Assembly (NCBI GenBank): GCA_013334765.1 | Contig: JAAXWW010000001.1 | Span: forward strand, 172,589 to 236,588 | Reading direction: 5' to 3' | DNA: 64,000 nt | Source: Candidatus Moraniibacteriota bacterium | Lineage (GTDB): Bacteria > Patescibacteriota > Minisyncoccia > Moranbacterales > UBA2206 | In this document: positions 1 through 64,000 of the stretch, in pieces | How the letters are laid out: each line of letters opens with the position of its first letter | How positions within the stretch are numbered: position 1 is the stretch's first letter | The notes under the pieces: generated by a model | The model's database searches: none | Seen by the model: the letters and a program-made list of their open reading frames with translations, nothing else | Told to the model about the DNA's origin: nothing | Made by a program: the position numbers and the translations under genes

Positions 1-159
1 AGATGTTCGAAGAAATCGTGAGGGGTGATGCGGATTGCGTGCTGAATTATTTCTTAGAGAATAAAGATAAGGTTAAGGGGGAGATAGTGGTAATTGCTTA
101 TTAAAAGGGGTGTCATTCCCGCGCGATTGCGGTAAAGGTAACGTATCGATTATAAATAC

Positions 160-612
160 ATGAAAGATCTAATAAAAAATAATTTGATTGTCGAATTGCA
201 TGTCCCTAATCTAGAGGTTGTGAAGGATTTTTATTCTAAACTCGGATTTTCTGTTTCAATGTATGACAAATCAAATGATAAAGAGCTGGGATACCTAACT
301 ATGACTAGATCAGATAAAATGGGTAGAACCATGCTTAATTTTTATGGTGGAGATGAACGGGTTTATAATCAATCATTCTTCAAACAATTTCCCAGAGATA
401 CGAAACGGGGATATGCTGCAGAAATAACCATAGTCACTGAAAAAGTAGAGGAATTATATAATGCGATTAGGCTCGAATTAAAAGAGTGTATAGTCAGAGA
501 AATAAAGGTCCTGGAAGACCATGACCACAAATGGAAGGATTTCAGAATGATTGACCCATTCGGATTTTATTTAAGATTTACTGAACTTATTGATTGGGGA
601 CAAAAATTCTAA
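160..612 (+). CDS. VOC/glyoxalase-bleomycin resistance family protein (tentative)
   Basis: 150-aa ORF with N-terminal 'LIVELHVPNLEVVKDFYSKLGF' typical of the VOC fold (by pattern only). A perfect 8-bp hairpin follows at 622-643. Confidence 0.4.
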   Translation: MKDLIKNNLIVELHVPNLEVVKDFYSKLGFSVSMYDKSNDKELGYLTMTRSDKMGRTMLNFYGGDERVYNQSFFKQFPRDTKRGYAAEITIVTEKVEELYNAIRLELKECIVREIKVLEDHDHKWKDFRMIDPFGFYLRFTELIDWGQKF

Positions 613-656
613 GCCTGGATTCCCGCCTTTGCGGGAATGACGAGGAAGAGAGTGGA

Positions 657-980
657 ATGATAATAAAAATGAAAAGAATAAAAGTAAGTGTTTGTTTGTT
701 GTTATGGGGATTTATCCCTTATTATGTTAATGCATGTTACTCGACTCCTATACAAGATAATGTGAGAGACTTGATGGCTAATGTAGGAGTCCCTATGGCA
801 TGGCTGTTGATGTTTGTGTTTCTTTCCCACATTGTCGTTTCTTTGGTTAAGATTGAGGACAAACGAAAGAGGAAAATCAAAGAAACGTTACTCTATATAG
901 GAATTATTTCATTTACTATTATAATGTGTATAGCAATTTTATCATTTTATTATGGTAGCTGTACTTCGAGAAATTTTTAA
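657..980 (+). CDS. hypothetical small membrane protein
   Basis: AT-rich ORF with two hydrophobic helices. Start chosen at internal ATG 657, which follows a purine-rich stretch. No recognisable family. Confidence 0.25.
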   Translation: MIIKMKRIKVSVCLLLWGFIPYYVNACYSTPIQDNVRDLMANVGVPMAWLLMFVFLSHIVVSLVKIEDKRKRKIKETLLYIGIISFTIIMCIAILSFYYGSCTSRNF

Positions 981-984
981 AACT

Positions 985-2400
985 ATGAAAAATAAATTCT
1001 ACATAACAACGACTCTGCCGTACGTGAATGCCAATCCGCATATCGGTTTTGCCAAAGAAATAATCGAGGCGGATGTTTTGGCGCGATTCTATCGTGGGAA
1101 GTTGGGAGCTGAAAACGTCTTTTTCAACACCGGAGTCGATGAGCATGGGCTCAAGATTTTCAGGAAGGCAGAAGAGCTCGGAATAAGCCCGCAGGATTAT
1201 TGCGATGATAAGGCGCCGGAATTCGACAAACTGAAGCAGGCTCTCAACCTTAGCTATGACCATTTCATAAGAACAACCGATAAGAATCATGTCGAGGCGG
1301 CGCAGGAATTCTGGAGATTATGCGATAAGAGCGGTGATATATACAAAAAGATATACAAGGTTAAATATTGCGTCGGGTGCGAACTGGAGAAGACCGATTC
1401 AGAGCTTATTGACGGAAAGTGTCCACTTCATCCGAATGCGGAACTTGAAATAATCGAGGAAGAGAATTATTTTTTCCGCTTTTCCAAATATCAAGAAAAG
1501 CTCCTTGAACTTTTTAAGAATAACCCTGGTTTCGTTCTGCCTCAGAAGAGGCTTAATGAAGTGAAGAGCTTTATGGAAAGGGGACTGGAGGATTTCAGCA
1601 TCTCCCGTCTCAAAAGCAAGATGCCTTGGGGAGTGCCTGTTCCTGAAAATGATGAGCATGTCATGTATGTCTGGTTCGATGCGCTCGTGAATTATATCTC
1701 GACGCTAGGATGGCCGAATAATAAGGATAATTTCGAGAAATTCTGGCCGGGATTCCAGGTGTGCGGAAAAGACAATCTTCGCCAACAGTCAGCTATGTGG
1801 CAAGCCATGCTTATGTCGGCTGATCTTCCTAATTCTGAGCAAATATTTATTAATGGCTTCATAACGGTGGATGGGCAGAAAATGAGCAAGAGCATTGGGA
1901 ATGTCATTTCTCCGATTGAAATGGCGGATAAATTCGGAATCGACGCGACGAGGTATCTTCTTTTGGCCGGAGGTAATTTCGGAGAGGACTTCGACATTAC
2001 CTGGGAAAAGCTTGTTGAAAAATATAATGCCGATCTTGCTAACGGACTTGGGAATTTGGTTTCGCGAGTCATCAAGTTGAGTGAGGGGGGTGACGGAATA
2101 AGGAAGGAAAAAAAAGCGATTGCTGATATGTCTTCGTATTTTTCCAATATGGAACTGGGTCAGGGGCTTGAGTTTATATGGAATATGATATCGGAAGATA
2201 ACAAGTTCATCGAAGAGAACAAGCCTTGGGAACTCAAGAAAAACGATCAGGAAAAATTCAGATCCGTCATGGAAAAACTCATAACCGATCTTCATTCCAT
2301 TTCCGAGCTGCTCATTCCGTTCATGCCTGAAACTTCCGAGAAGATAAAAAAAGCCCTTGAAGAAGGGAAGACGGAAATATTATTTCAAAGGATAAGATAA
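985..2400 (+). CDS. metG: methionyl-tRNA synthetase (minimal form)
   Basis: Class I aaRS with KMSKS ('QKMSKSIGNVISP'), 'YVWFDAL' and 'DFSISR' MetRS motifs. The HIGH-region variant is 'NPHIGF'. Start moved to internal ATG 985 (MKNKFYITT). Confidence 0.8.
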   Translation: MKNKFYITTTLPYVNANPHIGFAKEIIEADVLARFYRGKLGAENVFFNTGVDEHGLKIFRKAEELGISPQDYCDDKAPEFDKLKQALNLSYDHFIRTTDKNHVEAAQEFWRLCDKSGDIYKKIYKVKYCVGCELEKTDSELIDGKCPLHPNAELEIIEEENYFFRFSKYQEKLLELFKNNPGFVLPQKRLNEVKSFMERGLEDFSISRLKSKMPWGVPVPENDEHVMYVWFDALVNYISTLGWPNNKDNFEKFWPGFQVCGKDNLRQQSAMWQAMLMSADLPNSEQIFINGFITVDGQKMSKSIGNVISPIEMADKFGIDATRYLLLAGGNFGEDFDITWEKLVEKYNADLANGLGNLVSRVIKLSEGGDGIRKEKKAIADMSSYFSNMELGQGLEFIWNMISEDNKFIEENKPWELKKNDQEKFRSVMEKLITDLHSISELLIPFMPETSEKIKKALEEGKTEILFQRIR

Positions 2401-2404
2401 TCAT

Positions 2405-3259
2405 ATGTTAATCGACACGCATGCGCATCTGAATTTCGGGGCGTTCAGGGAGGACGCGGATGAAGTCATCAAGAGGTCGCTTGACGCGGGGATGATGATC
2501 GTCAACGTCGGGTCGCAATATTCCACTTCGGCGCGCGCCGTCAAATATGCCAAGAAATATCCGGGCAAGCTCTTTGCGGCAGTCGGAACGCACCCGATCC
2601 ATCTTCACGCGGGGAATTTCAGCTACAAGGATCAGGACGACGAGCTTCTTATTGAGGAAATAGCGACGATCGGTGAGGATGTCGATTTCGAGAAATATCG
2701 CGAGCTGGCTTTGGAAAAGGAAGTGGTGGCAATCGGGGAGATCGGGCTGGATTATCATCATTTCAATGAGGGCGATGACAGGGAAAGGATGAAGGCAAGG
2801 CAGAAGGAGGTTTTCCTGGGATTCATCAATCTGGCAAACGTTGTCGGCAAGCCAGTCATGATCCATTGCTGGGACGCATATGAGGACCTCCTGGAAATCC
2901 TGGAAAGCAACCCAGTCAAGAAGGCAGGGATCATCCATAGCTTTATCGGAGGGTATAGGACTGCCAAGAGATTCATCGAACTGGGGTATAAAATCGGGCT
3001 TAACGGCATCGTGACCTATGGCATAAGCTATGACCGGCTCATCAAAGAAACGGATTTGAGCGATATCGTCCTGGAAACGGATTGCCCATATCTGGCTCCG
3101 GGACCCAAGAAAGGTGAGAGGAACGAGCCTCTCTACACGGCCTATGTCGCTGAGAAAATCGCTGAAATAAAGAATATGACTGAGAAAGAGGTTGCTGAAA
3201 TAACAAGCCGAAATGCTCGAGAAATGCTTGAAATGGAGACAAATTGCAATTCAAACTAG
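2405..3259 (+). CDS. tatD: TatD-family metal-dependent hydrolase/DNase
   Basis: N-terminal 'LIDTHAHLNF' and 'GEIGLDYHH' TatD signatures. 284 aa. Confidence 0.85.
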   Translation: MLIDTHAHLNFGAFREDADEVIKRSLDAGMMIVNVGSQYSTSARAVKYAKKYPGKLFAAVGTHPIHLHAGNFSYKDQDDELLIEEIATIGEDVDFEKYRELALEKEVVAIGEIGLDYHHFNEGDDRERMKARQKEVFLGFINLANVVGKPVMIHCWDAYEDLLEILESNPVKKAGIIHSFIGGYRTAKRFIELGYKIGLNGIVTYGISYDRLIKETDLSDIVLETDCPYLAPGPKKGERNEPLYTAYVAEKIAEIKNMTEKEVAEITSRNAREMLEMETNCNSN

Positions 3260-3286
3260 ATTACAGGGGGGGGGGCAAAACCTTAA

Positions 3287-4261
3287 TGTGACAGATACAT
3301 ATTGAACACTATGAATATGATTCGAATTTTTCCATCGGCGTCATCAGATTCAATGATAAGTGCGGCCTTTTGAAATTGTATTCCTGCAGGAATATCTGGA
3401 ACTGGCTATTGAGGTCATGCAGGTCCTTAGCCGGCCTGTATCGCCAAAAGAAGAATTCTTCCTCATCGGTCCGGAATGATCTTTCGATGACCGCGTTCTC
3501 GTTGGGAGTCCGCTTGTGGATGAAGTGGTGCTTGATCTTCGAGCTTTCCAAAAAATTATCGAATGCTGATTGGAATTCCGCCCCGTTGTCGGTCTGGATG
3601 AAATGCACGCCAAAAGGCAGCGTGGGCAGCAGCACCTTCAGGGCGGCTACCGATGAATGGGCATCCAGGTAGGGAACGATCACGGCCTGCTTGTAACGCG
3701 AATATATGTCGATCACGGCGTATTCGAAGCAGGTATGCGGCAAGCCTGAGAGTTCGGGAGTGATGTATTTGACGTCCATCTGCAAATATCCCGGACGTTC
3801 TGCATTCCTAGTATGCATATGGGTGGTGGGTTGTAATTTAGGTCGGCGGTATTGCGTTTGCTTGGGGATCAATCTGCGCTTGTCCAGAAAACGATGGACG
3901 GTCCGGCGATGATAGTCCAAGCCCAGGATGTATCTCAGTTTGATCGCTCCGTAATTCGTTTCCTTTCTGGCGATAGTAATCTGATCCTGATGCGCTGAAA
4001 CAATCGTTGTTTCTCTGACAGTCTTCGGACGGGTTGATTTCCTTTCCAGGTTTGCTGAGCTCAAAGCCAGGTTCGAATGGATGCTCCTGGCTCGCTTTTT
4101 CCAAAAAATCACCGTGCCCGGGCTGATGCCGAGCATTCTAGCCGTTGCCCTGATTCTACCCTGATTCTTCTTCAATGTTAAGATGATTTCCCTTGGCTTT
4201 TTGCGCATATTGTTGCTTTCACTGCTATTGTAGCGGAAAGTGTTCAATATGTTGTGTCACA
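3287..4261 (-). mobile_element. IS481-family insertion sequence (compact, ~975 bp)
   Basis: Imperfect 24-bp terminal inverted repeats: TGTGACAGATACATATTGAACACT at 3287-3310 and AGTGTTCAATATGTTGTGTCACA at 4239-4261 (outer ends TGTGACA). They enclose a single DDE transposase ORF. No clear target-site duplication. Confidence 0.6.
3309..4208 (-). CDS. IS481-family DDE transposase (HTH + rve integrase core)
   Basis: N-terminal HTH ('ATARMLGISPGTVIFW') followed by a retroviral-type integrase core ('HFIQTDNGAEF…HKRTPNENAVIER'). Start taken at ATG 4208; an alternative TTG start lies at 4247 inside the right inverted repeat. Confidence 0.8.
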   Translation of the reverse strand: MRKKPREIILTLKKNQGRIRATARMLGISPGTVIFWKKRARSIHSNLALSSANLERKSTRPKTVRETTIVSAHQDQITIARKETNYGAIKLRYILGLDYHRRTVHRFLDKRRLIPKQTQYRRPKLQPTTHMHTRNAERPGYLQMDVKYITPELSGLPHTCFEYAVIDIYSRYKQAVIVPYLDAHSSVAALKVLLPTLPFGVHFIQTDNGAEFQSAFDNFLESSKIKHHFIHKRTPNENAVIERSFRTDEEEFFFWRYRPAKDLHDLNSQFQIFLQEYNFKRPHLSLNLMTPMEKFESYS

Positions 4262-4272
4262 ATAAGCAAAAC

Positions 4273-4301
4273 TTGACAAAGTAACAAGTTAGGTGTAAAA
4301 T
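4273..4301 (+). promoter_or_regulatory. sigma70-like promoter for the DGR target gene
   Basis: TTGACA (4273-4278), 17-bp spacer, TAAAAT (4296-4301). It sits just outside the IS right end and ~110 bp upstream of the 4410 ATG, which has a good RBS (aaaGGAGact). Confidence 0.45.
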
Positions 4302-4409
4302 TCAAAGCTAGTTCTTTTCAGGCGAGCCTATGGTTTTGACGCAGTGTTGAGATTGGGGCTGGCCATTAAACATGCGCCACTGTAAAGTGACCGCAAAAGG
4401 AGACTTGCG

Positions 4410-5132
4410 ATGAAAGATGCAACCTTGAAACAGGCAGGAAAAGTATTGACGCTCATGGAAAACACCCCGTGCGAGCAGTTGCAGGAACTTTTGGGATCGG
4501 GACTGCTTTCTGATTTGCTGAGCTGCGATACGAAGCGCATTAGCCGTGACGAATTCAGGAAAATGTGCGGACTCAAGCCTCTCGTCCCCGAACCAGTGGT
4601 ACGCCTTTGGCAAGAACGGGATGGCGTGATTCGCTTCACGCTTCCGCCCACCGACGGAACGACCGGACCGCAGTGGATTGATCGCCTCGAAGGAAAAGGC
4701 TTCAGGCTTTCGAAGTGGGCAAAAGATGTCCTCAATTCGGAGGACTTCAAGCCGACGAGCGGTGTGATCTGCGAGATCGCGGTGCTCAAGGGGATGCTCT
4801 GGAATGACAACAAGCGCATAATCAAGAACATCCGCGCAGATGCCGACAATCGCAAACTGACCAAACCGAGCGCCGAGGTCGCCTGCATGATCCGCGAGAT
4901 GTTCTCGGATGATGAGATCGAAGCCATGGGTCTTTTCTTTGTTGTCACAATGCATGAACCCATCATCGATTCCGATGGTGGTCCGGATCTTCTCTATGCG
5001 CGCCGTGACGGTGGCGGTCGTTGGATGCACACGGCGTGTGTCGGGCCTGACTATGAGTGGCGTTGCGGCTATGGTTTTGCCTTCGTCGCCTCGCAAGTTG
5101 TCAGTGCTCAGGACTCGGCCACTCAGAGCTAG
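4410..5132 (+). CDS. DGR target (variable) protein with C-terminal C-type-lectin/FGE-like fold carrying the VR
   Basis: 240 aa and GC-rich relative to its surroundings. The C-terminal 'RRDGGGRWMHTACVGPDYEWRCGYGFAFVAS' resembles CLec/FGE-fold DGR targets. The last ~130 bp are near-identically repeated downstream (TR). Confidence 0.7.
   Translation: MKDATLKQAGKVLTLMENTPCEQLQELLGSGLLSDLLSCDTKRISRDEFRKMCGLKPLVPEPVVRLWQERDGVIRFTLPPTDGTTGPQWIDRLEGKGFRLSKWAKDVLNSEDFKPTSGVICEIAVLKGMLWNDNKRIIKNIRADADNRKLTKPSAEVACMIREMFSDDEIEAMGLFFVVTMHEPIIDSDGGPDLLYARRDGGGRWMHTACVGPDYEWRCGYGFAFVASQVVSAQDSATQS
4967..5096 (+). repeat. DGR variable repeat (VR)
   Basis: 130-bp near-identical copy of 5428-5557. Differs at 9 positions: 8 correspond to adenines in the other copy (A->G, T or C) and 1 is C->T. 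Confidence 0.8.
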
Positions 5133-5153
5133 TCCTCTCTAGAATCAAAAACG

Positions 5154-5196
5154 GAGCCTCGCGTGGAAATTATCACGCGGGGCTCTTTTATTTTAT
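5154..5196 (+). terminator. Rho-independent terminator after the DGR target gene
   Basis: ~12-bp stem (GGAGCCTCGCGTG / CACGCGGGGCTC) followed by TTTTATTTTAT. Confidence 0.55.
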
Positions 5197-5427
5197 GCTA
5201 AAATAAAACAGGTAGTAGGAAAGAACGCGGGCGATCACGGTTTCCCGCTTCCGAATCCAGTATCCATGTGTCGAGATTATCCGCGACCAAGGTTTCGGAT
5301 AGGGTGACGCATGCAGAAACTTCAAAAAATGAAGATACTTGGTGTGAAATGCTAGGGCATTTAAGATGCCGAATAAGATTCAACCCCGAGAGTATTCGAA
5401 GGGTGGTGGCAAGGGTGGCATTTCGCG

Positions 5428-5557
5428 CAATTCCGATGGTGGTCCGGATCTTCTCTATGCGCGCCGTGACGGTGGCGGTCGTTGGATGCACACGGCGTGT
5501 GTCAGGCCTGACAATGAGTGGAATCGCGACAATGGTTTTGCCTTCGTCGCCTCGAAA
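5428..5557 (+). repeat. DGR template repeat (TR)
   Basis: Invariant template copy. It carries AAT/AAC codons (N) at the positions that differ in VR (N->Y, N->R, D->G, R->G). Confidence 0.8.
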
Positions 5558-5563
5558 TTCTCT

Positions 5564-5902
5564 TTATTTTTCCTCTCCCTTATTGTTGGGAGAGGTTTTC
5601 TTTACAAGACTTCCATACCGACCGCCAAGATCTTTGCCGATCGAGTTCAGTTTTTCAGAAAGGAGAATATATTTTTTATCATCTAAAGATTTTGTTTCCC
5701 AAAGAATATTGAGAAAAATTTTTAGAACATCGGATTTACGAATGGCTAATCGGATGTATGGAATTTTTTCCTCGCCCTTCAAAAAAGCAGCAGCTGCAAC
5801 TGATTCGATTATTCCCATAAACAACCTGTCCGTCTTTTGCCCGAGGGTATATCTATGAGTGGTTGGTAAAATGCGATAATATCCGTACCATAATAAATAC
5901 AA
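5564..5902 (-). CDS. Avd-like accessory variability determinant (four-helix-bundle, S23-IVS family), tentative
   Basis: 112-aa minus-strand ORF between TR and RT. 'LGQKTDRLFMGIIESVAAAAF…IPYIRLAIRKSDVLKIFLNILWETKSL…LSEKLNSIGKDLGGRY' parallels the Avd/four-helix-bundle pattern (…eigkmLggw). Its orientation is opposite to RT and TR, which is atypical. Confidence 0.4.
   Translation of the reverse strand: MYLLWYGYYRILPTTHRYTLGQKTDRLFMGIIESVAAAAFLKGEEKIPYIRLAIRKSDVLKIFLNILWETKSLDDKKYILLSEKLNSIGKDLGGRYGSLVKKTSPNNKGEEK
5572..5603 (+). terminator. hairpin plus U-tract immediately 3' of TR
   Basis: Perfect 8-bp stem CCTCTCCC/GGGAGAGG with loop TTATTGTT, followed by TTTTCTTT. It may end the TR transcript or form part of the TR-RNA structure. 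Confidence 0.4.
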
Positions 5903-5936
5903 ATCTTTTACCTTATGGAAAACAGAAGGAAGATTA

Positions 5937-7010
5937 GTGCCGGGGGGGGGGTCTAAAAACAGAGTTTTTAGAAAAATTCAATTGGAGCATAGCTTTAAAG
6001 AAATTGTTAGCGTTGAAAACCTGCTCGAAGCTTGGGAGGAATTCATAAGAGGTAAAAGGAAAAAGAGAGATGTTCAAGTTTTCCAAATAAGATTGATGGA
6101 TAACATCCTTGCGTTGCATGAAGATCTTATTAATCATACCTACAAGCACGGAGGATATCAAGCTTTCAAGATAAACGATCCAAAGCCGAGAGACATTCAC
6201 AAGGCGAAAGTTCGCGATCGGCTGTTGCATCATGCAGTTTATAGAATCTTATATCCGTTTTTCGACAGAACATTTATTTCAGATTCGTATTCATGCAGAC
6301 TGAACAAGGGAAGTCATAAGGCAATTAGGAGATTCAGAAAATTCGCGAATAAGGCAAGCAATAACAATACGCGAACATGCTGGATTCTTAAGTGCGACAT
6401 CAGAAAATTCTTCGCCAATATCGATCACGAAATTTTAATGGGCATATTGAAAGAATATATTCTGGACAAGAATATTATTGATCTTCTGGAAAATATTATT
6501 GAAAGTTTTCATTCGCATGACAAGGGAATCGGTCTGCCGCTGGGAAATCTCACTTCGCAATTGTTCGTGAATATCTACATGAACGAATTCGACCAGTTTG
6601 TAAAGCACAAGCTTAAAGCAATGTTTTATATCCGCTATGCCGACGATTTTATGATTCTTTCTGAAAACAAGAAATGGCTGGAAGATCAAATGCCGGTTCT
6701 ACAGGAATTTCTCCAGAAAGAATTGCGACTTGAAATGCATCCCGACAAGGTTTATATCAAGACGCTTTCCTTAGGAGTGGATTTCCTGGGCTGGGTGAAT
6801 TTCTTTGACCATAGGGTGTTGAGAAAATCGACCGGAAAGAGAATGGCGAAAAGGTTAAGCAAGACGCATGATCAGGCGGTTCTTAGCTCCTATCTGGGTA
6901 TTTTATTTCATGGAAATACAGAAAAATTGGTGCAAAAATTTTTCAATGTTGACTTTTTCCGTTTTTTGGGCAAAAATAGAAATGTTGAAGAAAACACGCT
7001 AGGTTCTTGA
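5937..7010 (+). CDS. DGR reverse transcriptase
   Basis: RT motifs are present, including YADD ('IRYADDFMILS'). It carries the DGR-specific [I/L/V]GxxxSQ motif ('LPLGNLTSQLF') in place of the group II intron QGxxxSP. TR lies ~380 bp upstream. The GTG start lies 5 nt upstream of a G10 tract. Confidence 0.85.
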   Translation: MPGGGSKNRVFRKIQLEHSFKEIVSVENLLEAWEEFIRGKRKKRDVQVFQIRLMDNILALHEDLINHTYKHGGYQAFKINDPKPRDIHKAKVRDRLLHHAVYRILYPFFDRTFISDSYSCRLNKGSHKAIRRFRKFANKASNNNTRTCWILKCDIRKFFANIDHEILMGILKEYILDKNIIDLLENIIESFHSHDKGIGLPLGNLTSQLFVNIYMNEFDQFVKHKLKAMFYIRYADDFMILSENKKWLEDQMPVLQEFLQKELRLEMHPDKVYIKTLSLGVDFLGWVNFFDHRVLRKSTGKRMAKRLSKTHDQAVLSSYLGILFHGNTEKLVQKFFNVDFFRFLGKNRNVEENTLGS

Positions 7011-7011
7011 T

Positions 7012-7281
7012 ATGGAAAAGGAAAAAGGCAAAAACGAGGCTCCGTGGTGGCAGCCCTCTTTGATTTTGTTCTATCGGCTGAGCGGCTGGATTGCCGGACC
7101 GGTCATTATTGCGGTTTTCCTGGGAAAGTATCTGGACAGCAGATACGGGACCGAACCTTGGCTTTTTCTTTTGACGGTCGGAATCGCTTTTTTCGTTTCA
7201 ACCATCGGAATCGTCAAGGATTCCATGCGGGAAATGAAAAGGATTGACGAAAAAAACAAGAAGAGCAAGGAGGATAAATAG
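7012..7281 (+). CDS. AtpZ/AtpI-like small membrane protein preceding atpB
   Basis: 89 aa with two TM helices, in the position of ATP synthase protein I. Confidence 0.5.
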   Translation: MEKEKGKNEAPWWQPSLILFYRLSGWIAGPVIIAVFLGKYLDSRYGTEPWLFLLTVGIAFFVSTIGIVKDSMREMKRIDEKNKKSKEDK

Positions 7282-7309
7282 GATTCGAAATTCTTAATTT
7301 TGCAAAGCT

Positions 7310-8179
7310 ATGGCTGCTCATGTCCAAGAATTAAATACTGTTTCCGAGGAGGCTGCGATTCCTGCCAGCCAGGAAGTCTCTCATGAGTCGACATTGTTCG
7401 CCGAGCCGATTTTGAAAGTCGGGAATTTCACCATAACCAATTCATTGATTGCCAGCTGGATAACCGTCGTTATCCTGGTTTTGTTTTTCATCGCCATCGG
7501 GAAGAAAGTGCGGACTGTTCCGAAGGGCGCGCAGAATATTTTCGAATTCCTGCTTGAGAAGGCTCTCGAGATGGCCGACAGCGTGACTGGATCAAGGAAA
7601 AAGTCCGAGAAATTCCTGCCGATTTCGCTGGCTCTTTTTTTGTTTATCCTGGTCAACAACTGGCTGGGGCTTTTGCCCGGGTTCGGAACTATCGGTTTCA
7701 TTGAAGCGGAGGAAGGGCGCAGCGTTTTCGTGCCACTGCTTCGCGGAGGAACGGCCGACATCAATACTACGCTGGCTTTGGCCCTTTTTGCAATCATAGC
7801 CTCGCATGTCATGGGGGCTCTTACTATCGGGATATGGAGTCATTTCAATAAATTCGTGAATCTGAAGGCTTTTCATGAGATACCTAGGAAGATAAAAAAG
7901 GACATTTCGATAGTTCTGGTGAATCCGATCAAGGCTTTCGTCGGCATAGTCGAGCTTATCGGCGAGGTGGCCAAGGTTGCGTCGCTGTCTTTCAGGCTTT
8001 TCGGAAATATCTTCGCTGGCGAAGTCCTTCTGGCTTCGATGATGATGCTGTTCGCATTTTTTCTCCCATTGCCGTTCATGTTTTTGGAAATAATAGTCGG
8101 GATGATCCAGGCGCTCATATTCGCCATGCTGACTTTGGTCTTCATGTCGATCGCGACGCAGGATCATAGCGAACATTGA
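7310..8179 (+). CDS. atpB: F0F1 ATP synthase subunit a
   Basis: 'NNWLGLLPG' and 'FRLFGNIFAGEVLL' subunit-a motifs, including the essential Arg. Confidence 0.9.
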   Translation: MAAHVQELNTVSEEAAIPASQEVSHESTLFAEPILKVGNFTITNSLIASWITVVILVLFFIAIGKKVRTVPKGAQNIFEFLLEKALEMADSVTGSRKKSEKFLPISLALFLFILVNNWLGLLPGFGTIGFIEAEEGRSVFVPLLRGGTADINTTLALALFAIIASHVMGALTIGIWSHFNKFVNLKAFHEIPRKIKKDISIVLVNPIKAFVGIVELIGEVAKVASLSFRLFGNIFAGEVLLASMMMLFAFFLPLPFMFLEIIVGMIQALIFAMLTLVFMSIATQDHSEH

Positions 8180-8246
8180 TTTTGCTAATAAATTTTTAAG
8201 TTTCTGTTTTAGGGCGACTATAAACGAATAACATAAGTCGACCTGA

Positions 8247-8477
<231 letters not shown>

Positions 8478-8544
8478 TTAGCGGTTTTCTCCAGTCCCGT
8501 TTCGGCGGGGTTGGGATAAAATCATTAAATGGAATTTGTCCGGA

Positions 8545-8632
8545 TTTTTTCCTGCAGATATTATCATTTTACTTGCCTTTCGTTCGCTTCGCTCACACGG
8601 AAGCCGCAAAATGATAATATCTGCAGGAAAAA
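8545..8632. repeat. 26-bp perfect inverted repeat (long stem-loop) in the atpE-atpF spacer
   Basis: TTTTTTCCTGCAGATATTATCATTTT (8545-8570) and its exact reverse complement (8607-8632), separated by a 36-nt spacer that contains a smaller hairpin. Confidence 0.7.
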
Positions 8633-8659
8633 AAAGAAACTCTCGGGCGTTAAAACAAT

Positions 8660-9157
8660 ATGGACCAATTGATCTCAACATTCCACATCGACCTGAAGCT
8701 CCTCATCGCGCAGGTAGTCAACTTCCTGATCGTTCTTCTTGTACTGTATAAGTTCGCGTATGGACCGGTTCTGAAGACCCTGAATGCGAGGACGAAGAAG
8801 ATCGAAAAAGGGATCAGCGATGCTGATGAAGCTAGAAAGAAGCTGGAAGAGGTTTCGGTGAGCGAAAAGGAAATCCTGACTAATGCGAAAAAAGAAGCGC
8901 AGGAAATCATCAGGAAAGCGGAAGAGGCAGCCGGACGCGACGCGAGCGGCATAGTCGCGGAGGCCAGGACCCAGACTGAGAAAATGATGGAACAGGCGAA
9001 GGTGCAGATTGAAGAGGAAAAAGAAAAGATACTTCTTGAGGTCAAGGGAGAAATCGCCGGGCTTGTCATGGCGGCGACAGAGAAGATTATTGGAGAGAAG
9101 ATGAATAAAGAGAAAGACGAAGAGATCATAAACAAGGCTATGGATGGTTTGAAATAA
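8660..9157 (+). CDS. atpF: F0F1 ATP synthase subunit b
   Basis: N-terminal TM helix followed by a long charged coiled-coil. Operon position. Confidence 0.85.
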   Translation: MDQLISTFHIDLKLLIAQVVNFLIVLLVLYKFAYGPVLKTLNARTKKIEKGISDADEARKKLEEVSVSEKEILTNAKKEAQEIIRKAEEAAGRDASGIVAEARTQTEKMMEQAKVQIEEEKEKILLEVKGEIAGLVMAATEKIIGEKMNKEKDEEIINKAMDGLK

Positions 9158-9167
9158 TAGAAAAAAG

Positions 9168-9569
9168 ATGAAATATACGGCGACACAATATGCGAAGACC
9201 CTGTATGAGATTACGAAGGGCAGGGGCGAACAGGAGATCAAGGATGACATCGCGGGCTTTTTGCGTCTTCTTGTGAAGAATGGCGATATGAGGCTCCGGG
9301 ATGCTGTCATCAAGAGATTCGGCGAGATATATGACGCGAAAAACGGAATCATCGAGGCGGAAGTCGTTTCAAGGGAAAAACTGGATGCGGCGATGATCGA
9401 TAAGCTGACCGGATTCATCAAGGACAAATACGGCGCGAACGAGGTTGTCATCAAAAACAAGATCGATGAGAAAATAGACGGAGGAATCATTATAAAAGTC
9501 GGAGACGAGCTGATGGACGGAAGCATTGCGAGGCAGCTGGCTAAAATGAGAAACAAATTAATCGCTTAG
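9168..9569 (+). CDS. atpH: F0F1 ATP synthase subunit delta (short form)
   Basis: 133 aa with OSCP-like C-terminus ('[25 protein letters not shown]'). Operon position. Confidence 0.8.
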
Positions 9570-9597
9570 GCTTAAATCGAAATTTTTATTTAAAATT

Positions 9598-11106
9598 ATG
9601 AACAAAGACTACATCATCGAACAACTGAAGAGCCAGATCAAAGGTTTCGAATCCGAGACTAAGACCGAGAAGGTCGGGACTGTCATGGAAATCGGGGATG
9701 GGGTCGCCCGCTTGAGCGGACTGACTGATGTCATGGCGAGCGAAATGCTCGAATTCCCGAACGGGGAATTCGGAGTGGCTCTCAATCTTGAGGAAGAGAG
9801 AGTAGGAGCCATGGTGCTCGGCGGATATGACGGCATCAAGGAAGGCGACCAGGTGAAATCGACCGGGAAGATCCTTTCGGTTCCGGTTTCTGACAATTTC
9901 ATCGGCCGCGTGATAAATCCGCTCGGCCTTCCGATCGACGGCAAAGGAGATATTAAGGCGGATGAATCCTATCCGATTGAGAAAATCGCCCCGGGTGTCA
10001 TTACCAGGAAATCGGTTCATCAGCCAGTGCAGACCGGAATAAAGGCCATCGATGCCATGATACCGGTCGGGCGCGGACAGCGCGAGCTTATCATCGGCGA
10101 CAGGCAGACCGGAAAGACGGCGATCGCTATCGACACTATCCTGAACCAGAAAGGCCAGGACATGATCTGCATCTATGTGGCTATCGGACAGAAGGAATCG
10201 AAGGTGGCGAGAATCGTCGGAGAGCTCACTGAACGCGGCGCTATGGACTATACGACGGTTGTCGTGGCTGGAGCATCTGATCCGGCTGCTCTCTCGTATA
10301 TCGCCCCGTATGCAGGCTGCGCGCTGGGCGAATATTTCATGGATAAAGGGAAAGATGTCCTCATCGTTTATGATGATCTTTCCCGCCATGCTTGGGCATA
10401 CCGTCAGATATCCCTCATCCTTCGCCGCCCGCCAGGACGCGAAGCTTATCCGGGAGATGTTTTCTATGTCCACTCGAGGCTTCTGGAAAGAAGCGCCAAA
10501 CTCAATGAGAAATTCGGAGGCGGATCCATCACGGCTCTTCCGATCATCGAAACCCAGGCTGGAGACGTTTCGGCATATATCCCGACCAATGTCATTTCGA
10601 TCACTGACGGACAGATATATCTGGAAGCGGATCTTTTCTATAAAGGAATCCGTCCGGCTCTCAATGTCGGAATCTCGGTTTCCCGCGTGGGATCTTCCGC
10701 TCAGATCAAGGCTATGAAGAAAGTGGCTGGAAAGCTGCGTCTCGACATCGCTCAGTTCCGCGAACTCGAGGCTTTTGCCCAGTTCGGATCCGATCTTGAT
10801 GAAGCGACCAAACAGAAAATCGAAAGAGGAAAAAGAACAGTTGAAATATTGAAACAGGGACAATACGAACCGATGGCAGTCGAGAATCAGGTGGCGATAT
10901 TATATGCCGTTACGAACGGGTTCACGGATGACGTCGAGGTTTCGAAAGTGAGGGATTGGGAGAAGGATTTCCATAAATACCTGAAGAGTTCCAAGAAAGA
11001 AGTCCTAGAACTTATCGCTTCCAAGAAAGAGCTGAGCGAAGACGTGATTGCGGCTCTCGAAGGAGCGATAAAGGAATTCAAAGAAGTTTATCAGAGCGGA
11101 AAATAA
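9598..11106 (+). CDS. atpA: F0F1 ATP synthase subunit alpha
   Basis: Walker A '[11 protein letters not shown]' and conserved alpha-subunit blocks. Confidence 0.95.
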
Positions 11107-11116
11107 AACATAATTT

Positions 11117-12079
11117 ATGGCTAGCTCAACGCGAGACATCAGAAGAAGGATAAAATCCATCAATAACACGAGGAAGATCACCCGTGCGATGGAGATGGTT
11201 TCGGCTGCCAAAATGAGGCGGGCCGTTGCCAGCGTGCTGGGGATCCGTCCCTATGCGCACAGCGCCTGGAGCGTGCTTACTAACCTAGCGAGGGCTTTCC
11301 GCGAGGAATACGGCAAGGGACTCCTTGCGGTGCGCGAGGTGAAGAGCGTCCTTGTCATCGTCATCACATCCAATCGCGGGCTTTGCGGTTCCTTCAATGC
11401 GCAGATAATGAAGAAGGTCCGGGATGAAATCAATAATCCCAAGAGGCTGAAAATAAACCGTGTCGGAGAAAGGAAAATAGAATCCGGCATTTCCGATGCG
11501 GATCTCAATATCGATTTCATAACCATCGGCAAGAAAGGGGAGATGCTCATCAGGAAAATGAGCCGGGAAATCGTAGCGACTTTCCCTGAGCTTACCTATC
11601 TTCCGAAAATAGAGGACGTGCGCGGAGTTTCGAAAATAGTCATCGATGATTATCTATCGAAGAAATATGACAAAGTGGTTATCGCATATACTGACTATGT
11701 TTCAGCGATCGTCCAGGAACCGAAAATCCGTCAGCTGCTTCCGATTTCGAAAATAGATCTGGAAAAACAGATTGCTGAAATGGACTCCCATGCCAAGGAA
11801 TTCGGGCTGAAGCAGCCGAAGACCGAATACAAAGTTGAGCCTGATCCGGTGACGGTTCTCGATCATATCTTCCCGCGCCTTATCGAAATGCAGATATATC
11901 ACGCGATCCTGGAATCCAACGCTTCCAAGGAATCGGCGACGATGGTGGCGATGAGGAACGCGACGGATGCGGCCGGAGAGATGTCAGACAGTCTCACGCT
12001 TGCCTATAACCAGATCCGCCAGATGAAGATCACCCAGGAAATAGCAGAAATTTCAGCAGGCCGGGCAGCATTGGAATAG
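11117..12079 (+). CDS. atpG: F0F1 ATP synthase subunit gamma
   Basis: N-terminal 'IRRRIKSINNTRKITRAMEMVSAAKMRRA' and C-terminal 'MVAMRNATDAAGEM…LAYNQIRQMKITQEI'. Confidence 0.9.
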   Translation: MASSTRDIRRRIKSINNTRKITRAMEMVSAAKMRRAVASVLGIRPYAHSAWSVLTNLARAFREEYGKGLLAVREVKSVLVIVITSNRGLCGSFNAQIMKKVRDEINNPKRLKINRVGERKIESGISDADLNIDFITIGKKGEMLIRKMSREIVATFPELTYLPKIEDVRGVSKIVIDDYLSKKYDKVVIAYTDYVSAIVQEPKIRQLLPISKIDLEKQIAEMDSHAKEFGLKQPKTEYKVEPDPVTVLDHIFPRLIEMQIYHAILESNASKESATMVAMRNATDAAGEMSDSLTLAYNQIRQMKITQEIAEISAGRAALE

Positions 12080-12137
12080 CATTTAGGATAGTATTTGAAA
12101 TATATCGAAAAAAGTCAGGTTCTTTGATTTTGAGAAT

Positions 12138-12180
12138 AAAAAAAACCGCCCCGGACCCCTGTTGGGGACCCGAGGCGGGA
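12138..12180 (-). terminator. Rho-independent terminator (minus-strand orientation, possibly bidirectional)
   Basis: GC-rich imperfect hairpin (…CCCCTGTTGGGG… core). On the plus strand it is preceded by A8, so on the minus strand it is followed by U8. Located between the atpG stop and the end of the minus-strand gene. Confidence 0.45.
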
Positions 12181-12188
12181 GAGGCTAG

Positions 12189-12710
12189 CTACGCAGAACT
12201 TTCGTCATTTTTGTTCTGGCAGTAGTGAGCCAATACAATCAGGGTGCCCAAAAGCGCAAGCACGACGCCGACTATTGCGGCGGTCGAGACTGCAAAGTCT
12301 CGGTTTTCGGCCAAGATTGCCGCGACAATAAATATTGCTCCTGTTATGACCATTGATAACCCGGTCGCAACCGGCTTTTTGGTGAAGCCGTCAATGGCGA
12401 CGACTTTGGCGACATGGATGGTTTTCTTGAGCCATTCCTTGGACACTTCGACTCCCTTGTTGATGGTTCCGAGTGCTCTCAAAAAGAGAGCGTCGATCTG
12501 GTCCATGATCTCGGCATTATTCCATGCCAATACAATCATGAACAAGAATCCTGCCATGGACACCACGAATCCTATGACAAGCAAATGGATGGTTATGGTC
12601 ATCCAGACTTCACCCGTCGCATTTTTGCTGAAAGCCACCAGAAAGCCGGTGGCTAAAATAAAAAGTCCTAAAAACGACACAACAAAGGAACTCAATAACG
12701 CTTTGGACAT
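12189..12710 (-). CDS. hypothetical polytopic membrane protein (antisense insertion within the atp operon)
   Basis: 173 aa with 4-5 predicted TM helices. No family recognised. Lies between atpG and atpD on the opposite strand. Confidence 0.5.
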   Translation of the reverse strand: MSKALLSSFVVSFLGLFILATGFLVAFSKNATGEVWMTITIHLLVIGFVVSMAGFLFMIVLAWNNAEIMDQIDALFLRALGTINKGVEVSKEWLKKTIHVAKVVAIDGFTKKPVATGLSMVITGAIFIVAAILAENRDFAVSTAAIVGVVLALLGTLIVLAHYCQNKNDESSA

Positions 12711-12918
12711 GATTCTGACCTCTCTACGATATATGTATACGGGTTTTTAAAGGGCTATTTTATGTCAGTAGATACTGACTTTAAACTATAGCACACAAAA
12801 CACGAAAAGTCAATGATTGAATCCTTGTTAGCGTATATGGCTTTAAATAAGGCAATATCCGGCAATAAGAATTTAATTAAGATAAGTATAACATTTATTA
12901 AGCTAAAAGGCTAAGTAA

Positions 12919-14304
<1,386 letters not shown>

Positions 14305-14418
14305 GAATTTAGTATTTTGAATTTTGAATGGGAACAAAGAATATTGAATCAATGCCGTATTCTGAATTCAATATTCTCATTCTAAATACTGAATTCACAA
14401 TTCGATATTCTAAAAAAG

Positions 14419-14862
14419 ATGTCGGAATTATCCATAAAATTGAAAATAGTCACTCCGGAAAAGACCGTTTTTGAGGATACGGTGAGCCAGGCTACGCTTT
14501 CGACGACTGACGGGCAGATAACTATACTGCCGAATCACCGTTCGTATATAGCGAGCCTCAGGCCTGACGAGCTCATGTTTAAGAAGGAATCAAAGGAAAC
14601 GATCCTGTATATCTCGGGAGGCTTTATCGAGTTCAACAGGAACGAGCTGGTAGTTCTGGCTGATACGGCGGAAAGAGTCGAGGAAATAGATCTTAAGAAC
14701 GCAGAGGAAGCGAGGGCGCGCGCCGAGGAACTCAAGAAGGAGAAGATATTGATGAGCGACGAGGAATATGCCGCCGTGGCTGCCGCGATCGAAAGGGAAT
14801 CAGCCAGGGTCAGGATCGCGAGGAAGCACTATTCCAAGCGCGGGGTATCTTTGGGAGAGTAA
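14419..14862 (+). CDS. atpC: F0F1 ATP synthase subunit epsilon
   Basis: N-terminal beta-sandwich 'LKIVTPEKTVFEDTVSQATLSTTDGQITILPNH' and a C-terminal helical hairpin. Confidence 0.85.
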   Translation: MSELSIKLKIVTPEKTVFEDTVSQATLSTTDGQITILPNHRSYIASLRPDELMFKKESKETILYISGGFIEFNRNELVVLADTAERVEEIDLKNAEEARARAEELKKEKILMSDEEYAAVAAAIERESARVRIARKHYSKRGVSLGE

Positions 14863-14915
14863 TTTTTTTAGATAAGCTGCTCGGCAGTTTTCTGTCTGAC
14901 AAGCCAGCAATCATC

Positions 14916-15362
14916 ATGAAGATAAAATTCAACTACAAGGGAGTGCATCATTGCGAAGCGGTCGTCCTGAGCTGCATCGATTTCCGTTTTTGGCGTGAAA
15001 GCGTCGAGTTCATAGAAAAAGGGTTGGGAATCAGGTCTTTCGATTTCCCATCGGTTCCCGGATCGGCTAAGGCAGTAAATGAATCTTATTCCATAGAAGA
15101 GACGGTAAAAAGCTGCATAAGCGTTCCGATGGAACTTCATAATGCCAAGAAGATAGTTATCATAAACCACGAGGATTGCGGAGCTTATGGCGGATCGAAG
15201 GAGTTCGGCGGCGATAGCGCAAAGGAGCAGTCTTTCCACGAAGAAGAGCTGAGAACCGCCAAGAGAAACATCCTGGAGCATTTTCCGGACAAGGAAGTGA
15301 TCCTGGTTTATGCCCGGTTTGCCGATGACGGCGAAGCGGTCGAATTTTTGACGATTGAATGA
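14916..15362 (+). CDS. beta-class carbonic anhydrase-like protein (minimal), tentative
   Basis: C-x-D-x-R ('SCIDFR') and H-x-x-C-G ('HEDCGAYGG') motifs, ~56 aa apart as in beta-CAs. Only 148 aa. Confidence 0.4.
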   Translation: MKIKFNYKGVHHCEAVVLSCIDFRFWRESVEFIEKGLGIRSFDFPSVPGSAKAVNESYSIEETVKSCISVPMELHNAKKIVIINHEDCGAYGGSKEFGGDSAKEQSFHEEELRTAKRNILEHFPDKEVILVYARFADDGEAVEFLTIE

Positions 15363-15421
15363 GTTTTGGCAATAGGGTCATATCGCAGTTTCTTTACAAT
15401 TTAAAAAAGGGAAGGTTGAAG

Positions 15422-16057
15422 ATGCCTCATTTCGACGATTGTTTCGGCAATCCGATTATAGATCAGGATGCTTTTGTCAGCAGCCAAGCAACGATTATCG
15501 GGAAGATTATCATAGAGAAAGATGTTATTGTCGCTCCTAACGTCTCTCTGCGAGCAGATGAAGGCAGTCCGTTCATAATACGTAAAGGTACGAATATTCA
15601 GGACGGTGTCGTGTTTCACGGATTGTTGGGAAAATATGTGAGATGTGAAGGAGAAGACTATTCTATTCATATTGGGTCGCACTGCTCGATTGCTCATGGA
15701 GCCATAGTCCATGGTCCGTCGTCGGTGGGAAAAAAGACATTCATTGGTTTCAGAGCGATTGTGCACAACTCGAGTGTTGGCAAACATTGCTTTATCGATA
15801 TGCAAGCCACGGTCAAAGGTTCATTGGTTGGAGATTTCTGTCATATTGGGACAGGAGCCAGACTGATAGGGGTCAACGTTCCTTGCAACAGATACATAGA
15901 GGATGGGCTTATAGTCAACAAGCAAGAGATGGTGAAAACCTTGCCTTGCATAAGCGAAGAACAGCTGCTTCTTGATTATGAATTCAACAAAGAAGTGGTT
16001 GATTATAACAAAATTCTCGTCGGAAGATATCGTGAAAGGCGTAAATCTATGCTATAA
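15422..16057 (+). CDS. gamma-class carbonic anhydrase-like / left-handed beta-helix (hexapeptide repeat) protein
   Basis: Hexapeptide-repeat fold with gamma-CA-like His triad spacing ('VFHGLLG…SIAHGAIVHG'). Start moved to ATG 15422 (MPHFDD), which has a GGAAGG RBS. Confidence 0.55.
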   Translation: MPHFDDCFGNPIIDQDAFVSSQATIIGKIIIEKDVIVAPNVSLRADEGSPFIIRKGTNIQDGVVFHGLLGKYVRCEGEDYSIHIGSHCSIAHGAIVHGPSSVGKKTFIGFRAIVHNSSVGKHCFIDMQATVKGSLVGDFCHIGTGARLIGVNVPCNRYIEDGLIVNKQEMVKTLPCISEEQLLLDYEFNKEVVDYNKILVGRYRERRKSML

Positions 16058-16076
16058 AACGAAGCTAACTTATAGG

Positions 16077-16110
16077 CAGTGCTCCACATGTGGAGCACTG
16101 CCTTTTTTCT
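16077..16110 (+). terminator. Rho-independent terminator
   Basis: Perfect hairpin GGCAGTGCTCCACA/TGTGGAGCACTGCC followed by TTTTTTC. Confidence 0.65.
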
Positions 16111-16151
16111 TGAAAAAAACCAGGAAATAGGCTACAGTTAAATGGAAACAT

Positions 16152-16235
16152 ATGGAAAAATACAATCCTAGCGAAATTGAGCCTAAATGGCCCGCCTTCG
16201 TCCCGCTTAGCGGGACTTCGGTGGGCAAAGCATAA
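16152..16235 (+). CDS. 27-codon upstream ORF duplicating the LeuS N-terminus (leader peptide?)
   Basis: Encodes MEKYNPSEIEPKWPAFVPLSGTSVGKA. The first 13 codons are a diverged copy (31/39 nt) of the leuS start (MEKYEPSKIEPKW). It stops 4 nt before the leuS ATG, in a different frame. Contains a CCCGCTTAGCGGG hairpin. Confidence 0.3.
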   Translation: MEKYNPSEIEPKWPAFVPLSGTSVGKA

Positions 16236-16239
16236 ATAT

Positions 16240-19110
16240 ATGGAAAAATACGAGCCTTCTAAAATCGAGCCGAAATGGCAGAAATGTTGGGAAGAACATC
16301 CGGAGCTTTCGGCTGCCGATGATGCCGTGAATAAGCCGAAATATTATTGTTTGGACATGTTCCCGTATCCTTCTGGCGATGGCTTGCATGTGGGCCATGT
16401 GGAAAGCTATACGGCGACTGATATCGTTTCGCGTTTCAAGCGAATGAACGGAAAAAATGTGCTTCATCCGCAAGGTTGGGACGCGTTCGGCCTGCCTGCT
16501 GAGAACTATGCGATCAAGACCGGAACCCATCCGGATCTGAGGACGCATCAGAATATTGCGAATTTCACAAGACAGATAAAATCCCTTGGCATGTCATATG
16601 ACTGGTCGCGGGAAATCGATACATCAAACCCTGAATATTACAAATGGACGCAATGGCTGTTTCTGCTGTTCTATAAGAACGGATTGGCATACAAGAAAAT
16701 GGGGAAGGTCAATTGGTGCCCTTCCTGCCAAACAGTGCTTGCTAACGAACAGGTTGAAGATGGAATCTGCGAGAGATGCAAGAATGAAGTGATTCAGAAA
16801 GATCTCGAGCAATGGTATTTCAAGATCACGGATTTCATCGAGAACAACAAAGAAACGACAGGCCTCATTGAAGGCTTGGGGAAAGTCGATTGGCCCGGTT
16901 CAACAATAGCGGCGCAAAAGAATTGGATCGGCAAAAGCGAAGGAGTCGAATTCAAATTCAAGGTCAAGAATTCAGATTCCGAAATCAGTGTTTATACTAC
17001 GCGTATAGACACGGTTTTCGGTGTGACATACGTAGTTGTCGGTCCGGAACACAGGATCATCAAAGGGCTCAAAGACAAGATTTCAAACATAGAAGAAGTC
17101 GAGACATATGTGGCAGAAACGAAAAAGAAAACGGATCTTGAAAGAATGGAGGCGAAGGTGAAGACTGGCGTTGAATTGAGAGGAATAAAAGTCATCAACC
17201 CGTTCAGCGGCCAGGAAGTGCCTCTCTTCGTTGCGGATTATGTCTTGAGTCAATATGGAACCGGAGCGGTTATGGCAGTTCCGGCGCATGACGAAAGGGA
17301 TTTCGAGTTTGCGAAGAAATATGATTTGCCGATAAAGAGGGTGATAGAACCTAAATTTATTGCTGGCCCAGGAAGCGATTCTGCGATAATGCCTGGTCAG
17401 GAATATATAAAGCGCAGTGCTATTGCCGCAGTTATTAGAAATCCCAAAGATGACACGTATTTATGTATCAGCTGGAAAACTGCTCATATGCATGGAATAG
17501 TTACTGGCGGTGTTGATGAAGGCGAAGATATCGTCGAAGCTGCGCGGCGTGAAGTGCTTGAAGAGACTGGATACAAAAATTTGAAATTGGTAAAAATTTC
17601 AGACAAAGCAATTCATAGTCTTTTTTATCACCGTGTAAAGAAACAGAATCGCTGGGCACGTTTCCAATATGTAATTTTTGATTTGATTGACGAGCAACAA
17701 GAAGCTATAGATGAAAAAGAAGCGGCTCTGCATGAAATTATTTGGAAGAAAAAAGAAGAGCTTAGGGACTTTTTTAGTGTTATTGAAGGAACTTACATAA
17801 TGAATCTTCTTGATAATATTGATAGTGCTTTTACGGATGATGGTGTTGTGTATAATTCCGGAGAATATGACTGGATGGATTCTTCCGAGGCTCGCAAAAA
17901 GATGGCCCAGTGGCTGGAAAAAGAGGGGATCGGTAAGAAGAAGATAAATTACAAGCTGCGCGATTGGCTGGTTTCGAGGCAAAGATATTGGGGCGCTCCG
18001 ATTCCGATCATATATTGCGACAAGTGCGGAGCGGTTCCGGTTCCGGAGAAGGACTTGCCGGTGATGCTTCCGACAGATGTGGATTTCAAGCCGATTGGAG
18101 AATCTCCATTGGCATATTCGAAAACTTTCCATGATGTGGTTTGCCCGAAATGCGGAGGGAAAGCCAGGAGAGAATCGGACACGATGGATACATTCGTCTG
18201 CTCATCTTGGTATTATTTCAGATATTCCGATCCGAAAAACAGAGAAGAGTTCGCATCAAAAGAGAATATAAAGAAATGGCTGCCGGTTGATCTATACGTC
18301 GGAGGAGCGGAGCATAGCGTGCTCCATCTTCTGTATGCCAGGTTTTTCACGAAAGCATTGCACAATCTCGGATACGTCGGCTTTGATGAGCCGTTCTTGA
18401 AATTGCGCCATCAGGGAATGATTCTGGCGGAAGACGGACGCAAGATGTCGAAGTCGCTCGGGAATGTCATAAATCCGGATGTCGTCGTGAAGGAATTCGG
18501 GGCTGACTCGCTGCGCATATTCGAGATGTTCATGGGTCCATTTGATGCGATGAAACCGTGGAATACGAAAGGAATAGTCGGGATGCAGAGGTTTTTGGAT
18601 AAAGTATGGAGATTTAGCGAAACAGTTTCCGATAGCAATGAGCCGGACGTGAAGATCCAATCATTGCTTCACAAAACAATCAAGAAAGTCACCGCTGACA
18701 TTGAAGATTTCCATTTCAATACTGCTGTATCGCAGCTCATGATCCTGGCTAATGCAATGGAAAAGGAAACGGTAATTTTCAAGGATGAATACGGAAAATT
18801 CCTCATTCTCCTTTCTCCCTTCGCTCCGCATATCGCGGAAGAGCTGTGGTCCAGAATCGGAAATGACAAATCTATTTTCCTGGAGTCCTGGCCGGAATAC
18901 GACGCGGAATTGGCCAAGGATGAAGAGGCTGAAGTCGTGATCCAGGTCAACGGGAAAGTGCGCGATAAGATGACCGTCAGCGCGGATATGGATGAAGAGG
19001 AAATGAAAGCTCTCGCTATCGCAAGTGAAAAAGTACAAGCTCATATATCAGGAAAGGAAATCAGGAAAATCATCGTTGTCAAAGGCAGGCTCGTCAGCAT
19101 AGTGGTCTAG
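16240..19110 (+). CDS. leuS: leucyl-tRNA synthetase carrying an internal Nudix-hydrolase domain insertion
   Basis: 'HVGHVESYTATD' HIGH motif, CP1 editing domain ('TTRIDTVFGVTY', 'GTGAVMAVPAHDERDFEFAKKY'), 'KMSKSLGN' and 'NYKLRDWLVSRQRYWGAPIP'. An extra ~160 aa at ~17350-17840 carries a canonical Nudix box 'GGVDEGEDIVEAARREVLEETGY'. Confidence 0.95.
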   Translation: MEKYEPSKIEPKWQKCWEEHPELSAADDAVNKPKYYCLDMFPYPSGDGLHVGHVESYTATDIVSRFKRMNGKNVLHPQGWDAFGLPAENYAIKTGTHPDLRTHQNIANFTRQIKSLGMSYDWSREIDTSNPEYYKWTQWLFLLFYKNGLAYKKMGKVNWCPSCQTVLANEQVEDGICERCKNEVIQKDLEQWYFKITDFIENNKETTGLIEGLGKVDWPGSTIAAQKNWIGKSEGVEFKFKVKNSDSEISVYTTRIDTVFGVTYVVVGPEHRIIKGLKDKISNIEEVETYVAETKKKTDLERMEAKVKTGVELRGIKVINPFSGQEVPLFVADYVLSQYGTGAVMAVPAHDERDFEFAKKYDLPIKRVIEPKFIAGPGSDSAIMPGQEYIKRSAIAAVIRNPKDDTYLCISWKTAHMHGIVTGGVDEGEDIVEAARREVLEETGYKNLKLVKISDKAIHSLFYHRVKKQNRWARFQYVIFDLIDEQQEAIDEKEAALHEIIWKKKEELRDFFSVIEGTYIMNLLDNIDSAFTDDGVVYNSGEYDWMDSSEARKKMAQWLEKEGIGKKKINYKLRDWLVSRQRYWGAPIPIIYCDKCGAVPVPEKDLPVMLPTDVDFKPIGESPLAYSKTFHDVVCPKCGGKARRESDTMDTFVCSSWYYFRYSDPKNREEFASKENIKKWLPVDLYVGGAEHSVLHLLYARFFTKALHNLGYVGFDEPFLKLRHQGMILAEDGRKMSKSLGNVINPDVVVKEFGADSLRIFEMFMGPFDAMKPWNTKGIVGMQRFLDKVWRFSETVSDSNEPDVKIQSLLHKTIKKVTADIEDFHFNTAVSQLMILANAMEKETVIFKDEYGKFLILLSPFAPHIAEELWSRIGNDKSIFLESWPEYDAELAKDEEAEVVIQVNGKVRDKMTVSADMDEEEMKALAIASEKVQAHISGKEIRKIIVVKGRLVSIVV

Positions 19111-19185
19111 TTTCAGGGGGATTCGGAGTTAAAACGGATTTTTGATTTGCGTTTTTTAACTTTTAATTTTTCTGAATAAAATATT

Positions 19186-19869
19186 ATGCAAGCTGTGATT
19201 CTGGCGGCCGGCAGGGGGAAGCGGATGAAAAGCCTCACTAAAGATACTTCTAAGGTGATGCTCAAGATCAAGGGAAAACCGATCCTAGAGCATAAGCTGG
19301 AAATGCTTCCTCGTTCAGTCAATGAAATCATCATGGTTGTGGGATATCAGGGCGACCAGATAATCAGGCACTTCAAGAGGTATTTCGGCGGACGCCGGAT
19401 CATATATGTCCTCCAAGTGAATCAGAATGGGACAGGGGGCGCGCTTCATCTTGCCAAAAGCGTCCTCCGCGACAAATTCCTGGTGATGATGGGGGACGAT
19501 CTGTATCACAAGAAAGACATCACTGGCATCATGAAGCATGATTTGGCGATCTTGGGTTATGAAGTCGAGGATACGAGCCGGTTCGGGATTATCAAGAAGA
19601 ATACTCGTTCTAATCTTGTCGATATAGTCGAGAAGCCTAAGCGGTCGAAAGATAAGCTTGCCAATGCGGGACTGTATATGCTTAACAGGAAATTTTTCGA
19701 TTACGACTTGGTGCATATCGGAGGCGGAGAATTCGGTTTGCCTCAGACGCTTGCCAAGATGGCGAAGGATCATCGGATAAAGGTCCAGAAAGCGACTGCT
19801 TGGCATCCGATCGGAGTTCCGGAGGATCTTCTGGCAGCAGAAAAAGTGATTCATGAATTTGCGAAATAA
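19186..19869 (+). CDS. sugar-phosphate nucleotidyltransferase (NTP_transferase family)
   Basis: N-terminal 'AVILAAGRGKRMKSLT…KPIL' and 'GTGGALHLAK' signatures. Confidence 0.7.
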   Translation: MQAVILAAGRGKRMKSLTKDTSKVMLKIKGKPILEHKLEMLPRSVNEIIMVVGYQGDQIIRHFKRYFGGRRIIYVLQVNQNGTGGALHLAKSVLRDKFLVMMGDDLYHKKDITGIMKHDLAILGYEVEDTSRFGIIKKNTRSNLVDIVEKPKRSKDKLANAGLYMLNRKFFDYDLVHIGGGEFGLPQTLAKMAKDHRIKVQKATAWHPIGVPEDLLAAEKVIHEFAK

Positions 19870-19887
19870 AATTGCTAAAATAAACTT

Positions 19888-20871
19888 ATGCAAAAAGAGG
19901 AACTGCTGAAGTCCGTCGAGAACGGTGCAAAAGAAAGAACAGTCACGCGTGAAGAAGTGATGAAAGCGTTCGATGACGGAGCGGGAAAAGGAGGCGTGAT
20001 CGATTATCAGGGCAAAAGCGAAAAGCGCATCGGCTTTTCCCAGGCGCTTTATTATATCGGAGGTTTTATCGTGTTTTTGGGCATCGCTGTCCTGATCGGG
20101 GAAAACTGGGACGCGCTTGGCGTTCCTGTCAGGATAGCAGTGACGCTTGGCTCAGGAATCGCCGCCTATGTTGCAGGAGTGATCCTTTCAAGAAGCGGAA
20201 AGTTCCGCCAGATGAGCATCGCATTCCATCTTATTGCCGCCTTGGTTTTGCCAATCGGGCTTCTCGTCACTTTTGACAGTGCCGGATATGACGCGGCAGG
20301 ATCCGGGATAAACAGCCTGGTTTCGCTTATTTTGGTTTCTGTATACATAAGATCATATCTTTTCTTCAAAAGGAATATCTTTCTTGTCTTTTCCGTCATT
20401 TTCGGGACTTGGTTCTTCTATGCGATTTGTGCGTATATGTTCGAGGCGGTTCCTGATCAGGGGATGCTGTTTCAGTATCTGACGCTGATTCTAGGCGTCC
20501 TGTATATTTTTCTAGGGCGTTTCTTTTCTGAACATAAGAACAGCATTTCCGGAGCTCTTTTCGGATTCGGTTCATTGTTCGTTCTGGGGTCGGCCATGGC
20601 GCTTGGCGGATGGAGTCCGGATGAGAATATTTTCTGGGAAGCGGCCTATCCGATAGTAATTTTTGGCATGATCTATTTGGGGATTCATCTCAAAAGGAAA
20701 ATCATACTCATTTTAAGTTCTGCATTCCTGATGGTATATATACTGAAACTTACGGGAGAATATTTCGCTGATAGCCTCGGTTGGCCATTGGCTCTGGTTT
20801 TTTCCGGACTGGCGCTTATCGCGGTCGGATATTATATGGTCTATCTCAATAAGAAATATATCAAAAAATGA
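19888..20871 (+). CDS. hypothetical multipass membrane protein
   Basis: 327 aa with a ~45-aa soluble N-terminus and ~8 TM helices. No family recognised. Confidence 0.45.
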   Translation: MQKEELLKSVENGAKERTVTREEVMKAFDDGAGKGGVIDYQGKSEKRIGFSQALYYIGGFIVFLGIAVLIGENWDALGVPVRIAVTLGSGIAAYVAGVILSRSGKFRQMSIAFHLIAALVLPIGLLVTFDSAGYDAAGSGINSLVSLILVSVYIRSYLFFKRNIFLVFSVIFGTWFFYAICAYMFEAVPDQGMLFQYLTLILGVLYIFLGRFFSEHKNSISGALFGFGSLFVLGSAMALGGWSPDENIFWEAAYPIVIFGMIYLGIHLKRKIILILSSAFLMVYILKLTGEYFADSLGWPLALVFSGLALIAVGYYMVYLNKKYIKK

Positions 20872-21911
20872 TGGGCGAAATCAGGAAAAAGATCGTGACT
20901 ATCGGTGGCGGTACGGGAAGCTTCACGCTTCTTTCCGGTCTCAAGAAATATCCGGTGGACATTTCGGCGATCGTTTCGATGGCGGATGACGGCGGATCGA
21001 CTGGCGTGCTGCGCGACGAGCTGGGTGTCCTTCCTCCAGGAGACGTGAGACAATGTTTGGTGGCACTCAGCGAATCATCGGAAACGCTTCGCGAACTCAT
21101 GGGATACCGTTTCGAAGAAGGCGGGCTCAAAGGCCACAGTTTCGGCAACCTTTTCCTTTCGGCGCTCGAGAAGGTTGAAGGCAGTTTTTCTCGTGGGGTG
21201 GAAGAGGCTTCAAAGATATTGAACATCAAAGGGGAAGTGATTCCGGTAAGTGAGGACAGCATGAAATTGCATATCGGATTGAAAAACGGAAAAGTATTGA
21301 TAGGAGAGAATAATCTTGATCATAATGAGGAAATACGCAAAATAGGGATTGAAAAGGTCTTCTTGAAGCCTCGCGTGTCTGCTTGCAAGAAAGCATTGGA
21401 AAAGATACGGCAGGCGGATATGATTGTCATAGGTCCTGGAGATATGTATGGCTCTATATTGCCGATATTCCTAGTAAGGGAGATTGCGGATGCTATCAGA
21501 AAATCCAAGGCGAAAATAGTTTTCAACTGCAATCTGACTAACAAGAGGGGACAGACAGAAAATTTTACTATTGATGATTACGTTCGGGTCGCTGAGGAAT
21601 ATATAGGCAAGAAAAAGATAGGTTATGTAACATTCAATAGCAAAAGAATACCTGCCGACCTAGTCAGAAAATATGAAAGCCATGAGGGAAAGGGTTCGGT
21701 CATTAAATTCCATGCTGGTTATGATAGGCGTCGAAGTTTTCGTGTTGTTACGGCGGATGTTTTGAATGCCAATGAACCGGCTCGGAACAAGAATGATCTC
21801 ATTTCAGCGTCGCGTGCCTTCATCCGCCATGACAGCGACAAGCTGGCGAAAGTCATCATGATGCTTCTTGAAATCGGGGACTATGAGAAGATAATAAAAG
21901 GGATATTCTAG
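20868..21911 (+). CDS. YvcK/CofD-family (UPF0052, gluconeogenesis factor-like) protein
   Basis: 'IVTIGGGTGSFTLLSGLK…ISAIVSMADDGGSTGVLRDELGVLPPGDVRQC' is characteristic of the family. Confidence 0.8.
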   Translation: MMGEIRKKIVTIGGGTGSFTLLSGLKKYPVDISAIVSMADDGGSTGVLRDELGVLPPGDVRQCLVALSESSETLRELMGYRFEEGGLKGHSFGNLFLSALEKVEGSFSRGVEEASKILNIKGEVIPVSEDSMKLHIGLKNGKVLIGENNLDHNEEIRKIGIEKVFLKPRVSACKKALEKIRQADMIVIGPGDMYGSILPIFLVREIADAIRKSKAKIVFNCNLTNKRGQTENFTIDDYVRVAEEYIGKKKIGYVTFNSKRIPADLVRKYESHEGKGSVIKFHAGYDRRRSFRVVTADVLNANEPARNKNDLISASRAFIRHDSDKLAKVIMMLLEIGDYEKIIKGIF

Positions 21912-21916
21912 CGCTT

Positions 21917-22555
21917 ATGAAAATATTCATTGATTTGGACGACGTGCTCTTCAATGCAAAAATGTTCGTTGCCGATCTCAAGAAGGCTTTTTTGGAATCG
22001 GGAATACCGGAAGACCTGTTTGATCGCTTCTATATCGATTATCCGATCAAGGGTCCGAACGGGGTGCGGATGTATAACGTTTGGAAGCATCTTGATCTGA
22101 TACGCGGATCAGGAGAGGATGTTTCGAAAGCGGAGGAGGCGGTAGGATCGCTCATGGCAAGCGTTGGCAAATACCTTTTCGGTGACGTTGCGGATTTCCT
22201 GGAAGATATGAAGGGGAATTCCCTGTTCCTGGTGTCTTATGGCGAGACAGAATTCCAGCGGGCGAAGATGGGATCCCTTTCCAGGAACGAGGCGTTCCTG
22301 GAATGCGTCGTTTCCGAAAATGCCAAATCGGAGGTGATAGGCGAGCTGCTCAAGCGCCATGATATAAGGAGTTTGGGAAGATCTTTCTTTATCGATGACC
22401 GCTTGGAGAATATCCAGGACATAAAAAACCGTTTTCCTGAAATGACGACCATCCTGATGCATAGGAAGGAAGGACGCTATCAAGATCCGGCTGATGAGAC
22501 TTGCGATTATGTCGTTGAAAACCTTCTCGAAGCTGGGAAGATAATAATTTCATAA
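21917..22555 (+). CDS. HAD-superfamily hydrolase-like protein (tentative)
   Basis: N-terminal 'IFIDLDDVLFN' resembles HAD motif I (DxD). Confidence 0.35.
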   Translation: MKIFIDLDDVLFNAKMFVADLKKAFLESGIPEDLFDRFYIDYPIKGPNGVRMYNVWKHLDLIRGSGEDVSKAEEAVGSLMASVGKYLFGDVADFLEDMKGNSLFLVSYGETEFQRAKMGSLSRNEAFLECVVSENAKSEVIGELLKRHDIRSLGRSFFIDDRLENIQDIKNRFPEMTTILMHRKEGRYQDPADETCDYVVENLLEAGKIIIS

Positions 22556-22565
22556 TCAAAAGCGT

Positions 22566-24392
22566 ATGTGTGGAATCGTCGCTTACATCGGAAACAAGAA
22601 AGCCGCTCCGATCCTTCTGGAGGGGCTCAAGCGTTTGGAATATCGAGGTTATGACAGTGCGGGGGTGTCGCTTTTCGGGAAAGGCATAAGAACCATAAAG
22701 GCAGTGGGGAAGGTTGCCAATCTCGAGGAGAAGATTTCCGCGAAAGATATGGACGCGACTGTCGGGATCGCCCATACGCGCTGGGCGACGCATGGCAAGC
22801 CGAGCGACAAGAATTCTCATCCGCACGGCGACTGCAAGGGCGATATTTTCCTGGTGCATAACGGGATCATTGAGAACTACAAGGAGTTGAAAGACATGCT
22901 TGTCAAAAAGAAGCACATATTCAAATCGGAAACCGATTCGGAAGTGATTGCTCATCTCATTGAGGAATTGAATAAGAAACTGGATTACAAGGACTCGGTG
23001 CTAGAGGCGCTTAGGATGGTCGAAGGGACATACGGGCTTGCGATCATCAGCAAAAAAGAGCCAGACAAAGTCATTATCGCCCGCTCCGGAAGCCCTTTGA
23101 TTATGGGAGTCGGAGACGGAGAATTCATCGTTGCATCAGACGCTTCGGCGATCATCCGCTATACCGACAAGGTCATATATCTGGAAGACGGGGAAGTGGC
23201 GATTTTGGAAAGAGGGAAATATGAATTCATGAATATTAAAAACAAGAAGATAGACAAGGAAGTTTCCAAATTGGATTGGACGATGGAAAAAGCCCAAAAG
23301 CAAGGGTTCGATCATTTCATGCTCAAAGAAATTTTCGAGCAGCCGGAAACGATTCAGAATGCTATTCGAGGAAGATTGGTTGCAAGCGAAGGAGCGGCGA
23401 AGCTCGGCGGGCTCAATGATATCTCAGAGAAGCTCAGGAAACTCAAGAGAATAATAATCGTGAGTTGCGGAACTTCATATCATGCGGGGCTTATCGGTGA
23501 ATATATGATCGAAGAGTATGCCGGCATCCCGGTCGAGGTGGAATATGCTTCCGAATTCAGGTATCGAAAGCCGCTTCTGGATGACAGGACGGCAGTCATT
23601 GCCATTTCTCAATCGGGCGAGACGGCTGACACGCTGGCGGCGATCCGTGAGGCCAAGAACAAAGGAGCGCTCACGATCGGAATCGTGAACACGGTCGGTT
23701 CGACCATCGCGCGGGAAACAGACGCGGGCATATACAATCATGCTGGACCGGAAATCGGAGTGGCTTCGACCAAGGCATTCACTTCACAGTTGAGCATCCT
23801 CGTTCTTTTAGCGATCTATCTCGGACGTCAGCGCGACATGTCACTGGTCATGGGCAAAAGGATCGCGAGCGAGATGAACAGGATCCCTGGAAAAATAGAA
23901 TCGATTCTGAAAGAGTCCAAAGAGATAAAAAAGATTGCCAAGAAATATACTAAATTTGGAAATTTCCTATATCTTGGAAGGAAATACAATTTTCCGATCG
24001 CTTCGGAGGGCGCGCTTAAGATCAAGGAGATTTCCTATGTCCATGCGGAAGGGTATGCGACCGGAGAAATGAAGCACGGTCCGATCGCGCTTATTGACGG
24101 GAATTTCCCTTCGATTTTCATCGTTCCGGATGACAGTGTCTATGAGAAGAACATGAGTGGCATCCAGGAAATCAAGGCGCGCGGAGGGAAGGTGATTGCT
24201 ATTGCTACAAAAGGAAACACAGAAATAAAAAAGATCGCCGATGATGTGATATATATTCCGAAAACGCTCGAGATGCTTACGCCGCTCCTTTCCGTCATCC
24301 CGCTCCAGCTCCTGGCATATTATGTCGGGATTGGCAAAGGCTATGACGTCGACAAGCCGAGGAATTTGGCCAAAAGCGTGACAGTGGAATAA
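22566..24392 (+). CDS. glmS: glutamine--fructose-6-phosphate aminotransferase
   Basis: N-terminal 'MCGIVAYIG' Ntn-amidotransferase followed by two SIS domains. 608 aa. Confidence 0.95.
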   Translation: MCGIVAYIGNKKAAPILLEGLKRLEYRGYDSAGVSLFGKGIRTIKAVGKVANLEEKISAKDMDATVGIAHTRWATHGKPSDKNSHPHGDCKGDIFLVHNGIIENYKELKDMLVKKKHIFKSETDSEVIAHLIEELNKKLDYKDSVLEALRMVEGTYGLAIISKKEPDKVIIARSGSPLIMGVGDGEFIVASDASAIIRYTDKVIYLEDGEVAILERGKYEFMNIKNKKIDKEVSKLDWTMEKAQKQGFDHFMLKEIFEQPETIQNAIRGRLVASEGAAKLGGLNDISEKLRKLKRIIIVSCGTSYHAGLIGEYMIEEYAGIPVEVEYASEFRYRKPLLDDRTAVIAISQSGETADTLAAIREAKNKGALTIGIVNTVGSTIARETDAGIYNHAGPEIGVASTKAFTSQLSILVLLAIYLGRQRDMSLVMGKRIASEMNRIPGKIESILKESKEIKKIAKKYTKFGNFLYLGRKYNFPIASEGALKIKEISYVHAEGYATGEMKHGPIALIDGNFPSIFIVPDDSVYEKNMSGIQEIKARGGKVIAIATKGNTEIKKIADDVIYIPKTLEMLTPLLSVIPLQLLAYYVGIGKGYDVDKPRNLAKSVTVE

Positions 24393-24480
24393 TTGTTTCG
24401 TTTTCAGGCTGGATATCGCAGGCATATTTTCCGGAAATATCATCCGACATGCTATAGTGGAATAGAACTGAATTTTTATT

Positions 24481-25926
24481 ATGGAACAGGAAAATAACCA
24501 ACAACCCAAAACCCTGACGCTATCGGAATTCCGCCATGAGGTGGGGATTCCTTTGCTTTTGGCGCGCAAACTGGTTCTCTGGGGCGAAATCGGGGCGGTC
24601 AAGGCGATGGATGGGACCATACGGATCGCTGAAACGGAAGTAGCGGTCGCCAAGAGGCTGATGACTACCCCATGGAAGAAAGCGGCGCTTTTTGTCCGCA
24701 TGCTCGGCCCAGGACTCATCACCGGCGCATCGGACGACGATCCGTCCGGAATCGGGACATATTCGTCCGTCGGTGCCAAATTCGGCCTGGGAATAATCTG
24801 GACGGCTGCCTGGCTTTTTCCAGTCATGCTGGCTATTCAGGAAGTCTGCGCCAGGATCGGGATAGTGACGAATCGCGGATTGGCCGGAGTCATCAAGGGG
24901 CAATATAAAAAGAGGATCGTTTATAGTGTCGTGTTTCTTCTTGTCGTCGCCAATGTCATCAATATCGGAGTCGATCTAGGTGCCATGGCAGAGTCCCTCG
25001 CGATGCTTGTCGGAATCAATTTCTATTTTGCGGCTCTTGCTTTCGCATTGATATCTATCATATTCGAGGTGTTCATCGGGTATCATTTGTATATAAAATT
25101 CCTGAAGTGGCTTTCTCTTTCCGTTCTTGCCTATGTGGCGGCTGGCATCATTATCCATCCGGATTGGTTGGCGGTTTCCAAGAGCATGTTCGTTCCGGTT
25201 GTTAGGCTGGAGAAGGAATACATATTTGCTCTTATCGCTATTTTCGGAACTACTATCACCCCGTATCTGTTTTTTTGGCAGGCATCGGGAGAAGTGGAAG
25301 AAAACAAGCTGGCTTATTCCGTGCTTTATCCGAGGAAAGTGGTTGGCCGTAAATTGAAAGCTAGAATCGGGCGTATGCGTACGGATGTTTTTACTGGAAT
25401 GTTCCTAGCTAATGTTGTTTTTTTCTTCATTGTCCTCACGACTTCCCATGCGCTTTTTGGAAACGGGATAACGGAAATCGGGACAGCCAAAGAGGCGGCG
25501 GAAGCACTGAAGCCTCTGGCGGGGCGCTATGCTTATCTTCTTTTCGCATTGGGAATAATCGGGACCGGAATGCTTGCGATTCCTGTTCTTGCTGGGTCAG
25601 GAGCTTATGCTATGGCTGAAATCATGGAATGGGAGGAAGGTTTGGATCTGAAATTTTCTCGAGCCAAGGGGTTTTATCTGGTCATAGTATTCTCGGTTCT
25701 TATCGGGTTATCGCTCAACCTGTTCCACGTCAATCCGATAACTGCTCTTTATTGGGACGCTTTCATTAATGGCATCATTTCCATTCCTCTTTTGATAGTT
25801 ATCATGCTGGTTGGGAACAACAAGAAGATAATGGGAAGGGAAACGCATCCGGGATGGGTGAAGATATTCGGATGGGCAGCGGTCGCTATAATGATCCTGG
25901 CGGTGTGCGTGTTTATTTTTATGTGA
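24481..25926 (+). CDS. mntH: NRAMP-family divalent metal transporter with an in-frame N-terminal excisionase/MerR-like HTH extension
   Basis: NRAMP signature 'GPGLITGASDDDPSGIGTYSSVGAKFG'. The first ~60 aa ('LTLSEFRHEVGIPLLLARKLVLWGEIGAVKAMDGTIRI') match the excisionase-family HTH pattern. Confidence 0.8.
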   Translation: MEQENNQQPKTLTLSEFRHEVGIPLLLARKLVLWGEIGAVKAMDGTIRIAETEVAVAKRLMTTPWKKAALFVRMLGPGLITGASDDDPSGIGTYSSVGAKFGLGIIWTAAWLFPVMLAIQEVCARIGIVTNRGLAGVIKGQYKKRIVYSVVFLLVVANVINIGVDLGAMAESLAMLVGINFYFAALAFALISIIFEVFIGYHLYIKFLKWLSLSVLAYVAAGIIIHPDWLAVSKSMFVPVVRLEKEYIFALIAIFGTTITPYLFFWQASGEVEENKLAYSVLYPRKVVGRKLKARIGRMRTDVFTGMFLANVVFFFIVLTTSHALFGNGITEIGTAKEAAEALKPLAGRYAYLLFALGIIGTGMLAIPVLAGSGAYAMAEIMEWEEGLDLKFSRAKGFYLVIVFSVLIGLSLNLFHVNPITALYWDAFINGIISIPLLIVIMLVGNNKKIMGRETHPGWVKIFGWAAVAIMILAVCVFIFM

Positions 25927-25953
25927 ATTTATCTTTAAACAATACAAATAGTT

Positions 25954-26364
25954 ATGATAAAGAATATCCTAGATGTAGCTGTTAATTTCCTCCCTTTTGC
26001 GGTTGCTATTATTTCACTGGCGGTTGCATATTTTGAGTGGAAAAAGTCAGAACAACAAGAGAATTTTTTTCGTCAGCAGTTGATTGCTCTCCTTCATCAT
26101 GCTGAAGGAGTAGCTAGTTCTGTAAAGCAAATAACGTACTCGGCTAATTCGGGGGAATTTTCTAGCGTTAAGGATGTTTCAGCTGCGGTCAATTCGGCTG
26201 CTAATAATGCCGAAGCATTATTTTTTGGGTTAATTGAAACTAAAGTCGGAAATGTTTCATTGAAGAATGAATTGGATAAAAAATATACTGAATGGGCAGA
26301 TCTTGAACTTGAGAGAAAGAAGCGCCCATTGCGGGATTTTTTGGATAAGCGTAATGGTAGTTGA
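25954..26364 (+). CDS. hypothetical membrane-anchored protein
   Basis: 136 aa with one N-terminal TM helix. No family recognised. Confidence 0.35.
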   Translation: MIKNILDVAVNFLPFAVAIISLAVAYFEWKKSEQQENFFRQQLIALLHHAEGVASSVKQITYSANSGEFSSVKDVSAAVNSAANNAEALFFGLIETKVGNVSLKNELDKKYTEWADLELERKKRPLRDFLDKRNGS

Positions 26365-27407
26365 TCCTTATGAATGATGATTACTTAAATAGCTTACTAA
26401 AAAAAATAAATCAGCCGAAATTCCGGTTAGGTCAGATCAGGAAAGCCGTCTTTCAAGACGGCGTTTCTTCGTTTTCTGAAATCACGACCCTTTCAAAGGA
26501 TTTGAGAGAAATGATGGAGAAGAAAATCAATTTCCTGTCTTTTGATGTGGAAAAAGTCCTGATTGCGAAAAACAAGCAATCCATGAAAGCACTTCTGAGG
26601 CTTAGAGATGGCAATCTCATCGAAACAGTCCTCATATCGCCAATCACTGGCTCATGGTCCGCTTGCATATCCTGCCAAGTCGGATGCCAGATGGGTTGCC
26701 GTTTCTGCGCGACCGGAAAAATGGGATTCAAGAGGAATCTGACGGCGGAGGAAATCACGGATCAGGTTCTTTTCTGGAAGCAGTATCTGAAAAAGAATAA
26801 TATTCCTGGAAGTTTTTCCAATATCGTCTATATGGGCATGGGCGAGCCTTTCAATAATTGGGACGAAGTTTCCGCGAGCATCAGGAATCTCACCGATCAG
26901 GAATTGTTCGGATTCGGCTCAAGGAGCATCTCTGTTTCCACGGCTGGGATTGCGGAGGGAATCGAGAGGATGGCGCAGGAATTCCCTCAAGTGAACCTGG
27001 CTATTTCGCTTCATTTCGCGACGGATGAAAAGCGCGGAGAATTCATGCCGATAAACAAAAAAGATAATTTGGAAAGTCTGAGGATGGCGCTCCGAAAATA
27101 TTTCGAGTCGACGAAAAGGAAAGTCTTTCTGGAATATGTCATGCTGGAAGGAATGAATGACAGTGCAAGCGACGCATTCGATCTGTCCAAATATATAAAA
27201 TCGATCGGCAAGCTTCAGCTTCTTCATGTGAATCTTATCCGATACAACGCGACGTCGGATCCGCCGGCTGGCGGACTCGTTCCTTCAACGAAAGCCAGGA
27301 CGGAGCGCTTCAGGGCGGAGCTGGAAAGATACGGAATCCCAGTGACAATCCGCAAATCGCTCGGCGAAGAGATCCAAGGAGCCTGCGGGCAGCTGGCAGG
27401 GAAATAG
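26361..27407 (+). CDS. rlmN: 23S rRNA (adenine2503-C2)-methyltransferase, radical SAM
   Basis: 'CISCQVGCQMGCRFCATGKMGF' radical-SAM cluster motif and RlmN/Cfr-type architecture. Confidence 0.85.
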   Translation: MILMNDDYLNSLLKKINQPKFRLGQIRKAVFQDGVSSFSEITTLSKDLREMMEKKINFLSFDVEKVLIAKNKQSMKALLRLRDGNLIETVLISPITGSWSACISCQVGCQMGCRFCATGKMGFKRNLTAEEITDQVLFWKQYLKKNNIPGSFSNIVYMGMGEPFNNWDEVSASIRNLTDQELFGFGSRSISVSTAGIAEGIERMAQEFPQVNLAISLHFATDEKRGEFMPINKKDNLESLRMALRKYFESTKRKVFLEYVMLEGMNDSASDAFDLSKYIKSIGKLQLLHVNLIRYNATSDPPAGGLVPSTKARTERFRAELERYGIPVTIRKSLGEEIQGACGQLAGK

Positions 27408-27409
27408 GT

Positions 27410-27811
27410 TTATTTCTTGATAAATCCGAAGTGTTCAAGTGCTGGGATAATGTTCGGCGCCAGATTTTCTTTTCCTATATTCTCAATATCCAGCCATTTC
27501 CATTGGCGGATATCATCGCCTGGAGTTATTTCGCCAATTCTTTTGGCTAGGAAATGAACAAGGATGATATCGATTGAACCTTCAGGAGTTTCTTTTCTAG
27601 TGAACACAATAAATGGATTTCTATCCAGTATTTCCAAATCTATGCCGGCTTCCTCCTTGGCTTCGCGTTTGGCATTTTCTATCAAATTTGTTTCATAGTT
27701 TTCGACAGTTCCTCCGCAGAATTTCCAGAAGTCGGTGTCGTCATGCTGGTCGAGGAGAACTTTGTTATTTTCTACGATGACTGGACCAGAAGCGACGATT
27801 ATTTTGGGCAT
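27410..27811 (-). CDS. NUDIX hydrolase
   Basis: Nudix box 'GGTVENYETNLIENAKREAKEEAGI'. 133 aa. Confidence 0.75.
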   Translation of the reverse strand: MPKIIVASGPVIVENNKVLLDQHDDTDFWKFCGGTVENYETNLIENAKREAKEEAGIDLEILDRNPFIVFTRKETPEGSIDIILVHFLAKRIGEITPGDDIRQWKWLDIENIGKENLAPNIIPALEHFGFIKK

Positions 27812-27840
27812 ATGTTTTTTGATTATTTCTTATACCTATG

Positions 27841-29445
27841 TTATATACCTTTGACCATATATGTGTCTTTCAGCCGGTATCCGGATTTACGATAATAACT
27901 GCGGACTCCCACGCCGGAAATGACGGCTATCTTTTTCAATCCGAATTCTTCCCTGGCGATTCGTTCGGCTTCCGCCAGAAGCTTTTTCCCGAGACCGATA
28001 TGCTGAGGGGATGAAGTATCCTTTTTGTTTATGCCGGTCATTTTCCCATAGGTGTGGACTTCCCGGATAAGCGCTGAATTCCTGAGTGCGGTTATCGCAT
28101 GCGTAATATTATTGTCTGATGGAATGCGCAGTCTGAGAAGAGCGAAAAGTTTTTTCTTATCCGGCGATACGTATTGCAGGAATATTTCCTTCCCGTCGGA
28201 TGCATCATAGTTGATGCGGTCCAGCACTATTTCTTCTTTGATGCTGTAGTTCTCACGCACTTCCCGACAGCGGATGCATGGGCATCTGGATTCGTTCGCA
28301 ATCAGTTGACGCAAATTGGAAACGATAGGGCCTGCCACTATTGAAGAGTTCGGCACATCGCGGACCAAGCGGGCAATTCGGACATAGGGCGGAATAAGAT
28401 CATTCTTGATCCTGATTATCAATTTCTCAAAATCATTGTCGGACAGCGGCTCATATCCTTTTCTTTTCCATATATCATGCAGTTCGCTTCCTGCCAGAAC
28501 AACGGTAGGATATATCTTCAGCATGTCCGGCTGGAAACGCTCATCATTGAAAAGCATGCTGAACATTTCGAGATCGCGCTTGGGAGTCGAATCGGGAAGT
28601 CCCGGCATTATGTGGTAGTTTATTTTGAATCCGGCGTCTTTCAAGAGCTTGGTGGCTTGGGCTGTCGCGCTTATGGAATGGCCGCGCCTGGTTTTCGTCA
28701 GGATATCGTCAAAAACGCTTTGGATGCCCAGCTCGACCCGGGTGCAGCCCAAAAGCCTGAAGTTGATGATCTCCTTCTCATCGATATAGTCGGGACGTGT
28801 TTCCAAGGTAAGCCCGATGATGCGATGTTTGGCTCTTTCATTCCGCTTCTCTTCCTTGAAGAGAGCCGCGCTCAAACCAGCGGATCGGGGAATCTTTTTT
28901 CTGGCTATGTTACTCGGATAATCATTGGCAGCTCGGAAGCATTCGGCAATGAATTTCTTCTGATAGGCTTTGGGCAGATATGAGAATGTTCCGCCCATGA
29001 CGATGAGTTCTATCTTATCGGTAGCATGTCCATTGAGTTCCAGGGCTGAGAGGCGGTTCTGAACCTGGCGATAGGGATCGAACTTGGCAGTGATGGCCCG
29101 CATGACTGCCGGCTCATTGGAAAGGTAGCTTTTGGGCATGTTCTTTTCGCTGGGGCAATAGGTGCATTTTCCTGGGCAGGGATGGCTTTTAGTGAGGACG
29201 GCGACAGCGGCTATGCCTGAAGCCGTGCGGATTTTCTTGCTAAAAAGCAGTTTTTCGAATTTTTCGCTCCGGGATATCTTCCTGTCCGATACGAGTTTCT
29301 CATAGGACTGTCTCAAGTCGGCATTGGTCGGAATCGGGAGTCCATGCTTGGCGGACAGCCTTTTCTTGAGCTTCAAAAACTCTTCGCGCGATTCAGGAAG
29401 GCTTTCGATTGCGGAGATTATATAATTGTCGTATTGTTTATTCAT
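27841..29445 (-). CDS. Elp3-like radical SAM + GNAT acetyltransferase (tRNA U34 modification-type)
   Basis: Radical-SAM core 'HPCPGKCTYCPSE', the Elp3-type central region, and a C-terminal GNAT ('GLGKKLLAEAERIAREEFGLKKIAVISGVGVRSYYRKSGY'). Confidence 0.75.
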   Translation of the reverse strand: MNKQYDNYIISAIESLPESREEFLKLKKRLSAKHGLPIPTNADLRQSYEKLVSDRKISRSEKFEKLLFSKKIRTASGIAAVAVLTKSHPCPGKCTYCPSEKNMPKSYLSNEPAVMRAITAKFDPYRQVQNRLSALELNGHATDKIELIVMGGTFSYLPKAYQKKFIAECFRAANDYPSNIARKKIPRSAGLSAALFKEEKRNERAKHRIIGLTLETRPDYIDEKEIINFRLLGCTRVELGIQSVFDDILTKTRRGHSISATAQATKLLKDAGFKINYHIMPGLPDSTPKRDLEMFSMLFNDERFQPDMLKIYPTVVLAGSELHDIWKRKGYEPLSDNDFEKLIIRIKNDLIPPYVRIARLVRDVPNSSIVAGPIVSNLRQLIANESRCPCIRCREVRENYSIKEEIVLDRINYDASDGKEIFLQYVSPDKKKLFALLRLRIPSDNNITHAITALRNSALIREVHTYGKMTGINKKDTSSPQHIGLGKKLLAEAERIAREEFGLKKIAVISGVGVRSYYRKSGYRLKDTYMVKGI

Positions 29446-30154
29446 GAAAAAAGAAGCGATTAGCAGGGTTTTGGCTGGAACTGAAAACGGTTATGATATG
29501 ATTGCCGCGAAATTTTCTGCGACAAGGAGCGCTTTTTGGCGTGATTTGGATTTCATCAGGGATATTGCGGCGGATGGCGACAGGATACTGGATTATGGAT
29601 GCGGAAACGGGAGGCTGCTATCCTTGTTTGAAGACAGGGCGGTCGATTATTTCGGGGTTGACGTTTCAGGAAAGCTTATTGAAAAAGCAAAGGGCAGATT
29701 TCCTGAATATTCGGAAAGATTCTCCAAGATTTCCAGTGAGGCGAGTCTATCATTTCCGGACGGTTTTTTCAATGCTGTTTTTTCCATAGCGGTTTTCCAT
29801 CATTTTCCACGGAGTCACGCCGATAGGATGGCTCGCGAGCTTTTCCGGGTGACTGGCGACGGAGGAACGATTGCAATAACGGTCTGGAACGTATGGCAGA
29901 AGAGATATAGACGGCATATCTGGGGGCCAAGGGCGGTTTTAGGCAAGATTTTCAATCTTGGCGAATACCGTAGCTTAGGCTTGAAAGACGCTGTCATACC
30001 TTTTGAAAATGATGACGGCAAGATTTTCCATCGTTATCACCGAGCATATACCAAAAAGGATATCCGTGCTATTTTTTCCAAAGCCGGATTTTCCATTGAA
30101 GAATGCTTCATATCCGGCGGCAAGAACATAGTTCTCGTCGCTAAGAAAAGGTGA
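29426..30154 (+). CDS. class I SAM-dependent methyltransferase
   Basis: Motif I 'ILDYGCGNGRL' (methyltransferase type 11/12). Confidence 0.7.
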   Translation: MSYCLFMKKEAISRVLAGTENGYDMIAAKFSATRSAFWRDLDFIRDIAADGDRILDYGCGNGRLLSLFEDRAVDYFGVDVSGKLIEKAKGRFPEYSERFSKISSEASLSFPDGFFNAVFSIAVFHHFPRSHADRMARELFRVTGDGGTIAITVWNVWQKRYRRHIWGPRAVLGKIFNLGEYRSLGLKDAVIPFENDDGKIFHRYHRAYTKKDIRAIFSKAGFSIEECFISGGKNIVLVAKKR

Positions 30155-30207
30155 CGGATTGTGGTATAATACAAAAATAGGGAAATAAACAAAAGAAAAA
30201 ACAGGCA

Positions 30208-31533
30208 ATGTCAAAACCGCTTATTCAGGTCAGCAATCTGAAAGTAATATACAATGAAGGCAAGTCGAACGAAGTGCGATCATTGGATAATGTCAGCACT
30301 AGCATATATGCCCAAGAGTACGTGATTATTTATGGCCCATCCGGATGCGGAAAGTCTACCTTGCTTTATTCTATTTCCGGATTGCAGAAGCCGACGGAAG
30401 GGGATGTCTATGTCGAAGGGAAGAAGCTGGCTTATATGAAAAAAGACGAGCTGGTAAAGCTGCATCAGTCGAAGATGGGTATGGTTTTTCAGGCTTTCTA
30501 TCTGATATCCTCGCTGAATGTCCTTGATAACATTTGCCTCCCCAAGGTTTTTTGCGGAGAGCCTAGAGCGAAAAGAAGGGAATACGGCATAAAGCTCCTG
30601 CAGCGTTTCGGGATCGTCGAGCAGACTAGCAAGTTTCCTTCTCAGCTTTCAGGAGGTCAGAAACAGCGGGTTTCCATAGCTAGAGCTCTTGTCAATGATC
30701 CGGAAATAATCCTGGCAGACGAACCGGTCGGGAATCTGGACAGTGTTTCATCGGAAAATGTTCTTCAGATCCTGAAAGACCTGAATCAGATAGACAAGAA
30801 GACGGTTATTCTGGTTACTCACAATCCGGAACATCTTCATTTCGCTGACAGGGTCATCCATATGAAGGATGGCAAGATATTGAGGGAAGAGATACTGACC
30901 GACAAGCAGCGGCCGGAGTATGTCTATGTGGACAAGAATGATGTCGGGATAAATCCTGACAAGCTGTCTCCGGATCTCAAGCTGCTGGCTCGGACTTTCA
31001 AGAACCTTTCGCCGGCTCAGATCGGTTCCCTACTGGTTCCTTTCAAGGCCAATCAGCTGCTTTCATATATAACCTCAGACATGATGGAAGAGCAGCTGAC
31101 TGTCGCTGGCGCCTACCTCAAAGAGTTCCTATTCGGGAATATCGAGCTTAACGATTTTGCGAGGAATCTGGACCTGGATTATAAGAAGGGCGGAGCCGGG
31201 TGGAACAAGTCAAGAGCTGAAAAATTTTCCAAGCGCGTATCTGATCTGGCCGAATGCGTGAAAGTTCTCGGAGAAAGCAGGCCCAACGGAGAGAAGATCG
31301 ATTTTCTGGCGAACTACCTTATCGGCCAATTCAATCTTAATCTGAAAGAAGACAGTCTTTTCTTTTTCAAGTCGTTCGTCGGGAAAAGGATCGGCAATGA
31401 GATAGACCGCATCGAATTGGAAAAGAAATTCGATCTTCCCATGTCAAAAGGAGGAGTTGGCATGTATAGCCGTACGGCCGAGAAGGTTTCCCGGGAAGTC
31501 GAGATGATAATGCTGCTTCGCTATACGGTCTGA
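30208..31533 (+). CDS. ABC transporter ATP-binding protein (FtsE/MacB-type) with ~210-aa C-terminal extension
   Basis: Walker A 'GPSGCGKST', signature 'LSGGQKQRVSIARAL' and Walker B 'IILADEP'. A C-terminal domain of unknown function follows. Confidence 0.85.
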   Translation: MSKPLIQVSNLKVIYNEGKSNEVRSLDNVSTSIYAQEYVIIYGPSGCGKSTLLYSISGLQKPTEGDVYVEGKKLAYMKKDELVKLHQSKMGMVFQAFYLISSLNVLDNICLPKVFCGEPRAKRREYGIKLLQRFGIVEQTSKFPSQLSGGQKQRVSIARALVNDPEIILADEPVGNLDSVSSENVLQILKDLNQIDKKTVILVTHNPEHLHFADRVIHMKDGKILREEILTDKQRPEYVYVDKNDVGINPDKLSPDLKLLARTFKNLSPAQIGSLLVPFKANQLLSYITSDMMEEQLTVAGAYLKEFLFGNIELNDFARNLDLDYKKGGAGWNKSRAEKFSKRVSDLAECVKVLGESRPNGEKIDFLANYLIGQFNLNLKEDSLFFFKSFVGKRIGNEIDRIELEKKFDLPMSKGGVGMYSRTAEKVSREVEMIMLLRYTV

Positions 31534-31554
31534 TTATATTTTTCATAAAAAAAC

Positions 31555-32775
31555 ATGAGATTCAGTGATCTGTTGATTCTTTCAACCAGGATGTTCAAAG
31601 CCCGCACGTCGCGGACGATTTTGACGATTCTCGGCATGAGCATCGGAATCGGGGCTATCCTTTTCCTGGTTTCCATGGGGTATGGCCTTCAGAAAACAAT
31701 TCTTGAAAGGATAACCACTTCGGATTCGCTGCTGACTTTGGATGTCACGGAGGACAAGTCTTCAGCGGCTGTTCTCAATGAGGACTCGCTAGGGGGACTG
31801 AAAAATATTCCCGGTGTCGGGGAGATGAGCCCATCCTTCCATCTGAGCGGAAAAGGTAAAATAGACGGATTGACGGCGGATCTTTCGCTGACGGTAACTG
31901 ATCCGACTTTCATGAGACTGAGTGGGATAAAAATGAATCAAGGCGTGTCTATCAATGACAATAATTATCAGGGCGTCGTCATATCATCAATGGTGGCGAG
32001 GATTTTCGGAAAGAACGAGGAGGAGCTCATCGGGAAGGAGCTGGCTATAAATATCTCTAAGGACGCTGGCAATAAAACCGAAGGCTCTGGCAGCGGATTA
32101 AAAGAAACGAATGCTGAAGCAGCGGGATATGAAAGCAGGAATTTCGTGATAATCGGGACTACCGAAGGCGAAGACAATTCCGTGTATGTGAATTCCGGAT
32201 CGATCGGGGATGTGATTGCGAGCCATTTCGACCAGGTCAAAATAAAATGCAACAATAGCAAAGACATGTCTTTCGTCAGGGAACAGATAATCGGGAAAGG
32301 ATTCCTAGTGTCTTCGATTTCCGAGACGGTCGATCAGGCCAATAAGATTTTCGGAATCGTCAAGTTCGTCCTGATGCTTTTCGGGATCATCGCTCTTATC
32401 GTCAGTGCTATCGGGATGTTCAATACGATGACGATCGCCCTTCTTGAAAGGACGGAGGAAATCGGCATCATGAAATCTATCGGGGCATCCGATTCCATGG
32501 TATCGATGATATTCATCATGGAATCGACCATGATGGGCTTTCTCGGAGGAATCGTGGGAGTTGCCATAGGCTGGATTGAGGGTCAGATTTTCAACGGCGC
32601 GGTCAATATCCTAGCTCACTATTTTGGCGGTGAAAAAGTCAATCTTTTCTATAGCCCGTTGTGGTTTGTCATGTCTATTCTCATTTTTTCCGCGTTTGTC
32701 GGATTTGTGACCGGAGTGATTCCGGCGCGTCGCGCCAGCCGCATAGATCCGCTGGACGCGTTGAGATATAAATAG
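31555..32775 (+). CDS. ABC transporter permease (FtsX/MacB-like)
   Basis: N-terminal TM helix, a large periplasmic loop, and a C-terminal FtsX 3-helix bundle ending 'ARRASRIDPLDALRY'. Confidence 0.85.
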   Translation: MRFSDLLILSTRMFKARTSRTILTILGMSIGIGAILFLVSMGYGLQKTILERITTSDSLLTLDVTEDKSSAAVLNEDSLGGLKNIPGVGEMSPSFHLSGKGKIDGLTADLSLTVTDPTFMRLSGIKMNQGVSINDNNYQGVVISSMVARIFGKNEEELIGKELAINISKDAGNKTEGSGSGLKETNAEAAGYESRNFVIIGTTEGEDNSVYVNSGSIGDVIASHFDQVKIKCNNSKDMSFVREQIIGKGFLVSSISETVDQANKIFGIVKFVLMLFGIIALIVSAIGMFNTMTIALLERTEEIGIMKSIGASDSMVSMIFIMESTMMGFLGGIVGVAIGWIEGQIFNGAVNILAHYFGGEKVNLFYSPLWFVMSILIFSAFVGFVTGVIPARRASRIDPLDALRYK

Positions 32776-32793
32776 GATCAGGATTTTATCGCT

Positions 32794-33255
32794 ATGAAAC
32801 TCAGTCTTGAAATAAACAATCAAACCAAGGCTCCGGTCAGGAAGCCCTTCGTGGAGAAAGCCATGCTTTATGCTTTGGATTTTTCGGGATTCGATTTTTC
32901 GAAAAAAAAAGACATTTCGATAAGTTTCGCTTGGGTTTCCGAAGAACAAATAAGGCGTCTCAATAGGGATTATCGCAAGAAAGACAGCATTACTGATATC
33001 CTGTCTTTTCCTGAATTGAACAGCAAGAAAGAAATCGACGGCGTGTCCGGGGATATGTTTCTGGGAGAATTGATTCTGTGCTATAATTACATAAAGGAAT
33101 ATGCTGAAAAAGGAAAGTCTAAGGACGCGGTCGGGAGAGAGCTCGCGGGCGTCATAGCTCATGGTGTTTTGCATTTGCTCGGATTCAGACATGGAGCAAA
33201 GATGTTCGGAGTGCAAAAGGAAGTGGTTCAGGCTATTTATAAGGATAAGAACTGA
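32794..33255 (+). CDS. ybeY: rRNA maturation endoribonuclease YbeY
   Basis: 'IAHGVLHLLGFRHG' zinc-binding H-x-x-x-H-x-x-x-x-x-H motif. Confidence 0.85.
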   Translation: MKLSLEINNQTKAPVRKPFVEKAMLYALDFSGFDFSKKKDISISFAWVSEEQIRRLNRDYRKKDSITDILSFPELNSKKEIDGVSGDMFLGELILCYNYIKEYAEKGKSKDAVGRELAGVIAHGVLHLLGFRHGAKMFGVQKEVVQAIYKDKN

Positions 33256-33257
33256 CA

Positions 33258-33620
33258 ATGAACAGGATCCGCCAATTCATGAGGAGTCTCTCTTGCGCTG
33301 CAAGAGGTCTTGCTTATGCTTTGAGACACGAAAGCAATTTTCAGAACGAGCTGGCTTTTTCCGTGCTTGTGGTTTCGGCGATGTTCTATTATCACGTGAC
33401 GCGCTCGGAGATGATAGTCCTGTTCCTGGTCATCATGGTCGTCCTCATCATGGAACTTATGAATACCGTGGTTGAGCGGGTTGCTGACATATTGAAACCT
33501 AGGGTTCATCCATATGTCCGCCTCATTAAGGATCTGATGGCGGCATCCGTGCTGGTCGCGTCCATTTTCGCTGTCATCATAGGGCTCATAATATTCGTTC
33601 CGTATATCATCGCGAAATAA
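33258..33620 (+). CDS. dgkA: diacylglycerol/undecaprenol kinase
   Basis: 3-TM protein with 'IMELMNTVVERVADI' (DAGK_prokar). Confidence 0.75.
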   Translation: MNRIRQFMRSLSCAARGLAYALRHESNFQNELAFSVLVVSAMFYYHVTRSEMIVLFLVIMVVLIMELMNTVVERVADILKPRVHPYVRLIKDLMAASVLVASIFAVIIGLIIFVPYIIAK

Positions 33621-33650
33621 ACAAAAATAAGATTAAGCTATAATCACGCC

Positions 33651-34913
33651 ATGTCAAAAAAAGATATTATCGTCGGTATCGATATCGGATCCTCGAGCAT
33701 AAGGACCGTCATTGCCAATCGCTTGACTAAGGATGAGAAGCCGCGCGTTATCGGAGTCGGCGTGACCCCTTCTTTCGGCGTAAGACGAGGAGTCATTGTT
33801 GATTTGGAAGAAGTGTCCCGCGCGCTTAGCGAATCTATCGAAATCGCCGAAAGGATTGCCGGGGTTCAGATAAGCCATGCCACGCTAGGAGTGGGCGGCA
33901 GCCATATATCATCGCAATACACCAAGGGCGTAATCGCGGTCGGGAGAGCTGATGGGGAAGTGACTCCTGATGATATCATGCGGGTGATCGGAGCGGCTCA
34001 AGCCATATCCGTACCTCCGAACAAGGAAATCATCCACATCGTTCCAAGAGGTTATTCCCTTGATGATCAGAAGAATATCAAGGATCCTCTTGGCATGAAC
34101 GGAGTGCGCTTGGAGGTCGAGGCGGCTATCATCGAAGGCCCGACCCAGCACATGCGGAATCTTGCCAAATGCGCTGATCAGACGGGTATCGGAGTGGATA
34201 ATTTCGTTCTTTCTCCTCTGGCCGCAGCCAAGTCGGTACTTTCGAAAAGGCAGAAAGAGCTGGGCGTAGTGCTTGCCGATATCGGAGGCGGATCGACTTC
34301 GGTTACGGTTTTCGAGGAAAACGATCTGCTGCACGTGACTATCATTCCGGTTGGCGGAAACCATATTACTAACGATATAGCGATAGGGCTCAGGACTTCC
34401 ATCGATGTGGCTGAGAAGGTCAAGCTCGAATTTGGCAACGCTAATCCGGAAGAAATCAGCAAGAAGGAAAACATCGATCTTTCTCAACTGGACAGTGCGG
34501 AGGAGGGAATCGTATCGCGCCACCATGTGGCTGAAATAATCCAAGCAAGGCTCGAGGAGATATTCAATCTCATCAATAAGGAATTGCGCGCAATCGGCCG
34601 CGATCGCTTGCTCCCGGCAGGAATCGTTATCACCGGCGGAACTTCGAAACTTCCCGGCTGCGTCGATCTCGCCAAGGACATGCTAGGGCTTCCCGCGCAA
34701 ACCGGTTTCCCTTTGCCTCTTGGGGGGCTTGTGGACAAGGTCGATGATCCGTCCTTTGCGACGGCTGTGGGCTTGGTCTTGTGGGCTCTTGAAAATGAGG
34801 AAATGCCGCTTAAAAGAGAAAATTCAGGCTTGAATGCGAGGAATATGCTGCCAGGAAATATGGATGAAACGGTCAATAACATAAGGAAATGGTTTGGCAA
34901 GTTTTTGCCATAA
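33651..34913 (+). CDS. ftsA: cell division protein FtsA
   Basis: Actin-like ATPase with 'IVGIDIGSSSIRTVIA' and 'DIGGGSTSV', adjacent to ftsZ. Confidence 0.9.
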   Translation: MSKKDIIVGIDIGSSSIRTVIANRLTKDEKPRVIGVGVTPSFGVRRGVIVDLEEVSRALSESIEIAERIAGVQISHATLGVGGSHISSQYTKGVIAVGRADGEVTPDDIMRVIGAAQAISVPPNKEIIHIVPRGYSLDDQKNIKDPLGMNGVRLEVEAAIIEGPTQHMRNLAKCADQTGIGVDNFVLSPLAAAKSVLSKRQKELGVVLADIGGGSTSVTVFEENDLLHVTIIPVGGNHITNDIAIGLRTSIDVAEKVKLEFGNANPEEISKKENIDLSQLDSAEEGIVSRHHVAEIIQARLEEIFNLINKELRAIGRDRLLPAGIVITGGTSKLPGCVDLAKDMLGLPAQTGFPLPLGGLVDKVDDPSFATAVGLVLWALENEEMPLKRENSGLNARNMLPGNMDETVNNIRKWFGKFLP

Positions 34914-35189
34914 ATAAGCTCATTTATGGCATTTTTTCGTATGTTTGCCAATTTGACATTTTAATGCTCGGTATGCTAGATTGAATTACTGAGGAATATA
35001 GGGGAAAAATAAAAAGAAATCTATCCAAAGTTCAAAAACCGAGCCTTTCCGCGTGAGCAGGGTTTTCAGCGCCTCACGACGTTCAAGATTCGGGGCCTGA
35101 TTTGGATTTTTTATTAGATAAATTATTTAATGGACGGGTGATGATTTTTTCAAAAATCAATGCCGCATCAGCTTAATAAATAAAACCAT

Positions 35190-36416
35190 ATGGCAGAAAT
35201 AAAACCACCGGTAGAAACATTCGCGCGTATCAAAGTCGTCGGTGTCGGAGGATCAGGAGGACACGCGATAAGCCGGATGATCGAATCAAAACTCAAGGGA
35301 GTTGAGTTCGTGGCGATAAACACCGATGCGCAGGATCTTCATCACAACAAGGCCCCTGAGAAGGTGCATATCGGAAAGAATCTGACCAAGGGGCTGGGAG
35401 CTGGGATGAATCCTGATGTGGGACGCCAGGCAGCCGAGGAAAATCGGGACGAGATCCAGGAGGTTCTCAAAGGAAGCGATATGGTTTTCGTCACTTGCGG
35501 CCTGGGCGGAGGAACAGGATCCGGAGCGGCTCCGATCGTGGCTGAAACTGCCAAGGAAATCGGTGCCCTTACTGTCGCGGTCGTGACGCGCCCATTCACT
35601 TTCGAGGGAGTACAGAGACGCACGATTGCCGATGATGCTCTTGAAAACTTGCGCGAGAGGGTTGATGCTATCATAACTATACACAACGACAAGCTGCTTC
35701 AGATTATCGATAAGAAGACAACCCTTCTTAATTCATTCAGCATAGTGGACGATGTCCTTCGTCAAGGTGTCCAGGGAATATCCGACCTCATAACCAAGCC
35801 CGGAATCGTCAATGTCGACTTCGCTGACGTGAGAGCCATCATGAATAACAGCGGTTCGGCTCTTATGGGAATCGGAGTCGGTTCCGGAGAGAATAGGGCG
35901 GCCGAAGCTGCCAAGGCGGCTATCAACAGCCCGCTTCTCGAGCTCTCGATCGATGGCGCCAGAGGAGTGCTCTTCAATGTCAGCGGTTCGTCAGACCTTA
36001 CCATGCTTGAAATAAATGAAGCTGCCAATATAATCACCGAATCGGTCGATCCGAACGCCAAGGTGATTTTCGGAGCGGTCGTAGACGATTCCATCAAGAA
36101 GGGTGAAGTCCAGATTACGGTTGTCGCTACCGGTTTCGATGAGGATCGCGTTTCGAAGGAAAACCCATTGGACAAGATCCTGCGCGGACGCCAGCAGGCT
36201 CAGCAGGAAGAGGAACAGGAATCCGTTTTCGAAGAGAAACAGTCGAAACCGAAGATGACTTTCCCTCAAAAGGAAGAATCGCGCATGATAATCGATGAGA
36301 AAGTCCCGCCGAAAATCCAGCGCCCGGCTGTTTTCACTCAAAAAGAAAAGCAGCTTGAAGAGGATGACGACGATCTTGAAATCCCGGCTTTCATCAGAAG
36401 GAAGATGGGGAAATAG
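35190..36416 (+). CDS. ftsZ: cell division protein FtsZ
   Basis: Tubulin signature 'GGGTGSGAAPIVAE', 'NTDAQ', and a C-terminal acidic tail with a conserved peptide. Confidence 0.95.
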   Translation: MAEIKPPVETFARIKVVGVGGSGGHAISRMIESKLKGVEFVAINTDAQDLHHNKAPEKVHIGKNLTKGLGAGMNPDVGRQAAEENRDEIQEVLKGSDMVFVTCGLGGGTGSGAAPIVAETAKEIGALTVAVVTRPFTFEGVQRRTIADDALENLRERVDAIITIHNDKLLQIIDKKTTLLNSFSIVDDVLRQGVQGISDLITKPGIVNVDFADVRAIMNNSGSALMGIGVGSGENRAAEAAKAAINSPLLELSIDGARGVLFNVSGSSDLTMLEINEAANIITESVDPNAKVIFGAVVDDSIKKGEVQITVVATGFDEDRVSKENPLDKILRGRQQAQQEEEQESVFEEKQSKPKMTFPQKEESRMIIDEKVPPKIQRPAVFTQKEKQLEEDDDDLEIPAFIRRKMGK

Positions 36417-36437
36417 GAAGCCAAGCATCTTTCATAT

Positions 36438-36471
36438 AAAAAAAGTCCCGGCGTTCTGCTGGGACTTTTTG
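36438..36471. terminator. bidirectional Rho-independent terminator between ftsZ (+) and the glycosyltransferase gene (-)
   Basis: AGTCCC…GGGACT stem flanked by A7 upstream and T5 downstream. Confidence 0.5.
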
Positions 36472-36474
36472 CTT

Positions 36475-37971
36475 TCACATGACCGATTTCAGTTTCCAGA
36501 AATCGAACCATTGCCGCAACTGGAACTCATGCGGAGTGAGCGGCATATAGTAGGTCAATGGGGCGAAGAATATGAATACTACTACCGTAATCGCAATGAA
36601 TATGGTCATGCCGCGAAGCAGCTGCACATCCTCTCCCCTTATCTTGCCTTCGAATATGTAGTGGAACAGCATATATAACATGAGGAGGGAGAAGATGAGA
36701 GGGATGAGATAGTGATAAAGGTACATGACTCTGGCGGTTTCATACATCACGGACATATAGGAAATATAGAGCATGGAAAAAGTCAGTATCAGATAAAAAA
36801 GCCGCCTGTTCTTGGTTGAAAGTTTGAAAACGGCGACTGACAGGATGAGCGTGAAGCTCAGAACGACGCTCAGGAGCCCGCTTGCCCAAATCACCGGATT
36901 TCCTTGGAAATACAGATAGCGGGCAGTCTCAGCCGTTTTCGCCCAGCGGTAATTGATACTCTTGTTTCCGAATGGCCAGCCAAGCGGCAGGCTGCCGTTC
37001 TCTTCCGGTTTGCATCCGTCGTAAGCAGGAACATTGGCTTCATATGTTTTCGAATAAAGCAGGTTTTCAGCCATCATGCGCGGGAAGCTGGATGGCAGAT
37101 ATTCTTTTCCGTCCCGCACGATGTCCTGGTATTTCTCCGACGCGCCGTATATCCGGTCATCGATTATTTTCTTTCCGATAACGAAGTGTACATAATAGGT
37201 GCTGGAAAAAACGAACAATACTCCAAGCGTGAAGACTATTCCTTCGATCAGGATATTCCTCAGGCCTAAAAACATCTCGCGGGTCTTAGCCGCTTTGAAT
37301 CTTTCCTCGTGATACAGAAGAAAAGGAAGAAGCAGTATCAGGATTGCCGAGTTGAGCTTGACGGCGATGGATAGCCCGGTGATAATCCCGAAAACCAGAT
37401 AGTGCGTTTTTTTCGGATTATCTTTTTTGAATAGGATGAGGAAATATAGAATGGAAAGAAGCATGAAGAATATCTGCGTGCTATCGAGGAGGGCGCCTCT
37501 TGATTGGATGACAAAGGAATTTTCAAAAACATAAAGCGAAGTGAAAGAAAACGCAGTCAGATAGTTTCTCGATATTTCAAAAAGGATAAGAAAAAAGACG
37601 ACTGCTCCCAGCCATCCGAAAAGAGCTGGAAATAATCTCACGCCCCGCCAGGAATATCCCTCGGGAATATCGTCGTTCTTTAGGAAATCGGTGTGGTCGA
37701 ACGAGGACGTATCAAGCTGTTTGTTCGGTTTCAGGATGTATTCTCCCAATGCGATGAACAGCTTGCCGAGCGGAGGATGGGGCTCCATGAACATGACTCC
37801 GTCAAGATATTTCTGAGCTGAAGCGATGTGATAGTTTTCATCCCAAAACGGCGCTCGGGGATTCTCATAATTCCTGAAATAAGTGAAATACGACACCGCA
37901 AAAACAACTAGGCAAAGGATTATTTTGATTGATTTTTCTGAAGCTAGCATGGCAGCTATTTTCTTTTTCAT
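36475..37971 (-). CDS. GT39 dolichyl-phosphate-mannose protein mannosyltransferase (PMT)-like membrane glycosyltransferase
   Basis: 'PFWDENYHIASAQKYLDGVMFMEPHPPLGK' matches the PMT loop-1 motif (…HPPLxK) in a polytopic membrane protein. Start moved to internal ATG 37971 (MKKKIAAM); the ORF extends to 38079. Confidence 0.7.
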   Translation of the reverse strand: MKKKIAAMLASEKSIKIILCLVVFAVSYFTYFRNYENPRAPFWDENYHIASAQKYLDGVMFMEPHPPLGKLFIALGEYILKPNKQLDTSSFDHTDFLKNDDIPEGYSWRGVRLFPALFGWLGAVVFFLILFEISRNYLTAFSFTSLYVFENSFVIQSRGALLDSTQIFFMLLSILYFLILFKKDNPKKTHYLVFGIITGLSIAVKLNSAILILLLPFLLYHEERFKAAKTREMFLGLRNILIEGIVFTLGVLFVFSSTYYVHFVIGKKIIDDRIYGASEKYQDIVRDGKEYLPSSFPRMMAENLLYSKTYEANVPAYDGCKPEENGSLPLGWPFGNKSINYRWAKTAETARYLYFQGNPVIWASGLLSVVLSFTLILSVAVFKLSTKNRRLFYLILTFSMLYISYMSVMYETARVMYLYHYLIPLIFSLLMLYMLFHYIFEGKIRGEDVQLLRGMTIFIAITVVVFIFFAPLTYYMPLTPHEFQLRQWFDFWKLKSVM

Positions 37972-38096
37972 TTTATTTGGCAAGTTCGTTATATTGGATA
38001 TTATAATAACTTTCCTGATAAATAGCCATGCTGTTTTACTTGGCAAACGGCTTGTGTTAGCATGAATAAAGGAAAACAAGCACTAATCAGAACGGA

Positions 38097-39053
38097 ATGG
38101 AAAAAACAGCCAAATATTCGATCGTTGTCCCTGTTTTCAATGAAGATCAGGTATTGGAAGAATTCCATATGCGGATAACCTCCGTCATGCAATCGGTTCA
38201 TGAAAGCTATGAGCTGATTTTCATAAACGACGGCAGCCAGGACAGGTCTTCGGCAATTATCGAGTCGCTTCACGAAAAAGACGAGACAGTGAAACTCCTG
38301 AGCTTCTCGCGCAATTTCGGTCATCAAGTCGCGATAACTGCCGGAATGGATTGCTCGTCCGGTCAGGCCGTGATCGTTATTGATTCCGATCTTCAAGACC
38401 CGCCGGAAGTCATTCTGGAAATGATAAAGAAATGGAAAGAAGGCCATGATGTGGTTTATGGGAAACGCATCCGAAGGAAAGAGAGGTCATTGTTCAAAAA
38501 AACTACTGCCGCTATATTCTACCGGGTGCTAAGAAGCATAACCGACAGCGATATCCCAGTTGATGTGGGCGATTTCAGATTGATTGATCGCAGGGTGTGC
38601 GATGTCATGAAAGGCTTCACGGAGAAGAACCGTTATGTGCGCGGACTTGTCAGCTGGGTTGGATTCCGGCAGGCAGCTGTCGAATATGAAAGGGACGAGC
38701 GGTTTGCTGGAAAAACCAAATATTCGCTCGGGAAAATGATGAAGTTCGCTATTGATGCCGCTACCTCTTTTTCGCACAAGCCGCTCAAGATGGCATCGTA
38801 TCTGGGCGTATTTTTTTCAGGGGTCAGCTTTGTTTATCTCTTGGTGGTTTTATATGAGAGGGTCTTTACGGAGAAGACGGTCGTCGGCTGGACTTCCATC
38901 GTGGCGGTCAATCTGTTCTTCAATGGCATCGTGCTCATAATCCTCGGAGCCATAGGGGAATATATCGGCCGGATTTATGACGAAAGCAAGAATCGGCCGC
39001 TTTATATAATAGAAAGCAAAAAAGGATTCGGCGATGAATCCATTGGTAGATAA
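38097..39053 (+). CDS. GT2 polyprenyl-phosphate mannose/glucose synthase (Dpm1/Ppm1-like)
   Basis: 'YSIVVPVFNE', 'IFINDGSQD' and 'VIDSDLQDPPE' GT2 DXD motifs, with C-terminal TM helices. Divergent from the GT39 gene. Confidence 0.8.
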   Translation: MEKTAKYSIVVPVFNEDQVLEEFHMRITSVMQSVHESYELIFINDGSQDRSSAIIESLHEKDETVKLLSFSRNFGHQVAITAGMDCSSGQAVIVIDSDLQDPPEVILEMIKKWKEGHDVVYGKRIRRKERSLFKKTTAAIFYRVLRSITDSDIPVDVGDFRLIDRRVCDVMKGFTEKNRYVRGLVSWVGFRQAAVEYERDERFAGKTKYSLGKMMKFAIDAATSFSHKPLKMASYLGVFFSGVSFVYLLVVLYERVFTEKTVVGWTSIVAVNLFFNGIVLIILGAIGEYIGRIYDESKNRPLYIIESKKGFGDESIGR

Positions 39054-39161
39054 TAATTTTCTTGCTGTTTTTTTTGAAGTGTGCAGTCCCTGGCGAAGGC
39101 CTGGGATTTTATGTATGGTCCGACTGTGGATAACCCTGTTTTTTGGCTTGAAAAGGGATCC

Positions 39162-39216
39162 TTGCCATAAAGTTTGGTAGTAGTATAATTGTTTATAGAC
39201 ACACAACATATTGTGT
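39162..39216 (+). promoter_or_regulatory. nrdR promoter (TTGCCA-16-TATAAT) with an NrdR box at the transcription start
   Basis: TTGCCA at 39162-39167 and TATAAT at 39184-39189. A 16-bp near-palindrome ACACAACATATTGTGT at 39201-39216 matches the NrdR-box consensus acaCwAtATaTwGtgt. Confidence 0.5.
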
Positions 39217-39233
39217 AAATATCAAAAAAAGCT

Positions 39234-39683
39234 ATGAATTGTCCATTCTGCAGCAACAGTGAAACCAAGGTTGTTGATTCGCGCGAAACCAACGAAGGCA
39301 AGATCACCAGGAGAAGGCGGGAATGCTCGAAATGCAGCTCAAGGTTCAGCACTTATGAAGAAGTCGAGCTTCTCAATGTCACCGTGGTGAAGCGTGACGG
39401 AACGCGCGCCGACTATGACAAAAGGAAGGTCGAGGCCGGGATTAGGAAAGCGCTCGAGAAGCGTCCCATATCGGAGGAAAAGATATCCAAGCTGGTCGGA
39501 GAAATAGAATATGAGATCCGTTCGCGCGAGAAGTCGGAAATAACATCAAGAGAAATCGGGAAGATAATCCTCAAGAAGCTCCGCCCGTTCGATGAAGTGG
39601 CCTATGTCAGGTTCGCGAGCGTATACAAATCATTCGCGAGCGTGGAAAGCTTCAAGAAAGAATTGGACACGTTCGACAAATAA
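39234..39683 (+). CDS. nrdR: transcriptional repressor NrdR
   Basis: 'MNCPFCSNSETKVVDSR…RRRECSKCSSRFSTYE' zinc ribbon plus an ATP-cone. Confidence 0.9.
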   Translation: MNCPFCSNSETKVVDSRETNEGKITRRRRECSKCSSRFSTYEEVELLNVTVVKRDGTRADYDKRKVEAGIRKALEKRPISEEKISKLVGEIEYEIRSREKSEITSREIGKIILKKLRPFDEVAYVRFASVYKSFASVESFKKELDTFDK

Positions 39684-39739
39684 AAAAGCAAGCAAATTTA
39701 TTTTCATAATTACCATTAATCAATCAGGGGAAAACCGGT

Positions 39740-42025
39740 ATGCAAAACAAAAAGAAAGCAGGGGGAGCGAAGAAAGCCAAAGGTGAAAAATCAAAAGCCA
39801 GAAGCGTTGCTGCGAAGAAGGCTATTGTGAAAAAAACTGTTGCCAAGAAGGCGGTGGCCAAGAAGGCGGCGCCGGCTCGCAAGGAAATCGTGAGCAAGAT
39901 CCAGAAGGTCATAAAAAGAAGCGGGCAGGTGGTTCCTTTCGATAGGAACAAAATAACCAAGGCTGTCCAGAAAGCCTTCCAGTCGACGAAAGAGGGAAAT
40001 TTGAATGATGCCAAGCGGGTGAGTGACAAGGTAGTGCAGATCCTCAATAAGAATCACAAGGAGGGGTATATTCCTGAAATCGAGGAAGTGCAGGATTTGG
40101 TTGAAAGGGTGCTCATGATCCTGGATTTCGAAGAAACAGCCAAAGACTATATCCTCTATCGCGAACAGCACAGGAAGATCCGCGAAACCAACGAATCCAT
40201 TGACGACGCTGTCAATCTGGTTGAAAAATATATCCAGGAAATAGACTGGAAGGTGAAAGAGAATGCCAATATGGCATATTCCCTTCAAGGTCTTAACAAT
40301 TACATATCATCCATTGTCACTTCGAAGTATTGGATGAACCGGGTATATTCAAGACAGATTCGCGAGGCTCATGAAGGTGGCGATTTCCATATCCATGACC
40401 TTCAGCTTCTGGCAGCCTATTGCTGCGGTTGGGATCTTCAGGATCTTCTCCGCCGCGGTTTCACCGGCGTTCCGGGAAAGGTAGCCTGCAAGCCTGCCAA
40501 ACATCTGGGATCGATTCTGGGCCAGATGGTCAACTTCACCTATACGACCCAGGGAGAGGTCGCGGGGGCTCAGGCTTTCTCGAATTTCGATACCTTGCTG
40601 GCTCCGTTCATCCGGTATGACAACCTGACATTCGATGAGGTGAAGCAGGAGATCCAGTCATACGTCTTCAATATGAATGTTTCGACCCGCGTGGGGTTCC
40701 AGACTCCTTTTTCAAACATAACGCTTGATATAACCTGCCCGAAGAATCTCAAGAATGAAGCGGTCATCGTCGGAGGAGTCCCGCAGAAGGAAACTTATGG
40801 CGAATTCCAGGAAGAGATGAACATGATCAACCGGGCTTTCGCGGAAGTGATGACTGAAGGAGATTCGAACGGCCGGATATTCACTTTCCCGATCCCGACA
40901 TATAATATCGGAAAGGATTTCAATTGGAGCGACGAGCGTTTCAACCCGATCTGGGAGATGACTGCCAAATACGGGATTCCGTATTTCGCCAATTTCGTCA
41001 ATTCAGATATGGATCCGGATGATGCCAGGAGCATGTGCTGCCGCTTGAGATTGGATAATCGCGAGCTCCATAAGCGCGGAGGCGGACTTTTCGGAGCTAA
41101 TCCGCTGACCGGTTCGATCGGAGTGGTGACGATAAACCTGCCACGCCTGGGACATGTTTCCAAGAGCAAGGGAGAATTCTTCAAGAAACTCGATGCTTTG
41201 ATGGATCTGGCCAAGGAGAGTTTGGAAGTCAAAAGGGAGTTGGTTGAGAAATTCACCGAGGGAGGGCTTTATCCGTATACCAGGTTCTATCTCAGCGCTA
41301 TCAAGATGCGCCGCGGGCAGTATTGGGCGAACCATTTCTCGACGATCGGTCTTCTGGGAATGAATGAAGCGCTCCTGAACCTTATCGGCAAAGATGTGAC
41401 TACGAAGGCGGGACAGAAGCTGGCAGAAGAAATACTGGTCCATATGCGTGACAGGATCGTGAAATATCAGAAAGAAACCGGCAACCTGTACAATCTTGAA
41501 GCGACTCCGGCGGAAGGCACATCATACCGATTGGCACGCCTTGACCGCGAGAATCATCCGGAAATAATCTTCGCTAACGACAAGGTGGTCAAAGGGCAGG
41601 GTGCCGAGCCGTATTATACCAATTCATCCCAGCTGCCAGTCAATTTCACGGAAGACATTTTCGAAGCATTGGATCTTCAGGACAAACTTCAGACTAAATA
41701 TACCGGAGGAACAGTGCTGCATGGATTCTTGGGAGAGCGCCTTTGGGATATCGAGACGACCAAGAACCTGGTGAGGAAAATCGCTGAGAATTACGCGCTT
41801 CCTTATTTCACGCTCACGCCGACCTTCAGCATCTGTCCGGTGCATGGCTATCTCGAAGGGGAGCATCCGTATTGCCCGAAATGCATAGTCGAACAGAAGG
41901 CGGAAGTGTATTCCAGGGTCGTAGGGTATATCCGTCCAGTCGAGCAATGGAACAAGGGCAAGCAATGCGAATTCGGAGACAGGAAGACATTCGAAGTGAA
42001 AGCCAAAGCCAAAAGCAAAAAATAA
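39740..42025 (+). CDS. nrdD: anaerobic ribonucleoside-triphosphate reductase (class III) with N-terminal Lys/Ala-rich tail and ATP-cone
   Basis: ATP-cone 'VIKRSGQVVPFDRNKITKAV'. NrdD core. C-terminal Zn ribbon 'CPVHG…CPKC' and glycyl-radical motif 'YSRVVGYIRPV'. The first ~50 aa are AKK/KKA repeats. Confidence 0.9.
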   Translation: MQNKKKAGGAKKAKGEKSKARSVAAKKAIVKKTVAKKAVAKKAAPARKEIVSKIQKVIKRSGQVVPFDRNKITKAVQKAFQSTKEGNLNDAKRVSDKVVQILNKNHKEGYIPEIEEVQDLVERVLMILDFEETAKDYILYREQHRKIRETNESIDDAVNLVEKYIQEIDWKVKENANMAYSLQGLNNYISSIVTSKYWMNRVYSRQIREAHEGGDFHIHDLQLLAAYCCGWDLQDLLRRGFTGVPGKVACKPAKHLGSILGQMVNFTYTTQGEVAGAQAFSNFDTLLAPFIRYDNLTFDEVKQEIQSYVFNMNVSTRVGFQTPFSNITLDITCPKNLKNEAVIVGGVPQKETYGEFQEEMNMINRAFAEVMTEGDSNGRIFTFPIPTYNIGKDFNWSDERFNPIWEMTAKYGIPYFANFVNSDMDPDDARSMCCRLRLDNRELHKRGGGLFGANPLTGSIGVVTINLPRLGHVSKSKGEFFKKLDALMDLAKESLEVKRELVEKFTEGGLYPYTRFYLSAIKMRRGQYWANHFSTIGLLGMNEALLNLIGKDVTTKAGQKLAEEILVHMRDRIVKYQKETGNLYNLEATPAEGTSYRLARLDRENHPEIIFANDKVVKGQGAEPYYTNSSQLPVNFTEDIFEALDLQDKLQTKYTGGTVLHGFLGERLWDIETTKNLVRKIAENYALPYFTLTPTFSICPVHGYLEGEHPYCPKCIVEQKAEVYSRVVGYIRPVEQWNKGKQCEFGDRKTFEVKAKAKSKK

Positions 42026-42141
42026 TTTTTTCAGGGATTTTCCTAGGAAGCTAGCGCCTGGCAAAATTCCATAATACTAAAACAAACTAAAAAAAGCCTC
42101 TTTCATGCAAGGAATTGCATAAAAGAGACAGAAGCAAAAAT

Positions 42142-42405
42142 ATGGAACACATTTTTTGCCACGATTGCCAGAAAGAAATGGCACACGATGAGGAAGTCAT
42201 GCGTTATGAAATAGGGGGTCAGGAATATTATAAGTGCAAGAGCTGTCACGAGAAAGACCCGGTACTCAGGAATTTCCAGAAGGCCGAGGTATATTCCAGG
42301 GTCGTCGGATACATCCGCCCAGTCACTCAATGGAACCAGGGCAAGCAGGAGGAATTCAAGGATAGGAGAGAATTCGTGATGGCTGATTCCGCTTGTTGCG
42401 GTTAG
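42142..42405 (+). CDS. stand-alone NrdD C-terminal Zn-ribbon + glycyl-radical domain paralog (GrcA-like 'spare part' candidate)
   Basis: 87 aa: 'CHDC…CKSC' zinc ribbon followed by 'KAEVYSRVVGYIRPVTQWNQGKQEEFKDRREF', compared with the NrdD C-terminus 'KAEVYSRVVGYIRPVEQWNKGKQCEFGDRKTF'. ~80% nucleotide identity over ~100 bp with 41896-41995. Confidence 0.6.
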   Translation: MEHIFCHDCQKEMAHDEEVMRYEIGGQEYYKCKSCHEKDPVLRNFQKAEVYSRVVGYIRPVTQWNQGKQEEFKDRREFVMADSACCG

Positions 42406-42421
42406 TCAAGGAAAAGATGGC

Positions 42422-42460
42422 GGGGCGACCTAATCTTCATTGATCCGGTCGCCCTGATTT
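42422..42460 (+). terminator. hairpin after the NrdD-C paralog (weak terminator)
   Basis: GGGCGACC/GGTCGCCC 8-bp stem with a 16-nt loop, followed by TGATTTTAT. Confidence 0.35.
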
Positions 42461-42586
42461 TATAAAGAAGAATTCGGAATTTTGAATTTGGAATTCAGAA
42501 TGAGAATCAAAAAAATTGAATTATTTATTATCCACATTATTGATTCCAGCAGTATTCAAAATTCAAAATCCTAAATTCAAAATCCT

Positions 42587-43282
42587 ATGCTGATAGCAGG
42601 ACATCAAAAACTCACTCTTATAGACTACCCGGGCCGGATAGCGACCACGGTCTTCACGGCCGGATGCAATTTCCGCTGCCCCTTCTGCCATAATCCGGAG
42701 CTCGTAAGCGGGATCGATATGTCAGTCGGGAGAAAGGCGGAAAAGGAATTTTTCGAGTATTTGAAAAAACGCAAAGGGAAGATCGAGGGAGTATGCATCA
42801 CTGGCGGAGAACCGACAATCCAGAAAGACATCGTCGAATTCATAAGGAAGGTGAACGATGCGGGATATCTGGTGAAATTGGACACGAACGGGCTTCGTCC
42901 GGATGTCATCAAGAAGCTCCTGGATCTGAAACTCATAGACTTCATCGCGATGGATATAAAGAATCAGCTTGATAGGTATGACGAAACGGTTGGCGTGAAA
43001 GTCGACAAAGAAAGGATAAGGCTGAGCGTGGAACTCATAATGCGAAGCGGGATAAATTATGAGTTCCGCACGACGGCTGTTCCAGGCATCCATACGGAAG
43101 AGGATTTCCTGGAAATAGCGAAATGGATCCGCGGCGCCAAAAGCTATTATCTTCAGAATTATCGCGAGGGAAGGATTCTGGATGAGAAACTGAAATTGAA
43201 GACCAAGGGAAAAACGCTCGATTTGGCTCGGATAAAGGATTTGATGAAAGATGCTGTTGATAAGATAGGGATTCGGGGGTAA
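42587..43282 (+). CDS. nrdG: anaerobic ribonucleotide reductase activating protein (radical SAM)
   Basis: 'TAGCNFRCPFCHNPEL' radical-SAM motif plus an NrdG-type C-terminus. Adjacent to nrdD. Confidence 0.85.
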   Translation: MLIAGHQKLTLIDYPGRIATTVFTAGCNFRCPFCHNPELVSGIDMSVGRKAEKEFFEYLKKRKGKIEGVCITGGEPTIQKDIVEFIRKVNDAGYLVKLDTNGLRPDVIKKLLDLKLIDFIAMDIKNQLDRYDETVGVKVDKERIRLSVELIMRSGINYEFRTTAVPGIHTEEDFLEIAKWIRGAKSYYLQNYREGRILDEKLKLKTKGKTLDLARIKDLMKDAVDKIGIRG

Positions 43283-43345
43283 AATGGTGTGAAGGTTTCG
43301 GGTAAGCTCAGGAGCTTCCGCAATAATAAATCAAAATCTTCATTT

Positions 43346-43666
43346 ATGAAAAAATACATCGGCAAGTCATTGATTTTCGCAATAAACATATTCCTCGCGG
43401 CTATCGGGATCATGGTCATTAAGGATCATGACGAGACCGGGTCATCTGAAAAGACGGATACGCTGGTTGATCAGACCGGAATGAGCCCTGAGATCTCAGG
43501 TTCCCAGAGCGCTATCTCCGCTGATCGCGAAAACACGCTGAGGAATCTCAATAACACTCCGAGCCAGCTCAGCTCCCAGGCGGTGACTACGAAAACGACG
43601 ACCGCCAAGACGACCACCACTCCTGCGTCATCCGGCTCTTCTTCTAAAAAAACCAAGACTTCATAA
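43346..43666 (+). CDS. hypothetical secreted/anchored Ser-Thr-rich protein
   Basis: Signal-anchor 'MKKYIGKSLIFAINIFLAAIGIMVI' and a C-terminal T/S-rich tail ('TTKTTTAKTTTTPASSGSSS'), which is probably low complexity. Confidence 0.35.
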   Translation: MKKYIGKSLIFAINIFLAAIGIMVIKDHDETGSSEKTDTLVDQTGMSPEISGSQSAISADRENTLRNLNNTPSQLSSQAVTTKTTTAKTTTTPASSGSSSKKTKTS

Positions 43667-43670
43667 AGAC

Positions 43671-44006
43671 ATGAAACAACATAGAAACAATTATCGCTTC
43701 GCAGCCGCGCTCTTGATACCGCTGTTGCTGCTGATGTTTTCTTTTGCTCATGCCGAAGATGACGAGGAAGATGACGACGACGATCATGAATCATCCGTTT
43801 CGCGTTCGACATCATCAACTTCCACTTCTGGAAAAGACAAGATAAAAGTAGAGACCAAGGTTGATACGACCACCCAGATTATCAAGATAATGGACAGCGA
43901 CGGAGATCGGATTCCCGATGGCAGTGATCCTCATCCCAATATTTCAGAGATATACATAGTGTCGGATGATAACGGAAACGGCATAGTGGATAAGTTCGAG
44001 AAATAA
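43671..44006 (+). CDS. hypothetical secreted acidic protein with TSP3-like Ca-binding repeat
   Basis: Signal peptide, an 'EDDEEDDDDDHE' acidic run, and 'DSDGDRIPDGSDPHPN'. Confidence 0.4.
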   Translation: MKQHRNNYRFAAALLIPLLLLMFSFAHAEDDEEDDDDDHESSVSRSTSSTSTSGKDKIKVETKVDTTTQIIKIMDSDGDRIPDGSDPHPNISEIYIVSDDNGNGIVDKFEK

Positions 44007-44017
44007 GGAAAAGGGAT

Positions 44018-44956
44018 ATGGATAATATTTCCGAAAAAAGATTCAAGGCGATCGGAACGGATATCCATCTTGAAATCGTTTCTCATGATGAACAGGAAGC
44101 CTCGCGAGCCATGGATGATATCAATGAGGCCCAAATCATTTATGCTGATCAAGAGAAAATATTCAGCCGGTTCGATTCCGAAAGCGAACTCGGCTTTTTT
44201 AATGTCAACTTGGGCGTATGGCATGAAGCCTCGCCTGATTTTATCGAGGTATCAAAGAAAGTCATCGCATACTATGATTTGAGCGGCGGAGTTTTTGATC
44301 CGAGAATCATCGACGTTCTGGAGGGAACAGGCTATAAGGAAAGTTTCGAGAAGAAATATTTCAAGCGTGACGATGAAAAGATATACGATGCGACATTCGA
44401 AAATAATCTCAGGGATGATTTGGCGATAGACGGAAACAGGATCATGTTCAAGGCGAGGATGGATTTTTCCGGCATAGTCAAGGGATATATAACTGACAAA
44501 ATAAGCGCTTTTTTAAAGAAGAAAGGCTGGAAGGATTTCATAGCTGATTCGGGAGGGGATATTTTTGCGGCTGGCCGCAATGAAGAAGGAAAAAAATGGA
44601 TAATAGGCTTCGAGGATCTGCCTGAAGAAAAGATGGGGATTTTCCTTGAAGGCGAAGCGGTGGCGACATCCGGTACTGGAAGGCGGAAATGGGAACTTGG
44701 CGGAAAGCATTTCCATCACCTGGTCAATCCCAAAAATCCTGAAAGCTTTTCCTTTGATCTGCGCTCGGTGAGCGTTGTCGCCAAGAGCGTTGAGGAGGCT
44801 GATTTTTGGGCCAAATATTTGTTCATACTGGGCAAGGAAGACGGAATGGAAAAAGCCAGGGAAAAGGAAATCAAGGCAGTGTTCCTGGATAGGCGCGGAA
44901 ACGCTTTCGTCACCAAAATGATCAGGGACAATGTTTTCCAGGAAAAAGGTGTATAA
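44018..44956 (+). CDS. apbE: FAD:protein FMN transferase
   Basis: ApbE-family length and conserved blocks ('…FSRFDSESELGFFN…', 'DSGGDIFAAG', 'VATSGTGRR'). Confidence 0.75.
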   Translation: MDNISEKRFKAIGTDIHLEIVSHDEQEASRAMDDINEAQIIYADQEKIFSRFDSESELGFFNVNLGVWHEASPDFIEVSKKVIAYYDLSGGVFDPRIIDVLEGTGYKESFEKKYFKRDDEKIYDATFENNLRDDLAIDGNRIMFKARMDFSGIVKGYITDKISAFLKKKGWKDFIADSGGDIFAAGRNEEGKKWIIGFEDLPEEKMGIFLEGEAVATSGTGRRKWELGGKHFHHLVNPKNPESFSFDLRSVSVVAKSVEEADFWAKYLFILGKEDGMEKAREKEIKAVFLDRRGNAFVTKMIRDNVFQEKGV

Positions 44957-45838
44957 TTGAGACAGCCTATGAAAAAGACATTGTATTCATTATCAATCAT
45001 TATCTGCCTGCTCTTCGCTTCAAGGGTCGCTTTTGCTGAAACAAAAATAGATTATAACGGTCAGCCGGTTTTGGACAGCGATCTGGACGGATTGACAGAT
45101 GAAGGGGAAAAGCAGATATACCGAACTGATTCGAACAATCCTGATACTGACGGCGATGGGATTCTGGATGGAGCTGAAGCGATCGGCGGCGGCGATCCGA
45201 TGGATGCCAGCAGCCCGCGCGCGAAAGAAGTCGTGACCAATAACACATATAAGATTGAGAAGGACCCTTCCTGGCCGTGGTACATTATCCGTTCCTTCGG
45301 CATGGTTTCATTCCTGCTTCTCTATGTTTCGATATTCCTTGGGATTGCGATCCGGTTTCCAGGGTTGCGGCGACTGATCAATCCGGCATATTCATTGGAT
45401 ATTCACAGGTTGATCTCGGTGCAAGCCCTGTTTTTTGCTCTTTTTCATGGCTTGGCGGGGATGTGGGACAAATATATAAACCTGACCCTTAAAGACGTTT
45501 TCATTCCGTTCGCTTCTAGCTATGAGCCTGGCATGATGGCGCTTGGCACGATCGCGATGTATCTCATGGTCGCTCTCATTGTCAGTTCATATCTCAAAAG
45601 CCGCATCCCGTACGGAGCATGGAGAGCCATTCATTCGCTGAATTTTTTCCTGTATGCCTTCTCGTTCGTTCACGCTATCCATCTGGGAACGGATCTGCAA
45701 TCCGGTGTGTTGAGAACGGTATTCATCTATGCCAATGCTTTGCTGATGGCCTTGCTTATTATGAGCATTTCGCTAAGGGCCTTTAATTCTTACAAAAGCA
45801 GGAGAGCTGAAAACTATGAGGATATACGTCAGGACTAA
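44957..45838 (+). CDS. ferric-reductase-like transmembrane (di-heme) domain protein with N-terminal TSP3-like repeats
   Basis: Signal peptide, 'DSDLDGLTDEGE…DTDGDGILDG' repeats, then a 6-TM region with paired His residues ('HRLISVQALFFALFHG', 'AIHSLNFFLYAFSFVHAIH'). Confidence 0.5.
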   Translation: MRQPMKKTLYSLSIIICLLFASRVAFAETKIDYNGQPVLDSDLDGLTDEGEKQIYRTDSNNPDTDGDGILDGAEAIGGGDPMDASSPRAKEVVTNNTYKIEKDPSWPWYIIRSFGMVSFLLLYVSIFLGIAIRFPGLRRLINPAYSLDIHRLISVQALFFALFHGLAGMWDKYINLTLKDVFIPFASSYEPGMMALGTIAMYLMVALIVSSYLKSRIPYGAWRAIHSLNFFLYAFSFVHAIHLGTDLQSGVLRTVFIYANALLMALLIMSISLRAFNSYKSRRAENYEDIRQD

Positions 45839-46100
45839 TCCCCGTTCAAGGGAGAACAAGGTCGAGAAGCTCAATGAAGGAGAATACAAAGTGAAGCTGA
45901 CCGCTCCTCCGGTAGACGGAAAGGCGAATGAAATGCTCGTCGATCTTCTGGCCGGCCATTTTAATGTTTCAAAGAGCCAGATCAGGATTGTCGGAGGCAA
46001 GACGGCCAGGGTCAAGATGGTCGACGTCGGTATCCGCGGCAGAGCCCAGCAATCGCGCCCATCTGACCGTGTCCAGCTTCGCCCGATGCTCAAGATATAG
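45816..46100 (+). CDS. YggU/DUF167 family protein
   Basis: 'IYVRTNPRSRENKVEKL…KLTAPPVDGKANEMLVDLLAGHFNVSKSQIRIVGGKTARVKMV'. Confidence 0.7.
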   Translation: MRIYVRTNPRSRENKVEKLNEGEYKVKLTAPPVDGKANEMLVDLLAGHFNVSKSQIRIVGGKTARVKMVDVGIRGRAQQSRPSDRVQLRPMLKI

Positions 46101-46157
46101 CCCGCATCCATTACGGATTTTATTTTTTCTTCATATCGCAGAGGGTAATATTCCCCT

Positions 46158-47642
46158 GTGAGCAAATCGAAAGCCTTCAGGATTTTTTCCATAAGTTTCA
46201 TATCCGGCATCGCGCTGGTTTCTTTTTGCTATCCCTTCGTTCTGGATAGCTTTTATTTTTTCTCGCTCCTGATTCCGGTTTCCATCGGGATGATCGTTTT
46301 TTATGAAAACAAGAAGGTTATGATAGCCGGACTTGCAATCCTGATGTTTATTTCGGGCGGATGGCTGGCGAACCGGAAGATTGCCGAAGCGGACAGCTTC
46401 AAGAACAATCCTCAATCGGGTTTTTCAAGAGAAGCCGAGGTCGTTTCTGATCCGGTGATGAAAGACGGATATCAGGATGTCGTCGTAAGACCCATAGGCG
46501 AGAGTTATGGGATTCTTCTTAGGGCAAGCCCCTATCAGGAATTCTCGTACGGAGAGGTGCTGAACGTGTCTGGCGCTCTGGAAGTTCCTAAGAACATGGA
46601 CGACAAGTTCGACTATCGCATGTATTTGGTGAAAGAGGGTATTTTCTATGTCTCCAAAAAACCTGACATTCGAAAAACCGGCAAGAACGACGGATCGAAG
46701 ATATTCTTCTGGATTTTGGAATTCAAGAAGCTGGTTCAAAGAAAAATCGCTTCTTCGCTTCCAGTGCCGGAGTCAGGGCTTCTGGAGGGTCTCATCATCG
46801 GAGGGAGCGCTTCGCTTCCCAAGAGCGTTCAGGAAGATTTCTCGCGGACCGGAACGACGCATATCGTGGCAGTTTCCGGGTATAACGTGACGATCGTAGC
46901 GGAATACCTGATGATGCTCGGCATCGCGGTCGGTCTTTGGCGCAGGCAGTCTTTCTGGTTCGCAACATTCGGGATCGCTGTTTTCGTTTTCATGTGCGGC
47001 TTGCCGGCTTCCGCGGTTCGGGCCGGCGTTATGGGCGTGCTCATCCTTTGGGCGATGAAGAACGGGCGGCTGGCTAATTCAGGGAATGCCATCCTTTTCG
47101 CGGCTTCCGTCATGCTCATCAGGAATCCGCTGCTTCTTCGCTATGACGCGGGATTCCAGCTTTCTTTCTTGGCGACCGCCGGAGTCATATATTTCTATCC
47201 GCTCGTTGAAAGATATTCCCGACCGTTCATGGAGGGGAAAGGGGCTGTTTGGAAAGTCCTTTTTGAAACGCTGGCGCTCACTTTTTCCGCTCAGATGCTG
47301 GTGCTGCCGATCCTGATGTATAGTTTCGGAAGCCTCTCGATCATATCGCTGCTGGTGAATCTGCTTATCCTTCCCATAATTTCCTTTTCGATGATGCTGG
47401 GATTCTTCGCTATTTCAATCAGTTTCATCTTCCATCCCGTGGCGATGCTGCTTTTCTGGCTGGCATATATCCCGCTTCGATATGAAATAGCGGTAGTCGG
47501 ATTTTTTTCCGGTCTCAAATATGCCTCGATCGAAATCGCCGATTTTCCGTGGTGGGGCGTGGCGGTTTGGTATATAATGTTGTTCGGATTGTTCAAAGCG
47601 GCTAAAATAATGATGCCTGAAAAAAGTATTTATGAATCATAG
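46158..47642 (+). CDS. comEC: ComEC/Rec2 DNA internalization channel (competence domain; beta-lactamase domain encoded separately)
   Basis: DUF4131-like N-terminus plus competence domain ('SRTGTTHIVAVSGYNVTIVAEY'). Polytopic. Confidence 0.8.
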   Translation: MSKSKAFRIFSISFISGIALVSFCYPFVLDSFYFFSLLIPVSIGMIVFYENKKVMIAGLAILMFISGGWLANRKIAEADSFKNNPQSGFSREAEVVSDPVMKDGYQDVVVRPIGESYGILLRASPYQEFSYGEVLNVSGALEVPKNMDDKFDYRMYLVKEGIFYVSKKPDIRKTGKNDGSKIFFWILEFKKLVQRKIASSLPVPESGLLEGLIIGGSASLPKSVQEDFSRTGTTHIVAVSGYNVTIVAEYLMMLGIAVGLWRRQSFWFATFGIAVFVFMCGLPASAVRAGVMGVLILWAMKNGRLANSGNAILFAASVMLIRNPLLLRYDAGFQLSFLATAGVIYFYPLVERYSRPFMEGKGAVWKVLFETLALTFSAQMLVLPILMYSFGSLSIISLLVNLLILPIISFSMMLGFFAISISFIFHPVAMLLFWLAYIPLRYEIAVVGFFSGLKYASIEIADFPWWGVAVWYIMLFGLFKAAKIMMPEKSIYES

Positions 47643-48492
47643 AAAGAAAATATATTCGGGACTGGTATTTCTTGTTGCTGTCGCTTCTATCCTTGGCGGT
47701 ATGATCGCTCATGCCAAGGACGATTCTCTCAAAGTCGTTTTTCTTGATGTTGGCCAAGGCGATGCGATCCTTATCGAACAGGGAGAAAAGCAGATCCTGA
47801 TCGATGGCGGTCCGAGCGGGAAGAGGCTGATGGAAGAGTTGGGGAAATATGTTCCGTTCTGGGATAGGAAAATCGACGTGGTGATTGCGACGCATCCGGA
47901 TTCTGACCATATCTCAGGGCTGGTCGATGTGCTCAAGAATTATGAGGTCGGTGAAATGATAAAGACTGATGCTAAAAGCGGAACCGATGTCGACAAGTCT
48001 TTGCTGGGACTGGTTTCTGATAAGAAAATCGAAAGCCAATTGGCTGAAAAGGGACTCGCCGTGAAGCTTTCCGACGAAGCGCGGCTGGACATAATCGCTC
48101 CAAGGGCTGATGAGAATGTTTCTGGAGAAAAGGACACCAATTCAGGGAGTGTAGTTGCTATGCTTATATATGGAAAGAACAAGTTTCTTTTTATGGGAGA
48201 TTTTCCGATCGAGAAAGACCCGGAATTGATTGCGGATAATCAAGATCTTGGAGCTCAGTTTCTCAAGGTTTCCCATCATGGATCTAAAAATGCCACCAGT
48301 GAGGAATTCCTGAAAGCCGTGAAGCCTGAAACTGCGATTATTTCAGTCGGAAAAGGGAACCGCTATGGTCATCCGGCTCAAGAAGCGCTCGAAAGGCTCA
48401 AAAACGCCGGAAGCGAGATTCTGCGCACGGATGAGAGGGGAGATGTGGTTTTCGAGTGCCAGGATTCGAAAAGAGAATGTGCAGTAAATTAA
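47632..48492 (+). CDS. MBL-fold metallo-hydrolase (split ComEC C-terminal domain)
   Basis: 'VVFLDVGQGDAILIE', 'THPDSDHISG', and 'SHHGSKNATS' beta-lactamase-fold motifs. Overlaps the comEC stop. Confidence 0.8.
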   Translation: MNHRKKIYSGLVFLVAVASILGGMIAHAKDDSLKVVFLDVGQGDAILIEQGEKQILIDGGPSGKRLMEELGKYVPFWDRKIDVVIATHPDSDHISGLVDVLKNYEVGEMIKTDAKSGTDVDKSLLGLVSDKKIESQLAEKGLAVKLSDEARLDIIAPRADENVSGEKDTNSGSVVAMLIYGKNKFLFMGDFPIEKDPELIADNQDLGAQFLKVSHHGSKNATSEEFLKAVKPETAIISVGKGNRYGHPAQEALERLKNAGSEILRTDERGDVVFECQDSKRECAVN

Positions 48493-48914
48493 AAAATATA
48501 ATTATCCTAGTCAAAAACAAATTGATTCAGAGGCTCTTATTCTGATTCGCAAGTGTATTAGGCGGCTGGATACGTTATATTTGTTCCAATTAAGACAAAA
48601 GAATTATTCGCAATGAAGTTAACCATTGCTGGCAGGAGGTTGATTCTGTACTGGAAGTTTGGATTTACCGTCTGAACTATTCAGGTCCATGTTCTCTTTT
48701 TCTTGAATTTTATTCGGGAACAGCCCGCTTCATATCTGACATCTCAGATGGGAAAAGGAAAAACTATCTTGTTTTGGGTATAAAATATCTTATTGAGGCA
48801 AATGAAAGAGGCTATCCACAAAGTGAATAGCCTCGATTTTGAACCGACCGCCTTCGGCGGAAAGGATCAATGAATAGAAGACGCGAGAGAGACAAAACTT
48901 CGAGTTCTCGAGGT

Positions 48915-49766
48915 TCAATCCTGCGGGAGAAACCCCGAGGCGGAACCGAACCGCTTGCCGGTATTGCTCGACCAGCCGGCACTGAAGTGGAGGCCGCCGT
49001 TCCAATAGAAGACGGGCGCGAACACGAACTCACCATTGCCGTCAGGAGCATATTCGTCGCCTGCACAATCGATGTTCAACTGTTCCCAGGTCTGCTCACG
49101 CTCGGGATGAGTTAAAAGCATGCACCCGTTAATGAACGACCCAAAACCGAACTCGTTGCCGACGAAGACCACTCTGGCTCTCCTGACGCTGCGTCCGCGA
49201 TAGCGAAGTCCGAATTGGGCGGGAATGATGATGATGTCGCCTTCCTGCTGCTGTTCGAACTTGGCGAGCATCTGCACGGTTCTCTCGGTCTGCCGGAGAT
49301 ACTTCTCATCCAACTGACCTTCGCGCCAGTTCTTGAACTTCCTGCTCTCGCCGAGAAGGGCCAGGACTTTCTCCACCGCTTTGCCGTAAGTGTCGGCGAT
49401 TGCCTGCCATTTCGGAGCGGCGATCCATCCTTCGGCTCCTTCAGGAAGTTTGGGAAGATTTTCAGCATACGCCAGCGCCTTCGCACCGTCCAGGTTGAAA
49501 AGATTGGAAAGCATCGCGATCTGATCGGCGAGGGACTTCAAAGCATAGCCGTTCGGATAAGTGTAGCCGGAAGCTACTTCCTCGTCGGCGTAAATACTCT
49601 TGGAAACCTTGCACAGGAATTTCACGATCCCTTTGGCAACACTTCCGTCACTTCTGATGAGCTTCAAATGCTCCATTGTTGCGCCGGCGTCTTCCAGCGC
49701 TTTCAATGTGGCACCAACCGCACCAAAACCCTCGTTCCAAAGACCACTACCGGTAGAGGTTGTCAT
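48915..49766 (-). CDS. hypothetical protein, GC-rich orphan (likely horizontally acquired)
   Basis: 283-aa ORF, start taken at MTTSTGSGLW. Visibly higher GC than its neighbours and on the opposite strand to them. No family recognised. Confidence 0.5.
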   Translation of the reverse strand: MTTSTGSGLWNEGFGAVGATLKALEDAGATMEHLKLIRSDGSVAKGIVKFLCKVSKSIYADEEVASGYTYPNGYALKSLADQIAMLSNLFNLDGAKALAYAENLPKLPEGAEGWIAAPKWQAIADTYGKAVEKVLALLGESRKFKNWREGQLDEKYLRQTERTVQMLAKFEQQQEGDIIIIPAQFGLRYRGRSVRRARVVFVGNEFGFGSFINGCMLLTHPEREQTWEQLNIDCAGDEYAPDGNGEFVFAPVFYWNGGLHFSAGWSSNTGKRFGSASGFLPQD

Positions 49767-50039
49767 GTGACTTTCTCCTTTCATTTTGCCCTTGTCTTTC
49801 GACTTTGAGCGAATTTTTCCCGAACCCCGGGAATAGGACTTGTCTCTCGAATGAGACGAGCACCTTAGAAGCCAAAAATGACGCCCAAAATGCCCATCTC
49901 ATTGCTTTTATGGATTTAAGGTACTGATGCGCAAACTTATCATATTCAAAGCCATTTGTCAATATTCCGTGGTCTTGCCAAAACCCCGGAACGATGCTAA
50001 GGTAAGTTTGTTATCTAAACCCAATTTTTATTCAAAACT

Positions 50040-50240
50040 ATGCCTGTAGCGAGACAAAGACACACCAAGGCCAGACGTGACAGAGCGAGAGCTGAGCTGA
50101 AACTTGTTCCCAAGACATTGGTAGCTTGTTCTAATTGCGGAGAAAAGATCGCTCCTCATGTGACCTGTCCTAAGTGCGGATTCTATGGCGGAAAAGAAGT
50201 GGTGAATACCATGAAACGCCTTGAAAAAAAGAAAAAATAA
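50040..50240 (+). CDS. rpmF: 50S ribosomal protein L32
   Basis: 'MPVARQRHTKARRDRAR…CSNCGEKIAPHVTCPKCG'. Confidence 0.9.
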   Translation: MPVARQRHTKARRDRARAELKLVPKTLVACSNCGEKIAPHVTCPKCGFYGGKEVVNTMKRLEKKKK

Positions 50241-50243
50241 AGT

Positions 50244-50726
50244 ATGGCCAATAGGCACTTATCGCGTTCAATAGCGATGCAGTCTCTCTATGAATGGGAT
50301 TTCCGCGGCAAGAACAACGCTGATATCGAGGAAATCGTCAAGAGAAGCATCAAGGAATTCGGACCGGGGCTCGGTGATGAGTCTTTTGTGCGCGCGCTGG
50401 TTGAAAATACCATCTCCAATCTCGACAAGATCGATCCATTGATTGAGAAATGCGCCCCGGAATGGCCGCTTGAGCAGGTGACGGTGGTCGACAGGAATAT
50501 CCTGCGGCTGGGGATATATGAGCTTCTGTTTGAAAACTATGAGGAAGTTCCTCCGAAAGTGGCTATCAATGAGGCGATCGAGCTTGCCAAATCTTTCGGT
50601 GGGGAATCGTCGGGAAGGTTCGTGAACGGAGTCCTTGGAACGATCTATCGCGAGCTTGGCGAACCGCTCAAGAACGACGATCCGAAGAAAAGGAAGGAAG
50701 AAAGGGAAAAAAAGAAGGAAGTATAA
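50244..50726 (+). CDS. nusB: transcription antitermination factor NusB
   Basis: '[13 protein letters not shown]…[15 protein letters not shown]…[13 protein letters not shown]'. Confidence 0.85.
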
Positions 50727-50816
50727 TTTTTTTTAAAAAGCGAATCATATAGTTAGGATATTAGAAATAATTCCGGATAACCCGAATTGTTTTTTGTATC
50801 TTGCCTATCTAAACCG

Positions 50817-51509
50817 ATGATAGAAGAACTTGCGAAAAAACTGGGAATCGAATTCAATGATATCGATCTGCTTCAGCAGGCGCTGACGCACAGGTCATAT
50901 CTCAACGAACACAGGAGCTATAAGCTGGACCATAACGAGAGATTGGAATTTCTCGGGGATGCGGTTTTGGAACTGGTCGTGACGGAACATCTCTACAAGA
51001 ATTTTCCTGATCATGCGGAAGGCGAGATGACCAATTGGCGGGCGGCCCTCGTGAACGGCGAAATGCTTGCCAAGATCTCAAAGCGCCTGGGCGCGGAGGA
51101 ATATCTCCTCATGAGCCGCGGAGAGGCCAAGGACACCGGACGGGCCAGACAGTATCTCCTGGCGAATGCTTTCGAGTCCATCGTGGGTGCCATATATCTT
51201 GATCAAGGCGAGAACGGATATGCTGTTGCCAAGGATTTCATCAAGAAAAACGTTATCGTCGAACTTGCGGAAATAATCAAGAATAAGTCGTATCTTGATC
51301 CGAAGAGCCGTTTTCAGGAAGAATCGCAGGAGCGGGTCGGAATCACTCCGTCATATCGTGTCCTTGAGGAAAGCGGACCGGATCATGACAAGAAGTTCGT
51401 GGTCGGGGTCTATCTCGGCGAAGAGCTGTCTGCCAAAGGAGAAGGGCTATCCAAGCAGGAAGCTCAAAGAAGCGCGGCTGAGAACGCCTTGAAAGCGAAA
51501 GGGTGGTAG
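50817..51509 (+). CDS. rnc: ribonuclease III
   Basis: 'ERLEFLGDAVLELVV' catalytic signature plus a C-terminal dsRBD. Start at internal ATG 50817. Confidence 0.9.
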   Translation: MIEELAKKLGIEFNDIDLLQQALTHRSYLNEHRSYKLDHNERLEFLGDAVLELVVTEHLYKNFPDHAEGEMTNWRAALVNGEMLAKISKRLGAEEYLLMSRGEAKDTGRARQYLLANAFESIVGAIYLDQGENGYAVAKDFIKKNVIVELAEIIKNKSYLDPKSRFQEESQERVGITPSYRVLEESGPDHDKKFVVGVYLGEELSAKGEGLSKQEAQRSAAENALKAKGW

Positions 51510-51565
51510 AATTGATTAGTTGTCATATGCAAAAGTGCAAGTCCTTGTCCTAATATGCTTATCTC

Positions 51566-51598
51566 CAGTCCCGTGAAAACGGGACTGTTTTCTTTTGG
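51566..51598 (+). terminator. Rho-independent terminator after rnc
   Basis: CAGTCCCG-TGAAAA-CGGGACTG followed by TTTTCTTTT. Confidence 0.65.
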
Positions 51599-51681
51599 AA
51601 TAATGTAGTAGAATGGATATGTGGAATGATCATTATTGAATATAAAAAGGCTCAACGGGCGTTTTTTCTTTTGCTTGCGCT

Positions 51682-54006
51682 ATGTTTCTAAAAAGACTGG
51701 AAATCAGCGGGTTCAAATCTTTTGCCAACAAGACGGTGTTGGATTTTTCGCTTTTGTCCGAGGAGGGGAAGAACCATGGAGTGACGGCTATCGTCGGACC
51801 GAACGGCAGCGGGAAATCGAATATCGCCGATTCCATGCGCTGGGTGATGGGGGAGCAGTCCATGAAGAACCTTCGCGGCAAGAAATCGGAGGATATCATT
51901 TTTGCCGGTTCGGGAAAAAAATCCCGGCTTGGTTCGGCCAGCGTGACGCTGTATTTCGACAATTCGCAAAAGAAGATACCTCTTGATTTCGATGAGATAA
52001 CGGTTACGAGGAAAATATACCGCTCAGGAGAGAGCGAATACTTGGTCAATGGTTCGCGCGTCAGGCTTCAGGATATCGTCGACATATTGGCGAAAGCCGG
52101 CGTAGGGAAGGAAAGCAATGCTATCGTGAATCAGGGAATGGCTGATGCGGTCCTTAATGCGACTCCGCTCGAGCGGAGGCTCATTATCGAAGAGGCGGCG
52201 GGAGTCAAGCAATATCAGATCAAGAAAGAAAGATCCCTCAAAAAACTTGCCAGCACCCGGGAAAATCTGGTTCGTGTGGCGAGCCTTGTCGAAGAACTTG
52301 GTCCGCATCTTCGCCTTCTCAAGCGTCAGGCGGAAAAAGCGGCCGAGGGCGAAACGGTCGCCAAGAACCTGAAGGAGAAGCAGCTTCGCCTTCTGGGGTA
52401 TCTTTGGCATAATTTTTCCTCGGAAAAGGAACGTCTTGCTGGCGAGAAGAATGATCTCGGCGTCAAGATGATGAATATCCAGCGCGAAGTGGATAAACTC
52501 GTCGATGAGATGAACAGCGAGAACAAGGAAGAGAAGGATAATCAGAAACTCATCGGTCTCGAAAAGGAGCAGCGGGAGCTGCGCGGAAAACTGGGAAATC
52601 TGGAACGGGAACTCATAGTGAGCGAAGGCAAGATCGAGATCGAAAAGGAGAAGGAGAAGAGCCGGGTGATGATCGAGGAAATAAAGATCAAAAGTATCGC
52701 GGTTGATTTCGACTATGTCAAAAAGGGATTGGATGATATCCGGCAGGACCAGGAGAATCTCATCAGGAAGATAAACGAGGCTGAGAAACTGGAAGACCTT
52801 CAGGATATCAAGGAATTCGCCAGGGTCATCCAGCAGAAACTCCATGATCTCAAGGCTGATATGGAGAAAGGCAAGAAGGAAGAAGCTATGCCTGAAAATG
52901 TTGCGGTTGTCCCGGAAGCTCCGAAGGCGAACATGGAGATTATCGACGGCCTCATGAAGCGCATGTCTGTTATCCGCGAGGAAATGAAAAGAACAGAGGA
53001 CAGGATGCGCCAGATAGAGATTGAGATAAGGTCCGAAATCGATATGGACAGGAAGAAACGGCAGCATTTCTTTGAAACTGAAAGAACGCTGCGCGTCCGT
53101 CAGGATGAGCTTGGACGGATAAAAGACAAGCATAACGATTCGAAGGTTTCCCTGGCCAAGATCGAGGTGCGCGAAGAGGATCTCAGGAAGCAGGTTGTGG
53201 AAGAGCTGAAAATGGAAGTCGATGCCCTTCCTCGCGTGGAAGAAAAAATAGACCAGTTCTCGCTTGAGCGCGAAATCGCCAAGCTCAAGTTTCAGATGGA
53301 GCAGATCGGAGGAATCGATCCGCTGGTCATCGAGGAATATACGGAGACAGCCAAACGCTATCAGTTCTTGGAAAACGAATCGAAGGATCTTGATAATGCC
53401 ATCATTTCGCTGCGCGAGATCGTTCGGGAAATGGATCAGAAGATCGCCAAGGAGTTCCATAGCGCCTTCGATGAGATCAACAGGGAATTCACCAAGTATT
53501 TCAGGATAATCTTCGGCGGCGGAAACGCTCACCTCACGAAATTGAAAGTCAGGAGCGGAAGGCTGAAACTCAAAAAGGAAAACGATGAATCCGATGATGA
53601 TCTTTCGCTTGAAGAGGATGAGGCAGAAGAGAATTTCGAAATCGGAATCGATATCTCAGCTTGCCCTCCGGGAAAGAAGATAAACAACCTCTCGATGCTT
53701 TCAGGAGGAGAAAGATCTCTCACATCCCTTGCTCTTCTTTTTGCCATCGTTTCGCATAATCCGCCTCCGTTCTCTGTTCTTGATGAAGTGGAAGCGGCTC
53801 TCGATGAGGCCAATTCAAAGCGTTTCGGACGCATCATCAAGGAACTTTCAGGGCATACCCAGTTTGTCATCATAACTCACAATCGCGAAACCATGAGGCA
53901 GGCCTCTCTTCTTTACGGGGTGACTATGGGTGAAGACGGGATCTCCAAGCTCTTGTCCGTCAGGCTGGATCAGATCGGGCAAGGAGGGAAAATAATCAAG
54001 AGCTAG
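51682..54006 (+). CDS. smc: SMC-family ATPase (short, apparently hinge-less chromosome segregation protein)
   Basis: N-terminal 'LKRLEISGFKSFANKTVLDFS…GPNGSGKSNIADSMRWVMGE' and C-terminal 'LSGGERSLTSLALLFAI…LDEVEAALDEANSKRF…ITHNRETM'. Only 774 aa, and no hinge G-rich motif seen. Confidence 0.75.
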   Translation: MFLKRLEISGFKSFANKTVLDFSLLSEEGKNHGVTAIVGPNGSGKSNIADSMRWVMGEQSMKNLRGKKSEDIIFAGSGKKSRLGSASVTLYFDNSQKKIPLDFDEITVTRKIYRSGESEYLVNGSRVRLQDIVDILAKAGVGKESNAIVNQGMADAVLNATPLERRLIIEEAAGVKQYQIKKERSLKKLASTRENLVRVASLVEELGPHLRLLKRQAEKAAEGETVAKNLKEKQLRLLGYLWHNFSSEKERLAGEKNDLGVKMMNIQREVDKLVDEMNSENKEEKDNQKLIGLEKEQRELRGKLGNLERELIVSEGKIEIEKEKEKSRVMIEEIKIKSIAVDFDYVKKGLDDIRQDQENLIRKINEAEKLEDLQDIKEFARVIQQKLHDLKADMEKGKKEEAMPENVAVVPEAPKANMEIIDGLMKRMSVIREEMKRTEDRMRQIEIEIRSEIDMDRKKRQHFFETERTLRVRQDELGRIKDKHNDSKVSLAKIEVREEDLRKQVVEELKMEVDALPRVEEKIDQFSLEREIAKLKFQMEQIGGIDPLVIEEYTETAKRYQFLENESKDLDNAIISLREIVREMDQKIAKEFHSAFDEINREFTKYFRIIFGGGNAHLTKLKVRSGRLKLKKENDESDDDLSLEEDEAEENFEIGIDISACPPGKKINNLSMLSGGERSLTSLALLFAIVSHNPPPFSVLDEVEAALDEANSKRFGRIIKELSGHTQFVIITHNRETMRQASLLYGVTMGEDGISKLLSVRLDQIGQGGKIIKS

Positions 54007-54031
54007 CGATATAGGATTAAAAATTCAAGCC

Positions 54032-55735
54032 GTGAAAAAGATTCTAAAAGGCGTATTCAAAAAAGAATACATATTCAATAAGGACAATATATTCAGGGCG
54101 CTGATCCTTCTTATCCTGGCGTCGGGAATCTTCATTCGTTTCTGGCGGTTGGATTCCGTTCCGCCAGGAATCCAATATGACGAAGCGTTCAACGGGATAA
54201 ACGCGATTCAGGCGCTTGAGACCGGGCATTTCAAGATGTTCTATCCGGAGAATTTCGGCCGCGAGGGGCTGCATATAAACGTGACAGCCATCTTCATCAA
54301 GATTTTCGGCGTGAGCAGCTTCTCTCTCCGCCTGGCAAGCGCTCTTTGGGGGTCGCTTACGCTTGTCGGTTTTTTTCTGCTGCTTCGCGAAATGAAGCTT
54401 TCGAAAGTGTCGATCCTTCTAGGCACATTCATGATGTCGTTTTCATTCTGGCATCTTGATTTTTCACGGACTGCGTTCCGGGCCATCATGGTTCCGCTCA
54501 TTATCGTGTGGATGTTCTATTTCATATTCAGAGGAATGAACGAAAAAAGGCGGCAGGTTCTTAATTTTCTCGTTGCGGGCGTGCTTTTCGGAGCGGGATT
54601 CTATACCTATATAGCTTTCCGGGTCGTTCCTTTGGTTCTGGTTATTTTCGGACTGGCGTATTTTTTCTTTGAAAAAAGGCAAACCAAAGAAAAAGAATGG
54701 CGGCCGGCAGTTTATTTCTCCGTGGCGGCGCTTTTGGTCGCGATTCCGATCGCTTATTATTTCATTTCGCATAGCGCCGATTTCTGGGACAGGGCGGATG
54801 CTGTTTCGATTTTCAGTTCGCAGAAGATATCGCCCTTCGCGGCATTCTTTAAGAGTCTGGGGTATCACCTGAGAGCTTTCTTCGTCAACGGAGACAATAA
54901 TCCCCGGCATAACTACAACAACCAGCCGCTTGTTCCGGCGGGCTGGATCGCTTTCATGGTGATCGGGTTCGTGATAAGCATCAAAGAGATTTTCGAAACG
55001 ATCAGGCGGAAAAGGATATTCGGCCAAGACGGCGAGGAGTATGCGGTCACCAGTCTTTTCTATGTCTCCGTTCTTGCGCAAAGCATCTTCTGGGTGATGC
55101 TCATCCCCGGAGTGCTGACAATAGAGGGGATCCCTCACTCGCTCAGGATAATCGGAGTCATTCCGAGCGTATTCCTTTTCTCTGTTCTGCCGATGGAATA
55201 TATTCTCAAGATATATAGGAAGATAAAGAAATCGACTGATCCGATACTCGGCAAGCAGGCCCTCAATATGATAGCGACTTTCATTTTCGGACTGATGCTT
55301 GTGGTTGTCGGCAGCGGAATAATGCAGGCATACGTATATTTCGGCATTTGGGCCAACGATCTCCGGACTCAGGACGGGTTCGAAAGGAAACTCTATCTGG
55401 CCGGCGTGCTTGTCCATGATCTTGTCCCAGGCAAGCATAACTATTTCATAACCGCCTATAACACATATATCGCCCAGGACAGGAAGTCCACCAGCTTCAA
55501 AACTACGGAATATGCGGGTTATCCGAACATAAAAAAATACGAATTCTATCATCCGCTGGATGCGCTTTCCAATGTGAATTGCGATGACGCAACGATTGTG
55601 TTTTTTGATTCGGATCAGTGGATCAGGGATCAATATCGGGCGAAATGCAACGGGACGCTCGAGACGAAGAAGTTCAGTTTCGGCAGCAACAGCAAATACA
55701 CCTTCTTCGTCATGCAGAGCAAAACGGGAGAATAG
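54032..55735 (+). CDS. GT39/GT83 (PMT/ArnT-like) membrane glycosyltransferase
   Basis: Polytopic protein with an N-terminal 'RFWRLDSVPPGIQYDEAFNGINA' DE-motif loop typical of ArnT/PMT-fold GT-C enzymes. Confidence 0.65.
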   Translation: MKKILKGVFKKEYIFNKDNIFRALILLILASGIFIRFWRLDSVPPGIQYDEAFNGINAIQALETGHFKMFYPENFGREGLHINVTAIFIKIFGVSSFSLRLASALWGSLTLVGFFLLLREMKLSKVSILLGTFMMSFSFWHLDFSRTAFRAIMVPLIIVWMFYFIFRGMNEKRRQVLNFLVAGVLFGAGFYTYIAFRVVPLVLVIFGLAYFFFEKRQTKEKEWRPAVYFSVAALLVAIPIAYYFISHSADFWDRADAVSIFSSQKISPFAAFFKSLGYHLRAFFVNGDNNPRHNYNNQPLVPAGWIAFMVIGFVISIKEIFETIRRKRIFGQDGEEYAVTSLFYVSVLAQSIFWVMLIPGVLTIEGIPHSLRIIGVIPSVFLFSVLPMEYILKIYRKIKKSTDPILGKQALNMIATFIFGLMLVVVGSGIMQAYVYFGIWANDLRTQDGFERKLYLAGVLVHDLVPGKHNYFITAYNTYIAQDRKSTSFKTTEYAGYPNIKKYEFYHPLDALSNVNCDDATIVFFDSDQWIRDQYRAKCNGTLETKKFSFGSNSKYTFFVMQSKTGE

Positions 55736-55742
55736 GCGCCTG

Positions 55743-55771
55743 TTGACAACTTTTTGCGGCTAGTGTAGACT
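55743..55771 (+). promoter_or_regulatory. sigma70-like promoter upstream of rpsP
   Basis: TTGACA (55743-55748), 17-bp spacer, TAGACT (55766-55771). Confidence 0.4.
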
Positions 55772-55841
55772 TGGTTAGTAACTGATTTTAGGGGAAAGAG
55801 GCGGGATCCTCGCTTCATTTTTTTGCAAGTATCGGAAAAAT

Positions 55842-56201
55842 ATGCTGACCATAAGATTTTCAAGGGTAGGAAAAAAGAATAAGGCTCAATTCAAGATAAC
55901 TCTTCAGGAACGATCGGTTGCTCCGGGAGGGCGTCACGTCGAAATCCTGGGTTCCTATGATCCGCACCTCAAGGCTGCAGTGCTCAAGGAAGACAGGATC
56001 AAATACTGGCTGGAAAAAGGCGCGCACGCTTCCGATTCTGTATATAACCTGCTTGTCTCGAAGAAAGTCATTGAAGGAAGCAAAAGAAAAGTGAAGATGC
56101 CGAAAAAGGCAGAGGAAGTGAAAGTTGAAGAGCCTGCAACGGTTCCTGAGGTCAAGGAGGAAGCTAAGGAAGAAGTGAAAGCTGAAGCTGAGACAAAATA
56201 G
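55842..56201 (+). CDS. rpsP: 30S ribosomal protein S16 with Lys/Glu-rich C-terminal extension
   Basis: 'MLTIRFSRVGKKNKAQFKI…GSYDP'. Confidence 0.9.
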   Translation: MLTIRFSRVGKKNKAQFKITLQERSVAPGGRHVEILGSYDPHLKAAVLKEDRIKYWLEKGAHASDSVYNLLVSKKVIEGSKRKVKMPKKAEEVKVEEPATVPEVKEEAKEEVKAEAETK

Positions 56202-56288
56202 ATTACAATTCCATATATATTGATTCCGCAGACAATAGGCATCCATAAGACCTATCTAGGAATAAGAACGAGATTTTGTTTTTATTTG

Positions 56289-56311
56289 ACTGCGGGAACG
56301 CAGTTTTTTTG
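56289..56311 (+). terminator. Rho-independent terminator after rpsP
   Basis: CTGCG-GGAA-CGCAG followed by TTTTTTT. Confidence 0.6.
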
Positions 56312-56319
56312 TTTCTCTC

Positions 56320-56463
56320 TACGAACTACGAATTTTTACGAATATACGAATATTTTCTCGGGAGGTTAATCTTTCGGCATAGGTCGCTTATTTGACAAAG
56401 ATCGGTATATTCGTAGTTTGTAGAGACTGTTACGTCAGACATTTATCATTAAACTTAATCAAC
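56320..56463 (+). promoter_or_regulatory. rplJ leader (probable L10(L12)4 autoregulatory leader structure)
   Basis: Structured 5'UTR with inverted repeats (CTACGAACTACGAAT … ATTCGTAGTTTGTAG) immediately upstream of rplJ. Confidence 0.4.
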
Positions 56464-56985
56464 ATGCAAACAAGAGCGCAAAAAGAGGCCATAGTGAAGG
56501 ATCTTACCGCGAAATTGAAGAACTCCAAGGCTGTCGTTTTTTCGGATTTCAAAGGTATGACAACCAAAGACATGACGATTCTTCGTCGCGAAATGCGAGC
56601 AGAGGGGCTTGATTTCGGAGTTTTCAAAAAGACCCTTATCGATATCGCTATCAAAGACGCAGGGCTTAGCATGATTGTAAATGATTTGGATGGTCAGATC
56701 GCTGTCGCTGTTTCTGGCGGCGATGAGGTAGCTGCTGCCAAGATTATCAGCAAATTCGGGAAAGCCAATGAAAATCTGAAGATCGTGGCTGGAATTTTGG
56801 GAGAAAAAGTCATTTCAAGGGATGAGGTGATTGCTCTTGCCAAGCTTCCTTCCAAGGAAGAGATGCTTGCTCAGTTTGTAAGAACGATCAATGCTCCGGT
56901 TTCGGGATTCGTCAATGCTTTGGCTGGAAACATCAGGAACCTGGTGCAGGTGCTGAAAGCCGTTTCAGATTCGAAGCAGGGCTAA
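56464..56985 (+). CDS. rplJ: 50S ribosomal protein L10
   Basis: 'MQTRAQKEAIVKDLTAKLKNSKAVVFSDFKGMTTKDMTILRREMR'. Start at internal ATG 56464. Confidence 0.9.
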   Translation: MQTRAQKEAIVKDLTAKLKNSKAVVFSDFKGMTTKDMTILRREMRAEGLDFGVFKKTLIDIAIKDAGLSMIVNDLDGQIAVAVSGGDEVAAAKIISKFGKANENLKIVAGILGEKVISRDEVIALAKLPSKEEMLAQFVRTINAPVSGFVNALAGNIRNLVQVLKAVSDSKQG

Positions 56986-57000
56986 GCTGTATAGTTAGCA

Positions 57001-57107
57001 GTTCCAGAAAAATAATCTTTGTTTTTTGCTAGGAGACCTCTGACATTTCTTATTTTTGGATTAAGGAAGAATCCTTAACCAAAAAACAAAGATTATTTTT
57101 CTGGAAC
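57001..57107. repeat. 28-bp perfect inverted repeat with nested palindrome in the rplJ-rplL spacer
   Basis: GTTCCAGAAAAATAATCTTTGTTTTTTG (57001-57028) and its exact reverse complement (57080-57107). The inner 51 nt contain a second hairpin (TTGGATTAAGGA…TCCTTAACCAA). A further inverted repeat (AGTCAATTAGTTAATTAA…) lies at 57150-57235. Confidence 0.65.
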
Positions 57108-57239
57108 ATCGTATTCGTTTGCTAATAAGTAAATTCATAATAAGAAGTTAGTTAGTCAAGTAGTCAATTAGTTAATTAAGGAAGCACTTCCCATTATAAC
57201 TATTCAACTATTCAACTAATTAACTAATCAATTAAAACT

Positions 57240-57647
57240 ATGGAAGAAGAGAAGAAAGAGGTCACGGTTCCTGAGAAATTCCAGAAGCTGGTTTCTGAAA
57301 TCGAAACTATGAGCGTTTTGGAACTTTCCGAATTAGTAAAGGTTTTGGAAGACAAGTTCGGTGTTTCCGCTGCTGCTCCGATGATGATGGGAGCTGCTCC
57401 TGCCGCTGCCGGAGAAGCCGCCGCTGCTGAAGAGAAGAGCGAATTCGATGTCGAAGTCGCTTCTGCTGGCGCTTCCAAGATCAACGTGATCAAGGCGGTG
57501 AGAGAGATCACCGGACTGGGGCTCAAGGATGCCAAGGATTTGGTTGACGCCGCTCCGAAGGTCATCAAGGAAAAAGTTGCTAAGGCTGAAGCTGAAGGAA
57601 TGAAAAAGAAGCTTGAAGAAGCCGGTGCGACTGTCAATTTGAAATAG
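57240..57647 (+). CDS. rplL: 50S ribosomal protein L7/L12
   Basis: N-terminal dimerisation helix, an Ala/Pro hinge, and C-terminal '[28 protein letters not shown]'. Confidence 0.95.
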
Positions 57648-57666
57648 CTTTCAAATCTCGATACGT

Positions 57667-57703
57667 AAAAATCCCATTCTGTTTGGCAGAGCGGGATTTT
57701 TTT
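57667..57703 (+). terminator. Rho-independent terminator after rplL
   Basis: ATCCCATTCTG…CAGAGCGGGAT stem followed by TTTTTTT. Confidence 0.6.
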
Positions 57704-57799
57704 ATGTCTCTTCCTCCTGTGCATAACTCCCCCCTTGCCCTTGCCAATATATATATACATATATATAATTACTGCATAAAATGAAAAACAAAAATAAGG

Positions 57800-58102
57800 A
57801 TGTACTACGAACCGAAAAAGCATACATTCAAGAAGTTTTTTATCCTGATGATTATCGCGGTCACGCTGGCTGTGTTTTTGGTCATCGCCATCCCGCTGTT
57901 CAATAGGTACAAGGATAAAGAAGTTCCTTTTCTGGACAATAATATTTCTCCGGAAAAGAAAGCAGAGATAGAAAAAAATAACGAAGATGCTAGCAGGATG
58001 ACTCAGGTTTTGAAAAATTCAAATTCGAGTGATTCTTCTGCGCAACAGGCTGATGCGCTTACTGCTCAATTGCGAAAGGCCTATGATAATAAAAACCAGT
58101 AG
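57800..58102 (+). CDS. hypothetical membrane-anchored protein
   Basis: 100 aa with a single N-terminal TM helix. No family recognised. Confidence 0.35.
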   Translation: MYYEPKKHTFKKFFILMIIAVTLAVFLVIAIPLFNRYKDKEVPFLDNNISPEKKAEIEKNNEDASRMTQVLKNSNSSDSSAQQADALTAQLRKAYDNKNQ

Positions 58103-58131
58103 TTTAAAATAATCAATAAAAATATAAAAAA

Positions 58132-58854
58132 ATGAAATCAAGATTCAAAAGAATATTCGAAAACTCCGCCTATTGGATGGGAGTAATCGTGATGGGGCTT
58201 ATCGTCGGAGTGAGCATCCAATTCGCGAGAGCTTGGGTGGGACCGACTGCCGATGCTCCTAACGGTAATGTAGGAGCGCCGATCAATACCGGTATGATTA
58301 TGCAGTGGAAGGACGGTCTTCTGGGCGCGCTTAGGTTTCAAACTGGAGAGAGTGTTGATAATGGCGACGGGACAGTTGAATCGAGGCTTCGTGTGATTCC
58401 TTCTGTCGCAGGCAAGGATATCGTCGGCAAAGCCCTAGTTGCCATAAACAACGATGGTGATGTGGCTTTTGCGAACTCTGGAACTAGTACCAGTGCGGCT
58501 TATACCTACATAAAATTTCCTCATCAAGGATGGATTATCAATTCTTCGGTTCAGCCCAAATGTCCAGATAGTTTCACTACGATAGCCGAATATAGCACTC
58601 CTCTATGGGGATCTTATAACGCTAGAGCCACGGTCTGTTCTTCAGTGAAAGACCCGGCAGTTTATCCGAAACTGTGTTTCTACTGGAACGGAGGGTGGCC
58701 TTCCAATTGCGCTCCGGTTTGCGACAACGGGTATGACCAGGTCGATGAATACAATTCTTACCTTGCGCAACTTGTAGGATCACAAGGATATGACGGGGAT
58801 TCGAGTCATATGTATTTAGCGGGCATGCATGTAAGGATGTGCCAGAAACGATAA
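58132..58854 (+). CDS. hypothetical secreted/anchored Cys-rich protein
   Basis: N-terminal hydrophobic anchor and 9 Cys in the C-terminal half (CPDSF…CSS…CFYWNGGWPSNCAPVCDNGY…MCQ). No family recognised. Confidence 0.4.
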   Translation: MKSRFKRIFENSAYWMGVIVMGLIVGVSIQFARAWVGPTADAPNGNVGAPINTGMIMQWKDGLLGALRFQTGESVDNGDGTVESRLRVIPSVAGKDIVGKALVAINNDGDVAFANSGTSTSAAYTYIKFPHQGWIINSSVQPKCPDSFTTIAEYSTPLWGSYNARATVCSSVKDPAVYPKLCFYWNGGWPSNCAPVCDNGYDQVDEYNSYLAQLVGSQGYDGDSSHMYLAGMHVRMCQKR

Positions 58855-58886
58855 ATTTCAGGAATGGCTGAATTTAAGTGCCCAAC

Positions 58887-58917
58887 AAAAAAACACGGCG
58901 CAGCGCCGTGTTTTTTT
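58887..58917. terminator. bidirectional Rho-independent terminator
   Basis: A7-CACGGCGC-A-GCGCCGTG-T7. Confidence 0.6.
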
Positions 58918-59173
58918 GTTGGGTTGAAAAAAGACGCGTTTGTTGCTGGATTTACCCAGGGAGGTTTTATCTGCATGTCGATATGAATAATCCAGGTTTG
59001 TTAGCAACCCCGATTGGCAACTTGGGAGGCATCACTTTAATGCTGGAATCCCATGGGGTGATAGCCGGATAGCCGATGCGGATCCATTGAAACGGTTCCG
59101 ATCATGAGAATACAAAGCCCCGCGCTTCATTCGAAGCAGAGAGGCTTTTCGTTCTGTGCTAATATATGGATAT

Positions 59174-59716
59174 ATGGAAGAACTCATAAACATAGCCGAC
59201 GAAAAAGGAAACAGGATCGGTGAAATCGAGAAAATGGAAGCGCACATGAGAGGCGTGCTTCATGAGGCTTTTTCTATTTTCATTTTCAACGATGCTAAAC
59301 AGCTCCTTCTCCAAAGGAGGGCACAGCATAAATATCATTCCGGAGGGCTTTGGACCAATACCTGCTGCAGCCATGCCCGGGTCGGCGAGGAGTTGGAATC
59401 AGCCGCGCACAGAAGGCTTGAAGAGGAGATGGGTTTCGATACGGGGCTTGAAGAAGTTGGAACTTTCATATACAAAACCGATGAGGTAGGAAATAGTCTG
59501 ATTGAGCATGAATTCGACCATATATTCTTCGGGTATGCCGATAGCAATATTCTGATAGCTCCCGATCCGGATGAGGTTTCAGATTGGAAATGGATGGATG
59601 TCGATGATATCAGAAAAGATATCGCAGAAAATCCCGGAAATCATACGGCCTGGTTCAAGATGATTGTTCACAGCGAATATATGAAATTAAATAGGAAATT
59701 GCCAATAAAATCATAA
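59174..59716 (+). CDS. idi: isopentenyl-diphosphate delta-isomerase, type 1 (Nudix fold)
   Basis: 'LHEAFSIFIFN…LLQRRAQHKYHSGGLWTNTCCSHARVGE…RRLEEEMGF'. Start at internal ATG 59174. Confidence 0.8.
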   Translation: MEELINIADEKGNRIGEIEKMEAHMRGVLHEAFSIFIFNDAKQLLLQRRAQHKYHSGGLWTNTCCSHARVGEELESAAHRRLEEEMGFDTGLEEVGTFIYKTDEVGNSLIEHEFDHIFFGYADSNILIAPDPDEVSDWKWMDVDDIRKDIAENPGNHTAWFKMIVHSEYMKLNRKLPIKS

Positions 59717-59766
59717 GATAGTGTATAATGGAGATAAGGGTAATCAATTTCAATTAAAAAAAAGAT

Positions 59767-60090
59767 ATGGGCAAAGAACTAGAACTCACGGATCAGAATT
59801 TCGACGCAGAAGTCATGAGCGGCGACGTGCCGGTGCTGGTTGATTTTTGGGCTCCTTGGTGCGGACCGTGCCAAATGATGGGACCGGTCATTGCCGAATT
59901 GGCTGACGAGGTTGCTGATAAAGCGAAAGTGGCAAAACTGAATGTCGATGCCAATGGAATGACTGCCTCGAAATATGGCATAATGTCCATTCCGTCTCTC
60001 AAGATCTTCAAGGGCGGAAAAGTGGTCAAGGAATTCACCGGCGTGCAAGCTAAAGAAGCTCTTAAGAAGGGATTGGAGGAATTTATGTAA
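59767..60090 (+). CDS. trxA: thioredoxin
   Basis: 'FWAPWCGPCQMMGPV' active site. 107 aa. Confidence 0.9.
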   Translation: MGKELELTDQNFDAEVMSGDVPVLVDFWAPWCGPCQMMGPVIAELADEVADKAKVAKLNVDANGMTASKYGIMSIPSLKIFKGGKVVKEFTGVQAKEALKKGLEEFM

Positions 60091-60166
60091 TCGTACTAGT
60101 ATTCGTCTGCTATATTGAAAAAGTTTCCAGTTATACCGGAAACTTTTTGTTAATAAACGAGTGTCT

Positions 60167-60931
60167 TTATATCTGCGAAAAGAAGAAATATACTGAAAAA
60201 ATGATGAGCATAGCGCCGAAAAGAGCTTGGATGACGCTTGACTTGGTGCGGATGTCCATTTTCGCCCCGATATATGCCATAGGGACGACGCCGATGCCCA
60301 TAGCAGCGCTTCCTGCAAGATCAATGTGTCCGAGGCTATAATGGATAAGGCAGGACGGGAGAATAGTGACAGCGACCACAGAGAGGGATGTCGCGATCGC
60401 TTCCTTGATGTTTATCTTGAAAAATATCACATAGGCCGGAATGAGGAACAGACCGCCTCCGTTGGCAAGCACGCCTGACAAGAAGCCTGCCAGTCCCGAG
60501 ACGGCCGCTATTTTTCCGCCTCGGAGAATATTCTTATCAATGCCTGATTTTCTATATTCGCTCCGTTTCCTTTCGTGGATGCTTTTTGTAATGAAGGATA
60601 TTCCGACGGAAAAAAGAACCACGGCAGTCAGGAGCATCAGTGTTTTTCCGGAAAATAATCCGGATGAAAGCGATCCGGCAAGGATTCCTGGCGTTCCTCC
60701 GATGATGCTGTATATGAACAGTTTACGGTTCACCAGGTGCATTTTCCAATAGGCGGCAAGGGCGATGGTGACAGTCAGAAAAGCGGTCGGAAGCGGAGTG
60801 CCGAGTGCGAGATATGGGGGAAAATGCAGGAATTCCCGAAGAAGCGGCGTGTCGATACTGCTTCCGCCGATACCGAAAAAAGCGGATATGAATCCGGTTA
60901 TGGCTCCGATAGCGATTAATCCCAATGTCAT
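60167..60931 (-). CDS. TauE/SafE-family sulfite exporter-like membrane protein
   Basis: 'LIAIGAITGFISAFFGIGGSSI' TauE repeat. Start at internal ATG 60931. Confidence 0.75.
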   Translation of the reverse strand: MTLGLIAIGAITGFISAFFGIGGSSIDTPLLREFLHFPPYLALGTPLPTAFLTVTIALAAYWKMHLVNRKLFIYSIIGGTPGILAGSLSSGLFSGKTLMLLTAVVLFSVGISFITKSIHERKRSEYRKSGIDKNILRGGKIAAVSGLAGFLSGVLANGGGLFLIPAYVIFFKINIKEAIATSLSVVAVTILPSCLIHYSLGHIDLAGSAAMGIGVVPMAYIGAKMDIRTKSSVIQALFGAMLIIFSVYFFFSQI

Positions 60932-61066
60932 CCGATATTTATTAACCGTTATATTTTTAATTATAACTCGATATCGAGCTTGCGCGCAAAGTTGATTTTT
61001 GTTGTGGAATAGAAGAGAATACATTTATCAAGCTACTCGGTATATTAAATCCATAATCCACAAAAA

Positions 61067-61771
61067 ATGATCCGATTTTTTTCGCAGTTTCCTGAGTTGA
61101 AAGCCGTCATGTCTGAAAAGCAGGACGGTTCCATGAAGATTGTCGAGGACAAGGATGTCTGGGACCGTAACCGGGAAAACCGGGAAGCGTTTTTCGAGAA
61201 AACCGTAATCGATAGCGGTTCGGTTTTCAGCGCCGGATTGGTGCATGGCGGCAATTCAGAAATCGTCAGTCATGGCGGTCGGAAGGTTATTTCCGGAACG
61301 GATGCTTTGGCCACGAAAGAAAAAGGCATATTCCTGTCGATAACGGTGGCTGACTGCGTGCCGGTGTTTTTATTCGATCCTATAAATTCTATCATAGCCA
61401 TCGCGCATGCAGGCTGGAAGGGGACTGTCGGCAACGTGTTGGAAAACACGTTGGAAAATATTTCCAAACTGGGCGGGAGTATCGAAGAGCTGCATGTGGC
61501 GCTCGGTCCGGGGATAGATGTTTGCCATTTCGAAATCAGGAAGGATGTATTGAAAGAATTTTCCGGGCACGAGGAATTTATCATGAAAAAAGAAGGAAAG
61601 ATGTTCGTCGATCTCAAGGGGATAATAACGAAAAAGCTTCTTTTAGCGGGCGTTGCCGGCAGGAATATCGAGAATGACCCGGCATGCACCTATTGCAATG
61701 AAAATCTTTTTTCATATAGGCGGGACAGGGTCGGGTCGATGGTGGCAGTTATCGGGATAATGCCCGAATAG
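61067..61771 (+). CDS. YfiH/PgeF (DUF152, LACC1-like) family protein
   Basis: 'ITVADCVPVFLFDP…AIAHAGWKGT' conserved Cys/His blocks. Confidence 0.8.
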   Translation: MIRFFSQFPELKAVMSEKQDGSMKIVEDKDVWDRNRENREAFFEKTVIDSGSVFSAGLVHGGNSEIVSHGGRKVISGTDALATKEKGIFLSITVADCVPVFLFDPINSIIAIAHAGWKGTVGNVLENTLENISKLGGSIEELHVALGPGIDVCHFEIRKDVLKEFSGHEEFIMKKEGKMFVDLKGIITKKLLLAGVAGRNIENDPACTYCNENLFSYRRDRVGSMVAVIGIMPE

Positions 61772-61811
61772 AAAAGCCCTGCGATATCATCTGATATCGC
61801 AGGGCTTTTTT
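61772..61811. terminator. bidirectional Rho-independent terminator
   Basis: AAAAGCCCTGCGATATCA-TC-TGATATCGCAGGGCTTTTTT, a perfect 15-bp stem. Confidence 0.65.
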
Positions 61812-61816
61812 GAATG

Positions 61817-61888
61817 TTGGGGCGGCAGGATTCGAACCTGCGCATGGGGGCTTCAAAGGCCCCTGCCTTACCGCTTGGCTACGCCCCA
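61817..61888 (-). tRNA. tRNA-Gln (anticodon UUG)
   Basis: 72-nt cloverleaf: TGGGGCGT AGCCAAGCGGTAAGGC A GGGGC CTTTGAA GCCCC CATGC GCAGG TTCGAAT CCTGC CGCCCCA A. It has a U1-A72 pair typical of bacterial tRNA-Gln, U33, anticodon TTG and a GTTCGAATC T-loop. No encoded CCA. Confidence 0.85.
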
Positions 61889-61941
61889 ATTTATTGAAGC
61901 GTGAGACATAAAGATGTGCTTCACGCGGATTTTGTAAGATA

Positions 61942-63621
61942 TCATGCGACGACCTCTCCGCCCATAAGCTCCAAAGCTGAGGATAGAAGGGAGGATTGCT
62001 CGCCTTCCTTACTGTTCTCATCCGCGTTTTCCTCGGCTGGTTTAGGCGCTAAAGACTTGTCCGTTACGATGTCTATCCTTATCTTGGACTTTAGAATACT
62101 ACTAAAAACGTCTTCCACTGTCAAACGATTGGCGGGGTCAGCCAGCTTCTCGCGATAGAACTCATATGCTGTTGCACATGTGATGGTCGAGCCCTCGATT
62201 TTCATCACCTGGCAATTGGAAAGGAGGGCTGAGAGCGAGTGGTTTCTCGGGCGGATGTCGACGAGGAGCCTCTTCCAATTATTCCTGACGTCATCAATAT
62301 CGGGCGCTGTTCCGCTATCAGCAAAATCTGCCGCAATTTCGTTTTCAGTTTCTTTGACGGATTCTTTCGATTTCGCGCTTTTGGAATCGTATGCAGGCGA
62401 AGGTTCTTTGATGATGTTATCAGTCTTTTCTTTTTTTGTTTCCTGTGTTTTGTATTCTTTCTTTTCTTCACGGGCGGGAGCGGGGAAAGTGCGGGTTGCT
62501 TTAATGAAAGCGATTTCCAAGGCCAGCTGCGGAATGAGGAACGCGGATATTTTTCCTTGCGCTTCAAGGATCAGGTTGATGATCTCGATGATTTTCGGAA
62601 GCTCGCTTTTTTGGGCGACCTTGATCATGATTTCCAATTGTTCGCTTGTCATTTTTCTCTTTAAGCCCTGCCCGAGGCTTTCATCGACCAGAAGCAGCAT
62701 GAGTTCGCGCATATATGTCAGAAGGGATTTGGCGAACGTGGTCAGGTCATATCCGTCGGCGACCATCTTGTTGAGATCCGCGATAGCCCCAGTGGTGTCA
62801 TTTTCGATCAATTTCCTGGCAATCATTGAAACGAACTCCCGGTCGGTCGTTCCGAGAATTTCTTTCACTTCTTTGGCGGTCACATTCTTGTCTTCAAGCG
62901 AAATGATCTGTCCCAGCAGGCTTTCCGCATCGCGCATGCCGCCTTCGGCTGAAATGGCGATCATCTCAAGAGCTTCCTTCTCAATCGTGACGCCTTCCTT
63001 CGTTGAGATGGCAGATAGCTTTTCGATGATGTCGTCGATCGGAAGTCGGGTGAAATCGAAACGCTGGCAGCGGGAAATGATCGTTTCCGGAACCTTGTGG
63101 ATTTCGGTTGTTGCCAGGATGAAAATGACGTGAGAGGGCGGTTCTTCAAGGGTTTTGAGAAGAGCATTGAAGGCGCCGCCGGAAAGCATGTGAACTTCAT
63201 CGATGATATATACTTTGTAGCGAAGCGATGTTGGAGGAAGGGAAACTGTTTCGCGAAGCTCGCGGATATTGTCTACGCCGGTGTTAGACGCGGCGTCTAT
63301 TTCGATGATGTCCAGAGATTGTCCGTCAGCTATGCTTTTGCATGATTTGCATTCAAGGCAGGCGTCCGCCTTCGCTTCGCTTCGGCGGATGCTCGCTTCA
63401 GCATCAGCTCCTTCGTCGCTGGCTGAAGCGGCACAGTTGACTGCTTTGGCGAATATCCTGGCGATGGATGTCTTTCCGGTTCCGCGCGGTCCGGTGAAGA
63501 GATAGGCATGGCCGATGCGGCCGTTCCTGATTGAGTTTCCGAGAGTTCTCACGATATGGGCCTGCCCGATGACCTCGGAGAAATTCTTGGGGCGGTATTT
63601 TCTGTATAGGGTGTTTGACAT
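61942..63621 (-). CDS. dnaX: DNA polymerase III subunit gamma/tau
   Basis: 'YRKYRPKNFSEVIGQAHIV…YLFTGPRGTGKTSIARIFAKAVNC…CLECKSC' clamp-loader AAA+ with a zinc module. Start at ATG 63621 (MSNTLYRKYRP). Confidence 0.9.
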   Translation of the reverse strand: MSNTLYRKYRPKNFSEVIGQAHIVRTLGNSIRNGRIGHAYLFTGPRGTGKTSIARIFAKAVNCAASASDEGADAEASIRRSEAKADACLECKSCKSIADGQSLDIIEIDAASNTGVDNIRELRETVSLPPTSLRYKVYIIDEVHMLSGGAFNALLKTLEEPPSHVIFILATTEIHKVPETIISRCQRFDFTRLPIDDIIEKLSAISTKEGVTIEKEALEMIAISAEGGMRDAESLLGQIISLEDKNVTAKEVKEILGTTDREFVSMIARKLIENDTTGAIADLNKMVADGYDLTTFAKSLLTYMRELMLLLVDESLGQGLKRKMTSEQLEIMIKVAQKSELPKIIEIINLILEAQGKISAFLIPQLALEIAFIKATRTFPAPAREEKKEYKTQETKKEKTDNIIKEPSPAYDSKSAKSKESVKETENEIAADFADSGTAPDIDDVRNNWKRLLVDIRPRNHSLSALLSNCQVMKIEGSTITCATAYEFYREKLADPANRLTVEDVFSSILKSKIRIDIVTDKSLAPKPAEENADENSKEGEQSSLLSSALELMGGEVVA

Positions 63622-63731
63622 CATTTTTTCCTTAAAATTCAAAGCGCCGCTTAGGCACTTTCAAAGTCTATTATACATCAAAATATGGGAAACAAAAAAC
63701 TCCCCGAAAGGGGAGTCGTGCGGCTGTTTTT

Positions 63732-64000
63732 TTATCTCTTGAAAACCAGGAATTTGTATCCGATGAAGTTCCAAAGGAGCCCGGCAACAGAGCCGGAGGC
63801 GGCTCCGATGAGCCCCCATTGGTCGGACGAGAGTGCCGTGATGGAATGCCCGACGCCGAAGACGAGAGAAGCGACCACGACATTGATGATGAATCCGATG
63901 ATGCTGACGATGAAGAATTTCGCGAATTCGGATGTCTGGGAATCTCCTTCCTTATGGAATGTCCAGTATTTGTTCCAATAGTAGCTGTTCACATTGGAGA
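63732..64000 (-). CDS. GtrA-family membrane protein (partial, continues beyond window end)
   Basis: C-terminal 'GLLWNFIGYKFLVFK' and 4-TM GtrA-like topology. The N-terminus lies outside the window. Confidence 0.55.
   Translation of the reverse strand, partial: SNVNSYYWNKYWTFHKEGDSQTSEFAKFFIVSIIGFIINVVVASLVFGVGHSITALSSDQWGLIGAASGSVAGLLWNFIGYKFLVFKR

Follow-up and report, generated by a model that had tools for sequence, protein, structure and literature searches.

The locus analysed here is very probably a chromosomal diversity-generating retroelement (DGR) of a CPR-specific lineage, with the architecture B3, TR-(avd)-RT, in Candidatus Moranbacteria, and it would diversify the ligand-binding face of a protein with a C-type-lectin (CLec) fold. 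We further propose, tentatively and at somewhat less than even confidence, that CPR B3 DGRs use a permuted RNA in which the primer, the 'stop' strand, an A-rich ring and an RT-binding stem lie 5' of TR, that this RNA has its own promoter and an Avd-binding/terminator end and is primed from a 2'-OH near A5335, and that RT and Avd are phase-variable through a simple-sequence tract. The features are collected in Table 1, with positions counted in the window, that is, the whole 64,000-nt stretch of DNA that was analysed.

Table 1. Features of the DGR locus (window coordinates)
Feature	Position	Strand	Remarks
Sigma-70-like promoter of target gene, TTGACA-17-TAAAAT	4273-4301	+	11/12 consensus matches
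Target (variable-protein) gene	4410-5132	+	240 aa
VR	4967-5096	+	Encodes target residues 186-229, last beta-strands of the predicted CLec fold
Target-gene terminator, GC-rich 14-bp hairpin and T-run	5153-5186	+	57 nt after VR; terminator scan
Extended -10-like box TGCTAAAAT	5196-5204	+	TATAAT/TAAAAT in relatives; conserved columns 8-14 of alignment A4
Conserved structured RNA domain, ~220 nt	5211-5428	+	Abuts TR; conservation and covariation
Helices P1; P2	~5211-5258; ~5259-5316	+	Part of 5' RNA domain
Bridging strand, GAAGA / UAC / UUG	GAAGA 5331-5335; UUG 5339-5341	+	Part of 5' RNA domain
P3, 5' strand; 3' strand	5342-5353; 5417-5428	+	Part of 5' RNA domain; 3' strand abuts TR
Hairpin; A-rich single strand; stem-loop	5356-5370; 5371-5382; 5383-5404	+	Part of 5' RNA domain
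TR	5428-5557	+	5' part (5428-5503) A-depleted, VR-like; 3' part retains AAT/AAC-type codons
TR 3' flank	5555-5603	+	Pairing segments, hairpin 5572-5595, then U-tract 5596-5603
avd homologue	5564-5902	-	112 aa; convergent with TR RNA; last 12 codons overlap post-TR hairpin
DGR RT, maximal ORF	5937-7010	+	357 aa; RVT_1 E = 1e-24
G10 tract, divergent avd/RT control region	5942-5951		In frame within longest RT ORF here

A preliminary description of this DNA had called the locus a DGR, and that identity was upheld, as the adenine bias between VR and TR, the RT motifs, an Avd homologue and a CLec target were all found. The three ORFs are as it had given them, and so are the flanks, with an IS481-family transposase gene (3309-4247, -) on one side and an AtpZ-like gene followed by atpB/E/F/H downstream, and the contrast in GC content between the target (~0.53-0.56) and avd plus RT (0.36-0.42). 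The IS481 element is inserted 1 nt upstream of the -35 box of the target promoter. The reverse-strand avd between TR and RT had been considered unusual, but avd lies beside RT and is reversed in all 43 RT-anchored relatives, and B3 is the typical architecture of CPR DGRs (Wu et al. 2018, NAR 46:11, PMC5758913). DGR clade 2 is restricted to Patescibacteria, and its targets have no TM segment or known domain (Roux et al. 2021, PMC8144416). The present locus shares with these elements the gene order, the reversed avd, the host group (target and RT are both NCBI proteins of a Candidatus Moranbacteria MAG) and the C-terminal VR, and its target likewise has no TM segment or recognisable domain. There is no categorical difference, and the locus is a member. 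The abundance of DGRs in CPR genomes, also stated earlier, is established for just this kind of element, and the DGR itself adds little. Dozens of related genomes carry the same cassette with the same A-to-N signature, while the exact target protein occurs in one assembly only. In the relative L001 the cassette lies in a different genomic context, indicating cassette mobility, and the left edge of the BLAST homology block with L001 is at window position 4273, at the target promoter.

The repeat finder returned a 128-nt direct repeat (4969-5096 and 5430-5557, 94% identity, offset 461), and the ungapped alignment of 4967-5096 with 5428-5557 has nine mismatches, just as had been counted before, at VR positions 4968, 5043, 5052, 5061, 5062, 5064, 5068, 5070 and 5094. 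At eight of them TR has A and VR has G, T or C, and the ninth is C5525 in TR against T5064 in VR. TR holds 22 A in 130 nt, so that at least eight of nine mismatches at A have a binomial P of 5.1e-6. All eight mismatched A sites are in codon position 1 or 2. Four of them are in AAT codons of TR, and the others are in AGG, GAC and AAA. Among 44 related loci, 630 of 659 VR/TR mismatches fall at TR adenines. The homology stops at 5096/5557 after a GC-rich, A-poor stretch, beyond which the flanks diverge, and no further, remote VRs of this TR were found within the 64-kb window.

VR lies in a coding target, at the C-terminus of what is predicted to be a CLec fold. The structure prediction models residues ~62-232 as one such fold with VR as its last strands, which bears out the resemblance seen earlier in the C-terminus but leaves no room for the separate N-terminal domain of ~190 aa that had been supposed; residues 1 to ~60 form a variable helical segment. 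In the consensus of a family of 112 sequences, DSDGDPxLLxAxRxGxGRWLxAxxxxPDxxWxRxxGFAFV, the unconserved positions fall within the VR-encoded stretch. At E <= 0.1 the target matches no family of Pfam, FGE-sulfatase PF03781 and DUF1566 included, or of NCBIfam, and at E <= 10 it matches no PDB sequence; its likeness to the CLec-type DGR domains of Pfam is at the level of the predicted fold only. It has no detectable sequence similarity to Treponema TvpA (2y3c), Bordetella Mtd (1yu0) or the FGE/EgtB/PvdO-type CLec folds, and it differs from them in being much smaller (~170 aa for the whole domain) and in having no signal peptide, lipobox or TM segment. The absence of a signal peptide had been described already, and the protein is apparently cytoplasmic. 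Such VRs were left in 2018 as 'UVR' classes whose fold could not then be assigned (Wu et al. 2018, PMC5758913), whereas the target family is modelled here as a CLec fold. The hairpin at 5153-5186 corresponds in position to the inverted repeat that follows the IMH in BPP-1, and by this analogy it may have a role in homing (Wu et al. 2018).

The RNA domain 5' of TR is conserved above the avd/RT coding DNA (38 loci) and is present in 42 of the 43 RT-anchored loci, whatever the target. Its relatives were found by HMM searches; a regular expression for the bridging motif plus hairpin also anchors on GAGAGTATTC inside the domain, and loci were extracted by HMM instead. RNAalifold gave 56 pairs in the domain, 39 of them with compensatory changes. 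Over 80 RNA pairs, 96.5% of cells are paired as against 37-52% in slid controls, and 48 of these pairs show double changes as against 15-21 in the controls. The -10-like box is, from its sequence, presumed to be the promoter of the TR-containing RNA. The motif in the 3' flank of TR recurs in 98 loci irrespective of the target family: AAA 5555-5557 (CAA in most relatives) pairs with UUG 5339-5341, and UCUUU 5561-5565 with GAAGA 5331-5335. These long-range bridging pairs were predicted de novo, and the terminal one covaries (A-U; C-G in ~10 loci; U-A in 3 loci). The hairpin 5572-5595 also shows covariation, looks like an intrinsic terminator in the terminator scan and, by analogy, matches the position of the Avd-binding stem-loop in BPP-1. 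An extension of the GAAGA helix by a U:A pair 5' of GAAGA was dropped, as the base opposite the constant A is often C or A. The single-sequence MFE fold of 5208-5606 has a z of only -1.8 and pairs TR with itself, and it is not counted as evidence.

In the BPP-1 DGR the order is mtd-avd-TR-brt, and the DGR RNA consists of the avd 3' end, TR and the spacer (Handa et al., bioRxiv 10.1101/2023.10.23.563531; PDB 8ub7 series). Both elements have a homologous RT (E = 2e-41, IGxxxSQ-type motif), an Avd homologue, A-specific mutagenesis and a target with a CLec fold, predicted in our case, and both have a stem-loop immediately 3' of TR, which in the present locus is the putatively Avd-binding hairpin 5572-5595. 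In both, one strand (here 5331-5353) pairs first with the 3' end of TR and next with its immediate 5' flank; a short stem-loop, an A-rich single strand and a longer stem-loop come after this strand. The differences are that the present avd is reversed and 3' of TR, that the primer-like, stop-like and RT-binding-like elements are 5' of TR instead of 3', that the putative template:primer duplex is at and beyond the 3' edge of TR and not inside it, that there are two extra 5' helices, P1 and P2, and that the RNA would end ~45 nt after TR at the terminator-like hairpin. The present element is also chromosomal, and its target is no phage tail fibre. A BPP-1-type spacer with primer, stop strand, thumb ring and RT-binding stem was not found 3' of TR at this locus, where TR is followed at ~15-45 nt by the hairpin and U-tract, and beyond these by the less conserved antisense avd. 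The pairing of one RNA strand with TR at both ends suggests that the RNA is a circularly permuted version of that of BPP-1, and the permuted order would explain why a reversed avd occupies the interval between TR and RT.

On this model, a discrete non-coding RNA of ~390 nt would start from its own -10 box (~5199), run through the structured domain and TR and end at the hairpin and U-tract (5572-5603). RT and Avd would bind this RNA, the GAAGA (5331-5335):UCUUU (5561-5565) helix would be the template:primer duplex, and priming would occur from the 2'-OH near A5335. The cDNA would begin a few nucleotides 3' of the TR/VR homology, with misincorporation opposite TR adenines; P3 (5342-5353:5417-5428) would halt synthesis at the 5' edge of TR, and the cDNA would replace VR by mutagenic retrohoming.

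Alternatively, the 5' domain might act as a leader, a riboswitch or an sRNA controlling TR transcription or stability, or only as a scaffold for RT and Avd, with priming supplied, as in BPP-1, by sequence that lies 3' of TR and is antisense to avd. We consider this rather unlikely, but several points speak for it. The permuted-spacer role is a prediction from sequence, P1 and P2 have no counterpart in BPP-1, and 5604-5900 is transcribable in the + direction given read-through of the hairpin. In addition, Handa et al. (bioRxiv 10.1101/2023.10.23.563531) reported putative stop duplexes in CPR members, for which they used no more than 40 nt before TR and 100 nt after it. However, a conserved U-tract directly follows the hairpin, and conservation 3' of the hairpin is 0.52-0.68 as against 0.65-0.82 in the 5' domain, with two bins (5664-5708) at 0.73-0.80 and values not split by codon position. 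Moreover, covarying pairs connect the bridging strand with both boundaries of TR, the later elements are ordered as in the BPP-1 spacer, and the domain matches no known riboswitch or Rfam family, all of which favours the permuted RNA.

The second part of the proposal concerns the simple-sequence tract between the divergent avd and RT genes. At this site, 83 of 106 loci have a poly-G of 7-14 nt and 9 more have other simple repeats, namely (TTGG)n, (TTGA)n, (GGCT)n, (GT)n or (CT)n. A simple repeat at the same site in ~87% of relatives makes the tract a candidate phase-variation switch, and we infer that G10 may turn the DGR machinery on and off by slippage. The loci L043 and L073, whose flanks are 96% identical, have two and three TTGG units, respectively; a pairwise flank screen of the loci gave one near-identical pair only, in which both have G10. 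Many loci have A/T-rich -10-like hexamers directly after the tract, and one RT sublineage (P0185, listed on 65 contigs) has two palindromic insertions in place of the G tract. A G-run upstream of the target promoter was rejected as a lineage feature (0 of 79 loci). Phase-variable promoters with simple repeats are familiar from the (TA)n of the divergent hifA/hifB genes of Haemophilus influenzae and from the poly-G/C of porA and opc in Neisseria. The CPR tract is likewise hypermutable in type, has a fixed place between divergent genes and varies in type and length among close relatives. In contrast to those promoters, it would control a mutagenesis machine and not a surface structure, and at the present locus it may lie inside the RT ORF. 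Neither the 5' RNA domain nor the avd/RT simple repeat was found described in the DGR literature covered, which did not include Paul et al. 2017, reportedly the first survey of CPR (Patescibacteria) DGRs.

The TR of this locus is atypical. Among the 45 TRs compared it has lost the most adenines, 12 of 28 family-conserved A columns. Compared with the TR of L001, its 5' 74 nt have 22 differences, of which 15 fall on adenines of L001 (P = 2e-4), whereas its 3' 55 nt have just two. As judged from these alignments, the 5' two-thirds of TR is overwritten by VR-like sequence, and the codons currently showing diversification are only 187, 212, 215, 218, 220, 221 and 229. The element might be a decaying, now inactive relic, its TR corrupted by recombination with VR, the normal RT start lost and the VR/TR differences left by past activity, a reading that we regard as doubtful. 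The lost adenines and the imprint of A-mutagenesis in the 5' part of TR would fit it, as would the identity of TR and VR at every adenine in 5430-5492, the single non-A mismatch and the IS481 insertion next to the target promoter. The RT also has no canonical ATG-AAA-ATT start, and it may begin either at GTG 5937, reading through G10, or at TTG 5982. Nevertheless, a GTG is available in frame as a start, and L001, the closest relative, is arranged alike. None of the three ORFs (RT, avd and target) is disrupted, the catalytic motifs are present, the RNA domain is fully conserved, and of the 13 adenines in the 3' portion of TR, 7 have another base in VR, in a clean A-to-N pattern.

The RT itself was correctly described as of DGR type, with LGNLTSQ at residues 202-208 and YADD at 234-237. 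In the PDB it comes closest to 8ub7_A, the bRT chain of the Bordetella phage DGR (E = 2e-41, 145 bits), compared with 82 bits for a group II RT. It is 64-73% identical to the best 120 of 8000 candidates scored (all 8000 at E <= 1e-10), and among these 120 every specific taxon name is CPR. The matches in phages, among them Bordetella and crAss-like phages and others, do not reach 60% identity (the listed ones have 31-39%). By these pairwise search scores, the closest solved and phage relatives of the RT are DGR RTs. The profile search of the Avd-like ORF also bore out its assignment: NF033474 DivGenRetAVD matches with E = 2.5e-9 (37 bits, cut-off 80) and PF22296 bAvd with E = 2.5e-5, both significant yet below the curated cut-offs, and the avd orthologue of L164 has a recorded PF22296 match. 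A group II intron or retron RT was rejected, with scores below the family cut-offs and no associated intron or msr/msd RNA. An ordinary segmental duplication beside an unrelated retron, group II or Abi-type RT has a negligible chance of being the right account: the best NCBIfam match of the RT is indeed the group II intron RT model TIGR04416, and retron, Drt and Abi models match weakly too, but all lie far below their cut-offs (145 bits against 300 for TIGR04416, 57 against 235 for the retron model), no RNA of a group II intron or retron and no other Rfam family was found at E <= 1, the match to bRT far outscores those to group II RTs, the locus has an Avd homologue, and the adenine-specific mismatches (P = 5e-6) recur in the 44 relatives.

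The mechanistic picture of DGR reverse transcription was built on one phage element with its spacer 3' of TR, and we found no treatment of cDNA priming in the abundant CPR elements with reversed avd in the literature examined. An RNA backed by covariation that keeps the bridging topology in permuted order provides a concrete and testable model for these elements, and the compact RNA-TR module could be moved between targets. Roux et al. 2021 (PMC8144416) asked whether intracellular binders are diversified by CPR DGRs, and the widespread CLec target of ~210 aa without an export signal bears on this question. If the tract gates the avd/RT promoter, symbionts with tiny genomes would control their own targeted hypermutation stochastically.

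The diversity-generating retroelement (DGR) proposed for the window was correctly recognised and well described. It is a CPR-type B3 element belonging to a described lineage. The open reading frames of the target, avd-like and RT genes, the RT motifs LGNLTSQ (residues 202-208) and YADD (234-237), the IS481-family transposase upstream, the AtpZ-like gene and atpB/E/F/H downstream, and a GC-rich target beside AT-rich avd and RT were all found as the preliminary description had them. The repeat finder recovered the proposed VR/TR direct repeat at 128-130 nt, and alignment of the two copies at an offset of 461 gave nine mismatches, eight of which have A in TR and G, T or C in VR, while the ninth is not at an A (TR C5525 vs VR T5064). 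With 22 A in the 130 nt of TR, at least eight of nine mismatches at A corresponds to P = 5.1e-6. All eight sites lie at codon position 1 or 2, four of them in AAT codons. In the 44 related loci where a VR and a TR could be compared, TR adenines account for 630 of 659 mismatches, and this DGR lineage is, or recently was, active.

The best solved-structure relative of the RT is 8ub7_A (E = 2e-41, 145 bits; best group II intron RT, 82 bits), which is the Bordetella phage DGR RT (Handa et al., bioRxiv 10.1101/2023.10.23.563531), and the IGxxxSQ region is aligned in this match. A group II, retron, Drt or Abi type of RT was rejected, with NCBIfam scores all far under the cut-offs, and an Rfam search found no intron or retron RNA at the locus. 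RT matches in phage genomes, including Bordetella, crAss-like, Vibrio VP585, BalMu-1 and ANMV-1 phages, are all below 60% identity (31-39% among the matches listed). At window 5937-6096, the public RT annotation HGB08_00985 (protein P0121, 304 aa) is probably too short a gene model: it begins at an internal ATG and so lacks ~50 N-terminal residues, which correspond in alignment to the N-terminal extension of the Bordetella RT. The minus-strand ORF is matched by DGR Avd models (NF033474, E = 2.5e-9; PF22296, E = 2.5e-5), in line with its proposed identity; both matches are significant, yet under the curated thresholds.

Coordinates of features in and around the DGR cassette (window positions)
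Feature	Position	Strand	Remark
Second G10 tract	3266-3275		
Direct repeats of IS481-family element	3276-3281; 4267-4272		CAAAAC, 6 bp
-35 box of target	4273		TTGACA
Homology with L001 (closest relative)	4273-6649		begins at target promoter
Target gene	4410-5132	+	
VR	4967-5096		
Conserved non-coding block	5199-5427		
Local hairpin	5320-5323 / 5331-5334		CUUC / GAAG, 4 bp
GAAGA helix	5331-5335 / 5561-5565		GAAGA / UCUUY; 3' strand 4-8 nt past TR/VR homology
UUG helix	5339-5341 / 5555-5557		UUG / last three TR nt (CAA in most loci, AAA in window)
P3 (helix at TR 5' edge)	5342-5353 / 5417-5428		3' strand abuts first TR nucleotide
Short stem-loop	5356-5370		
A-rich single strand	5371-5382		
Stem-loop	5383-5404		
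TR	5428-5557		
Putatively replaced part of TR	5428-5503		5' two-thirds
avd-like gene	5564-5902	-	
RT gene	5937-7010	+	
G10 tract	5942-5951		midway between divergent avd and RT starts

The target matches a hypothetical protein from a Candidatus Moranbacteria MAG at 100% identity, and 878 of 1128 candidate homologues have E <= 0.001. Those listed mostly measure ~200-240 aa and lack a Pfam domain; wherever they bear a specific taxon name, it belongs to Patescibacteria. The family alignment falls into three regions. The N-terminal ~60 residues vary, residues ~62-186 make up a strongly conserved core, and the C-terminal segment reads DSDGDPxLLxAxRxGxGRWLxAxxxxPDxxWxRxxGFAFV, with its unconserved positions inside VR. 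On this pattern, a single CLec-type domain spans residues ~62-232, and VR supplies its last strands. The uncharacterised ~190-aa N-terminal domain proposed earlier is not a unit of its own. No hydrophobic segment was found in the protein. One family member (P0006, a 385-aa JGI protein) carries the whole CLec-type domain twice in tandem. Architecture B3, TR-(avd)-RT with avd on the reverse strand, is typical of CPR (Wu et al. 2018, PMC5758913), and a Patescibacteria-restricted DGR clade has been described in which targets as a rule have neither transmembrane segments nor other domains that can be recognised (Roux et al. 2021, PMC8144416). The reversed avd, first regarded as unusual, is therefore the norm.

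A search for target relatives in species-representative genomes gave 292 matched stretches, from which 80 loci were kept. The order target(+)-TR(+)-avd(-)-RT(+) recurs in ~45 of the 80. The L001 target is 82% identical to that of the window, and the same cassette stands there in a different genomic context; given this and the extent of the shared homology, the cassette moves as a unit. In about 30/80 loci the target gene is alone, and some of these contigs stop close to it (no avd or RT match near the target: L006, L008-L012, L017, L019, L022, L026, L029, L035, L036, L041, L047, L049, L057-L061, L066, L068-L070, L074-L078). Two genome bins with such a lone paralogue also hold a complete DGR, and mismatches between TR and paralogue VR lie at adenines in 17/22 (L072 TR vs L078) and 17/29 (L025 TR vs L058) cases; lone paralogues may be remote or former DGR targets. 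Some contigs that bear the Patescibacteria-type target family or cassette (L007, L025, L040, L050, L052, L054 and L058) come from MAGs titled Bdellovibrionales, Gammaproteobacteria or Pacearchaeota; the labels probably reflect mis-binning or mislabelling rather than real hosts.

A conserved structured RNA lies 5' of TR. In the window-L001 alignment the non-coding VR-TR interval is better conserved than the avd region, and across 38 loci the identity of stretch 5199-5427 to the window is 0.65-0.82 in 15-nt bins, nearly gap-free, with one lower bin (0.59 at 5409-5423), against ~0.5-0.65 for avd and RT coding DNA. RNAalifold on 31 loci predicted 56 pairs, 39 with compensatory changes. In an extended structure alignment of 80 pairs in 13 helices, standard pairs fill 96.5% of cells (37-52% in slid-structure controls), 48 pairs have double changes (15-21) and the covariation score is 0.413 (<=0.137); in 500 shuffles, values this high never occurred. 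A TATAAT/TAAAAT box with an upstream TG is conserved ~7 nt before the first helix. The domain has no match in Rfam 15, and no description of it was found in the literature consulted.

Whole-alignment folding predicts that an invariant-looking single strand of this domain pairs with the 3' edge of TR through the GAAGA and UUG helices, which are separated by a 3x3 internal loop, and the strand runs straight into the 5' strand of P3. Independently of the TR sequence, 98 loci carry the 3' flank motif with a hairpin and GAGUUUUSUUU behind it. The terminal pair of the GAAGA helix shows covariation over 87 distinct sequences: most have A-U, ~10 loci C-G, 3 U-A and 1 U-G, and 4 loci (L027, L105, L112, L158) are mismatched. 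Compensatory C-G changes in the UUG/CAA helix occur in L053 and L137. The local hairpin competes with GAAGA:UCUUU; it may represent an RNA off-state, similar to the 'resting' conformations known from the Bordetella phage BPP-1.

In the BPP-1 RNA, a stop strand just 5' of TR is followed by TR, an Avd-binding stem-loop (Sp 3-33), a primer strand (Sp 47-56, priming from the A56 2'-OH), a second stop strand (Sp 59-70), a short stem-loop, unpaired adenosines, a single-stranded thumb ring and an RT-binding stem (Handa et al.). The CPR RNA begins instead with two helices (P1, P2), a primer-like strand, a stop strand and the short stem-loop, continues with the A-rich single strand, a stem-loop and a second stop strand, and ends with TR, its flank and a terminal stem-loop. 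Topology and covariation suggest that it is a circular permutation of the BPP-1 RNA, opened between Avd stem-loop and primer strand with the former ends joined. If so, nothing RNA-like would be needed between TR and RT in CPR elements, and the transcript could end at a terminator-like hairpin, which shares sequence with the final 12 codons of the convergent avd. The flanks analysed by Handa et al. were limited to 40 nt upstream of TR and 100 nt downstream; within them, stem-loops directly 3' of TR, and putative stop duplexes, were reported for a set including CPR members.

The generality of the arrangement was examined by an RT-anchored scan of metagenome contigs, with 43 loci having at least 1 kb upstream of RT. 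The avd gene is reversed in all 43. The RNA domain is present in 42/43 and the target family of the window in only 4/43; RNA domain-TR-(avd)-RT is therefore the conserved core module around which target genes are exchanged. Such exchange accounts for the compositional mosaic noted earlier.

The TR of the window is itself atypical, having lost the adenine in 12 of 28 conserved columns (A in at least 80% of relatives), the highest loss among 45 TRs compared. Its 5' 74 nt differ from L001 at 22 positions, 15 of them L001 adenines (P = 2e-4), and its 3' 55 nt at two, neither an L001 adenine. The 5' part differs from VR at one position only, and VR has an A opposite all nine adenines that remain there. 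The simplest reading of these sequences is a recombination in which already mutagenised VR-type sequence took the place of the 5' two-thirds of TR. Seven visibly diversified codons are left (187, 212, 215, 218, 220, 221, 229). Marked adenine loss also occurs in L018/L084, L063 and L052. This state of TR, together with the missing canonical RT start codon, makes loss of activity in this copy a real possibility, though the less likely one; all ORFs and the RNA of the cassette are nevertheless intact.

The site between avd and RT carries a simple-sequence tract in most loci. Poly-G of 7-14 nt (mode 10) occupies it in 83 of 106 loci with both genes, and another simple repeat in 9/106: (TTGG)n up to 11 units, (TTGA)n, (GGCT)n, (GT)n or (CT)n. 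G/C runs of at least 8 are essentially confined to this site (100 runs in 97 loci, 1.09 Mb of locus DNA). The 64-kb window has only two, and no relative (0/79) has a G-run upstream of the target gene. The upstream IS481-family element is bounded by its direct repeats, inside which lie imperfect inverted repeats, and without the element the second G10 tract would stand 6 nt upstream of the target -35 box. The avd-RT intergenic region is also an insertion hotspot, with an insert of ~1.2 kb in L023 (~1300-2480) and ~100-nt inserts after the G tract in L046, L087, L094 and L124, the first three opening with CACCC[CT]GTTA[AG]AA; in L164/L165 (1370-1490) two long perfect palindromes replace the tract. 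Within one sublineage, L043 and L073 have 96% identical flanks and 2 vs 3 TTGG units, L032 has 11 TTGG units, L033 (TTGA)6 and L039 G12. The swapping of repeat types while the site stays fixed points to slippage itself as the trait under selection, which in turn suggests phase-variable expression of RT and/or avd through a candidate slipped-strand switch. Hexamers that are A/T-rich and -10-like often directly follow the tract. The window and L001 lack the usual RT ATG, and reading from an in-frame start further upstream passes through the tract. In the window the G10 is in frame within the longest RT ORF, and its slippage would shift the RT frame. We found no literature linking DGRs to simple-sequence tracts. 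The lineage-wide, apparently permuted RNA domain and the avd/RT tract are the parts of this analysis worth carrying forward.

Follow-up and report, generated by a model that had tools for sequence, protein, structure and literature searches.

Rickettsia palindromic elements (RPEs), which Ogata and colleagues are reported to have described in 2000, are said to lie inside Rickettsia genes, and a review reportedly lists them among the prokaryotic MITEs. RPEs are roughly 100 to 150 nt long, and we know of no RPE insertion that comes with a duplicated gene start. Two other systems concern gene ends: phages and islands with att sites in the 3' ends of tRNA or tmRNA genes are integrative elements that bring a replacement gene end, and the orphan toxin tips of Rhs and CDI loci are displaced gene ends. 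Displaced T6SS effector modules are treated for Vibrio cholerae in PMC5361080, and homology-facilitated illegitimate recombination is defined in PMC3240628. Here we compare with these systems, and with coupled upstream open reading frames (uORFs) and leader peptides, a duplicated gene start that lies upstream of leuS. The window is the whole 64-kb stretch of DNA that was analysed; coordinates are positions within it, all features described lie on its + strand, and related loci are referred to by L or P numbers.

The duplicated start upstream of leuS

leuS (16240..19110) encodes a leucyl-tRNA synthetase of 956 aa that carries a NUDIX domain as an insertion (aa 392-508). The preceding gene, which encodes a hexapeptide-repeat transferase (15359..16057; Pfam Hexapep), is closed by an intrinsic-terminator-like hairpin with a 13-bp stem and a TTTTTT tail (16074..16109; 16074-16103 in the terminator scan), suggesting that leuS forms its own transcription unit, and a terminator scan around the leuS start returned this structure only. 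It is followed by a promoter-like site, TTGAAA-17-TACAGT (16110..16138; a consensus match only), from which a transcript is predicted to start at about 16145, immediately 5' of an ATG at 16152. A similar motif, cTTGAwAAAAAcc...GGCTAnAGT, lies 5' of leuS in L030, L085, L033, L035, L036, and L200.

The ATG at 16152 and the leuS ATG at 16240 belong to a 46-nt direct repeat (16146-16191 and 16234-16279) in which 37 of 46 positions match (80%) at a spacing of 88 nt, and which reaches from 6 nt 5' of each ATG to 1 nt beyond a TGG codon. The upstream copy (16146..16191), the putative relic of a former leuS start, comprises 6 nt of leader, codons 1-13 (MEKYNPSEIEPKW), and 1 nt, and the downstream copy (16234..16279) carries codons 1-13 of the current start (MEKYEPSKIEPKW). 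Over the 39 nt from ATG to TGG the two copies differ at 8 positions, bearing out the first-pass annotation, which had described a diverged copy of the leuS start with 31 of 39 nt the same. The upstream ATG opens a uORF of 27 codons (16152..16235) that encodes MEKYNPSEIEPKWPAFVPLSGTSVGKA* and contains one Leu codon; its 13 repeated codons are followed by 14 more that run across a hairpin element and a spacer to a TAA at 16233-16235, ending 4 nt 5' of the leuS ATG, and because the repeat spacing is 88 nt, the uORF and leuS are in different frames. The extent of the uORF and its difference in frame had both been stated correctly in the earlier annotation.

The uORF peptide is identical to the LeuS N terminus at 11 of 13 residues, the nucleotide differences being mostly synonymous. 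When 8 random substitutions were simulated, only 0.05% of trials gave at most 2 amino-acid changes (at least 11 of 13 residues kept). Given this result, and the absence of a second such direct repeat from the 64-kb window, the repeat is not due to chance, and the peptide-sparing substitutions fit two independent coding histories. A diversity-generating retroelement was rejected as their source because all four bases take part in the 8 differences, which are not confined to adenines of one copy. We also rejected a bypass of the T4 gene 60 type: there is no stop after the TGG at 16188-16190, and the downstream copy is complete with its own ATG, so that no bypass is needed.

A palindromic repeat family at leuS

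Behind the upstream copy lies a GC-rich palindromic element (16190..16230), (G)CCCGCCTTCG-[TCCCGCTTAGCGGGA]-CTTCGGTGGGC-AAAG, a variant of the type A element with an extended inner stem, whose first base, G16190, is common to the TGG codon of the upstream copy. The hairpin proper (16190-16226) has an outer and an inner stem of 7 bp each, separated by a 3x3 internal loop; its predicted free energy is -28.2 kcal/mol (z = -5.2 versus shuffles), with a single dominant fold (frequency 0.94). The hairpin noticed in the first reading of this region is thus present but larger than was described, and the idea that it might occlude the leuS start is not borne out, the start being essentially unpaired in the predicted fold. 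An A-rich spacer of 13 nt (16227..16239; AAAGCATAAATAT) separates the hairpin from the current start, includes the stop codon of the uORF, and is devoid of Shine-Dalgarno-like motifs; comparable spacers (AAGCAGAAACAA, AAACAGAAGAA, and AAGCAAGATAA) are present in other type A loci.

The hairpin belongs to a family of dispersed palindromic repeats of about 30 nt (about 40 nt in the window), in which related copies occupy unrelated sites, the inverted repeat is maintained, and copies are inserted in frame in genes of relatives. Homologous elements are found at the equivalent site in L200, L090, L170, L152, L162, L028, L212, and L190, and an nhmmer profile detected about 25 copies (E < 1e-3) in 1.5 Mb of related loci, a sample centred on leuS in which about 23 of the 25 lie in or at this gene. 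The sites comprise the leuS 5' end, three or four positions inside leuS, atpD, and one other place; in the 64-kb window, exact, mismatch, half-site, and nhmmer profile searches found no second copy. Compensatory changes have kept the stem: across the family, pair 5-24 is G-C in 4 copies, T-A in 10, G-T or T-G in 3, and unpaired in none, and pair 2-28 is C-G in 14 and T-A in 2. Examples of in-frame copies are KITDFVE-PSFTKASEGQG-RKTSGLL in LeuS of L028 and VVDVEF-PASAEASAGKG-ENHLPEIY in AtpD of L209. Such insertions inside genes occur in related loci and not in the window. No short target duplication is evident at the internal element insertions, and the junctions have only a loose motif in common, AARTRG|.

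Like RPEs, these elements are short dispersed hairpin repeats that stand in frame in coding genes of a reduced-genome bacterium, the type A copies of about 30 nt adding PSFAKASEGK-like peptides to LeuS and AtpD of related loci. Unlike RPEs, they are about 30 to 40 nt long, GC-rich, and found in Patescibacteria, and in the leuS-centred sample they are nearly confined to leuS, with no terminal target duplication identified. Our literature searches found no palindromic or MITE-like element of this kind described in CPR/Patescibacteria. A scan of viral contigs gave six matches to the hairpin pattern, all in phage contigs of 58-67% GC and unrelated to leuS, and these were judged to be chance or terminator hairpins. 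Mimicry of a tRNA-Leu acceptor stem (7 bp plus the following A) was likewise discarded, the tRNA-Leu stems of related loci being GCCGCUG and GCCGAAG and not GCCCKCC.

Origin of the upstream copy

The same layout of relic, GC-rich hairpin, A-rich spacer, and new start was found at 11 distinct leuS loci (the window and 10 others of its Patescibacteria clade) and, among the gene starts in 1.5 Mb, nowhere else. It is missing from the sister lineages L085, L086, and L141, and the leuS start of the closest relative, L200, is likewise not duplicated. Nevertheless, the upstream copy in the window (16152-16190) matches the real leuS start of L200 at 38 of 39 nt, and a BLAST search with the 46-nt segment gave L200 as the best match (97.6% over 41 nt). 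From the L200 start the upstream copy differs at 1 position and the functional copy at 8, including an AGC/TCT serine switch. Equivalent relationships hold between the L030 relic and the L085 start (35 of 39 nt, with promoter and leader identical and L085 lacking the insert) and between the L028 relic and the L086 start (25 of 25 nt). In all three comparisons the relic corresponds to the sister's real start, and this polarity points to the upstream copy as the ancestral one.

In line with this polarity, the sequence behind the relic appears to have a different ancestry. Over 16234-16330, identity is 63-73% to L200 and 75-78% to L173, L199, and L215, whereas for the relic and the gene body (16331-17200) L200 is the nearest by a wide margin (81-83% versus at most 70-77%). 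From this discordant similarity over about 100-150 nt we infer that 16191..16380, comprising the hairpin, the spacer, and approximately the first 90-150 nt of leuS, is a foreign patch, the right boundary of which is approximate. It is in the patch region, too, that the LeuS protein varies most. No donor close to the patch was found, the best match being 77-79%. The same discordance between start and body is seen in L030, L212, L099, L112, and L152. For L030 and L085, identity is about 97% upstream, falls to about 67% between the new start and about codon 27, and then rises again to about 90%. L212 and L141 have flanks of about 100% identity on either side of a differing block of about 250 nt that contains the relic, the hairpin, and the new start, showing that this block was swapped by homologous recombination. 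The co-converted stretches downstream vary in length (about 27, about 38, and about 30-45 codons), suggesting homologous rather than site-specific recombination. In the window the junction is precisely TGG|CCCGCC, with 1-2 nt shared at most, and it could equally have come from a donor cassette that used its own relic as the homology arm on the left, in the manner of the block exchanged between L212 and L141. Three junction classes were seen: the type A hairpin behind either codon 13 or codon 8, and the type B hairpin behind codon 13. A search among 5.8 billion proteins for an in-frame intermediate, with the hairpin after W13 and no new start, gave only uninterrupted KWQ N-termini among the best 16 listed matches.

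The agreement of the relic with the real L200 start, together with the foreign character of the patch, makes it quite probable that the uORF is the leftover of a former leuS start, displaced by a recombined hairpin repeat and a foreign replacement start. A displaced ancestral start had been among the three options named in the first-pass annotation, which had, however, taken the near identity of the peptides as an argument against a relic; that argument lapses, since both copies would have worked as leuS starts in different lineages and the peptide would look conserved because each is a real LeuS N terminus. The ancestor's leuS would have started at 16152, a few bases 3' of the promoter. Recombination would then have placed directly behind codon 13 (TGG) a foreign segment consisting of a palindromic element of about 40 nt, an A-rich spacer, and, from another leuS allele, the start with about the first 30-45 codons, and the other end of the event would have been resolved inside the gene via homologous recombination. 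The old 13 codons would thereby have been stranded upstream, out of frame, their reading frame crossing the hairpin and ending at the first stop that the spacer offers. Across the clade, the layout behaves like a leuS allele that may have had a few origins and then moved between lineages by homologous recombination; during transfer the relic would pair with codons 1-13 of the recipient, and the downstream codons would provide the other arm. Both this recombination mechanism and the history of few origins followed by spread are inferred from the comparisons.

Such an event would resemble gene-end displacement in having a homologous anchor in a conserved part of the gene and possibly another end joined with no or very short homology, and in pushing the resident gene end aside to leave a fossil beside the new one; correspondingly, the patch is phylogenetically discordant with its flanks in the window, in the L030/L085 and L212/L141 pairs, and in others. 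It differs in that the 5' and not the 3' end is displaced, the fossil is only 8-13 codons long, function does not change, and the junction is always the palindrome's first base, at the same codon in many lineages. With integrative elements at tRNA or tmRNA genes it shares an intact target gene, an incoming copy of the interrupted end, and diverged direct repeats flanking the insert, but the leuS insert is 42 nt long, has neither integrase nor cargo, and is flanked by repeats of a protein N terminus.

Alternative readings and implications

The condition of the relics can be read in two ways. In 7 of the 11 loci the ATG and 13 codons are still open, and the relic is damaged in four cases: L090 has a frameshift, the relics of L028/L112 and L212/L208 end at codon 8, and that of L162 lacks its ATG. 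Against the displaced-start reading, the open relics and the stops close to the start could reflect selection for translating the hairpin rather than youth, and an ATG immediately 5' of the hairpin persists in two of three hairpin-only alleles (L200 and P0136). A selected translational-coupling leader, possible but rather unlikely, would account for this: ribosomes entering at the relic ATG would melt the hairpin, stop 4 nt short of leuS, and reinitiate, so that the ORF would be kept for its translation and not for its peptide, possibly as a secondary function compatible with origin as a relic. Like coupled uORFs and leader peptides, the uORF is short, ends 4 nt before the main start, and has a strong internal hairpin; the spacer lacks a Shine-Dalgarno-like motif, and nearly all uORF stops elsewhere lie 0-18 nt before the start or overlap it (overlap as ATGA in L152, a distance of 4 nt in L212, and 10-18 nt in L210, L103, L099, and L030). 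However, the stop falls within the hairpin loop in L028 and about 30 nt beyond the start in L090, L162 has lost the ATG, the A/T-rich composition of the spacer alone predicts stops, and the start is predicted to be accessible. In L190, moreover, no further ATG precedes the hairpin, the spacer, and the start, which can thus apparently work alone; this argues against strict dependence. Unlike coupled uORFs and leader peptides, the leuS uORF is unconserved, has no regulatory codon run and no terminator/antiterminator alternative, and ends in a tail (PAFVPLSGTSVGKA) that is the palindromic element translated.

That the uORF is a conserved regulatory or decoy peptide mimicking the LeuS N terminus, whether as a nascent-peptide sensor or as an attenuation leader, is very unlikely, despite the 11 of 13 identical residues and the mostly synonymous differences. 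Judged by presence and frame, a conserved functional uORF fails in L200, L085, L086, L141, L090, L028/L112, L212/L208, and L162, and the uORF tails of the relatives are unrelated; the functional-leader readings entertained at first are not upheld by these orthologous upstream regions. A Leu-codon attenuator, which the first-pass annotation had correctly discounted, is rejected because there is no Leu run and 1 Leu in 27 codons (0-2 in the uORFs of relatives), and a transcription attenuator because no T-run follows 16226 (AAAGCATAAATAT) and one hairpin dominates the fold. An Rfam cmscan search of 15000-17500, with E up to 10, gave chance-level matches only and none in 16110-16240, T-box included. 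Tandem duplication of the start within its own genome, after which the copies would have diverged and the hairpin been gained de novo or secondarily, would suit a direct repeat with 88-nt spacing, since hairpins can promote slippage. It was rejected on the polarity of divergence and has little chance of being right: the non-functional copy should not be the one that is nearly identical to the L200 start, and the unduplicated codons 14 to about 40 are discordant as well, as also in L030 versus L085. Finally, the sequence is metagenome-derived and assemblers can be confused by palindromes, so leuS 5'-end alleles from two strains might have been joined in tandem around one. The Logan assembly of SRR11449211 (L217), however, has the identical 261 nt, which argues against a misassembly private to the window; the same architecture recurs with different sequences across many projects and assemblers, and three cases were found twice, in different samples (L028/L112, L152/L119, and L212/L208). 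An artefact, a worry raised at the outset, is therefore extremely improbable.

Two further points count against the displaced-start reading: it does not fully explain the restriction of the layout to leuS and of almost all hairpin copies to this gene (in a leuS-centred sample), and it invokes a patch for which no near donor was found and which is recognized by discordance in the most variable region. A more speculative extension, which we regard as doubtful, is that the hairpin, the spacer, and the first ~13-40 codons of leuS constitute a minimal self-propagating cassette on one essential gene. The cassette would enter any leuS allele at a conserved KW|Q site (or KKI|E), its own replacement start would keep the host alive, and the old start would remain as a relic and serve as left homology arm for the next transfer. 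It would spread across Patescibacteria by transformation and recombination, possibly aided by the palindrome, without cargo or enzyme. If this were true, the cassette would be a selfish allele of a new and extremely small kind, occupying a conceptual middle ground between RPEs, homing elements, and those integrative elements by which the target gene is rebuilt.

For the annotation of the window, the practical value of these findings is modest: leuS begins at 16240, and no gene should be called for the uORF. More generally, an upstream copy of a gene start that preserves the peptide can be a recombination fossil and need not be a regulatory leader, and fossil and leader may be told apart by asking whether the closest relatives carry the copy and which copy equals their real start. 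For the Patescibacteria, our findings indicate that they carry a family of palindromic repeats of about 30 nt that stand in frame in essential genes, and that the leuS 5' end is probably a recurrent recombination mosaic, reflecting gene flow between lineages that are 20-40% apart in sequence.

The leuS upstream region

In the window, leuS is preceded by an upstream ORF (uORF) of 27 codons, MEKYNPSEIEPKWPAFVPLSGTSVGKA, which opens at ATG 16152 and ends, with TAA 16233-16235, 4 nt short of the leuS ATG (16240). A repeat finder reported a 46-nt direct repeat, 16146-16191 versus 16234-16279, with 80% identity, and because the copies lie 88 nt apart their reading frames differ. Between them is a two-tier hairpin (16190-16226), with a predicted folding energy of -28.2 kcal/mol and z = -5.2. 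These features confirm in full the sequence description in the first-pass annotation, and the local misassembly considered there is made unlikely by the Logan assembly of SRR11449211 (contig L217), which matches 261 nt of the region base for base. A repeat search of the whole 64-kb window found no second repeat of this kind. A 74-nt direct repeat with identical copies, 4969-5042 and 5430-5503, 461 nt apart, includes the 7-bp inverted repeat CGCCGTG...CACGGCG and probably reflects repetition within a coding sequence.

The gene ahead of leuS, for a hexapeptide transferase, has its terminator at 16074-16109; next, still 5' of the uORF, comes a promoter-like site, TTGAAA-17-TACAGT (16110-16138), the position of which puts the predicted transcript start just a few bases 5' of the upstream ATG. 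A motif straight after the terminator, TTTTTTCTTGAwAAAAAcc..gAAATAGGCTAnAgT (16104-16140), recurs at equivalent positions in many Moranbacteria-like loci with differing upstream genes, L030, L085, L033, L035, L036, and L200 among them, and resembles a promoter conserved for leuS.

The 39-nt copies show 8 differences, an AGC/TCT serine switch among them, and only 2 residues are changed; random substitution preserved the peptide equally well in 0.05% of simulated trials. Each copy must hence have a history of coding for protein. Peptide conservation had earlier been taken as an argument for function, wrongly, since both copies have a coding past.

Recurrence among relatives and a probable foreign patch

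The leuS 5' regions compared came from 80 species-representative genomes, 10 contigs coding for the best N-terminal protein matches, 120 metagenome contigs carrying the clade-specific motif GHVE[SN]YTA[TS]DI, and L217, a sample of ~1.5 Mb that includes six viral contigs, left out of the start-duplication scan. The window LeuS (956 aa) falls by similarity within Patescibacteria, near Moranbacteria, and no relative exceeding ~83% nucleotide identity was found. The protein carries an inserted NUDIX hydrolase domain at aa 392-508 (17413-17763), C-terminal of the editing domain and with its Nudix box, GGVDEGEDIVEAARREVLEETG, at 17506-17571. The closest relative, L200, is without this ~450-nt insert, and PF00293 is precomputed also on two partial LeuS matches, P0003 and P0025. 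For several relatives the leuS call is a pair of ORFs that adjoin or overlap (e.g., 420 + 405 aa or 282 + 562 aa; L081 1186-3681, L083 1501-3849, L084 1501-4011, and L087 1501-3940). Genuine splitting of the gene, frameshifts where repeats were inserted, or errors in sequencing could each account for this.

Ten more distinct loci share the layout: L030, L028 (=L112), L090, L170, L152 (=L119), L162, L210, L103, L099, and L212 (=L208). In each, the promoter is followed by leuS codons 1 to 8-13, a GC-rich hairpin from the very next base, an A-rich spacer, and a full start. Among the gene starts scanned in the ~1.5 Mb, leuS alone is affected. Three uninterrupted sisters fix the polarity. The promoter and leader of L085 are nearly base for base those of L030, and its real start, which has no insert, is the counterpart of the L030 upstream copy; the L028 upstream copy is identical at 25/25 positions to the real leuS start of L086; and L200 (Ga0209373_10013764) begins leuS with ATGGAAAAATACAATCCTAGCGAAATAGAGCCTAAATGG, which matches the window upstream copy at 38/39 positions, encoding the same peptide, and the current window start at 31/39. 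These alignments identify the upstream copy as the former leuS start, displaced, in line with the earlier suggestion of a remnant ancestral start. Since this stranded copy resembles the working start of the sister more closely than the window's own working copy does, the latter came from elsewhere, and a local duplication of the start is ruled out.

We cut the window leuS into segments, sought the most similar locus for each, and located the switch point by sliding comparison. The relic (16146-16191) is closest to L200 (97.6%), as are body segments 16331-16700 (83%; next best, 77%) and 16701-17200 (81%; next best, 70%). For the new start (16234-16330) the closest loci are L173, L199, and L215 (76-79%), with L200 outside the top ten; L200-like sequence returns ~90-150 nt into the gene. 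Similarly, L030 and L085 are ~97% identical through the relic, ~67% over the stretch between the new start and about codon 27, and ~90% beyond, and a discordant patch is also present in L212, L099, L112, and L152. L212 and L141 have flanks that are ~100% identical around a ~250-nt block containing relic, hairpin, and new start, the coding part of which is 82% identical, a pattern that points to exchange of the whole arrangement as one block through homologous recombination. The right-hand patch boundaries vary (codon ~27, ~38, or ~30-45), as expected from homologous resolution and not from a fixed element end.

Other changes to the leuS 5' end were seen. Upstream of leuS in L141 (~10900-11150, oriented), a promoter-like stretch and another palindrome, CCCTCCCTTGTCAGGGAGGG, are tandemly duplicated; near-identical L212 has a single copy. 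The L086 leader (~1275-1335) holds a GC-rich double palindrome of another kind and greater length, GTCATTCTCGCGAAAGCGGGAATCCAGAATTCTGGATCCCGCATCAAGTGCGGGATGAC, read into protein by the gene caller as ...VILAKAGIQNSGSRIKCGMT.... In L005 (~2880-3000) and L170 (~3300-3385), a 13-bp inverted repeat, CCCCGTTAGAAAT...ATTTCTAACGGGG, flanks the leuS promoter region on both sides, its 3' arm being translated as part of an N-terminal extension (MAISNGAS-KY...); L022 has a 35-aa extension instead. LeuS of L139 (~6170), L143, L182 (~7900), and L214 starts only ~10 residues before ILDMFPYPSG and lacks the whole KY.P..IE.KWQ..W segment conserved elsewhere, which therefore seems dispensable in some lineages. 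The leuS 5' end has been remodelled in a variety of ways across the phylum.

The hairpin element

The hairpins found after the relics are of two types. Type A, CCCKCCTTCG-(CTAAAG, CCGAGG or longer stem)-CTTCGGnGGGC-AAG, occurs in the window, L090, L170, L152, L162, L028, and L212, and type B, TCCCGC-nnn-GCGGGA-TTTCG..CTCAAC, in L030, L210, L103, and L099; L200 and L190 have type A immediately 5' of the start and no recognisable relic. Across the ~1.5 Mb, BLAST and an nhmmer profile found ~25 copies of type A, of which ~23 are in or at leuS, on which the sample is centred; the window has a single copy, the one at leuS. Many copies lie in-frame within coding sequence, at several sites in leuS (notably after KITDFIE) and in atpD after VVDVEF, adding PSFAKASEGK-like peptides: KITDFVE-PSFTKASEGQG-RKTSGLL in LeuS of several loci and VVDVEF-PASAEASAGKG-ENHLPEIY in AtpD of two. 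In-frame copies of ~30 nt in these genes include L028 2342-2373, L209 859-889 and 6386-6416, L109 913-943, L122 4527-4557, L173 4385-4415, and L195 3576-3607. Compensatory changes preserve the stem, one pair of which alternates among G-C, T-A, and G-T. Together with the in-frame copies, this marks type A as a small palindromic repeat family tolerated within genes. The nearest known parallel is the Rickettsia palindromic elements (RPEs). The literature searched held no description of such in-gene elements in Patescibacteria.

Origin and present role

The junction falls exactly at the first base of the palindromic repeat; next come a start and early codons of donor type, and resident sequence resumes further in. 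Two routes are compatible with this recombinant junction. One end could have been joined non-homologously at the repeat and the other resolved by homologous recombination, i.e., homology-facilitated illegitimate recombination as defined in PMC3240628. Alternatively, a few founding events (type A after codon 13, type B after codon 13, and type A after codon 8) would have been followed by spread as an allele, the relic pairing with recipient codons 1-13 and the downstream codons serving as the second arm. Allelic spread would explain the identical junction in many lineages, the restriction to leuS, the fresh-looking relics, the discordant patch, and the clean block difference between L212 and L141, and we favour it as an account of the spread. 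The predicted intermediate, a hairpin in-frame after W13 with no new start, did not appear among the top matches when 5.8 billion proteins were searched. Fossils left by displaced gene ends have precedent at 3' ends, as in PMC5361080, whereas leuS is affected at its 5' end.

A leader peptide is refuted by the absence of the layout from the nearest relatives, by decayed relics (a 1-nt deletion in L090, an end after codon 8 in L028/L112 and L212/L208, and no ATG in L162), and by uORF C-terminal tails that are unrelated among loci, each translating whichever hairpin comes next. The first-pass annotation had also proposed a decoy start and named the presence of the duplicated start in close relatives as a check; the same absence and decay dispose of it. 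That annotation rightly dismissed a Leu-codon attenuator: the uORF has one Leu codon and no U-run follows the window hairpin. An Rfam scan of the upstream region gave no relevant match. It is possible, though less likely than not, that ribosomes start at the relic, melt the hairpin, and reinitiate at leuS; this would be a secondary effect of the scar rather than what gave rise to it. In most loci the uORF stop and the leuS start are close together (overlapping as ATGA in L152), the relic ORF is intact in 7/11 cases, an ATG is kept just 5' of the hairpin in the hairpin-only alleles L200 and P0136, and the spacer lacks a Shine-Dalgarno motif; however, the start of leuS is essentially unpaired in the predicted fold, and in L190 hairpin, spacer, and ATG are present but no upstream ATG. 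Because of this open fold and L190, the uORF and hairpin most likely have no specific present role.

The whole feature is a gene-end displacement scar combined with an RPE-like repeat, both of known kinds. It exposes in Patescibacteria an in-gene repeat family undescribed in the literature searched, and its interest lies in the fact that many lineages show it at a single essential gene.

Follow-up and report, generated by a model that had tools for sequence, protein, structure and literature searches.

Class III ribonucleotide reductase (RNR) requires a glycyl radical for activity. All glycyl radical enzymes are cleaved alike by oxygen, which cuts them at the radical glycine, and a repair route after this cleavage is known only for pyruvate formate-lyase (PFL), where the small protein YfiD replaces the lost piece (PMC13450708). 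This E. coli protein (GrcA/YfiD; IPR011140) is small and stands alone, corresponds to the radical-bearing domain of a large enzyme of this kind and bears the RVxGY fingerprint, while a phage-encoded spare part for PFL has been reported in T4, namely Y06I (Wagner et al., 2001, as cited in PMC13450708 and PMC8683613). According to a June 2026 review, no such spare part is known outside the formate lyases, and their existence beyond these enzymes is stated as an open question both in PMC13450708 and in the 2021 study of YfiD (PMC8683613). In the literature searched here, no spare part was described for the class III RNR NrdD, in agreement with the first-pass annotation of the DNA considered below, which was aware of no established equivalent. 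Regarding NrdD, the glycyl-radical domain of the P. copri enzyme consists of a Zn site, a buried Gly loop and a tail, and loses its order as a whole when the enzyme is inactive (PMC11226230); binding of NrdG has been linked to the Zn domain, and the glycine must leave the barrel for activation (PMC4493059).

The window, that is the whole stretch of 64,000 nucleotides analysed here, carries a small open reading frame (ORF) inside a block of nrd genes ordered nrdR-nrdD-small-nrdG (Table 1). The identical order, nrdR being the first gene of the block, is found at four related loci (L001, L003, L005 and L087) and the arrangement recurs in every Moranbacteria locus examined that has the small gene. 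The radical-SAM activase NrdG, presumed to install the glycyl radical on NrdD and on the small protein alike, had been placed right after the small ORF; it is indeed encoded downstream, as it is 3' of the small gene in related loci, but it is not immediately adjacent, the two being separated by a spacer of 181 nt with a conserved hairpin.

Table 1. Features of the nrd block, in window positions
Feature	Position	Strand	Description
nrdR	39234..39683	+	repressor of nrd genes; Pfam Zn_ribbon_NrdR E 8e-19, ATP-cone E 2e-20
nrdD	39740..42025	+	class III ribonucleotide reductase, 761 aa, full-length; ATP-cone
NrdD own glycyl-radical domain	41834..41992	+	CxxH…CxxC ribbon CPVHGYLEGEHPYCPKC (residues 699-715, nt 41834-41884); Gly729 (codon 41924-41926); segment paralogous to the small ORF
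Imperfect 15-bp palindrome/hairpin	42096..42129	.	GCCTCTTTCATGCAA-GGAA-TTGCATAAAAGAGAC; ends 13 nt 5' of the small ORF start codon
Small ORF	42142..42405	+	87 aa, NrdD-type glycyl-radical domain
Terminator-like stem-loop 3' of the small ORF	42414..42463	+	AAGATGG-CGGGGCGACC…GGTCGCCCT-GATTTTA; conserved
nrdG	42587..43282	+	radical-SAM activase; NCBIfam TIGR02495 NrdG2, 218.6 bits vs cut-off 131

The terminator-like stem-loop occurs once in the window and is kept in 14 Moranbacteria loci, with compensatory changes in 8/14 pairs. As for the hairpin upstream of the small ORF, its inner CATGCAAGGAATTGCAT is common only to the window and its close relative L087, and the spacer between nrdD and the small gene is AT-rich and 16-40 nt long in other relatives. 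A scan of positions 39000-43500 against Rfam returned no credible family for either hairpin, and a promoter scan returned no convincing separate promoter for the small ORF. The short distance of 16-40 nt from nrdD to the downstream small gene in most Moranbacteria makes co-transcription of the two probable, whereas a pure repair factor would be expected to be inducible by stress.

The first-pass annotation had described an 87-aa ORF composed of a zinc ribbon followed by an NrdD-like loop, and both the ORF and its content proved right. The small protein, MEHIFCHDCQKEMAHDEEVMRYEIGGQEYYKCKSCHEKDPVLRNFQKAEVYSRVVGYIRPVTQWNQGKQEEFKDRREFVMADSACCG (87 codons), has MEHIFCHDC as its N-terminus; an alternative start is listed for the ORF (TTG 42115), but ATG 42142 is retained because the N-terminus lies 3-6 residues ahead of CHDC in all homologues. 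A CxxC…CxxC zinc ribbon, with predicted metal binding, is formed by Cys6, Cys9, Cys32 and Cys35. Gly56 (codon 42307-42309), within the motif EVYSRVVGYIRPV, is the radical glycine, and a C-terminal pair of cysteines, Cys85-Cys86, is encoded at 42394-42399. The RVxG[FWY] fingerprint takes the form SRVVGY, all 58 members of an alignment have Gly56, and the elements of an NrdD C-terminal glycyl-radical domain follow each other, i.e. a four-ligand Zn site, then the Gly loop, then the tail. The match to the Pfam NRDD model is confined to positions 510-562, the last 50 or so (E 8e-13), and in the comparison with the NrdD equivalog positions 540-580 of the profile alone match, with 41.7 bits for a cut-off of 326. 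The small protein thus stays far below every NrdD equivalog cut-off (TIGR02487 / NF006126) and does not belong to NrdD proper; the name 'anaerobic ribonucleoside-triphosphate reductase' attached in databases to such small proteins is a misnomer, because they match only the C-terminal end of the NrdD profile, below cut-off. Pfam and NCBIfam scans at E<=0.1 returned for the small protein only NRDD/NrdD models and zinc-ribbon noise, with neither Gly_radical (PF01228) nor GrcA.

In the AF2 model of the small protein (pLDDT 80), the ribbon leads into a beta-hairpin (49-52/57-60) that bears Gly56 at its tip, and a helix follows; this predicted shape is that expected of a glycyl-radical finger. Fold searches with the isolated model retrieved generic zinc ribbons only. 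In a profile search of the PDB, the top match was the Gly621 loop of T. maritima NrdD, a match too short for significance (E=0.12) and set aside as such.

Compared with the C-terminal domain of described NrdDs (Gly580 in T4, Gly621 in T. maritima, residues 676-739 in P. copri), the small protein has the Zn site, the buried Gly hairpin and the tail in the same order; unlike that domain, it is untethered from the barrel, its ribbon is CxxC-x22-CxxC instead of CxxH-x10-CxxC, and it carries an extra C-terminal Cys pair. Compared with GrcA/YfiD, it is likewise small and stand-alone, made of the radical domain of a large enzyme of the glycyl radical type, with the same fingerprint and, by analogy, the activase of the parent enzyme would presumably activate it and it would replace a loop lost to oxygen. 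However, it falls outside the GrcA sequence family and derives from NrdD, not from PFL; it has a four-Cys zinc ribbon where GrcA has a disordered N-terminus; its gene sits inside the nrdD-nrdG operon and, in many relatives, it would be the sole radical domain. For PFL and GrcA, we know of no reported case where the spare part is the only radical domain.

The neighbouring NrdD is intact. It covers the Pfam NRDD model over positions 1-562/562 (E 2e-193) and scores 1073 bits with NCBIfam NF006126 (cut-off 548), with its own ribbon and Gly729, so that the view of the small ORF as merely the displaced C-terminus of a truncated nrdD, raised beforehand as an alternative, does not hold for the window. 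Its finger-loop motif is SMCCRL (residues 431-436) and, in an alignment with T. maritima (4COI) and P. copri (8P23), Glu587 is present. Judged from this alignment, the window NrdD is NrdD2-like, a type defined in PMC4493059, as it has the adjacent Cys pair seen in the SCCR motif of T. maritima in addition to Glu587; the latter would occupy the position of the T. maritima active-site Glu, a correspondence computed from the alignment with the residue number unmatched to PMC4493059.

In BLASTP, the small protein is identical to NrdD residues 719-751 at 27/33 positions (E 3e-16), the identities running over QKAEVYSRVVGYIRPV.QWN.GKQ.EF.DR..F. At the nucleotide level, the in-frame 99-nt segments 42277-42375 and 41894-41992 are 77% identical (76/99), and when slightly extended segments are aligned with gaps in MAFFT, the mean column identity is 83%, which makes the earlier estimate of about 80% a fair one. 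Among the 23 nucleotide differences between the small gene and nrdD, 13 fall at third codon positions and 8 at an A of the NrdD copy; as already remarked in the first-pass annotation, the differences are not A-biased, and a target of a diversity-generating retroelement was rejected on this ground.

Short ORFs homologous to the NrdD C-terminus and lying near nrdD or nrdG are not restricted to this genome, and their gene order is conserved. In a search of 5.8 billion proteins with the small protein, 344 homologues were found, the best 120 clusters all having a length of 80-113 aa and 58-93% identity across the full protein; named members of these 120 clusters belong to Candidatus Moranbacteria, Patescibacteria or unclassified uncultured bacteria. 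In the 58-member alignment, no variation is seen at C6, H7, C9, K31, C32, C35 and G56 or over most of the loop. As estimated from codon comparisons, the small gene is under strong purifying selection: between the window and its closest relative (L087, 93% aa identity), dN/dS is 0.026 (29.3 synonymous and 7.7 non-synonymous differences), a value identical to that of nrdD (0.026) and below the 0.054 of nrdG, and a second close pair (L013/L016) gives 0.028 for the small gene.

The evidence that bears most directly on the function of the small protein comes from relatives where NrdD itself has lost its radical loop. In seven related loci, NrdD stops shortly after the CxxH…CPxC ribbon and the RVVGY loop is absent from all frames. 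This first set of loci had been fished by the Gly-loop pattern and was hence unable to reveal genomes without both copies; besides, in a homologue search with full NrdD, 120/120 best matches keep the Gly loop, but the score ranking favours full-length matches, which makes that search unfit for estimating the frequency of loop loss. Metagenome contigs were instead scanned with the NrdD core only (residues 160-700), and the 80 closest loci, 72 of them scorable, were scored for an NrdD that keeps its loop and for a ribbon-plus-Gly-loop ORF <=900 nt downstream, the absence of the small gene meaning solely that it is not directly downstream. An intact NrdD together with the small gene was found in 26/72 loci (19 after dereplication at 97% core identity), a loop-less NrdD with the small gene in 25/72 (17 after dereplication) and an intact NrdD alone in 21/72 (18 after dereplication); the combination lacking both was found in 0/72 (0 after dereplication). 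The association is significant over the 72 loci (Fisher p=2e-5) as well as after the dereplication at 97% (p=3e-4), and parsimony on a neighbour-joining core tree counts at least 7 changes in the state of the NrdD loop and at least 12 in that of the small gene. These loci span ±2.5-5 kb, which leaves room for a second intact nrdD elsewhere in loop-less genomes.

Loop-less NrdDs are not pseudogenes, because their dN/dS is 0.027-0.035. They end near the oxygen cleavage site, i.e. the radical glycine, with the ribbon and the preceding strand kept, and their tails are decayed loop remnants, e.g. …EQKTEVYSRKIKNK, …CPKCVIEQKTEVYSRKIKNK, …EQKTEVFLKVGEE… or …EQKTEMYFKVGEEG…. In other words, one copy of the radical loop or the other is dispensable, and both are absent from none of the 72 loci sampled; from the 21 relatives without the small gene, it follows that the latter is dispensable where NrdD is intact. 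Since class III RNR needs a glycyl radical and both copies are never lost together, the most straightforward interpretation is a supply of the radical in trans by the small protein, to an NrdD core similar to the enzyme after oxygen cleavage; with high probability, as far as genome comparison can tell, the small protein would be a trans-acting radical domain. Truncation of nrdD, which had been put forward as grounds for doubting a stand-alone function, thus occurs in relatives only, and the presence of the small gene in 25/25 of these turned it into support. The proposal of a GrcA-like spare part for NrdD is supported by the same data, namely the repeated loop-state changes and the small gene kept at all loop-less loci, while a role in repair after oxygen damage is suggested less directly. 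The loop-less lineages also recall class I RNR (NrdA with the radical-generating NrdB), in that barrel and stable radical would lie on separate polypeptides; this is an analogy only, as the glycyl radical would enter the barrel directly, whereas class I relies on a distant metallo-cofactor and long-range radical transfer.

Where both copies are present, their loops resemble each other more within than between genomes. Over a 36-residue Gly segment in 14 genomes with both copies, the mean amino acid identity of the small protein is 0.825 with its own NrdD vs. 0.737 with other NrdDs, and the observed own-genome similarity was reached in 0/10,000 permutations, some of the genomes being close relatives. 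Nucleotide identity between the small gene and nrdD varies from 99% (L005), 90% (L001) and 85% (L015) to 73% over 108 nt in the window, and synonymous sites between the compared genomes are saturated. This matching indicates that episodic gene conversion, or co-evolution with shared partners, keeps both loops fit for one barrel and one activase.

A profile search of 1.84 billion cluster representatives (E<1e-10) retrieved 642 clusters, the best 150 of the 642 being all 42-159 aa long. In addition to the 87-aa type of Moranbacteria, other Patescibacteria have small forms of roughly 90-105 aa, and in Paceibacterota and Minisyncoccales the small gene again lies between nrdD and nrdG (L030, L033 and L057). 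In Desulfobacterales, Syntrophales and Thermodesulfobacteriota, the proteins reach about 105-136 aa and possess an N-terminal helix (…L..LF(D/E)E…CHDC…GGA.Y…KC..C…); this subfamily accounts for 457 clusters, mostly annotated 'hypothetical protein', and no cultured host was found for it, as 457/457 clusters come from metagenomes or MAGs. Possible ribbon-less mini-proteins of 50-62 aa were also seen, on short contigs.

Small homologues away from nrd genes are distant, with 44-55% identity. Among GTDB genomes, 18 loci have neither nrdD nor nrdG within 5 kb, and 8/18 adjoin oxidative-stress genes or regulators of the Fur or Rrf2 family. In two of these, the small gene precedes rubrerythrin and desulfoferrodoxin genes, with a Fur-family regulator gene in front of it in L041 and without one in L023; in L040, it stands between a Fur-family regulator gene and an 85-aa ORF followed by a Fe/Mn superoxide dismutase gene, and in L042 between an Rrf2 regulator gene and a rubrerythrin gene followed by flavin reductase/rubredoxin. 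Elsewhere, it is followed by a hemerythrin gene (L027), preceded by a rubrerythrin gene (L032), or preceded by a Fur-family regulator gene (L026 and L029). All these neighbourhoods pertain to distant subfamilies, outside the orthologue group of the window. The Fur-family regulators of these loci look PerR-like.

Viruses also carry such genes. In IMG/VR, stand-alone homologues are present on at least 35 contigs, with the NrdD core and NrdG absent within 4 kb; some of these have a phage tail lysozyme or a Mu-F head protein as neighbour, and an additional homologue has Gp77-family, HNH and integrase genes at its side. Cultured or deposited phages gave three matches, namely a stand-alone version of 144 aa in the deposited genome of the ANMV-1 virus, labelled simply 'nrdD', a full-length NrdD in PhiF1, and an unannotated record (MT835493.1). 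Like T4 Y06I, the homologues of the phage contigs and of ANMV-1 stand alone, far from nrdD/nrdG, and have the appearance of a radical domain carried by a virus for an enzyme of its host; unlike Y06I, which is of the PFL type, they are of the NrdD type, and their role in phages is putative. This points to a new class of auxiliary phage gene.

Taken with the gene order, these data make it probable that the small protein acts as an autonomous glycyl-radical domain, activated by NrdG, which would serve as a backup or a replacement for that of NrdD. In such a scheme, NrdG would abstract the hydrogen of Gly56, the activated domain would dock on an NrdD core deprived of its own radical loop or with this loop displaced, and the docked hairpin would enter the barrel, where the Gly56 radical would generate a thiyl radical on the SMCCRL finger loop. 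Where NrdD is intact, as in the window, the small protein would provide a replacement radical domain after oxygen cleavage of the NrdD loop, in the manner of GrcA/YfiD; with both copies under strong purifying selection and the NrdD loop kept, replacement is the most likely role here. That this role consists in the repair of oxygen-damaged NrdD in this genome is slightly favoured on balance, the argument coming from the analogy with GrcA and from the distant homologues in oxidative-stress operons. Of note, loop-less NrdDs keep their own ribbon, so that the complex would hold two ribbons, a feature left unexplained by the model.

Besides the spare-part reading, the small protein could be an alternative or co-equal radical subunit without any specific link to oxygen damage, issued from an ancestral duplication followed by drift to the cis copy, the trans copy or both, the two being interchangeable here and, e.g., raising radical occupancy. 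Such redundancy predicts the reciprocal-loss pattern, and a small gene probably co-transcribed with nrdD, rather than separately induced, would fit it, as would a gene conversion that keeps both loops alike; but neutral redundancy leaves unexplained the purifying selection on both copies in the 26 two-copy loci (dN/dS 0.026), as well as the presence of other subfamilies within operons of Fur-family regulators, rubrerythrin, superoxide reductase (SOR) or superoxide dismutase (SOD), and this alternative appears rather unlikely.

Considerably less probable is a function as regulator or decoy, whereby the small protein would compete with NrdD for NrdG, or fill the barrel without catalysis, and so tune or stop dNTP synthesis. 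The Zn domain and Gly loop that it possesses are the elements recognised by NrdG (PMC4493059) and its gene is placed between nrdD and nrdG; still, a decoy would not account for 25 loci where NrdD has no radical glycine and is yet under purifying selection, nor for the invariance of the radical glycine and its flanks, which a mere competitor does not need. A redox role, in which the C-terminal Cys pair would feed reducing equivalents to an NrdD2-type active site and the Gly-loop region would be a docking handle only, is the more doubtful of these two. A terminal CC, CxC or CxxC is found in 103/120 Moranbacteria-type members (86%), the window NrdD shows two features typical of a redoxin-dependent NrdD2, namely the third Cys and the Glu, and some loop-less NrdDs end in …CCK; but the pair is absent in 14% of the members and in 92% of other subfamilies (12/143 have it), the radical glycine is again invariant, and intact NrdDs that have no small gene beside them do without a tail of this kind. 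Finally, a partial duplication in decay, or an artefact due to an nrdD that is split or frameshifted, could at most invoke the 77% identity of the 99-nt segment to the 3' end of nrdD and can be practically discarded in view of the full-length nrdD, the at least 120 orthologue clusters, the small ORF intact in all loci examined with its dN/dS of 0.026, and its own distinct and conserved ribbon and tail.

Outside PFL, the small gene is the first strong candidate for such a spare radical part. It appears reasonably likely, though less so than a supply of the radical in trans, that class III RNR has a separately encoded and exchangeable radical subunit, which in some of the Patescibacteria would be a spare part next to an intact NrdD, as in the window, or the obligate second subunit of a naturally split enzyme, with further versions in stress operons and in phages that would keep or take over the host dNTP supply. 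If true, this reading would extend the spare-part principle to class III RNR, the first system beyond formate lyases, and in many lineages the spare part would now be the only radical domain, i.e. a naturally two-subunit class III RNR. The natural pairs of truncated NrdD and small protein allow the question to be tested on the enzyme from which strict anaerobes obtain their dNTPs and, in organisms with tiny genomes, suggest a possible way to survive transient oxygen. Hundreds of small proteins labelled 'anaerobic ribonucleoside-triphosphate reductase' or 'hypothetical protein' would require renaming.

As for the conserved C-terminal Cys pair, it is unexplained by the spare-part model. In RNRs of classes I and II, reducing equivalents are shuttled by the C-terminal tail, and the pair could possibly be a redox shuttle of this kind or else a second metal site. 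Some loop-less NrdDs have …SCCK or …VCC at their C-terminus.

Directly 3' of the small ORF encoding the stand-alone zinc ribbon and Gly loop, a stem-loop that occurs only once within the 64-kb window may act as a terminator or an attenuator separating this ORF from nrdG (see table). Its base GGGGCrA…TyGCCC and the 5' AAAAGATAG tract are kept in 14 Moranbacteria loci, among which synonymous sites are saturated and compensatory changes are found at 8 of 14 pairs; an Rfam scan returned no match for this element. On the other side of the small ORF lies a palindrome, a possible operator or RNA element, whose inner CATGCAAGGAATTGCAT is common only to the window and L087, the closest relative. As for the spacer preceding nrdG, similarly repeat-rich spacers are also present in L008, L014 and L017. 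Beyond nrdG, the synteny of the downstream block is kept in L003 and L087, and this block, where the two small ORFs had no match in Pfam, may correspond to an extracytoplasmic redox module retained beside the nrd genes.

Features around the small ORF, elsewhere in the window and in the ANMV-1 virus genome (L252)
Feature	Position	Strand	Remarks
Imperfect 15-bp palindrome/hairpin	window 42096-42129		ends 13 nt upstream of small-ORF start codon
Stem-loop	window 42414-42463		conserved in Moranbacteria loci
AT-rich spacer	window 42470-42586		upstream of nrdG; several AATTCAAAAT-like repeat copies
Block 3' of nrdG	window 43289-45838		two small ORFs, then the next two genes
ApbE flavin transferase	window 44018-44956		after the two small ORFs
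Ferric_reduct-type membrane protein	window 44957-45838		TSP3 repeats; after ApbE
Leucyl-tRNA synthetase, 977 aa	window 16177-19110	+	NUDIX domain inside
Radical SAM + Radical_SAM_C protein, 534 aa	window 27841-29445	-	
Stand-alone ribbon + Gly-loop protein, 144 aa	L252 2749-3183		KP703175.1, AJP62049.1

Regarding the proteins themselves, tail features seem to be swapped between the small protein and NrdD. In several lineages where NrdD lacks its own glycyl-radical loop (L179, L212, L243, L014, L020, L192 and related loci), the small protein bears a long Lys-rich C-terminal tail resembling the one usually terminating NrdD, and some of the loop-less NrdDs from these loci end in …SCCK or …DCCK. 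Besides, in the published genome of the archaeal virus ANMV-1, the stand-alone homologue AJP62049.1 is labelled 'anaerobic ribonucleoside triphosphate reductase' (nrdD) and is devoid of the catalytic barrel.

Elsewhere in the window, the leucyl-tRNA synthetase exhibits an unusual architecture, in which an inserted NUDIX domain (residues 413-529, E 8.5e-14) separates the editing domain (248-393) from the catalytic core's second half (593-782).
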